A DNA stretch of 32,000 nucleotides from NCBI RefSeq assembly GCF_008189525.1, contig NZ_CP043314.1, positions 120,001 through 152,000 of the forward strand, written 5' to 3'. This document shows, piece by piece, positions 1 to 32,000 of this stretch. The translations under genes were made by a program, and so were the position numbers. How positions within the stretch are numbered: the stretch's first letter is position 1; every line of letters begins with the position of its first letter. The notes beneath the pieces were generated by a model. That model searched no databases. It was not told where the DNA came from and worked only from the letters and a program-made list of their open reading frames with translations. The stretch is from Candidatus Saccharimonadota bacterium (GTDB lineage: Bacteria > Pseudomonadota > Alphaproteobacteria > CAJXXZ01 > 1604HC).

Positions 1-1196
1 CCATCCATTATTTTTTCTACTTGACCAGATTCATGCCCTGTCCTTAGATCTTTGACCATTCTGTAAGGATGCATAACATAAGATCTGATTTGGCTACCCC
101 ATGAATTATCTTTTTTCTTCGCTGAATTTTCTGAAGCTTCTTTCTCAGCTTTTTCTTTTTCATGTGCATATAGTTTAGACTTTAGCATTTGCATTGCCTC
201 TGCTTTGTTTCTATGCTGTGATCTGTCGTTTTGACATTGCACTACTATTCCGCTTTCTATATGTGTTATACGAACTGCACTGTCAGTTTTGTTTACGTGC
301 TGCCCTCCTGCTCCAGATGCTCTGTAAGTATCTATTCTTATATCTTTATCTTCTATTTCTATGTTTATTTCTTGGTTTATAACTGGAGTTACCCATACAG
401 AAGCAAAGCTTGTATGTCTTCTGCTATTTGAGTCAAATGGAGATATCCTGACTAACCTATGTACCCCTGACTCTCCTTTCGTCCATCCATATGGAAAGGA
501 GTTTTCATTAGATGATACTTTTATTTCTGCAGATTTTACTCCAGCTTCTTCACCTTTTTGTTCATGCAGTATTTCTGCTTTGAAATTATTTTTTTCAAAA
601 AATCTCAGATACATTCTCATCAGCATTTCAGTCCAATCTTGTGCTTCTGTTCCTCCTGCTCCTGAGTTAAGAGAAACAAAACAATCTAACTTGTCTACCT
701 GTTCTGAAAATAGCAAATTTACATAAAAAGGCTTTAGCTGTTCTAAAAGTTCATTAGATTCTATTGCTGCATCTTCCATAAACTCAGGAATTTGTGTCAT
801 TTCTTTTATATTTATATACTGTTCTGAGAAATGTTTTATAGATCCTACCATTTCATTTGTCTGGCTATGTTCTTTTAATATTTGCTGTGCTTTTTCTTTA
901 TCATCCCATAAGTTTGGATTTTCCACTTCTTTGCTCAGTTCTAGTAATTTGTTTTCTAAATCTAGTTTTTTAAGATTATCTTGGAGTAAGTTGATATATT
1001 TTTCTATTTTACTAAAAATTGCATTAATGTTTTCTGAATGTACAGAATTGCTTGTATTATTCTTGCTTGTGTTGTTCTTGTTAGAATCATTGACATTCTT
1101 TTGATTGTCGCTAATATTCTTTGCTTTGTCAGAGTTTTTGTTATTGTTTTTTTTAATAGCTTTGTCATTTTCTAATTCATTATTAAGAATATTCAT
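1..1196 (-). CDS. prfB: Peptide chain release factor 2; 3' end runs off the window (398 codons visible); single uninterrupted frame
   Basis: Absent from the supplied ORF track because no stop lies inside the window. Hand translation of the minus strand from ATG 1196-1194 (in-frame TAG directly upstream at 1199-1197) gives RISPFDSNSRRHTSFASV (the SPF tripeptide diagnostic of RF2). It also gives YRASGAGGQHVNKTDSAVRITH..QCQNDRSQHRNK (GGQ motif) and SWGSQIRSYVMHPYRMVKDLRTG. I checked every in-frame triplet from 3 to 1196 and found no stop. Confidence 0.9.
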   Translation of the reverse strand, partial: MNILNNELENDKAIKKNNNKNSDKAKNISDNQKNVNDSNKNNTSKNNTSNSVHSENINAIFSKIEKYINLLQDNLKKLDLENKLLELSKEVENPNLWDDKEKAQQILKEHSQTNEMVGSIKHFSEQYINIKEMTQIPEFMEDAAIESNELLEQLKPFYVNLLFSEQVDKLDCFVSLNSGAGGTEAQDWTEMLMRMYLRFFEKNNFKAEILHEQKGEEAGVKSAEIKVSSNENSFPYGWTKGESGVHRLVRISPFDSNSRRHTSFASVWVTPVINQEINIEIEDKDIRIDTYRASGAGGQHVNKTDSAVRITHIESGIVVQCQNDRSQHRNKAEAMQMLKSKLYAHEKEKAEKEASENSAKKKDNSWGSQIRSYVMHPYRMVKDLRTGHESGQVEKIMD

Positions 1197-1237
1197 CTAC
1201 TTGTATTCTGAATTCATTTGTTAAAACTGTCAAATCA

Positions 1238-2263
1238 GTGTATAAATTACTCATGTGTAATTCTTATCCTAATGCCATTTATACAGATGTACTTGTGATT
1301 GGAGGGGGTCCAGTAGGATTGTTTAGCGTGTTTATGCTAGGTCAAGTAAAGTTAGATTCCATTTTAGTTGATTCTTTTGCAGAGCTTGGTGGGCAATGTA
1401 AAGCAGTATATCCAGCAAAATACATATATGATATTCCTGGATTCAGTAAAGTATTAGGTAAAGATTTAATAAAAGGATTAAAAGATCAAGCAGAATATTA
1501 CTCCAAAGAATTTATTTTAAGCAGTCCTGTTAAATCAGTAGAAAAAATAGGTGATGAGTTCTTCGCTAAAATAGGGGACAAAGTTATAAAATCTAAAGCA
1601 GTAGTTATATCAACTGGAGGAGGTTCTTTAAAGCACAAGAAGCCTAAAGTAGAAAATATAGATAAATTTGAGAAAGTTATATATAAGCTAGACAATTTAG
1701 AGCAATTCAGAGGAAAGAAAGTTGCTGTTATAGGTGGCGGAGATTCAGCTATGGATTGGATATGTGCTTTGTCTAAATATACATCTGACATATATGTTAT
1801 TCATAGAAGAAATTTTACTGCTAGGAACTTGTCCACCGTAGAGACAGTATACAATTTGGTAAAAAGAAATGTATGTAAAATATTCACTCCTTGCGAAGTG
1901 GTTGATTTGAAGGAAAAAAATAACTTTAAGGATATAGATTATGTTTCTATAAAAAACAGAGAAACAGGTGAAATAAAAGAAATAGAAATAGATTATCTTG
2001 TTCCTTGTTTTGGATTGGATAATAAAAATGATCTGCCTTACAACATAAATGGATTGGAAACTGAGTGTCACAAGATAGTTATAGACCCTAAGAATGGTTC
2101 TACTTCTGTAGATGGAATATATGCTGTAGGAGATGCAAGTTACTATAAAGGAAGACCGAACCTTATTGTTTGCGGTTTCAGTGAAGCAGCTCTATGTGCG
2201 TTTAATATCAGAGAAACTATTTTTAGTGACTCAGGATTTATTTACAAGCATAGAAATGATTAA
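1238..2263 (+). CDS. Ferredoxin-NADP(+) reductase, thioredoxin-reductase-like type (FENR family)
   Basis: 341-aa ORF. N-terminal FAD motif DVLVIGGGPVGLF, then GGQC..VYPAKYIYDIPGF typical of TrxR-like FNRs (YumC / Rickettsiales FENR). Second dinucleotide motif KKVAVIGGGDSAMDW, and C-terminal AVGDA. The track start is GTG 1238; ATG 1253 is an alternative start. Confidence 0.85.
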   Translation: MYKLLMCNSYPNAIYTDVLVIGGGPVGLFSVFMLGQVKLDSILVDSFAELGGQCKAVYPAKYIYDIPGFSKVLGKDLIKGLKDQAEYYSKEFILSSPVKSVEKIGDEFFAKIGDKVIKSKAVVISTGGGSLKHKKPKVENIDKFEKVIYKLDNLEQFRGKKVAVIGGGDSAMDWICALSKYTSDIYVIHRRNFTARNLSTVETVYNLVKRNVCKIFTPCEVVDLKEKNNFKDIDYVSIKNRETGEIKEIEIDYLVPCFGLDNKNDLPYNINGLETECHKIVIDPKNGSTSVDGIYAVGDASYYKGRPNLIVCGFSEAALCAFNIRETIFSDSGFIYKHRND

Positions 2264-2492
2264 TTTACTGCTGAATAACTGAATAGAAGCTATTTAATTA
2301 AAGAGGAATTATTTGTTTATATGAATTTGTTTGTATGAACATGAATCAAAATCAGTCAAGTTTGTTTTGAATATATATGTACATATATCTTTTACTTTAA
2401 TACGCATGGTTTAATTGATTCAATAAGTAGTATAATTTATTAAGTTATGTTCTATCAATTGTAATATTCGATAAATCATATACTTTTAAAAA

Positions 2493-3173
2493 CTAGAATA
2501 AAGATTTTTTGTTGGATTCCAGTTGTTGTTTGAAGATCCTAGGTTTGAATATTAATTTTTGATACATGTCTTTGCTTAAATTAAATTCCTTAGCTTCTTC
2601 GGTTGACAATGGGACTATTTTCTTTGATTTTATAAAATTATATGAAGACTTCATTACAGGCCTAATAAATGTAACTATTTTTTTGGCATGACCATATTTT
2701 ATAGCTATTTCTTTGAACATTCTTTCTTTTACATAATCATTGCTAAATACAAATTGTAGTAAGAATAAATATGTGCTTGGAACTTTTTCTTTTTTACTAG
2801 GTTTTATTTTCTCAACAAAAGCAGAGTATCCAACAATGTTTCCATCTTTTATGACAGCTAAATGATTAATATTCTCTTGTTTACTAAAATCGAAAAAGGC
2901 AACACTTTTATCAAAGCTACTTGATAGAAATTCATATAAGTTTTGTAATCCAAATGAATCTTTGAAGTCTTCATATTTTAATAGATAGAATTTAATAAAC
3001 ATATCTTTTGTCGCTAAATAATGAAAATGTCCTTTTGGATTGAAAATGAACTTATATTCTTTTTCTGAAAAACCGGCTTGTTTCTTTAAACTATTAGTCG
3101 GCTTTGCTTTAATATCTGATAAAAATGATAAAAATAAAATGCTAACGAGCATAGTAAAATTCACAATAGACAA
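2493..3173 (-). CDS. Hypothetical protein with N-terminal hydrophobic signal/anchor segment; no recognisable domain
   Basis: 226-aa ORF and the only long ORF in this interval. The N-terminus MSIVNFTMLVSILFLSFLSDIKAKP looks like a signal peptide or signal anchor. The remainder is Lys/Phe-rich with no motif I can assign. Confidence 0.5.
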   Translation of the reverse strand: MSIVNFTMLVSILFLSFLSDIKAKPTNSLKKQAGFSEKEYKFIFNPKGHFHYLATKDMFIKFYLLKYEDFKDSFGLQNLYEFLSSSFDKSVAFFDFSKQENINHLAVIKDGNIVGYSAFVEKIKPSKKEKVPSTYLFLLQFVFSNDYVKERMFKEIAIKYGHAKKIVTFIRPVMKSSYNFIKSKKIVPLSTEEAKEFNLSKDMYQKLIFKPRIFKQQLESNKKSLF

Positions 3174-3460
3174 TATATACCTTTATTTTTCTTTATGCAA
3201 ATGTAAATCATGAATATAAGTTATAATCATTTTATTATATGTTAATAGCTTAATTAATATTATATTTTCTTAGTACTGTTTAAATGTTTATAAGTTGAAA
3301 TTTTATACTTACTTAAAAATGATTTGTATTTATTTAGAAAGTTAAGATTTATATGTGTTCATGTTTGTTTATAGGGTTTGATTTTTTTTGAATGCAATAA
3401 AACTAATTTTTTTTAGATTTTTGTTACTTAAATTGTTTTTATGAGAAAATGTGTTTAAAA

Positions 3461-3532
3461 AGCGGGCGAAGGGATTCGAACCCTCGACCCCAACCATGGC
3501 AAGGTTGTGCTCTACCACTGAGCTACGCCCGC
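3461..3532 (-). tRNA. tRNA-Gly (anticodon GCC), CCA not encoded
   Basis: The reverse complement reads GCGGGCGTAGCTCAGTGGTAGAGCACAACCTTGCCATGGTTGGGGTCGAGGGTTCGAATCCCTTCGCCCGCT. It has a 7-bp acceptor stem GCGGGCG/CGCCCGC, D-loop AGCTCAGTGGTAGAGC, anticodon stem CAACC/GGTTG with loop TTGCCAT, and T-arm GGTTCGAATCC. It is a local GC-rich island in AT-rich spacer. Confidence 0.95.
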
Positions 3533-3645
3533 TTGATAATTATTTGTACCATATAAAAATTATAATAGAAATATTCTAGATTGGGTTAGAATTTTGATGA
3601 ACTTGATGTTGTTTAATTAATATACAATATATATAATTTGTGTTA

Positions 3646-4167
3646 ATGAAATTTGACTATGGTTTTTTGAAAAACTTAAACAAAAGTTGTGTAGATGAAT
3701 TTGCAAAGTATGTAGAGATCATTTTCTTTCTTAGAAGAGAGAAACCCAGCATTTGGCATAAGATGTATAAAGCTAACGCTGAGGAAACCACTTTATCTTT
3801 TTCAAAGGAATTTAATGATTTTTATATGTTGGCAAAAAACAATTTGTCTTGGTTAAAGTTTAATGATTTTTTGAACAATCTTTATAAGGTTTGCAAGAAT
3901 TCTCGTGAAAAAAAAGTATACAAATTTTCTGTTGCAAGTAGTTCAGGTTATGAGATTCTGAAAGATTTTTTATTATCTGAATTTAAGGATATTAACTTCA
4001 AAATAAACTTAAAACCTTCTATTTTAGGTGGATTCATAATTGAGAATAATTATGAAAGAATTGATTTTTCTTGTGTTAGTAAGCTTAAAAAAATATTGCA
4101 AAATGAAAATAGCTTAAGAGAAGCTAAGAATGAGTGTGCTGGAATAAGCTCAAGGAGTATTGTATGA
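3646..4167 (+). CDS. atpH: F1 ATP synthase subunit delta (OSCP), divergent
   Basis: Lies immediately upstream of atpA, and its TGA stop overlaps the atpA ATG (ATGA at 4164-4167). The C-terminal ILGGFIIENNYERIDFSCVSKLKKI matches the conserved delta C-terminus (GG-hydrophobic...ID-S). ATG 3646 is preferred over the track's GTG 3640. Confidence 0.75.
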   Translation: MKFDYGFLKNLNKSCVDEFAKYVEIIFFLRREKPSIWHKMYKANAEETTLSFSKEFNDFYMLAKNNLSWLKFNDFLNNLYKVCKNSREKKVYKFSVASSSGYEILKDFLLSEFKDINFKINLKPSILGGFIIENNYERIDFSCVSKLKKILQNENSLREAKNECAGISSRSIV

Positions 4168-5690
4168 ATAAATTGAATATTGAATCTTTAGTGGAAGAAA
4201 TAGAATCTAAAATCAAAAACTCGAAAGAAGCAGAAAATATAAAGTCTGAAGAAATAGGATATGTTGAAGAAATATCTGATGGAATAGCTATAGTATCTGG
4301 TCTGAATAACGCAGTGTACGGAGATTTGGTAAAATTTTCCAACAATCAAAAAGGTTGGATAGTAGAGCTACTTGAGAATTATATAAAATGTGTTGTGTTG
4401 GATTCAGATCCCAAAGTAAAAGTTGGAATGACACTAAAATCTGAAGAAATGCCTATAAGCACAATGGTTGGAAAGGCACTTTTGGGTAGAGTTGTTAATG
4501 CTTTAGGAGAACCATTGGATGGAAAAGGTGTAATAAAATCTGAATTTCATAGAAATGTCATGTCTGAAGCTCCTGGAATAATGGATAGAAAAAATGTAAA
4601 TGAACCTTTGTATACAGGAATAAAAGCAATAGATACATTGATACCCATAGGATTAGGGCAGAGAGAGCTTATATTGGGAGATAGAACCACTGGTAAAACT
4701 TCTATAGCAATAGACACTATACTGAACCAAAAAAGAAGGCATGAAGAAGGAAATACAATTTATTGCGTTTATGTTTGCATAGGAAAGAAAATGTCTGAAG
4801 TTGCTAAAATGGTCTCTTACCTTGAATCTCAGGGAGCTATGGAATATACAACATTTGTAGTTGCTTCTGCAGCGGATGCAGGTATGTTACAGTATTTAGC
4901 TCCTTATGTAGGTTGCTCAATAGGAGAGTACTACAGAGATAATGGTGAAAATTCACTTATTGTATATGATGACTTGTCTAAACATGCGATAGCACACAGG
5001 CAAATGTCATTGCTACTTAGAAGGTTTCCAGGCAGAGAAGCATATCCTGGTGATGTGTTTTTCGTCCATGCAAATTTGCTAGAAAGAGCTGCTTGTATGA
5101 GTGATGAAAATGGAGGAGGATCCCTTACTGCATTGCCTATTATAGAAACATTAGCTGGAAATATATCTTCTTACATATCAACAAACGTAATTTCTATAAC
5201 TGATGGTCAGATTTTCTTGGATAAAAATCTTTTCCTTTCTGGGCAAAGACCTGCAATTAATACTGGAGTTTCTGTAAGCAGAGTAGGAAGCTCAGCTCAA
5301 ACTAAAGCTATGACAAAAGTTGCTGGAATGATGAAATTAGAACTATCTCAGTATGCTGAGTTAAAGGAATTTTCTAGGTACTTAACTGATATTGATGAAT
5401 CTACCTCTAGAATATTAAACAGAGGAGATGCTGTAACAAGAATCTTAAGACAAGATTTGCATGAGCTTCTGACATTTGAAGAGGAAATAATAGTGATCTT
5501 TGGGTGTAATTTAGGGTGTTTTGATAAATATGATGACAAAACTATTAAAAAAATGGAAAAGAAGTTTTTAGAAGTTTTTTGGTCTAAGCATCCTGAAGTC
5601 GTTTCTGAGCTAAAAGAAAATAAAGTTATTACAGAAGATATGAGTAAGAAAATTAAAGATTTTGCAACCTATTTTAGAGAGAATTTCTAG
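4164..5690 (+). CDS. atpA: F1 ATP synthase subunit alpha
   Basis: Walker A GDRTTGKTSIAIDTILNQ, plus LIVYDDLSKHAIAHRQMSLLLRRFPGREAYPGDVFFVHANLLERAA and ITDGQIFL. ATG 4164 (MNKLNIESL) is in frame with the track's GTG 4134 and overlaps the atpH stop, so it is the preferred start. Confidence 0.97.
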   Translation: MNKLNIESLVEEIESKIKNSKEAENIKSEEIGYVEEISDGIAIVSGLNNAVYGDLVKFSNNQKGWIVELLENYIKCVVLDSDPKVKVGMTLKSEEMPISTMVGKALLGRVVNALGEPLDGKGVIKSEFHRNVMSEAPGIMDRKNVNEPLYTGIKAIDTLIPIGLGQRELILGDRTTGKTSIAIDTILNQKRRHEEGNTIYCVYVCIGKKMSEVAKMVSYLESQGAMEYTTFVVASAADAGMLQYLAPYVGCSIGEYYRDNGENSLIVYDDLSKHAIAHRQMSLLLRRFPGREAYPGDVFFVHANLLERAACMSDENGGGSLTALPIIETLAGNISSYISTNVISITDGQIFLDKNLFLSGQRPAINTGVSVSRVGSSAQTKAMTKVAGMMKLELSQYAELKEFSRYLTDIDESTSRILNRGDAVTRILRQDLHELLTFEEEIIVIFGCNLGCFDKYDDKTIKKMEKKFLEVFWSKHPEVVSELKENKVITEDMSKKIKDFATYFRENF

Positions 5691-5692
5691 AA

Positions 5693-7922
<2,230 letters not shown>

Positions 7923-8016
7923 AGATGAAAATGACCTCTTTTTTTAATATAAATTTTGATATAAAAACCATTAAAGTTATGGCTAAATATAATGAAGGAA
8001 TAATTAAAAGTTAATT

Positions 8017-8379
8017 ATGTTTTTGAAAATCATTTATGGCTCTAATTCTATAATTTATGACAAAGTTTCTGTTGTTGGATTTGAAGATTCTGATGGTCTT
8101 AGATGTATATTTGATTTTGCTTCTGATTTCTGTTCCGTTATTAATTCTGGAAGTGTTTTTTTTATTTCAGCAGAATCTGACTTTTTAGTAAAAGTAGGCA
8201 TATCATCTATATCAAAAAAAGATGAAAAAATTACTATAGTTTCTGATTATGTGAACTTGCTTGAAAATAATAAAATCAGCGAAATAAAAAATCAATTAAT
8301 GGAAAGTTACAAAACAAACTGGGATAAAGAAAACTGGTTCAAAGAAAACAAAGAAAAAATAAATGCAATCTTGGGTTGA
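8017..8379 (+). CDS. atpC: F1 ATP synthase subunit epsilon (divergent)
   Basis: 120-aa ORF directly after atpD. Its size and beta-sandwich-like N-terminal pattern (V.VVGFEDSDGLRCIFDFASDFCSVINSGSVFF...KITIVSDYV) are consistent with epsilon. The assignment rests mainly on operon position. Confidence 0.7.
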   Translation: MFLKIIYGSNSIIYDKVSVVGFEDSDGLRCIFDFASDFCSVINSGSVFFISAESDFLVKVGISSISKKDEKITIVSDYVNLLENNKISEIKNQLMESYKTNWDKENWFKENKEKINAILG

Positions 8380-10102
8380 TGAAATAAAAGGAAAAGTTAG
8401 AATATCAGAAGTTATTAGGAGATATGTTTCTAATATAAAAATTTCTGGAGACAGGATGTATATTGCTTGTCCATTTCATAACGAAAAAACACCTTCTTGT
8501 GTGGTTAGTGATGAGAGAGGAACTTTTCATTGCTTTGGGTGTGGAGAAAGTGGAGATTCTATAAGTTTTGTACAAAAAATAGAGAAAATAGACTTCAAAG
8601 AATCTTGTAAAAAAATAGCATCTTGGTATGGAATAAACTTAGTTTCTAATAAATTTGAAAAGAAAGATAAAAATGTAGATGTTTTTCATAAAATAAACAA
8701 CTGGTTTAAAGAAAATCTACACAACAACTTACAAGCTTATAAATATTTGAAAAGTAGGAATGTAGATTTAGATTTAATAAAAAATTTTGAATTAGGTTGG
8801 ATACCTAGCTTTAAGGAAGTAAAAAGTTTTTGTAAGTCTGAGAATATTGGGGATTTTGAGCTCAATGAGATAGGCTTTAAGGAAGGCATTTTAAAAGCTT
8901 TCCAAAACAGAATATCTTTTCCTATATTTTCTTCTAAGAATGTAATAGGTTTTGGAGCTAGATATATACCAAGTCACTATGAAGGATCTGGATCTGGTTT
9001 TGATAATAGCTCAACCAATCTAGAAAAAAAGCGCAGTTTTATTGGTGCAGAAAATGTAAAATCATTTAGTAAGAATGATGCAAATGCGTTTGTTAGACCA
9101 AAGTATATAAACAGCCCTGAGACTAAGTATTTCAAGAAATCTAAAAATTTTTACGGATTGAATCAAATTAAGAAATTTCAGCCAATAGCTCTAGTAGAAG
9201 GTTATATGGATGTTATAACAATGAGCAAGCGCTCTGGAAATGCTCTTGCTTGCTTAGGCACTTCTGTTTCTGATGATCATATAAATATGCTAAAAAACTT
9301 TACTAATGAAGTGATTATTTGTATGGATGGTGATGAGGCTGGAAACAAAGCCACCAAAAGAATTTTAGAGAAAGTTATGTGTCATATCGATGGTAGGTTG
9401 AGGTTTTATGTATTTAGATTTCCTGAAAATGAAGATCCTGATAGCTTTATGAATTCAAATGAAAATGGTTGGAAAAAAATATTAGAATCTAAGGAAGATT
9501 TTATTTCTTCTGTGTGGAGACTTTTTATGATCAAAAGAGATTCTCCAGAAGAGTATTACAATGATTTTAAGATGCTTATGAATCTTGTAAAAAAAATACC
9601 TGATCAGGAATTAAGAAAGATATATGCATCTAAGTGGAAAAATATATGGAGTAAAGAAATGTACGAAAATAATTCTAGGCAGGAAAGTTATAAGAATTCT
9701 TATGGAGGTTATAATTCTGGCAAAAGAAGTAAGTATGACAAATCTGAGTTTTCGAGCGGATTGAAAAACAAAACAGCACCTAACTTAGGTTTGGTTTATG
9801 AAAAAGCTCTTATTTCCATTGTGCTAAGATTTCCTGAGGTTTTCGATCATATAGAAGAAGAGTTTCTTGACGTTGCATTCTCTAATGAAATGAAAATCAT
9901 GAAGGAATCTATAATTGACTGGATTCGTGGTGGTAAAGATGTTGACTTCTTCACAAAAAAAGGTTTGGATAGTGTAGTAGATGATTGTGTCTCTGATAAG
10001 ATAACTCAAATATTACCATTCATGAATTATAAACAATTCGATGAGAAAATAATTGAATCTTGGAGATTTATATATAAACAAATGAAAGCAAGGAATAAGT
10101 AA
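8363..10102 (+). CDS. dnaG: DNA primase
   Basis: Zinc-ribbon [35 protein letters not shown] and Toprim motifs [11 protein letters not shown] and [13 protein letters not shown]. Overlaps atpC by 17 nt, and its stop overlaps the rpoD ATG (TAATG). Confidence 0.93.
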
Positions 10103-11859
10103 TGTCAAAAGAAACAGAAGACAAAGTTGTAAAAGATTCAAGTTCTTATAATTTTGATGAAATAGTTGAAGCTGAAGATAAGAGTTCTAATTTCTCTTTT
10201 AGTGATGACCCTGTAAGAATGTACCTTAGAGAGATGGGAAATGTTCCTTTGCTTTCAAGAAATGAAGAAATAGAAGTAGCTAAGGCTATAGAAGATGGAA
10301 AGAAAATAATGATTGATTCTGTCTGTGAAATGCCTGTTACTATATTAAGAATCATGGATTGGTTTGGAAAAGTAAAAGAAAAATCTATGGATATGTCAGA
10401 TTTTATAGATGCTGAGTATCCTGATGATGGAACTGGTGCTTGCTTCGCTTTTGATGAAGATGAAGACGAAAGTTATGAAGAATTAGAAAAGAAAATACTT
10501 GAACTTGAAGGTTTGTACAAAGATTTTAATGACTTAAGGCTTAAAATAAAAGAAGAAAGAAGAAAAGGCATAGAAGATCAGGATCAGAAAGAAAAAAATT
10601 CTAAGAACGAAAAAACAACTGCCCCTGAAAATTCAAAAGATGACCTGAGCTTGCTTAAATCTAAGTCAGATAAGAAGATTGCAAAGCTTTTGGATAAATA
10701 CAAAGATTCTCATGAAAAAATTATTTCAAAGATAAACGACCTTTCTATAAGTTATTTCTGCATAGATAAGCTTATTAACGAAGTTTATTCTCTAAAGAAA
10801 GCTATACAAAAAATAGAATCCGATCTTATTAAAGAAATAGAATCAAAGGGAATAAATAGAATTTCTTTTATCAATTATCTGAATATTTTCTATAAAGGAA
10901 AAAGAAATAATTACTTTAATGATAGTAGTATTAATAAGGATACTGCTAAAGAAAAGAAAAACGAATCAAAGCTGAGCTTAGATGTTATTAAAAAAATAGA
11001 AGAGCACAAACCTACGATAGATGATTATATGTCAAACGCTCAAGAAATAATTAATCCTCTAAATATGGATCTTGGTGAATTCGATAGGGTTGTGAAGGAC
11101 ATGAAGGCTGGTGAGCAGAAAATGTCTAAAAACAAAGAAACTATGGTTTCTGCAAACTTAAGATTAGTTATTTCTATTGCTAAAAAATATACAAATAGAG
11201 GGTTGAACTTCTTAGACTTGATACAAGAAGGTAATATAGGTCTGATGAAAGCTGTAGATAAATTTGAATACCAAAGAGGTTACAAGTTTTCTACTTATGC
11301 TACATGGTGGATCAGGCAGGCAATTACTAGAGCTATAGCTGATCAGGCAAGAACAATACGTATTCCTGTGCATATGATAGAGACAATAAATAAAGTTGTT
11401 CGTACATCTAGGAAATTATTGCATGAGCATGGTAAAGAGCCCTCTCCAGAGGAAATTGCCAAAGAAATTGGAATGCCGGTAGATAAAGTTGTGAAGGTTT
11501 TGAAAATATCTAAAGAGCCAGTAAGCTTAGAAATGCCTGTTGGTAGTGGAGAAGATGGGCAGCTCGGTGATTTCATTGAAGATAAAAAAGCAGTTTCTCC
11601 TTTTGATATAATGGTTCAAAACAGTTTAAAGAGCGCGATAGAAAAAGCATTTTCTACTCTTCTTACAAGCAGAGAAGAAAGATTACTAAGATATAGATTC
11701 GGATTAGGTACAAAGAGTGACCATACTTTGGAAGAAGTTGGAAAGATATTTAATGTAACCAGAGAAAGAATTAGACAGATAGAAGCAAAAGCAATGCGTA
11801 AGTTATCGAAGTCAAAAGAATTGATTTCATTTTTGTCAGGAATTAAAACCAAGTTCTAA
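10102..11859 (+). CDS. rpoD: RNA polymerase primary sigma factor (sigma-70)
   Basis: Region 1.2 [27 protein letters not shown] and region 2 [75 protein letters not shown]. Region 4 [27 protein letters not shown] Lys/Glu-rich non-conserved insert lies between regions 1.2 and 2. Confidence 0.97.
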
Positions 11860-12220
11860 AGAGATTTTTCTTTAGATTTGATATACTTTGTTGCTTTTCT
11901 AAGTAAGTAATAGTTGTCTTGAAGGTTTTGTTATGTTTTTTTATTTCGCTCTTCATTTTTCCTGAAAGTTTTGACCTGTTTTTTATAAAACATATGATTT
12001 TTGTTTGTTTTTTTATTGTGAATATTTTCTACCAAGCACTGCATTTTTTAAATTAGTTTTGTCGAAGTTTTTATAGTTAACTTTAAAGATAAATAATTTA
12101 ATTTTAGAATTTAATTTCAGATACTCCAATATTACAGGTAATATTTTAAGCAAACACACTTATAAATACACGTCTGTAGAATTCTTTCGAATTGTAATAA
12201 TCTACTTTTTTTAATCATAA

Positions 12221-12240
12221 TTCGCACAATATGTTAATTT
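12221..12240 (+). promoter_or_regulatory. Conserved upstream box of paralog A (TTCGCACAATATGTTAATTT); promoter or operator candidate
   Basis: The core AATATGTTAA (12228-12237) recurs in the same orientation 52-61 nt upstream of the start codon of all three paralogs. It is followed by a TATAAT-like element (TATAATTGC at 12252). Confidence 0.35.
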
Positions 12241-12297
12241 TACACCAAGCCTATAATTGCCCAGCAATTTATGTATACTGAGTTTTTAAGAGGTAAA

Positions 12298-13722
12298 ATG
12301 AAGAAAATATTTTTATTAACTCAAATAATTGCGATGAATGTTTTTGCGATGTCAGGTGGAGAAGAGATAGGGTGCATGCCTTCTTCTCCTGTACAAGTTC
12401 CTGGTCAAGCTGTTGAACCTGCTGCTCCGAGTTCAGCAACACCAGTTAATGATGGTGAGGATTTGAAATTAGATTCTGGTCAAGCTGGGCAAATTTCTGA
12501 GCCTGTTGTATCAAGCACAGGCACTCAGACAGAATTAAATCTAGAGCCTGATCATGCTGAGCATCTTAAAAAAGTATTTCAGGGAGGCTTGGAAGGGCTT
12601 GGTACTCAGTTTTTTGTACAGCATAAGGAGGAAATACTAGGTTTTATAGATTCTTTAAAGTACAAATCAAAAGAAGAACAAGAAAGTGCAAAACAATCTT
12701 ATCAAAATATGAAAGAAATTCTCAAAACAAATCCTTATAGAGCTGGCCATGATTCTGATAGTTATGATTTTTACGTTGAAAAAGCAACTGTACTAATAAA
12801 GGAGTTATTTAAGGTAGAAGGTGGAGATTTGACTGATGCATCTGTTGGGAAGTTGTTAGATGTAAAAGATTATGAGCTTATGAAGGCATACATAGAAAAT
12901 GCAATGAATAAAAGTATTGGTGTAGAGTTTTTTGAGGGTGTAGATTTAAATAGTGATGTTTTTCGTGTGATGGAAGACAGTTTAAAGCATGAAAGAACAA
13001 AAATCATTGAAAGTATTTTTTCTCATTTTTGCGAATATGTGCTTGGATCTGAATTTGGGATAGGAAGAGTAAGGTCCTGTGCTATCGCAGTACAATCACG
13101 TATTCAAGATCTTTTGCAAGGAAGTATTTCTAATTATGAGAAAAAGATAGAATCAATAAAATCTAAAATTGCAAATCTAGAAAAAGAAAAAACAACATTA
13201 AAAACTGATAAAGCAGACCTAGAAACAAAAATAAGCTCTGCAAAAAAAAAGAGAGATTTGAATATAATAAATTTTTTTAATCCAAAATTAAAAGCTGTAA
13301 AAACAAAAATAAATAATCTCACAAACAAAATAGAAAAACTTCAGAAAGATTTAAATGGAATTCCATGTTTAAATATGGATAAATTTCATCCTCGTACATT
13401 TGATAACAGAGATGGAACTATTGCTCACTATCTTAAAATATTGAGGAAAAATATAAGAGTAGAGTATTTAGATAAAGCGCTTGTTATTGAAGATAATGGA
13501 GATATGAGCAGAGGGTATTTCCGTATTTTTTCTCATTTAGCAAACATGGCTAAGCATGGTATTAATCCATATGAGTACGCTCTTATGAGTGAAGCCTCAG
13601 AAATAGAAAAGCAGGGGCTTGAGATAGACAAGAAAAACACTGAAATGAGCGATTTGGAGTCAAGGTATTATAGGCTAGTTAAAAGATCTAGAAGGAAACA
13701 GGAATATAAAAATAGGCGTTAA
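12298..13722 (+). CDS. Paralog A of an unassigned signal-peptide/coiled-coil protein family (474 aa from ATG 12298)
   Basis: The track ORF is 12271..13722. I prefer ATG 12298 because AGAGGTAAAATGAA (Shine-Dalgarno plus start) is identical in all three paralogs. The signal peptide is MKKIFLLTQIIAMNVFA|MSGG, followed by a Pro/Ser/Ala-rich region. Conserved modules lie at 12991-13119 and 13507-13578, with a coiled coil between them. Confidence 0.85.
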   Translation: MKKIFLLTQIIAMNVFAMSGGEEIGCMPSSPVQVPGQAVEPAAPSSATPVNDGEDLKLDSGQAGQISEPVVSSTGTQTELNLEPDHAEHLKKVFQGGLEGLGTQFFVQHKEEILGFIDSLKYKSKEEQESAKQSYQNMKEILKTNPYRAGHDSDSYDFYVEKATVLIKELFKVEGGDLTDASVGKLLDVKDYELMKAYIENAMNKSIGVEFFEGVDLNSDVFRVMEDSLKHERTKIIESIFSHFCEYVLGSEFGIGRVRSCAIAVQSRIQDLLQGSISNYEKKIESIKSKIANLEKEKTTLKTDKADLETKISSAKKKRDLNIINFFNPKLKAVKTKINNLTNKIEKLQKDLNGIPCLNMDKFHPRTFDNRDGTIAHYLKILRKNIRVEYLDKALVIEDNGDMSRGYFRIFSHLANMAKHGINPYEYALMSEASEIEKQGLEIDKKNTEMSDLESRYYRLVKRSRRKQEYKNRR

Positions 13723-14041
13723 GAAGGCTAAGAAGAGAAAAGTGCTACAAACTCTAATAATTCTAAACCTAAGAAAAAAAATAAAGATGGCTGGAATACA
13801 GTTGGGAAAAGTGGAAAACAAAAGTTGCAAAAATAGGAAATAAAATCTTTTCTGGTTTTGTATAATATAACAATCTAAACCTCCCTTTTCCATCTTATAG
13901 CTTTTTCTGTATGCAATGCATTTAGTAATGAAATAAAAATCTTTCTTTCGTATAAAATTGAAAGTTTGCACAAAGCGTTAAGTAGCAAGGCAATTTCACT
14001 AAAAATCATTAAATTAAAGCAAGTCACTTACCATTAAAATG

Positions 14042-14059
14042 TTCATAATATGTTAATTT
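14042..14059 (+). promoter_or_regulatory. Conserved upstream box of paralog B (TTCATAATATGTTAATTT)
   Basis: Core AATATGTTAA at 14047-14056, 52 nt upstream of ATG 14108. It is followed by TGTGATTAC, which aligns with TGTAATTAC upstream of paralog C and TATAATTGC upstream of paralog A. Confidence 0.35.
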
Positions 14060-14107
14060 TTCTTTGTGATTACCTAAAAGTATTGTACAATAAACCTCAG
14101 AGGTAAA

Positions 14108-15916
14108 ATGAAAAAATTATTATTGTTAACTCAAATTATTACGTTAAATTCTTTTGCGATGTCTGGTGGAGATTCAGCAAGTGACTCGTCAAAAATGTCT
14201 TATACTCACCCAGCTCCATCTGCTATGTCAAGCAAACCTAAAGGGGAATCAGAATTAGTTCCTGAATTAGTTTTTCATCCAAAAGGTACAGAAGAGCATA
14301 AGGGTCTTGGATTATATGGTGAAGAAGTATTTAAGCTTGGTAAAGGGATTTTTAAATCTGAAGAACAAATGGAAGGGTTTCAGGCAAAAATACTTAAAAT
14401 CTTCTCAGATGAATTTGGTGATGAAGATGTAAAAAGTCATAAAAATGCTGTAAGTGATTTCGTTTATTCTTTAACAAATCCACCGAAAGAAAGCGGAAGC
14501 TTTGATTCATATGACTCTGATTTGCCTAGAGAAAAAGTGTTGGAAACAAACCCTTATAGATCTGCTTTAGGTAATCATAATTATGAATCTTATGTTAAAA
14601 AAGTGATTGATCTTATAGAAAATATATTTGAAAAAAAAATAAAACAAATAAAGGAACAAGGAGATTATAATGAAGATCAAGTTTTGGATCTTTTATTAAA
14701 AATACAAGATCATGAATTTATGAAAGAATATTATGATAAATATAAAGAATCTGAGAAACTGAAAGATATTAGAGGAAACAGCCCAGCATTTGCTAAAAAA
14801 GATGCAAAGCTTACTAGAGATAAGAATGATACAGAAAAGGAGCATGAGAAAAAAGCAAGAGAATATCCAGATATTGTAAAAAATGAAAGAACAAAAGTTC
14901 AAGAAAAGATTTTTTCTCACTTTTGCAATGAGATTCTTGGGTCTGAATTTTCAAAAGAAATGGCTAGATTGTGTGCGATAGCAGTACAATTGCGTATTCA
15001 AGATATTTTGCAATATGATATTTCTAAGTATAAAGAGTTTGTAAATAATTGTGATTTGTCGAAATACAATGAACAAAATGATGAGATAAAGAAATTAAAT
15101 GCAGAGTTAGATAAGTCAAATGCAGAGTTAGATAAATCAAATGCATATTTAAAAAAAATAAATGACCTATTAGCACTTAAGAGAGAGAAAAAATCTAATA
15201 AACCAAAAGACAATAACTTAACCGCAGAATTAGAAAAAGAATTAGGCAGAGAGACTAATATAAGGGATTTAATTGCAAAACAAACAGAAATAAAAGTAAC
15301 AATTACTCAGAATGAAGGTTGTATAGAATTATTAAAAGTTGATATAAAAGAAGCAAAACAAAGCTTAGCAAAACTTAATCCACTGTCTGGAGATGTTGCA
15401 GTAGCTTTTGATAGGAGAGCTGGAGAAATGAATGCATATCTTGATATTTTGGTGAAAAATCATAGCAAAAAAGATAAGCATGGCAATCTATTTATTGGAG
15501 ATAATGGTAATCTAAGCAGAGGATATTACCGTATTGTTTCACATTTATCAAATATGGCTAAACATGGAATTGATCCATATGAATATCCTTTAGAAGTTAA
15601 AGTTTCAGAATCGGAAAGTGAAATTACAGAAGAAAAATCTAAAAATCCAAGTCAGAGGACAGTGCGCAGGTCTCCTGGAAAAACTTCTGGAAAAAATCAG
15701 AAAAAAAGTTCTGGAAAAAAGACTGAAGATAAAGCGCAAACAAGACCGCGTTCAGGAAGTGAATTGCTAACCGGGTCACAGGCTAATCTAGAATCTAGGC
15801 AAAAAAGCAAGAATTCTGGTGAGCATGCTAAGGTAACTGGAACATCACCAAGGCCAAAAGTAGCTAAACCAGGAAGCAAGAAAGGTACTTCTCCAGATAA
15901 AAGCTCTAGAACCTGA
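14108..15916 (+). CDS. Paralog B of the same family (602 aa), with a long basic Ser/Pro/Lys/Gly-rich C-terminal tail
   Basis: Signal peptide MKKLLLLTQIITLNSFA|MSGG. Module 1 (14885-15013) is identical to paralog A at 29 of 43 residues. Module 2 (15515-15586) is identical to A at 20 of 24. The coiled-coil middle contains a 21-nt tandem repeat. Confidence 0.85.
   Translation: MKKLLLLTQIITLNSFAMSGGDSASDSSKMSYTHPAPSAMSSKPKGESELVPELVFHPKGTEEHKGLGLYGEEVFKLGKGIFKSEEQMEGFQAKILKIFSDEFGDEDVKSHKNAVSDFVYSLTNPPKESGSFDSYDSDLPREKVLETNPYRSALGNHNYESYVKKVIDLIENIFEKKIKQIKEQGDYNEDQVLDLLLKIQDHEFMKEYYDKYKESEKLKDIRGNSPAFAKKDAKLTRDKNDTEKEHEKKAREYPDIVKNERTKVQEKIFSHFCNEILGSEFSKEMARLCAIAVQLRIQDILQYDISKYKEFVNNCDLSKYNEQNDEIKKLNAELDKSNAELDKSNAYLKKINDLLALKREKKSNKPKDNNLTAELEKELGRETNIRDLIAKQTEIKVTITQNEGCIELLKVDIKEAKQSLAKLNPLSGDVAVAFDRRAGEMNAYLDILVKNHSKKDKHGNLFIGDNGNLSRGYYRIVSHLSNMAKHGIDPYEYPLEVKVSESESEITEEKSKNPSQRTVRRSPGKTSGKNQKKSSGKKTEDKAQTRPRSGSELLTGSQANLESRQKSKNSGEHAKVTGTSPRPKVAKPGSKKGTSPDKSSRT
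15098..15146 (+). repeat. In-frame 21-nt tandem repeat (2 full copies plus a partial third) inside paralog B
   Basis: AATGCAGAGTTAGATAAGTCA (15098-15118) is followed by AATGCAGAGTTAGATAAATCA (15119-15139), which differs at 1 nt, and then AATGCAT... This encodes NAELDKS NAELDKS NAYL. Confidence 0.85.
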
Positions 15917-16186
15917 GAGTCAATCTCTTGCAAAACTAGATCATAAATTATAAAACATTAAGTGAATCTATAAATCTTGATGGTAGAAAAAAGCTACCAA
16001 GTGAAAAATAAGGGGATTTTCCTTAATTTTAATAAATTCGTAATGTAAAAACAAAACAAATAAATTCTACGAAATCTAGAAATAAAATACTGAATATAAA
16101 TTAAGATGTAAATTTATTTTTTCAAAACCATAATTTCAAAGCTTTGAATAAAATTTTTAGCTTTAAATACATTTTTTTATATGTAA

Positions 16187-16204
16187 TTCACAATATGTTA
16201 AATT
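16187..16204 (+). promoter_or_regulatory. Conserved upstream box of paralog C (TTCACAATATGTTAAATT)
   Basis: Core AATATGTTAA at 16192-16201, 61 nt upstream of ATG 16262, the same distance as in paralog A. TGTAATTAC follows at 16217, and an extended -10-like TGTATAAT lies at 16237-16244. Confidence 0.35.
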
Positions 16205-16261
16205 CCAACCTTAATCTGTAATTACGCTTGGATATATGTATAATGGTGCTTTAGAGGTAAA

Positions 16262-18316
16262 ATGAATAAAATATTTTTATTAACTCAAATAATTGCATGG
16301 AATGTCTTTGCAATGGGGAATGATGACATAATTGAAATGCATAAAGATCCTGTTGCTGTGGTTTCAGTTGTGTATGCAGGAGCTGTAGCAGCTCAAAATA
16401 GTGAGTCCAGATTATTAAACCCAGTTAATCACGAAGAAGACATAGTGCCTGAGATTGTCGTTAATGCTAATGAAGATGTTGAGACAGGTTTTGTAATTCC
16501 AGCTAATACTAATGAAGATGAACATAGAGAACCATTTTCTAAAGAAGTTCAAGGTCTAGATCCCAAATTGCTAGAAGATAAAGATAGAGTTGATCGTATT
16601 AGAAAAGGTCTGATGGGTGTTTTGAATACAGAACTAGGCCAGTATGTAAATGAAAACTATATAAATGAAAACTACACTTGGGAAGTAGAAGACTTGATTG
16701 ATGCTTTGAAACGTTCATCAACATTAGGGAAGACTTATCCTTCAGTTTCTATTGAAGAGAGGGAAAAAGCACTAGGAAAAGGTTCTTATAGAGTGGGGTA
16801 TAATAATGAAGATTACAGTTTTTATATTCATAAGGTTGTTGAACTTGTAAATGAACTTTTCCCAGAATATGTTTTAACGGAAAATTGTATTTTGGTTGGA
16901 AGTAAGAGAGACTGGGAGAGCTCATTGCATGGTGTAGTTGTAAATGTGCTTGATATAGAAGGCAAAAATCCTCTCCTTAGTAATGAATATGATGAAAGCC
17001 AGGTTAGTATAAAGGAAACAAACACTCTTAGCAGTGAATATGTAGAGAATTTGTTATATCTTACAAGCCACATAAATGAATTATTAGAATTAGAAGAAAA
17101 AAAGAATGACAAAGACCCTAATAATATGAGAAAATTGTTAGACATAAAAATAGATACAGTGTATCTTTTGTCTGAAAAATTTATAAAAAAATCAGGAAAG
17201 CTAGTAGATAAATCTGTATACAAATTATTAAGTGTAAAAAATGATGAGTTTATGAGAAGATACATATCTAGAGCTAGGAAAACAGAAGAAGGTGAAGCTT
17301 TTTTTGAAGGAATAGAGCTATCATACAATAGTTTAAGTATAGGAGATGATTCTACTTATAAGACAAAAGTTCAAGAAAGAATTTTTACTCACTTTTGCGA
17401 AAATGTACTTGCTCAGAAACGAGAAGAATCTATGAAAAGATTTGTATTTGGGGAAGAAAGAGCGAGAGTATGTGCTATAGCTGCTCAATTACGTGTTCAT
17501 GATTTTATACAAAATCATGTTGGTGAATCGGAAAGTTTTATGGAAAACTCTATGAGTGAGCTTGATTTAGAAAAATATACTGAATTATCAAATAAGCTTG
17601 TAATGTTAGAAGATGAGTTATATGAACTTAAAGAAACAATAAAAGAACTAGAAATTGAGAAGACTAGTTTAGTATTAGCTCTAAAAGATAAAGGGTTACC
17701 AAAACAAGAAAAACAGAGGTTAGCAACAGAAAAGAATGCAAAACAAGATTTATTAAAAGAAAAGAATACAGAAAAAGAAGTTAAAATCTGTCTAATCAAT
17801 GAAAAAAAGGAGTTAATGAAAAATCTTTGCCCTCTAAAGGAAGGAGTTAATGACTCTTTCCAAGAAAGAGCTGGGCAATTGCATACATATCTGAATATAT
17901 TAGAGAAAAATCATAACATAAGAGATACAGAAGAAAATTTGTTTATTAAGGATAATGGCTTTTTAAGTAGAGGATATTTTCGTATTCTTTCATATTTAGG
18001 AAATATGGCTAAGCATGCGCTTGATCCTTATGAATATGAACTTAAAAAAGAAAATGATTCAGGCTCAACAATAAAAGGAACACTTCAAAAAATACTTAAG
18101 TTTGAAAAAAAACTTGGAAAAGTTTTTGAATCTCCAGTGCCAGGTACGGATTTACTTAAATTGCGTGATAAAAATGAAAATCCACGAAAAAAAATGAAAT
18201 ATTCTAGTGATATGGAGAAGCCAGAAGATCCACCACAGATTAACAGAACTGTAAATCCAAACAAGGACTTGAGCAACTCATTAAATGTTTTAAAGGAAAA
18301 TAAAAAAAGAACCTAA
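16262..18316 (+). CDS. Paralog C of the same family (684 aa), longest and most divergent copy
   Basis: Signal peptide MNKIFLLTQIIAWNVFA|MGND; the first 54 nt are 48/54 identical to paralog A. Module 1 lies at 17357-17512 (..FTHFCENVL...RVCAIAAQLRVHDFIQ). Module 2 lies at 17966-18037 (SRGYFRILSYLGNMAKHALDPYEY), 18 of 24 identical to A. It ends ..KKRT-stop, as paralog B ends ..SSRT-stop. Confidence 0.85.
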   Translation: MNKIFLLTQIIAWNVFAMGNDDIIEMHKDPVAVVSVVYAGAVAAQNSESRLLNPVNHEEDIVPEIVVNANEDVETGFVIPANTNEDEHREPFSKEVQGLDPKLLEDKDRVDRIRKGLMGVLNTELGQYVNENYINENYTWEVEDLIDALKRSSTLGKTYPSVSIEEREKALGKGSYRVGYNNEDYSFYIHKVVELVNELFPEYVLTENCILVGSKRDWESSLHGVVVNVLDIEGKNPLLSNEYDESQVSIKETNTLSSEYVENLLYLTSHINELLELEEKKNDKDPNNMRKLLDIKIDTVYLLSEKFIKKSGKLVDKSVYKLLSVKNDEFMRRYISRARKTEEGEAFFEGIELSYNSLSIGDDSTYKTKVQERIFTHFCENVLAQKREESMKRFVFGEERARVCAIAAQLRVHDFIQNHVGESESFMENSMSELDLEKYTELSNKLVMLEDELYELKETIKELEIEKTSLVLALKDKGLPKQEKQRLATEKNAKQDLLKEKNTEKEVKICLINEKKELMKNLCPLKEGVNDSFQERAGQLHTYLNILEKNHNIRDTEENLFIKDNGFLSRGYFRILSYLGNMAKHALDPYEYELKKENDSGSTIKGTLQKILKFEKKLGKVFESPVPGTDLLKLRDKNENPRKKMKYSSDMEKPEDPPQINRTVNPNKDLSNSLNVLKENKKRT

Positions 18317-18668
18317 AATATAGGTAATGTGTTTAATATATAAATTTAACAAAACAGATCTTTATATCTGTAATGTATATTTTCATATTTAGTAAAAAAT
18401 CTTGGAATTATAATTGTATAAATAACTAGAAAATAAAAGAACTGCATTAAAAAGTTCTGTTCACAATCTATGAATATGAATTTCCAGTAATTATTACTTA
18501 GAGTCAGGAAATTTTAAATCTGAATTTTGTCTACTATGCGAGGAATTGGTCTTACTAACTGTTTCTACTTATATTTTTGTTTTTAAGTTTTGTTAAGTAT
18601 ATAAAGTTAAGTATATAAAAACACATTAAAAATTCATTTTTATATAACGATTTAAAGATATGCTTAAA

Positions 18669-19763
18669 TTATTTCCATTTAAACATTGATTTTATGGAGT
18701 CTAGTAAGCTTGTAGCTGTGCTATCGGACATTTCTGATAGTTCTTTCCACAAAGCTTTTTCTTTTGAGCTCATAGAAGACGTAGATGGGATTTTTGTGCT
18801 TACTTTTATATATAAATCACCAATTCTGCCTCTAGACTGCATTCCTAGTTTCTTTATTCTAAGCAAAGACTCTGATTGTGTTCCAGCAGGGATCTTTACA
18901 GATATTTTCTTTCCGTCTATAGAAACAACTTCAGCTTCTCCTCCCATCACTAGAGTTACAGGAGACACCTTGATTGTACAGTGCAAATTCAATCTTTCTC
19001 TGGAGAACAATTTATGTTCAGAAACTCCAACTTGGATAAACAAATCTCCATTTGGTCCTTCTGATCCTATACTGTTTCCTTCTCCTGGAACTCTTAACTC
19101 TTCTCCATTTTCAATTCCAGCAGGGATTTCTATGCTTATTTCTTTATTTTCCTTAACTATACCAGATCCCTTACATGTAGAGCAGAGATTTTTGGATGTC
19201 TTTCCTCTTCCCTTACATGCAGAGCATTCTGATTCAACATGAAAAAATCCATGCCTCATAAGGATTGTACCTTTTCCATTACATGCAGAGCACGCTTCTA
19301 TCGGTCCGCTACTTCCTTTTCCAGAGCATGTTTTGCATGAGCTTGTTTTTGGTATTTTTATTGTCATTTTTGTGCCAGAAAAAGCTTGTTCTAATGTTAA
19401 TTTAACTCTAAATCTTAAATCTTCACCTCTTTTTTGTCTTTGTCTTCCACCTTGTCCACCAAAGAAACTGCTAAATATGTCTTCAAAATCAAATGAGCCA
19501 TTTCCTTGACTATATTGATTCCCATGACCACCAAAACCAGATCCAAAAGGATCGCTTCCTCCTGCATCATACATTGATCTCTTTTTAGGATCCTTTAAAG
19601 TTTCATATGCTTCAGATACTTTTTTAAACTGATTTGCACATGTTTCATTTCCTTTATTAGAATCCGGGTGGTATTTTTTTGCTTTTTTTAAATAAGCAGT
19701 TTTTATTTCTGAATCTGTAGCGTTTTTAGAAACGCCTAATATATCATAAAAATTCTCACTCAT
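18669..19763 (-). CDS. dnaJ: Chaperone DnaJ (Hsp40)
   Basis: J-domain YDILGVSKNATDSEIKTAYLKKAKKYHPD, a Gly/Phe-rich linker, and four CxxCxGxG zinc-finger repeats (CKTCSGKG, CSACNGKG, CSACKGRG, CSTCKGSG). Confidence 0.95.
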   Translation of the reverse strand: MSENFYDILGVSKNATDSEIKTAYLKKAKKYHPDSNKGNETCANQFKKVSEAYETLKDPKKRSMYDAGGSDPFGSGFGGHGNQYSQGNGSFDFEDIFSSFFGGQGGRQRQKRGEDLRFRVKLTLEQAFSGTKMTIKIPKTSSCKTCSGKGSSGPIEACSACNGKGTILMRHGFFHVESECSACKGRGKTSKNLCSTCKGSGIVKENKEISIEIPAGIENGEELRVPGEGNSIGSEGPNGDLFIQVGVSEHKLFSRERLNLHCTIKVSPVTLVMGGEAEVVSIDGKKISVKIPAGTQSESLLRIKKLGMQSRGRIGDLYIKVSTKIPSTSSMSSKEKALWKELSEMSDSTATSLLDSIKSMFKWK

Positions 19764-19987
19764 TTTTTATGTGTGTACTCCTAATTTCATTTTTTAATCT
19801 ATGGTTCTAACTTACATAAAAACTGCAAGGTTTATTTCCATGAGTTTAAGGTTTTTTTATTCCTTAAACATTGTTTTAAACATTAACTGAATAATAACTG
19901 AACAAATATTCTTTTTTAAATAAATTTCTTTAAAAACATTATTTAAAAATAAAACCTTGTTATATTCTTTTCAAATATATGAAAAAA

Positions 19988-21883
19988 TTATTTATCTTCT
20001 TCTGTTTCGAACTCTGCATCTTTTACTTCTTCAGACTGTTCGCTGTCGTTAGATTTAGGTTCTTGAGCTTCTTTTGCATTCTTTTCTTGCTCAGCTTTGT
20101 AAACAACTTCTCCCAATTTTGCAGCAGCTGCAGAAAGAGCGCTAACAGCATTTTCTATTTGCTGTGAGTCTTCAGAATCTTTTGCTGTCTTCAGTTCTTC
20201 TAAAGATGCTTCTACCTTTGTCTTTTCTTCTGCAGAGATTTTATCTCCATGATCTGTCAATGCTTTTTGAGTAGAATAGATCAAAGATTCAGCTTTGTTC
20301 TTTGATTCAACAAGTTTTGCTTTTTTCTTGTCTTCTTCTGCAAACATTTCTGCTTCTTTAATTTTTTCTTCAATTTCTTCTTTTGATAATCCTCCAGAAT
20401 TTTTGATAGTTATTTTTTGCTCTTGATTTGTAGCTTTATCTTTTGCAGAAACATGAACAAGTCCATCTGAGTCTATGTCGAAAGTAACTTCTATCTGAGG
20501 GATTCCTCTAGGAGCTGCAGATATTCCTGTAAGATTGAACTGTCCTAAAAGTTTATTGTGTTGAGCAATTTCTCTCTCACCTTGATAAACCATTATAGTT
20601 ACAGAAGTTTGGTTGTCTTCAGCTGTTGAGAATGTTTGAGATTTCTTTGTAGGTATTGTTGTGTTTTTTTCTATTAGTTTAGTGAAAATACCACCAACTG
20701 TTTCAATTCCTAGAGAAAGAGGTGTTACATCTAAAAGAAGAACATCATTCACACTTCCCTGAAGAACACCTGCTTGTATAGAAGCACCTATAGCTACTAC
20801 TTCATCTGGGTTTACACCTTGATGAGGTTTCTTTCCAAAGAATTTTTCAACAGATTCTACTATTTTAGGCATTCTTGTCATTCCACCAACCAAAACAACT
20901 TCAGATATTTCAGAGGTTGATAGATTCGCGTCTTTTAATGCTTCTTTGCAAGGATCCATTGATCTTTCTATTAAATCTTGAACTAGTGATTCAAATTTTG
21001 CTCTTGTTATTTTTACATTTAGATGTTTTGGAGCTCCATTGAACATTGTAATGAAAGGAAGGTTTACTTCTCTCTCTAATGTTGTGGAAAGTTCTTTTTT
21101 AACCTGTTCAGCTGAGTCTCTTAGTCTTTGTAAAGCTTGACTGTCTTTTGTAAGATCTATTCCTTCCATTTTCATGAATTCTTCAGCAAGGTAACTTACT
21201 ATTCTTTGGTCAAAATCAGCTCCACCTAAGAATGTATCTCCATTTGTTGAAAGAACTTGGAACACTCCATCGTTCATTTCAAGAATTGATACATCAAAAG
21301 TTCCTCCACCAAGATCATATATAGCTACTTTTCCAGATTTTTTGTCTAATCCATATGCAAGCGCAGCAGCAGTAGGTTCGTTTATTATTCTTTTTACTTC
21401 AAGTCCAGCTAATTGACCTGCTTCTTTTGTTGCAGCTCTTTGAGCATCGTTAAAGTGAGCTGGAACTGTGATTACAGCTTCAGTTACTTTTGCACCTAGA
21501 TAAGCCTCAGCATCAGATTTAAGAGATCTTAAGATTATTGAGCTTATTTCTTGAGGGCTCATTGTTTTTCCATCAACTTCTATGTAAGCTCTGCCTTTTT
21601 CTTCTACAACCTTGTATTGAACATGCTTCATATGCTCTCTTGTCATTTCACTATTGAAATCAAGTCCCATAAGTCTTTTTGCAGAATGTATGGTGTTTTG
21701 AGGATGTGTTACAGACTGTCTATAAGCTGCTTGTCCTACAATTTGCTCTCCACTTTTGAACAAAACTACTGAAGGAGTGGTTCTATTTCCTTCTTTGTTT
21801 GTAATTACTGTTGTTTTTCCACCTTCGAAAACTCCAACACATGAGTTTGTTGTTCCTAGATCTATTCCGATTATTTTGTTCAT
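19988..21883 (-). CDS. dnaK: Chaperone DnaK (Hsp70)
   Basis: [37 protein letters not shown] and an acidic C-terminus. I prefer ATG 21883 ([10 protein letters not shown]), which follows AAGGAG, over the track start 21910. That ATG lies 1 nt after the grpE stop. Confidence 0.98.
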
Positions 21884-21884
21884 T

Positions 21885-22385
21885 TTATTGGTTCTCCTTT
21901 TTTGACACAATTACTCTTGCGAATCTTAATGTTTTTCCATCCATCTGGTATCCATTTTTAAGTACTTCAATTACTTTTCCAGATTCAACATCATTAGATT
22001 CTTTTTCTTCTGATATTTCATGCTTTTCAGCATCGAAAACATCTCCAGAACTAGTCTGAATTTGTTGTATTTTATGGTTTTTCAAAATTTCTAGAATCTG
22101 AATTTGTATCATGTTTAAGCCCTCGCTTATTGAAGGGTTTTCTTTTGCAGCTTTGCAAGCAAGTTCAAAATTATCTACTATTTCTAGGATAGATGAAGCC
22201 ATTCTTCTTAGTGCAAACTGTGTTACTTCTTCAGATCTTTTTTCAAGTCTCTTTCTGATATTGCTCTGCTCTGCCAAAGCTCTTGCAAGATCTTCTTTTA
22301 GTTCAGAGTTTTGCTTTTCTAAGCTTGGTTCGCCTTGCATGTTTTCAGATTCTTCTATTTCTTTTTCATCTTTTTCTTTTGACAA
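21885..22385 (-). CDS. grpE: Nucleotide exchange factor GrpE
   Basis: 166 aa, with an acidic N-terminus and a coiled-coil [28 protein letters not shown] and the C-terminal beta-domain [27 protein letters not shown] are typical of GrpE. The start is TTG 22385, preceded by AGAGG. Confidence 0.9.
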
Positions 22386-22950
22386 TCAAACCTCTTTTCT
22401 TAAATAAAATTAATGATTTCAAATAAAAATTATTATATAAAATCACAAAGTCCTAAATTTAAGTTATGTTCTCTTAATATGATTAACAAATCTTGGAGCC
22501 AAATTTTTAATATAAAAATCAAATTAAAGCATGTAAAACATGCGCTGTGGCTATAAGTTTTATTCTTCATATCTAGAAAATTGAACAGAACCAATTCTAA
22601 ATATGGACCAAGTACATTTAATCATAAATTTGCAAATAAATCAAATTTTTCCATAGGTTTCTATGCGAAAAATGTAGTAGTATTTTATCTTGTTTATACT
22701 AAGGATTAGGAACTCTGTATAAGGATTATTTATACATCTCAAAGTTGTTAAATTAATGCAAAAAGAGTTTCAATTTAATGTGTGTAATTTACGCAAATCC
22801 AGAATATAATATTTTATTTGGTAGTAATAAGTTATAAAGGTTTTTTAGAGATTGATTATCTGATAAAAATTATCCAAAGTGAGTTTTAAACATTCATTTA
22901 TGGGGTTTGTTATATGTTTTATCTATTTTATATGATATTTCTTATCTTAT

Positions 22951-23466
22951 ATGTTTGAAGTAAAACCCCTTCCTGATTATACAAAGCTCTGGAAAATAAG
23001 CAGATCTAATGTTCCAACAGACCTTTTTTTAATCTCTGATTTTATAATAAAAAAAGCTTTGACTTTTAAGAAAGAATTGGCTAATAGAGAGGTTCATGTA
23101 GATCTTACATGTGTGAAAAATAGGTATATAAAATATCTAAACAAAAAACATAGAAACAAAAACAAAACAACAAATGTCCTTTCTTTTCCTCTTGAATTTA
23201 CAGAAGAGAAAGAGGAGTTTTTACAAATATTGGAAGAAAATCCTGAAATGCCCTTGAACTTAGGTGATATTTTTGTTTCTACTGACTACATAAAAACTGA
23301 ATCTGCTAAGTTAGACAGAGAGTTTAGTTATCATTTTTTACATATGATTTGCCATGGAGCGCTTCATCTTGTTGGATACAATCATGAAAATGATAAAGAA
23401 GAATCTATTATGAATGATATAGAGGAAAAAATAATGACTTTCTTTAATATGCCAAAACCACGATGA
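22951..23466 (+). CDS. ybeY: Endoribonuclease YbeY (rRNA maturation metalloprotease fold)
   Basis: Diagnostic zinc motif HMICHGALHLVGYNHEND (H-x3-H-x5-H) and upstream TNVLSFPL. Confidence 0.9.
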   Translation: MFEVKPLPDYTKLWKISRSNVPTDLFLISDFIIKKALTFKKELANREVHVDLTCVKNRYIKYLNKKHRNKNKTTNVLSFPLEFTEEKEEFLQILEENPEMPLNLGDIFVSTDYIKTESAKLDREFSYHFLHMICHGALHLVGYNHENDKEESIMNDIEEKIMTFFNMPKPR

Positions 23467-23573
23467 AAATATAAAAAGATCAAATAAATAAGATCAATAA
23501 GAAGCATGAAAGAGTACATAAATAGACCTACAAATCATTGAATGGAACACTTTATATTTTAAAAGATTTTTCC

Positions 23574-25319
23574 TTATTTCTTACTTTCTTCTATCTCCTC
23601 TAAAATTTCTGTAATTATTGAAGGATCATGAAAATGAACTTTTACACCATTAGTTTCTTGAGTTCTTTCATCTCCTTTTCCTGCAATAAGAAGTGGTGTT
23701 TTTTCAGAAATAGATCTTAGAATCCCTTCTTTTATTGCTTTTCTCCTATCTAAAACTATTTTTATTTTATATTGTGAAAAATTTTGTGTTTGGTTACATT
23801 CTTGATTTGATTTGATTTCTTTACTGTTCCCAGATTCATTGTTATGTATTCCACTGAGATTAGTGTTGTTGGTTGGAATGAGTATGGCTTTTTCACTTAA
23901 TGTAGAAATTACATCTTTAGCTATAGAAATTGGATCCTCACTCCTTGGGTTGTCATTTGTCAAAATAAACCAATCAGAAAATTGCTCTGCTATTTCTCCC
24001 ATTTTTGATCTTTTTGATATGTCTCTGTCTCCTCCACACCCAAATACCAAGCCTACTTTTCTATATTCTTTTTTAGCTTCTTTTAAAATGATTTCTAATG
24101 CATCTGGAGTATGAGCAAAGTCGACATATACATCTAGAAGGTTTGAGTTTATTTTTTGAAACCTACCTGGAACATGTGCCGATTTTAGAATTTCCTCAAT
24201 TATTTTGTAATCCGTGTAGTTTTGAATGCTGGCATTTCGATCAATGAAGTTTTTGATTATTACAAATGCAGCATTTATATTTTCTCTTTTAAAGCCATGA
24301 ACTTCACTTGAATAAATTTCACTAATATTCTTTTTATTTTCTTGTGTTTTTTTGTGTAATGCTCTTTTGAATCTATTTTGATAATGAAATAAATATTCTT
24401 GATCTAGTGTAGGGCTATCTACTTTATAAGAAATACATGCTTCTGGACATTCTCCATAAACTATATCTCCTTTTATTTCTATTTTATTGCAATTTTTTAC
24501 CTTCTTTATGTCTGTAGTTTTTGTGTCAAGCAAAGATGCATGTGTGATGAACTTACAATCAGATTTAAATAATTCTTTTATCTTGAGTTTAGATTTGAGG
24601 TATTTATCCATGGTTATATGGTAATCCAAGTGATCTTGAGAGAAGTTTGTAAAAACACATATATCTGCCTTAACAAAAGCCAATCTTTCTTGATCTAATC
24701 CTATACTTGATGCCTCTATTATTACAAAATTTACACCTTCTTTTTTCATTTTATTTAAGTGGAAATGTAAATCTAATGCATCTGGTGTGGTTAATAGGTT
24801 TGTTGTTTTTGTGTTTGGATATATTATCCCAAGAGTTCCTATATATCCAGATTTAAGTAAGTGATTAGAATCATGCTTACTATGGTTAGAATTAATGCTA
24901 ATATTCAGGTTATTTATTGCTTTGCTTGTAATCCAGCTTACGGATGTTTTCCCATTTGTTCCAGTGACAAGGCATATAAAATCTGGCTTTAAAGGGAATT
25001 TTATACTACAAAATTCAGGCCAAACTTTCTTTATGTTTTTAGAGAAAAGTGTTTTTAGTGATTGTTGAAGTTGTATTCTTTTATACTTCTTATGCTTCTC
25101 ATGTTCTTCATATTTTTCATATTCTTCATGTTCCTCAGGAATTATTAACCCTGCTGGGTTTTTATCTATGGCTTTCTGTAAATAATTAATATCTTCGCAT
25201 ATAAACCATGTTTCATTATTTACAAAGTCTGTATGTTTTGTGATATTTTTTATATGAAAATCTTTTGAACCATAAAAAGTTCTCATATCTTTGGAATTTA
25301 AATTTACTTCTAGCTTCAT
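23574..25319 (-). CDS. murE: UDP-N-acetylmuramoyl-L-alanyl-D-glutamate--2,6-diaminopimelate ligase
   Basis: ATP-binding loop VTGTNGKTSV, and LTNDNPRSEDP, whose DNPR motif is associated with meso-DAP specificity. DYAHTP-like FAHTPDALE is also present. It lies downstream of ftsI in dcw order. Several low-complexity inserts are present. Confidence 0.92.
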   Translation of the reverse strand: MKLEVNLNSKDMRTFYGSKDFHIKNITKHTDFVNNETWFICEDINYLQKAIDKNPAGLIIPEEHEEYEKYEEHEKHKKYKRIQLQQSLKTLFSKNIKKVWPEFCSIKFPLKPDFICLVTGTNGKTSVSWITSKAINNLNISINSNHSKHDSNHLLKSGYIGTLGIIYPNTKTTNLLTTPDALDLHFHLNKMKKEGVNFVIIEASSIGLDQERLAFVKADICVFTNFSQDHLDYHITMDKYLKSKLKIKELFKSDCKFITHASLLDTKTTDIKKVKNCNKIEIKGDIVYGECPEACISYKVDSPTLDQEYLFHYQNRFKRALHKKTQENKKNISEIYSSEVHGFKRENINAAFVIIKNFIDRNASIQNYTDYKIIEEILKSAHVPGRFQKINSNLLDVYVDFAHTPDALEIILKEAKKEYRKVGLVFGCGGDRDISKRSKMGEIAEQFSDWFILTNDNPRSEDPISIAKDVISTLSEKAILIPTNNTNLSGIHNNESGNSKEIKSNQECNQTQNFSQYKIKIVLDRRKAIKEGILRSISEKTPLLIAGKGDERTQETNGVKVHFHDPSIITEILEEIEESKK

Positions 25320-25455
25320 GAACTTATTTTAACCTTACGCTTTAATCCAACATTGAAATTTCAAATGCTCTTTATGCTATTTGACTTTAATTTTGTGTTC
25401 TGATCAAGGTTGCAGTCTAAAATTGTAATTTAACATCTGATATAAATAGAAATAA

Positions 25456-27096
25456 TCACTCAGTAATTTGTTGTGATCTTTGTTGGATAAATTTATGTTG
25501 ATTTGGTTGTATGTCTGAGATTTGTGCTATGTAGGAAATTAGCTTTTTAACACTGTTTGTTAAAACATTAGAGGCAGTTAAATATCTACCTGTTTTTAAT
25601 TTAGATTTCTTTGGGTTTGTAGATTGGATTATAACTACATATTTGGGTGAGTGCATTGGAAATGCAACTAAATAAGAAACCCTGTTTTCTCCTTCTATGT
25701 ATTTTCCATTTTCACAAATGTTAGCAGTTCCAGTTTTCCCTCCTATATCATATTCCGCTGTGTTTATGCTTCTATATGAAGATCTTACAGATTCTCTCAT
25801 TATTTCTTGGATTGGCTCTGTTGTTTTTTTGTTAATAATTTGATTTTCTTGTATTGGATTTTTGCTTTTATACATTGACACTTTTCTATCTTTGCCTGAT
25901 AAGATTCTTATTAGACCTTGCACAATGTGAAGTGAGGTTAATCCTATTCCATAACCATAAGAAGCTGTAACTACTGTAGATTTGCCCCAACTAGAAGGAA
26001 CCAATGGATACGCATTTTGATTAGGTAACCATTCTATCTTATCCAAAAACCCTATAGATTTGAAAAATCTTTTTTGTGTTTCTGCTCCTGCTTGTAGAGC
26101 TAGCCTGCCTGTTGCTATGTTTGAAGAAAACCTAACTGACTCTAAAAATGTCATCTTTCTATTTTTTCCGAAGAAATCATTTATTTCGAATTTACCTATT
26201 TTCAAGCTTCCTTGTGCATCAACCATAGAGTCTAGATCTACGATCTCATTTTCTAGTAACATTGCAGCATTGTGTATTTTTAATATAGATCCTGCCTCTA
26301 CTGGATCTAGATTGTGATTTCTATTTTGTTTGCTTAAGAATGTGATTGGAACTCTACTGTCAGGAGATGGAACTGAAGAAAGTGCTTTTATTTCTCCTGA
26401 TTCTATTTCTGTGATCAATCCAAACGCATCTTCTGAGTCGAAAGTTTCTTTTATTTCATTTAATGTTTGGTGAAGTATATATTGCAATCTTGTGTCTATA
26501 GTAAGTTCTACATTATTTGTTTGTAGTTCTGAATCGAACGCGAGTTCTGCGCCTGCTTTTCCTTTTAAATTTTTGTCACAAAATCCTACTACATGACTAG
26601 TGATTTCACTTTGAGGGTAATCTCTTTTATGATCATTTCTAACAAAAAGACCTTTTATGTTCTTGTATTTAGATTTCCATTCTTTCATGAGTTTATTTGC
26701 TTCTTGCTTGGTTACATGCCTTTTTATCCAAAAAAAACTTTTTTCTTTTTCAATTTTCGTATTTAAATTTTCTTCTATTTTTCTCAACATGTCTGCGTGT
26801 ATTTTTCTAGGGCTTATATAAACTGAATACGTATTTCTGGTTATGGCAATAGGATTCCCATTACAATCTAATATAGAACTCCTAACTATTGAGCTTCTGC
26901 TGATTCTATTTTTGGTTGTAAATTTATTTATGTAAAGTATCCTTAAAGACAAAATAGATATTAGAAAAATCACCAATATTTTTTCTAGATTAGGTTTTAG
27001 CTTTCGTACAATTTTTAGAATGAAAGTTTTGTACTGATGATATTTATCCTTTTTCTTATAATACATTTTATTGTGATTTTGTTTTCCTGAGTTCAT
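25456..27096 (-). CDS. ftsI: Peptidoglycan D,D-transpeptidase FtsI (PBP3)
   Basis: N-terminal TM helix (ILVIFLISILSL). Catalytic triad of motifs: SxxK (GSILK), SxN (FSSNIA) and KTG (GGKTGTA). Follows ftsL in dcw order. Confidence 0.9.
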   Translation of the reverse strand: MNSGKQNHNKMYYKKKDKYHQYKTFILKIVRKLKPNLEKILVIFLISILSLRILYINKFTTKNRISRSSIVRSSILDCNGNPIAITRNTYSVYISPRKIHADMLRKIEENLNTKIEKEKSFFWIKRHVTKQEANKLMKEWKSKYKNIKGLFVRNDHKRDYPQSEITSHVVGFCDKNLKGKAGAELAFDSELQTNNVELTIDTRLQYILHQTLNEIKETFDSEDAFGLITEIESGEIKALSSVPSPDSRVPITFLSKQNRNHNLDPVEAGSILKIHNAAMLLENEIVDLDSMVDAQGSLKIGKFEINDFFGKNRKMTFLESVRFSSNIATGRLALQAGAETQKRFFKSIGFLDKIEWLPNQNAYPLVPSSWGKSTVVTASYGYGIGLTSLHIVQGLIRILSGKDRKVSMYKSKNPIQENQIINKKTTEPIQEIMRESVRSSYRSINTAEYDIGGKTGTANICENGKYIEGENRVSYLVAFPMHSPKYVVIIQSTNPKKSKLKTGRYLTASNVLTNSVKKLISYIAQISDIQPNQHKFIQQRSQQITE

Positions 27097-27295
27097 AATT
27101 TAAATCTTTCTGGTTTTACATCCAACTTTAGCTTTGTAATTTTATCATTTGTTTTTTTTGAATATTCATTTTAGATTTGTAAGCTTGAAGATCAAACTAA
27201 CTCGATAAGCTTAGAAAGTAATGTTTGTTCTTTGTAGCAGATATTGACTATATTTCTACTTAATCATGCTGTTTATTCCATAAAACCGTACGTAA

Positions 27296-27580
27296 TCATG
27301 CGAATTCCTGTTCTTTATTGTGCAAGAAATCTTTTACCTTAGTGGGGACTAAGTTTGTATGGCTTGATATAATTAAATTCAATCTCCCAGGGTTTGTAAG
27401 TTCTGCAAATTTTGCTTTCTGGTTTTTAAGATGTCTTTTCATTATAAATAGCTCTTGCTTTGTTTTCTCTAGTTTGATTATGGTTTTTGATTTTTTGTAG
27501 TGAGCTATTGCTAATGCTATCATTGCTGTGAATGCTGATACTCTTAAAATTGAATTTGTATAATTTTTTTTCATTTCCAT
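27296..27580 (-). CDS. ftsL: Cell division protein FtsL
   Basis: 94-aa ORF between rsmH and ftsI. It has a single TM segment (VSAFTAMIALAIA), a short coiled coil, and ELTNPGRLNLI resembling the conserved FtsL L..p.Ri motif. The assignment rests largely on position. Confidence 0.65.
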   Translation of the reverse strand: MEMKKNYTNSILRVSAFTAMIALAIAHYKKSKTIIKLEKTKQELFIMKRHLKNQKAKFAELTNPGRLNLIISSHTNLVPTKVKDFLHNKEQEFA

Positions 27581-27644
27581 TTCCCCATTCTTGTTTTTAA
27601 ACTTTGATTGCTTTGTCTATTTTTTCTTATTTTTCACTTACATA

Positions 27645-28670
27645 TTAGATTATCTTTTTTGCTCCCAATCTAAGTTTTGCAGATCTAGATCTGGAATTGA
27701 AAAGTGTTTCTTCTAAAGATGGTTGTAGGAATTTGGGTTTGGTTGTCAAGAAACATCCTTTGAATTCTTTTTTTATAATTTTATCTTCGCCAGAGTGGAA
27801 AGTTATTGTGGCTAACTTTGCTCCTGCTTTCATTTTAGATTTAAGAACATGTAATATTTTCACTATCTCATTAACTTCATCGTTTACGAACATTCTGATT
27901 GCTTGAAATGTTTTTGCAGAATGTGGTTTTTTAGAAAAACCTCTAAAACAAGAATTGACTATATCAGATAGCTCTTTTGTTGTTTCTATTTTCTTTTCTT
28001 TTCTTTTTTCCATTATTTTGCTAGCTATTTGTCTGGATTTAACTTCATCTCCATAGTGGTAAATTATGTCAGCCAGAACATGTTGATCGTAAAGATTTAC
28101 AACATCATAAGCAGATACATTGTTAAGTCCCATTTGCATTTTTAATGGCCCTTCATTTGTGAAAGAAAATCCTTTTTCTTGATTATCTATTTGCTCTGAT
28201 GAAACTCCAAAATCTAATAATATTCCATCCGCTTCTGAGATTATTTTAGAAAAGTCTTCTTTGAAGTAGGTTTTTTTATCCATGTCTTTGTTTGCATCTG
28301 CTTCATAGTTCTTGTTTGACCATTTTGTGTTGCGAATTTCATTTGCATTTGTGTATGTGCATAGATTTTTCTCAGGATTTAGTGTCATAAAGTGCTCTGA
28401 ATCAAGCTCTTTTCCATTGTTCTGGTTTTTTAAACGAGATTTCTCATGTTGTTCATATATATCACTAAATTTGGCTCTAATTATTTTGAACCTGCTGTTT
28501 TGTTTTTCTAATTTTTTTCCGTACAAAAAGGATTCTTTATCCCTGTCTATTCCTGTTACTTTTGCTCCGAATGATAGTAGCAACTTAGCATGTCCTCCAA
28601 AGCCAAAAGTAAAGTCTATAAATTTCTTAGAAGGTGTAGGTTTAAGAAAATCCATTATTTCTCTAGCCAT
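27645..28670 (-). CDS. rsmH: 16S rRNA (cytosine1402-N4)-methyltransferase RsmH; true start probably upstream of the ATG at 28670
   Basis: SAM motif FIDFTFGFGGHAKLLL, plus DFGVSSEQID, ITFHSGEDKIIK and C-terminal NSRSRSAKLR. The in-frame codons just upstream of ATG 28670 encode ..LHIPI, the conserved RsmH N-terminal His motif. See the finding on this gene. Confidence 0.9.
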   Translation of the reverse strand: MAREIMDFLKPTPSKKFIDFTFGFGGHAKLLLSFGAKVTGIDRDKESFLYGKKLEKQNSRFKIIRAKFSDIYEQHEKSRLKNQNNGKELDSEHFMTLNPEKNLCTYTNANEIRNTKWSNKNYEADANKDMDKKTYFKEDFSKIISEADGILLDFGVSSEQIDNQEKGFSFTNEGPLKMQMGLNNVSAYDVVNLYDQHVLADIIYHYGDEVKSRQIASKIMEKRKEKKIETTKELSDIVNSCFRGFSKKPHSAKTFQAIRMFVNDEVNEIVKILHVLKSKMKAGAKLATITFHSGEDKIIKKEFKGCFLTTKPKFLQPSLEETLFNSRSRSAKLRLGAKKII

Positions 28671-28913
28671 AATAGGTATATGTAGTTGATCTTGTCTGAT
28701 TTGTTTTTCTTTTGTTTTTAGTTCATCTACAATATGCCTACTTATTTTAGGATTTTTGTAACTGTAACTATTTCTCTTTTTTGACTTACGACTTTTAATC
28801 TTAACTTCCTTTTTTGTACTTCTTGTTCACTTTGTGTATTTATAAATCTGTATATAAATTCCATGCTTAATTGCTTAGTTGCATATTAACTAATGTGCTT
28901 ACATTCTTATCTG

Positions 28914-29408
28914 TCATGATTGCTGTATGTCTGTATTTCCATTTTCAGCATTTTCTTTGCTTTCTTGTCTAGCAATGATTTTTCTTCTGCTGTTGTTTTG
29001 GTTGTCTGCAAATAGCTCTGGTGACCAAATTTGGAATGATGATCCTCTTCCAGCAAAAATAAGCTCTTTTTCTATTTTGCAGTGATTTAGCAGTTCTTCA
29101 GATATTTTTATTCTTCCAGCTTTGTCAAATGTAATCATTTCAGCATCTGCAAACATGTCATTTTCATTGTAATTCCAGTTCTTTGAGAATGGATCTTCAT
29201 TTTCGTATTTAAAGCTTAGCTTTTCTATTTTGCTCATTGAAAAACAATCAAGAGTTGGTAAAAAATTTGACTTAAATGCCACAAAACCTTGGAATGATTC
29301 TTTGGAAAGAGATCCTCTAAAAGAAGATGGAGTAAGTATTCTTCCTCTTTCATCTATTACTTTTGAATGTTTCGAAAGAAATACGCTCACAAAGAGAACA
29401 TAACACAA
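28914..29408 (-). CDS. mraZ: Transcriptional regulator MraZ
   Basis: FLSKHSKVIDERGRILTPSSFR and a second repeat FDKAGRIKISEELL, giving the duplicated SpoVT/AbrB-like (D/E)xxGR motifs. It is the first gene of the dcw cluster. The track start is TTG 29408; GTG 29390 (giving MSVFLSKH..) fits the canonical N-terminus better. Confidence 0.85.
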   Translation of the reverse strand: MCYVLFVSVFLSKHSKVIDERGRILTPSSFRGSLSKESFQGFVAFKSNFLPTLDCFSMSKIEKLSFKYENEDPFSKNWNYNENDMFADAEMITFDKAGRIKISEELLNHCKIEKELIFAGRGSSFQIWSPELFADNQNNSRRKIIARQESKENAENGNTDIQQS

Positions 29409-29431
29409 TGATTTTTTGTATTCAATATTTG

Positions 29432-29456
29432 TGGGCTTTTTTGGGAAATGATGGGT
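29432..29456. promoter_or_regulatory. Candidate MraZ operator: three TGGG repeats in exact 10-nt register
   Basis: TGGGC at 29432, TGGGA at 29442 and TGGGT at 29452 (gTGGGCtttttTGGGAaatgaTGGGT). They lie 24-48 nt upstream of the mraZ TTG start and form a G-rich pattern in otherwise very AT-rich spacer. They are written on the + strand, so they read as CCCA in the mraZ direction. Confidence 0.5.
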
Positions 29457-29738
29457 TTTTATTCACAGCTTTATTAACAGCCTGTGGAAAAGTGGATTTT
29501 ATAACATTCTTATAAAGTAGTTTTATGTGCATTATTCTGAATATATTCCTTTATAAAGTTATTTTTATAAGATCATATGTATGAGCATTCTGTTTTCTTA
29601 ATTAATTTATTTGAGGTGTTTTATATTTTGAGAAGTTGATTGTTTTATGGAAGTGTATTTTTATTTTGCATGACTCTTATTAGACTTTGAAGTATATTTA
29701 GATTTTCTGTAATAGCTTGTATTTTCCATTATTATAAA

Positions 29739-31919
29739 ATGTCTATTGCATCTAATGAACTTATTATGTATCTATTTTATATTATTGATTGGAGAATTAA
29801 GTTGTTTAACTGTACATTTCAAAGCATAGCTATTTTTTCAGGCTTGTTTTTGTTTTTTAGATCTTATGTTTATTACAAAAAAATTAAAAACATTAAGGTT
29901 TCAGAAGATGTAAACAGAATAGGTTCATATATAAAGGATGCATCTTATGCTTATCTAAAGAAACAGTATTTATATGTTTTTGTAGTTTCTTGTGTTATTG
30001 CATTGTTTTTATTTTTCTTTTCTGAGTTTAATGTCTGTTTAGGATTTATAGTTGGTGCTTTCCTTTCCTCAGTTTGTGGTATAGCAGGAATGCATGTAGC
30101 TGTTGTTTCAAACATGAGAACTGCTCAAAAAGCTGAATCTGGAGTTTCTGATGCTTTTGAAGTTTCTTTTGGAGCTGGAAAAGTTACAGGACTCTTAATA
30201 GGAGGAATAATAATATTTTCTGTTGTTTTTGCTCTATGGAATGAGTGTGGAACTAGAGTAATATCTGAATATGACTCTAATATTATGAAAAAAGTAACAA
30301 AATCAGTTAATTTCAGTGATTTTTCTTATAACAGGATTTTGAAAATCTTGTTAGGTATGAGCTTTGGTGCTTCAGTTGTTTCAGTATTTGCTAGACTTGG
30401 TGGTGGGATTTTTACAAAAGCTGCAGATGTTGGTGCAGATCTAGTTGGTAAAATAGAAAAAAATATACCAGAGGATGACCCTAGGAATCCAGCTGTAATA
30501 GCTGATAATGTTGGTGATAATGTTGGTGATTGTGCTGGAACTTCTGCGGACATTTTTGAAACTTACATAGTAGGATTTATGGCTGCTTGTTACATATCTA
30601 GTCAGTATTATGTTGATCCAATATTGTTTCTCATAATTTCTTTAAGCTCTATGCTTGGATCTTATATTGCTACAGAAATGTTTAGTAGAACTACAAATCC
30701 ATTTAAAACTATGTTTAAGTTTATGATTTTTTCTCTTTGTGCTGCATGTATGTTTAATTTAGTAGGAATTTCATGCTACTTAAATTACATGGGATCTTTT
30801 TCATATAACATGTTGTTTTATTTCTTTAAGCCATGTGCAGTAGGTATTTTGTCATCATTTGTAATTGTTGTTTTGACAAATTACTATACTTCTTATAGCT
30901 GTTCTCCTGTAAAAAGAATTGCTAAAGCTTCAGAATCTGGACATGCTATGAATATAATGACTGGATTGGCTGTCTCTTTAGAATCTTGTTTTGGAATAAT
31001 AGTTTGTATGGTTTCTGCAATTTTGGGTTCTTATTACTTTGCTGATACTTTAGGAATAGCAATTTGTATAGTTTCAATGCTTAGTATCGTTATTACAGTT
31101 ATGACTTTGGATGCATATGGACCAATTACAGATAATGCAGGAGGTATCGCAGAAATGTCTAAAATGCCTGCTTCTGCAAGAGAGAATACTGACACTTTAG
31201 ATGCTTTAGGAAACACAACAAAAGCTCTTACGAAAGGATATTCTATAGGATCTGCAGCATTAGCTGCTTCTGCCGTGTTCTTTTCTTATTCACATGATCT
31301 GCTTTCTTATACTGGAGAAAATTTTGTTTTCTGTCTTACAAACCCATTTGTTGTGTCAGGAATGCTTATAGGTGGAGCTATAGTTTACTTGTATGCTTCT
31401 ATGTCTATTGAATCTGTTTCTGAAGTTGGGCAAGAGGTTGTAAAAGAAGTGCAAAATCAGTTTGCTGAAGATCCACTTATAATAGAAGGAAAATCAACCC
31501 CTAATTACTCTAGAACTGTTGAAATGCTAACTGAAAGATCTATTCAGAAAATGTTTTACCCTGTTTTAGTGGCTGTTGGAGTTCCATTAATTTGCTTTGC
31601 ATCTGTATATTTATTTTTTGGATCAAGTGCAGCATTTACTATTTTAGGTGGACTTATATCAGGTGTGACTATAGTTGGTATTTTTTCAGCTATATCAATG
31701 ACTAATGGTGGTGGTGCTTGGGATAATGCTAAGAAATACATTGAGCTTGGTTTTTATGGAGGTAAGGGATCTTATGCGCATAAAGCTGCAGTCACTGGTG
31801 ATACAGTAGGAGATCCTTATAAAGATACAGCAGGTCCTGCAATAAACCCTATGATGAAGATGGTTAATATAATAGCAATAGTTATTATATTGCTGTTCAA
31901 CAAGTATGGTCTTTTCTAG
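29739..31919 (+). CDS. hppA: Membrane-integral H+-translocating pyrophosphatase, K+-independent type
   Basis: 726-aa polytopic membrane protein with PAVIADNVGDNVGDCAGTSADIFETY, DAYGPITDNAGGIAEM and AVTGDTVGDPYKDTAGPAINP. The GNTTKALTKG motif carries Lys/Thr instead of Ala/Gly, which marks K+-independent enzymes. Confidence 0.96.
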   Translation: MSIASNELIMYLFYIIDWRIKLFNCTFQSIAIFSGLFLFFRSYVYYKKIKNIKVSEDVNRIGSYIKDASYAYLKKQYLYVFVVSCVIALFLFFFSEFNVCLGFIVGAFLSSVCGIAGMHVAVVSNMRTAQKAESGVSDAFEVSFGAGKVTGLLIGGIIIFSVVFALWNECGTRVISEYDSNIMKKVTKSVNFSDFSYNRILKILLGMSFGASVVSVFARLGGGIFTKAADVGADLVGKIEKNIPEDDPRNPAVIADNVGDNVGDCAGTSADIFETYIVGFMAACYISSQYYVDPILFLIISLSSMLGSYIATEMFSRTTNPFKTMFKFMIFSLCAACMFNLVGISCYLNYMGSFSYNMLFYFFKPCAVGILSSFVIVVLTNYYTSYSCSPVKRIAKASESGHAMNIMTGLAVSLESCFGIIVCMVSAILGSYYFADTLGIAICIVSMLSIVITVMTLDAYGPITDNAGGIAEMSKMPASARENTDTLDALGNTTKALTKGYSIGSAALAASAVFFSYSHDLLSYTGENFVFCLTNPFVVSGMLIGGAIVYLYASMSIESVSEVGQEVVKEVQNQFAEDPLIIEGKSTPNYSRTVEMLTERSIQKMFYPVLVAVGVPLICFASVYLFFGSSAAFTILGGLISGVTIVGIFSAISMTNGGGAWDNAKKYIELGFYGGKGSYAHKAAVTGDTVGDPYKDTAGPAINPMMKMVNIIAIVIILLFNKYGLF

Positions 31920-32000
31920 TATTATTGAAAAAATAGAAGGTGCTTATAAGTCAGGTAAAGTGGTGTTTGTTTCTAATCTTGCTTCAGCTGAATTCTTACA
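31906..32000 (+). CDS. 5' fragment of an unidentified ORF running off the window
   Basis: ATG 31906 overlaps the hppA 3' end by 14 nt. The frame stays open to the window edge (MVFSSIIEKIEGAYKSGKVVFVSNLASAEFL..). It is too short to identify. Confidence 0.3.
   Translation, partial: MVFSSIIEKIEGAYKSGKVVFVSNLASAEFL

What the first reader, a model, noticed from the sequence alone, without database searches (positions are those of the whole stretch)
12221..18316. Tandem three-gene family of signal-peptide coiled-coil proteins with no recognisable homology
Three consecutive same-strand genes (12298-13722, 14108-15916, 16262-18316) interrupt an otherwise pure housekeeping neighbourhood and are clearly paralogous.

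All three share one architecture:
- A near-identical Sec-type signal peptide: M(K/N)K(I/L)(F/L)LLTQII..N.FA|M.
- A variable, compositionally odd N-region. In A it is Pro/Ser/Ala-rich and locally GC-richer; in C it is acidic.
- A helical block: NPYR...Y.(F/S)Y..K...L...LF.
- A Cys/His-containing module.
- A coiled coil whose length differs between copies.
- A second highly conserved module, SRGY(F/Y)RI.S.L.NMAKH..(D/N)PYEY.
- A basic tail of very different lengths.

I do not recognise either conserved module from any characterised family. In reduced host-associated genomes, tandemly amplified exported proteins are typically host-interaction factors (surface antigens, adhesins, effectors). That makes this the best candidate in the window for an undescribed system.
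Basis: partly seen in the sequence, partly recalled or inferred. Interest (0 to 1): 0.75.

Follow-up and report, generated by a model that had tools for sequence, protein, structure and literature searches.

The report
Orphan exported coiled-coil gene trio
Three neighbouring genes in a tiny endosymbiont genome (Candidatus Nesciobacter abundans, from the marine protist Diplonema japonicum) encode related, probably exported coiled-coil proteins that match nothing in any database searched; they are real and undescribed, but their role is only a guess.

Summary
Genes A (12298-13722), B (14108-15916) and C (16262-18316) are intact, same-strand paralogues (pairwise tblastn E 1e-36 to 1e-51). They sit between rpoD and dnaJ in a housekeeping neighbourhood of Ca. 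Nesciobacter abundans, a 616-kb Holosporaceae endosymbiont.

Each copy has:
- its own conserved upstream box, a -10-like site and an identical ribosome-binding site;
- a 17-residue Sec-type leader ending (V/S)-F-A|M;
- an acidic disordered N-region;
- a helical core split in two by an antiparallel coiled-coil hairpin whose length differs between copies;
- a basic tail.

No relative was found in two very large protein collections, in genome and metagenome contigs, in Pfam, NCBIfam, PHROGs or PADLOC, or among PDB sequences. Two AlphaFold runs resolved only the hairpin, so the fold of the conserved modules is unknown.

In related genomes the rpoD-dnaJ slot holds one different orphan, two short orphans, or nothing. 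It is therefore a fast-turnover site in a very fast-evolving lineage.

Export across the inner membrane is well supported by sequence rules. A role at the host or mitochondrion interface is plausible but inferred. This is a new protein family of a familiar kind, of moderate interest.

The parts
12225..12240 (+). Conserved upstream box CACAATATGTTAATTT of gene A (possible extended -10 or regulator site)
   Evidence: 16-nt pattern found 3 times in the window, once before each gene, against 0.31 expected; alignment of the upstream regions
12274..12297 (+). -10-like TATACT and ribosome-binding site AGAGGTAAA of gene A
   Evidence: AGAGGTAAAATGAA is identical before all three genes, 3 matches against 0.08 expected
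12298..13722 (+). Gene A, 474 aa (GenBank QEK38952, 'hypothetical protein')
12298..12348 (+). A leader MKKIFLLTQIIAMNVFA, predicted SPase I cut after VFA
   Evidence: n-region KK, 14-residue h-region, small residues at -3/-1, no lipobox; best-conserved DNA of the gene
12349..12708 (+). A acidic, P/S/A/G/Q-rich N-region, low model confidence (probably disordered), GC 0.40
12709..13152 (+). A conserved helical core, first half (NPYR helix ... FSHFC ... CAIAVQSRIQD)
13153..13380 (+). A antiparallel coiled-coil hairpin (stalk), 76 aa
   Evidence: AlphaFold pLDDT about 90 in two runs; heptad scan
13381..13581 (+). A conserved core, second half (FDNRDG ... DNGDMSRGYFRIFSHLANMAKHGINPYEY)
13582..13719 (+). 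A basic tail, 46 aa, ends KRSRRKQEYKNRR
14044..14059 (+). Conserved upstream box of gene B
14108..15916 (+). Gene B, 602 aa (QEK38953): leader 14108-14158, N-region to 14527, core first half 14528-15046, stalk 15047-15388, core second half 15389-15589, S/K-rich basic tail 15590-15913
15092..15145 (+). 21-nt x 2.6 in-frame tandem repeat in B's stalk; one unit is exactly one heptad (NAELDKS)
   Evidence: translation
16189..16204 (+). Conserved upstream box of gene C
16262..18316 (+). Gene C, 684 aa (QEK38954): leader 16262-16312, acidic N-region to 16759, core first half with a 114-aa insertion 16760-17545, stalk 17546-17839, core second half 17840-18040, basic tail 18041-18313
17710..17783 (+). 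30-nt x 2.4 tandem repeat in C's stalk

Best explanation
A, B and C are three old tandem duplicates of a gene family found only in Ca. Nesciobacter abundans.

Shown or directly readable from the sequence:
- Each copy carries its own conserved 5' region: an upstream box, a -10-like site and an identical ribosome-binding site. They are therefore probably separate transcription units.
- Each starts with a 17-residue Sec-type leader with a signal-peptidase I site, (V/S)-F-A|M.
- The mature protein has an acidic, probably disordered N-region.
- It has an all-helical conserved core made of two halves.
- Between the halves lies an antiparallel coiled-coil hairpin that projects as a stalk. Stalk length differs between copies and changes partly by in-frame tandem duplication; in B the repeat unit is exactly one heptad.
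- It ends in a basic, probably disordered tail of copy-specific length.

Inferred:
- The proteins are exported to the periplasm by the retained SecABDEFY machinery.
- They act at the symbiont surface or beyond it. They could be released through the residual GspD/PilQ secretin apparatus or in the outer-membrane vesicles reported for these symbionts.
- There they would serve as host-facing binding or tethering proteins, possibly towards the host mitochondrion, which these bacteria hug.
- The conserved core would supply the common function (assembly, anchoring, or an unknown Cys/His site). Stalk and tails would supply copy-specific reach and charge-based binding.
For: Real genes:
- Intact ORFs of 474-684 codons. 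At 30% GC about 8% of random codons are stops, so the chance of 474 stop-free codons is about 1e-17 (my arithmetic from the base composition).
- Native GC3 of 0.18-0.22 and codon-usage correlation of 0.86-0.90 with the neighbours.
- dN/dS of 0.3-0.6 in the conserved blocks.
- 73 invariant columns.

Own expression signals.

Leader:
- Basic n-region, 14-residue h-region (too short for a membrane span), V/S at -3 and A at -1, Gly-rich start of the mature part, no lipobox Cys.
- These are the von Heijne -3/-1 rules, taken from established knowledge.

Export routes: N. abundans keeps secABDEFY, ffh, yidC and gspD/gspF/pilB/pilQ (George et al., bioRxiv 10.1101/719211, Table S3). Vesicles of 25-50 nm are reported for D. 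japonicum symbionts, together with close contact with the mitochondrion (PMC13462478).

Stalk.

Fast turnover typical of interface proteins:
- No relative anywhere.
- The same rpoD-dnaJ slot holds an unrelated leader-bearing coiled-coil orphan with a basic RG-rich tail in L001, two short leader-bearing orphans in L003, and nothing in L002. The RpoD proteins of L001 and L003 are 76% identical.

Cost: the block takes 6.1 kb, about 1% of a 616-kb genome reported to have only 8 pseudogenes.
Against: - No transcript, protein or localisation data exist in the papers searched.
- No dedicated signal-peptide predictor could be run, and the h-region contains T, Q and N.
- Nothing shows passage across the outer membrane. 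The T2SS/T4P set is fragmentary, so the proteins may stay in the periplasm.
- The fold of the conserved modules is unknown (pLDDT below 50), so no binding or catalytic function can be assigned.
- Fast evolution is a property of the whole lineage (DnaJ 38-46% identical to relatives), so orphan status alone does not mark a host-interaction gene.
- dS is near saturation, so the dN/dS values are rough.
Confidence: 0.45

Rival explanations
1. Envelope housekeeping. The proteins are exported but stay in the periplasm or on the inner face of the outer membrane. They would serve the bacterium's own envelope, for example as spacers or tethers whose coiled-coil length sets a distance, as Lpp does (from established knowledge), with the basic tail binding peptidoglycan or lipid.
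For: - Sec leader without any recognised outer-membrane secretion signal.
- The T2SS/T4P set is reduced to four genes and the Tol-Pal genes are largely missing, so novel envelope supports are conceivable.
- The stalk length is a discrete variable.
- There is a weak sub-threshold match to alanine-zipper lipoprotein models, but it is only coiled-coil noise.
Against: - No lipobox and no known peptidoglycan-binding domain.
- Housekeeping envelope proteins are normally conserved between sister genera. Here the related genomes have unrelated genes or none in the same slot, and no homologue in any database searched.
- Three divergent copies are unusual for a structural spacer in a minimal genome.
Confidence: 0.25
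2. Uncleaved anchor. The hydrophobic N-terminus is not removed, and it holds the proteins in the inner membrane with the body in the periplasm.
For: The h-region is only moderately hydrophobic and carries T, Q and N. Cleavage has not been tested.
Against: - The hydrophobic stretch is only 14 residues, shorter than a usual membrane span.
- It is followed by a canonical (V/S)-F-A site and a Gly-Gly turn in A and B.
- The same 'FAM' or 'YAM' ending recurs on unrelated leader-bearing ORFs in L003, as expected for a processing site.
Confidence: 0.1
3. Very diverged orthologues (a rival about origin, not function, and compatible with the best explanation). The trio descends from one ancestral rpoD-dnaJ slot gene that is also present in Cytomitobacter (the 594-aa protein of L001). 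It has diverged beyond detection and is not a Nesciobacter invention.
For: - Same position and strand.
- Same gross plan: leader, low-complexity region, coiled coil, basic tail.
- Housekeeping proteins are themselves only 38-66% identical across these genera.
Against: - Profile comparison gives 0.5% probability of homology; tblastn finds nothing.
- L003, whose RpoD is 76% identical to that of L001, already has different content in the slot.
- L002 has an empty slot.
- The L001 protein is itself a singleton.
Confidence: 0.3
4. Non-functional remnants. The ORFs are decaying or never-expressed duplicates.
For: Large spacers of 345-438 nt in a compact genome, and no expression data.
Against: - Long intact ORFs in an AT-rich genome.
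- Codon-position GC pattern and codon usage like the neighbours.
- Conserved ribosome-binding site, leader and core blocks despite near-saturated synonymous change.
- No degraded fourth copy in the spacers.
Confidence: 0.05

Closest known systems
Periplasmic proteins of Holospora obtusa (63-kDa PRP1, 89-kDa invasion-tip protein)
   Same: Same bacterial family (Holosporaceae). These are lineage-specific 'novel sequence' proteins with a putative signal peptide. They are stored in the periplasm and then exposed or released to the host (PMC9866348).
   Different: No sequence relationship was detected by the exhaustive profile search. PRP1 carries a D5_N DNA-binding domain, which is absent here. 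Holospora has an infectious form with a giant periplasm, and Nesciobacter is not known to have one. Release of A, B or C to the host is untested.
Coiled-coil-rich effectors of intracellular bacteria (e.g. Legionella LegC3, Chlamydia inclusion-membrane and CT392-type proteins)
   Same: Orphan, helical or coiled-coil proteins of obligate or facultative intracellular bacteria, often in paralogous sets and thought to bind host structures (from established knowledge).
   Different: Those are delivered by type III or IV systems and lack Sec leaders. The matches found here are noise: LegC3 Foldseek E 1.9 on a low-confidence model, and CT392 and InaC NCBIfam scores of 11-14 bits against cut-offs of 160-200.
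Variable surface protein families with a conserved 5' region and leader (e.g. Mycoplasma Vlp/Vsp, Borrelia paralogous lipoproteins)
   Same: Tandem paralogues in a reduced genome. The promoter, ribosome-binding site and leader are the best-conserved DNA, while the mature part diverges and changes length through in-frame repeats. The comparison with these families is from my own knowledge.
   Different: There is no lipobox cysteine, so A, B and C are not lipoproteins. No homopolymer or phase-variation tract was seen. The copies are old (37-39% identity) and keep two strongly conserved internal modules rather than being mostly repeats.
ClyA/MakA-type alpha-helical toxins and SMC-like coiled-coil hairpins
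   Same: A long antiparallel helical hairpin projecting from a helical body.
   Different: Scores are far below the family cut-offs: MakB 12.4 bits against 240, and SMC-type models 15-27 bits against 300-730. There is no hydrophobic beta-tongue and no ATPase head.

Membership tests
Sec / signal peptidase I substrates | Positively charged n-region followed by a 7-15 residue hydrophobic h-region | tested here: met
   MKK or MNK, then 14 residues IFLLTQIIAMNVFA. This is the top hydropathy window of A and B.
Sec / signal peptidase I substrates | Small uncharged residues at -3 and -1 of the cleavage site, and no proline at +1 | tested here: met
   V-F-A|M in A and C, S-F-A|M in B. The rule itself comes from established knowledge.
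Sec / signal peptidase I substrates | Call by a trained predictor (SignalP, Phobius), or demonstrated cleavage and export | not testable with these tools
   No such predictor is available here. George et al. counted 44 signal-peptide proteins in N. abundans but the held files give no list.
Bacterial lipoproteins (signal peptidase II substrates) | Lipobox [LVI][ASTVI][GAS]C at the end of the leader | tested here: not met
   No Cys within or just after the leader in B or C. A's Cys26 sits in E-I-G-C, which is not a lipobox and is not conserved.
Antiparallel coiled-coil hairpin | Two long helices with heptad pattern, joined by a short turn | tested here: met
   Helices 258-317 and 321-353 of A, with pLDDT about 90 over residues 287-352 in two runs. 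Heptad-like segments occur in all three proteins.
Any curated protein family (Pfam, NCBIfam, PHROGs, PADLOC) | Score at or above the family's curated threshold | tested here: not met
   Only sub-threshold coiled-coil matches. The core-only sequences give nothing even at E up to 10.
Holospora PRP1-type periplasmic DNA-binding protein | D5_N DNA-binding domain, or sequence similarity to PRP1 | tested here: not met
   No D5_N hit and no hit outside the species in the 1.84-billion-representative search.
ClyA/MakB alpha-pore-forming toxins | Family profile score; hydrophobic beta-tongue | tested here: not met
   MakB 12.4 bits against a cut-off of 240. Outside the leader no hydrophobic segment stands out in A or B; C has one more at residues 26-45, in its N-region.
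T6SS effector / immunity modules of diplonemid symbionts | Adjacency to vgrG/PAAR/tss genes or to the YwqK immunity gene | tested here: not met
   All neighbours within the 32-kb window are housekeeping genes.

The most novel reading that the evidence does not exclude
The two conserved modules form a fold not yet seen. The trio would then be a Nesciobacter-specific secreted apparatus that tethers the symbiont to, or manipulates, the host mitochondrion.

Beyond that, the rpoD-dnaJ slot of diplonemid Holosporaceae may be a birthplace where a conserved promoter-plus-leader 'export cassette' (leader ending FAM or YAM, also seen on unrelated ORFs in L003) repeatedly gives rise to new exported proteins.
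Probability: 0.12. Interest if true: 0.7.

Novelty: new variant of a known kind. Interest (0 to 1): 0.4.

Why it matters
Diplonemids are among the most abundant marine heterotrophic protists. Their Holosporaceae symbionts live pressed against, or inside folds of, the host mitochondrion, yet no molecule mediating that contact is known.

A genome of 616 kb spends about 1% of its length on three intact, independently signalled, probably exported paralogues. That makes them among the most concrete candidates for such molecules, and they are easy to test with antibodies, RNA-seq or PhoA fusions.

If the conserved core proves to be a new fold, it would add a family to the catalogue of symbiont surface or effector proteins. 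If the rpoD-dnaJ slot really spawns new exported genes, it would be a tidy case of gene birth in a shrinking genome.

If instead the proteins are periplasmic supports, the finding matters only to specialists in this lineage.

Tried and rejected
- Word-indexed search of 5.8 billion proteins with the family alignment: only A and C themselves.
- Exhaustive HMMER search of 1.84 billion representatives with a core-only profile (coiled coil removed): only A and C.
  - B is absent from both lists. Its 90% cluster is represented by an unrelated 56-aa metagenome fragment, which looks like a clustering artefact and probably explains the absence.
- Scans of GTDB genome contigs and JGI metagenome contigs: no relative. 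The Nesciobacter genome itself is evidently not in the GTDB set.
- Pfam, NCBIfam, PHROGs, PADLOC and PDB sequence searches: nothing above noise.
- AlphaFold2 on the full alignment and on the trimmed core: mean pLDDT 45.7 and 51.5, with only the hairpin confident. A Foldseek search of the PDB gave no match at E <= 0.001, only generic long-helix proteins, so it is not used as evidence.
- Test of whether the Cytomitobacter-like occupants of the same slot are hidden homologues: hhalign probabilities of 0.2-3%, with only the leader of an unrelated 816-aa protein aligning.
- Search with the 594-aa L001 protein, to build a profile for profile-profile comparison: it is a singleton.
- Fourth degraded copy in the spacers (suggested by a 22-nt repeat at 18375-18396): rejected, with no protein- or DNA-level support.
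- Flanking repeats or signs of a mobile element or recent horizontal transfer: none; composition and codon usage are native.
- Rfam, tRNA and terminator scans of the spacers: nothing.
- Literature: no paper in the library mentions these accessions.

Full report
**Source and setting**

The three proteins are exact matches to GenBank QEK38952, QEK38953 and QEK38954. All are annotated 'hypothetical protein' of Candidatus Nesciobacter abundans, on a 616,088-bp contig.

This bacterium is a Holosporaceae endosymbiont of the marine diplonemid Diplonema japonicum (George et al., bioRxiv 10.1101/719211). A recent review renames it 'Ca. Ignotibacter abundans' (PMC11909080).

The window has about 30% GC. 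Around the finding the genes are all housekeeping:
- upstream on the + strand: atpH, atpA, atpG, atpD, a small ORF in the atpC position, dnaG and rpoD;
- downstream: dnaJ, dnaK and grpE on the - strand, then ybeY, murE, ftsI, rsmH, mraZ and an H+-pyrophosphatase.

**Checking the observation**

Paralogy is beyond doubt:
- pairwise tblastn E-values are 1e-36 to 1e-51;
- full-length identity is 37-39%, with 73 invariant columns;
- mean column identity is 62% once the variable parts are cut out.

Every quoted motif is present. The only deviation is that 'NPYR' reads GSYR in C.

Composition of the regions:
- A's N-region is GC-richer (0.40).
- All three N-regions are acidic (pI 4.4-4.8).
- All three tails are basic (pI 9.7-10.4; 46, 108 and 91 aa).

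The 12298 start for A is favoured over 12271. All three copies have AGAGGTAAA immediately before the ATG (3 matches against 0.08 expected).

The duplicated unit includes a regulatory region:
- A 16-nt box, CAYAATATGTTAAWTT, lies 64-73 nt before each ATG. It occurs nowhere else in the window (3 matches against 0.31 expected).
- It is followed by a -35-like and a -10-like element (TATACT, TACAAT, TATAAT) and then the ribosome-binding site.

At the DNA level, conservation is uneven:

| Segment | Pairwise identity |
|---|---|
| Leader | 76-89% |
| 80 nt upstream of the ATG | 66-68% |
| Next 300 nt of coding sequence | 45-49% |

The spacers are 345-438 nt. They contain no Rfam family, no tRNA, no predicted + strand terminator and no degraded fourth copy.

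AlphaFold2 could not fold the conserved modules from a three-sequence alignment (mean pLDDT 45.7 and 51.5). Both runs nevertheless gave a confident antiparallel helical hairpin (A residues about 287-352, pLDDT about 90) and an otherwise all-helical secondary structure.

- The helix that begins at the invariant C-A-I-A-x-Q-x-R-x-x-D motif runs straight out into the hairpin.
- The return helix leads into the second conserved block.
- The simplest picture is a helical body made of the two conserved halves, with a stalk of 76, 114 or 98 residues between them.

The stalk changes length at least partly by in-frame tandem duplication. B has a 21-nt repeat (x2.6) that encodes exactly one heptad, NAELDKS. 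C has a 30-nt repeat (x2.4).

**Are they real, native genes?**

- At this base composition about 8% of random codons are stops, so ORFs of this length cannot be accidental.
- GC1>GC2>GC3, GC3 of 0.18-0.22 and a codon-usage correlation of 0.86-0.90 with the pooled neighbours all lie inside the range of the housekeeping genes.
- Conserved blocks give dN/dS of about 0.3-0.6 with dS close to saturation. The duplications are therefore old and all copies have been kept.
- Minus-strand ORFs inside the genes are short, low-complexity mirror images with no family match.
- There are no flanking repeats and no compositional sign of a mobile element or recent transfer.

**Search for relatives**

None was found outside this species.

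| Search | Result |
|---|---|
| Family alignment against 5.8 billion proteins | A and C only |
| Exhaustive HMMER, core-only profile, 1.84 billion representatives | A and C only |
| GTDB genome contigs | nothing |
| JGI metagenome contigs | nothing |
| Pfam, NCBIfam, PHROGs, PADLOC | only sub-threshold coiled-coil noise |
| PDB sequences | nothing |
| Foldseek, low-confidence model against the PDB | no match at E <= 0.001 |

B is missing from the two protein hit lists. Its cluster is represented by an unrelated 56-aa fragment, which probably explains this.

No paper in the library mentions the accessions.

**The same genomic slot in relatives**

I fetched the rpoD loci of the nearest relatives. 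Gene order from comEC to ybeY is conserved in all three. The space between rpoD and dnaJ differs.

| Locus | Genome | Content of the rpoD-dnaJ slot |
|---|---|---|
| L001 | 621,866 bp, Cytomitobacter-like | One 594-aa protein without Pfam hits: signal-like N-terminus, N/K/Q-rich coiled coils, basic RG-rich tail |
| L003 | 619,361 bp | Two short ORFs (170 and 124 aa), both with signal-like N-termini |
| L002 | 558-kb MAG, CP060235.1 | Nothing; 347 nt of spacer |

- None of these occupants is detectably related to A, B or C, or to each other.
- The L001 protein is itself a singleton in 5.8 billion proteins.
- RpoD is 76% identical between L001 and L003 and about 53% identical between either one and Nesciobacter. 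DnaJ is only 38-46% identical to Nesciobacter's.

Two conclusions follow. The slot turns over quickly, and always with leader-bearing orphans. The lineage as a whole also evolves so fast that a non-essential protein could lose all recognisable similarity between genera. Orphan status is therefore partly a product of rate and sparse sampling.

**Mechanism**

*Export across the inner membrane* is the best-supported step:
- a basic n-region, then a 14-residue hydrophobic stretch too short for a membrane span;
- V or S at -3 and A at -1;
- a Gly-rich beginning of the mature chain, and no lipobox.

The genome keeps secABDEFY, ffh, yidC and yajC. No trained predictor could be run.

*What happens next* is inference. 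N. abundans retains gspD, gspF, pilB and pilQ. Vesicles of 25-50 nm are reported for the D. japonicum symbionts, which lie against or are enclosed by the host mitochondrion (PMC13462478).

*Features that fit a role at the symbiont surface or in the host:*
- three divergent copies with conserved expression and export signals;
- variable stalks, acidic N-regions and basic tails (KRSRRK in A, PRKKMK in C, S/T-P-x-K motifs in B);
- a fast-turnover slot.

A possible role is tethering or binding to mitochondria, membranes or nucleic acids.

I put the combined model (real, exported, host-facing) at 0.45. A purely periplasmic or envelope role gets 0.25, an uncleaved membrane anchor 0.10 and non-functional remnants 0.05.

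The two invariant cysteines (C245 and C261 of A, on either side of a helix-loop-helix) and the invariant histidines (H243, H420) could form a disulphide, a metal site or a catalytic pair. None of these can be tested here.

**Comparison with known systems**

- The nearest functional analogy is the set of periplasmic proteins of Holospora obtusa, in the same bacterial family. They are novel sequences with signal peptides that are exposed or released to the host (PMC9866348). There is no sequence link, and PRP1's D5_N domain is absent.
- Coiled-coil effectors of Legionella and Chlamydia share the general look but use other secretion signals. Their matches here are noise.
- The pattern of conserved 5' region and leader with a divergent, repeat-resized mature part recalls the variable surface lipoprotein families of Mycoplasma and Borrelia (my own knowledge). 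These proteins, however, have no lipobox and keep two strongly conserved internal modules.
- ClyA/MakB and SMC models score far below threshold.
- The trio is not next to any T6SS gene.

**Verdict**

The family is undescribed but already sits in GenBank as hypothetical proteins. George et al. noted generically that many hypothetical proteins of these symbionts are putatively secreted.

It is a new protein family of a familiar kind: lineage-specific, tandemly duplicated, exported coiled-coil proteins of an obligate intracellular bacterium. It is not a new kind of system.

Interest is moderate at 0.4. It offers a concrete, testable candidate for symbiont-host or symbiont-mitochondrion contact in an ecologically important but little-studied symbiosis. 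No mechanism can be established from sequence.

Noticed in passing
L001 11661-13445; L003 11780-12292 and 12749-13123; L002 11666-12012: The rpoD-dnaJ slot is a variable spot in related reduced genomes. It holds one 594-aa orphan (leader, coiled coil, RG-rich basic tail), two short leader-bearing orphans, or nothing. None resembles another, although the RpoD proteins of L001 and L003 are 76% identical.
   Followed up: yes
L003 18323-20773 (- strand): An 816-aa coiled-coil protein with no Pfam hit begins MNYQYKLLTALVSMQLFAMDG, which resembles the A/B/C leader (LLT...M..FAM.G). Only the leader aligns (hhalign E 0.013). The 124-aa ORF in L003's slot also ends its leader in AYAM. This may be a shared leader or cleavage-site style in these symbionts, or chance.
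   Followed up: partly
window 14108-15916 (protein B): In the large protein collection, B's 90% cluster is represented by an unrelated 56-aa metagenome fragment (P0005). This looks like a clustering artefact and probably explains why B is missing from the homology hit lists.
   Followed up: yes
window 8017-8379 (+): A 120-aa ORF lies between atpD and dnaG, in the position of ATP synthase epsilon. It has no Pfam hit, and the equivalent 119-125-aa ORFs in L001-L003 have none either. It is probably a very diverged atpC.
   Followed up: no
window 2493-3173 (-) and 361-726 (+): Two further ORFs (226 aa and 121 aa) have no Pfam match. They lie near tRNA-Gly (3460-3533) and a thioredoxin-reductase-like gene.
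   Followed up: no
window 12271-12297: A second public annotation calls gene A nine codons longer (483 aa, start 12271). The conserved ribosome-binding site favours 12298.
   Followed up: yes
window 15590-15913 (B tail): B's tail carries S/T-P-x-K/R-type motifs (SPGK, SPDK, and the looser SPRPK). These are the pattern of eukaryotic CDK sites and of SPKK DNA-binding motifs. About 0.35 would be expected by chance, so this is only suggestive.
   Followed up: no
L001 18723-21209 (+): An 828-aa protein with no Pfam hit follows ybeY. It has a signal-like N-terminus and an SHTDKDH stretch that recalls the metallo-beta-lactamase HxHxDH motif. It is unrelated to the finding.
   Followed up: no
whole window: A review (PMC11909080) lists the organism under the new name 'Candidatus Ignotibacter abundans' and gives Diplonema aggregans as its host. 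The genome papers give D. japonicum. This is a discrepancy in the literature.
   Followed up: no
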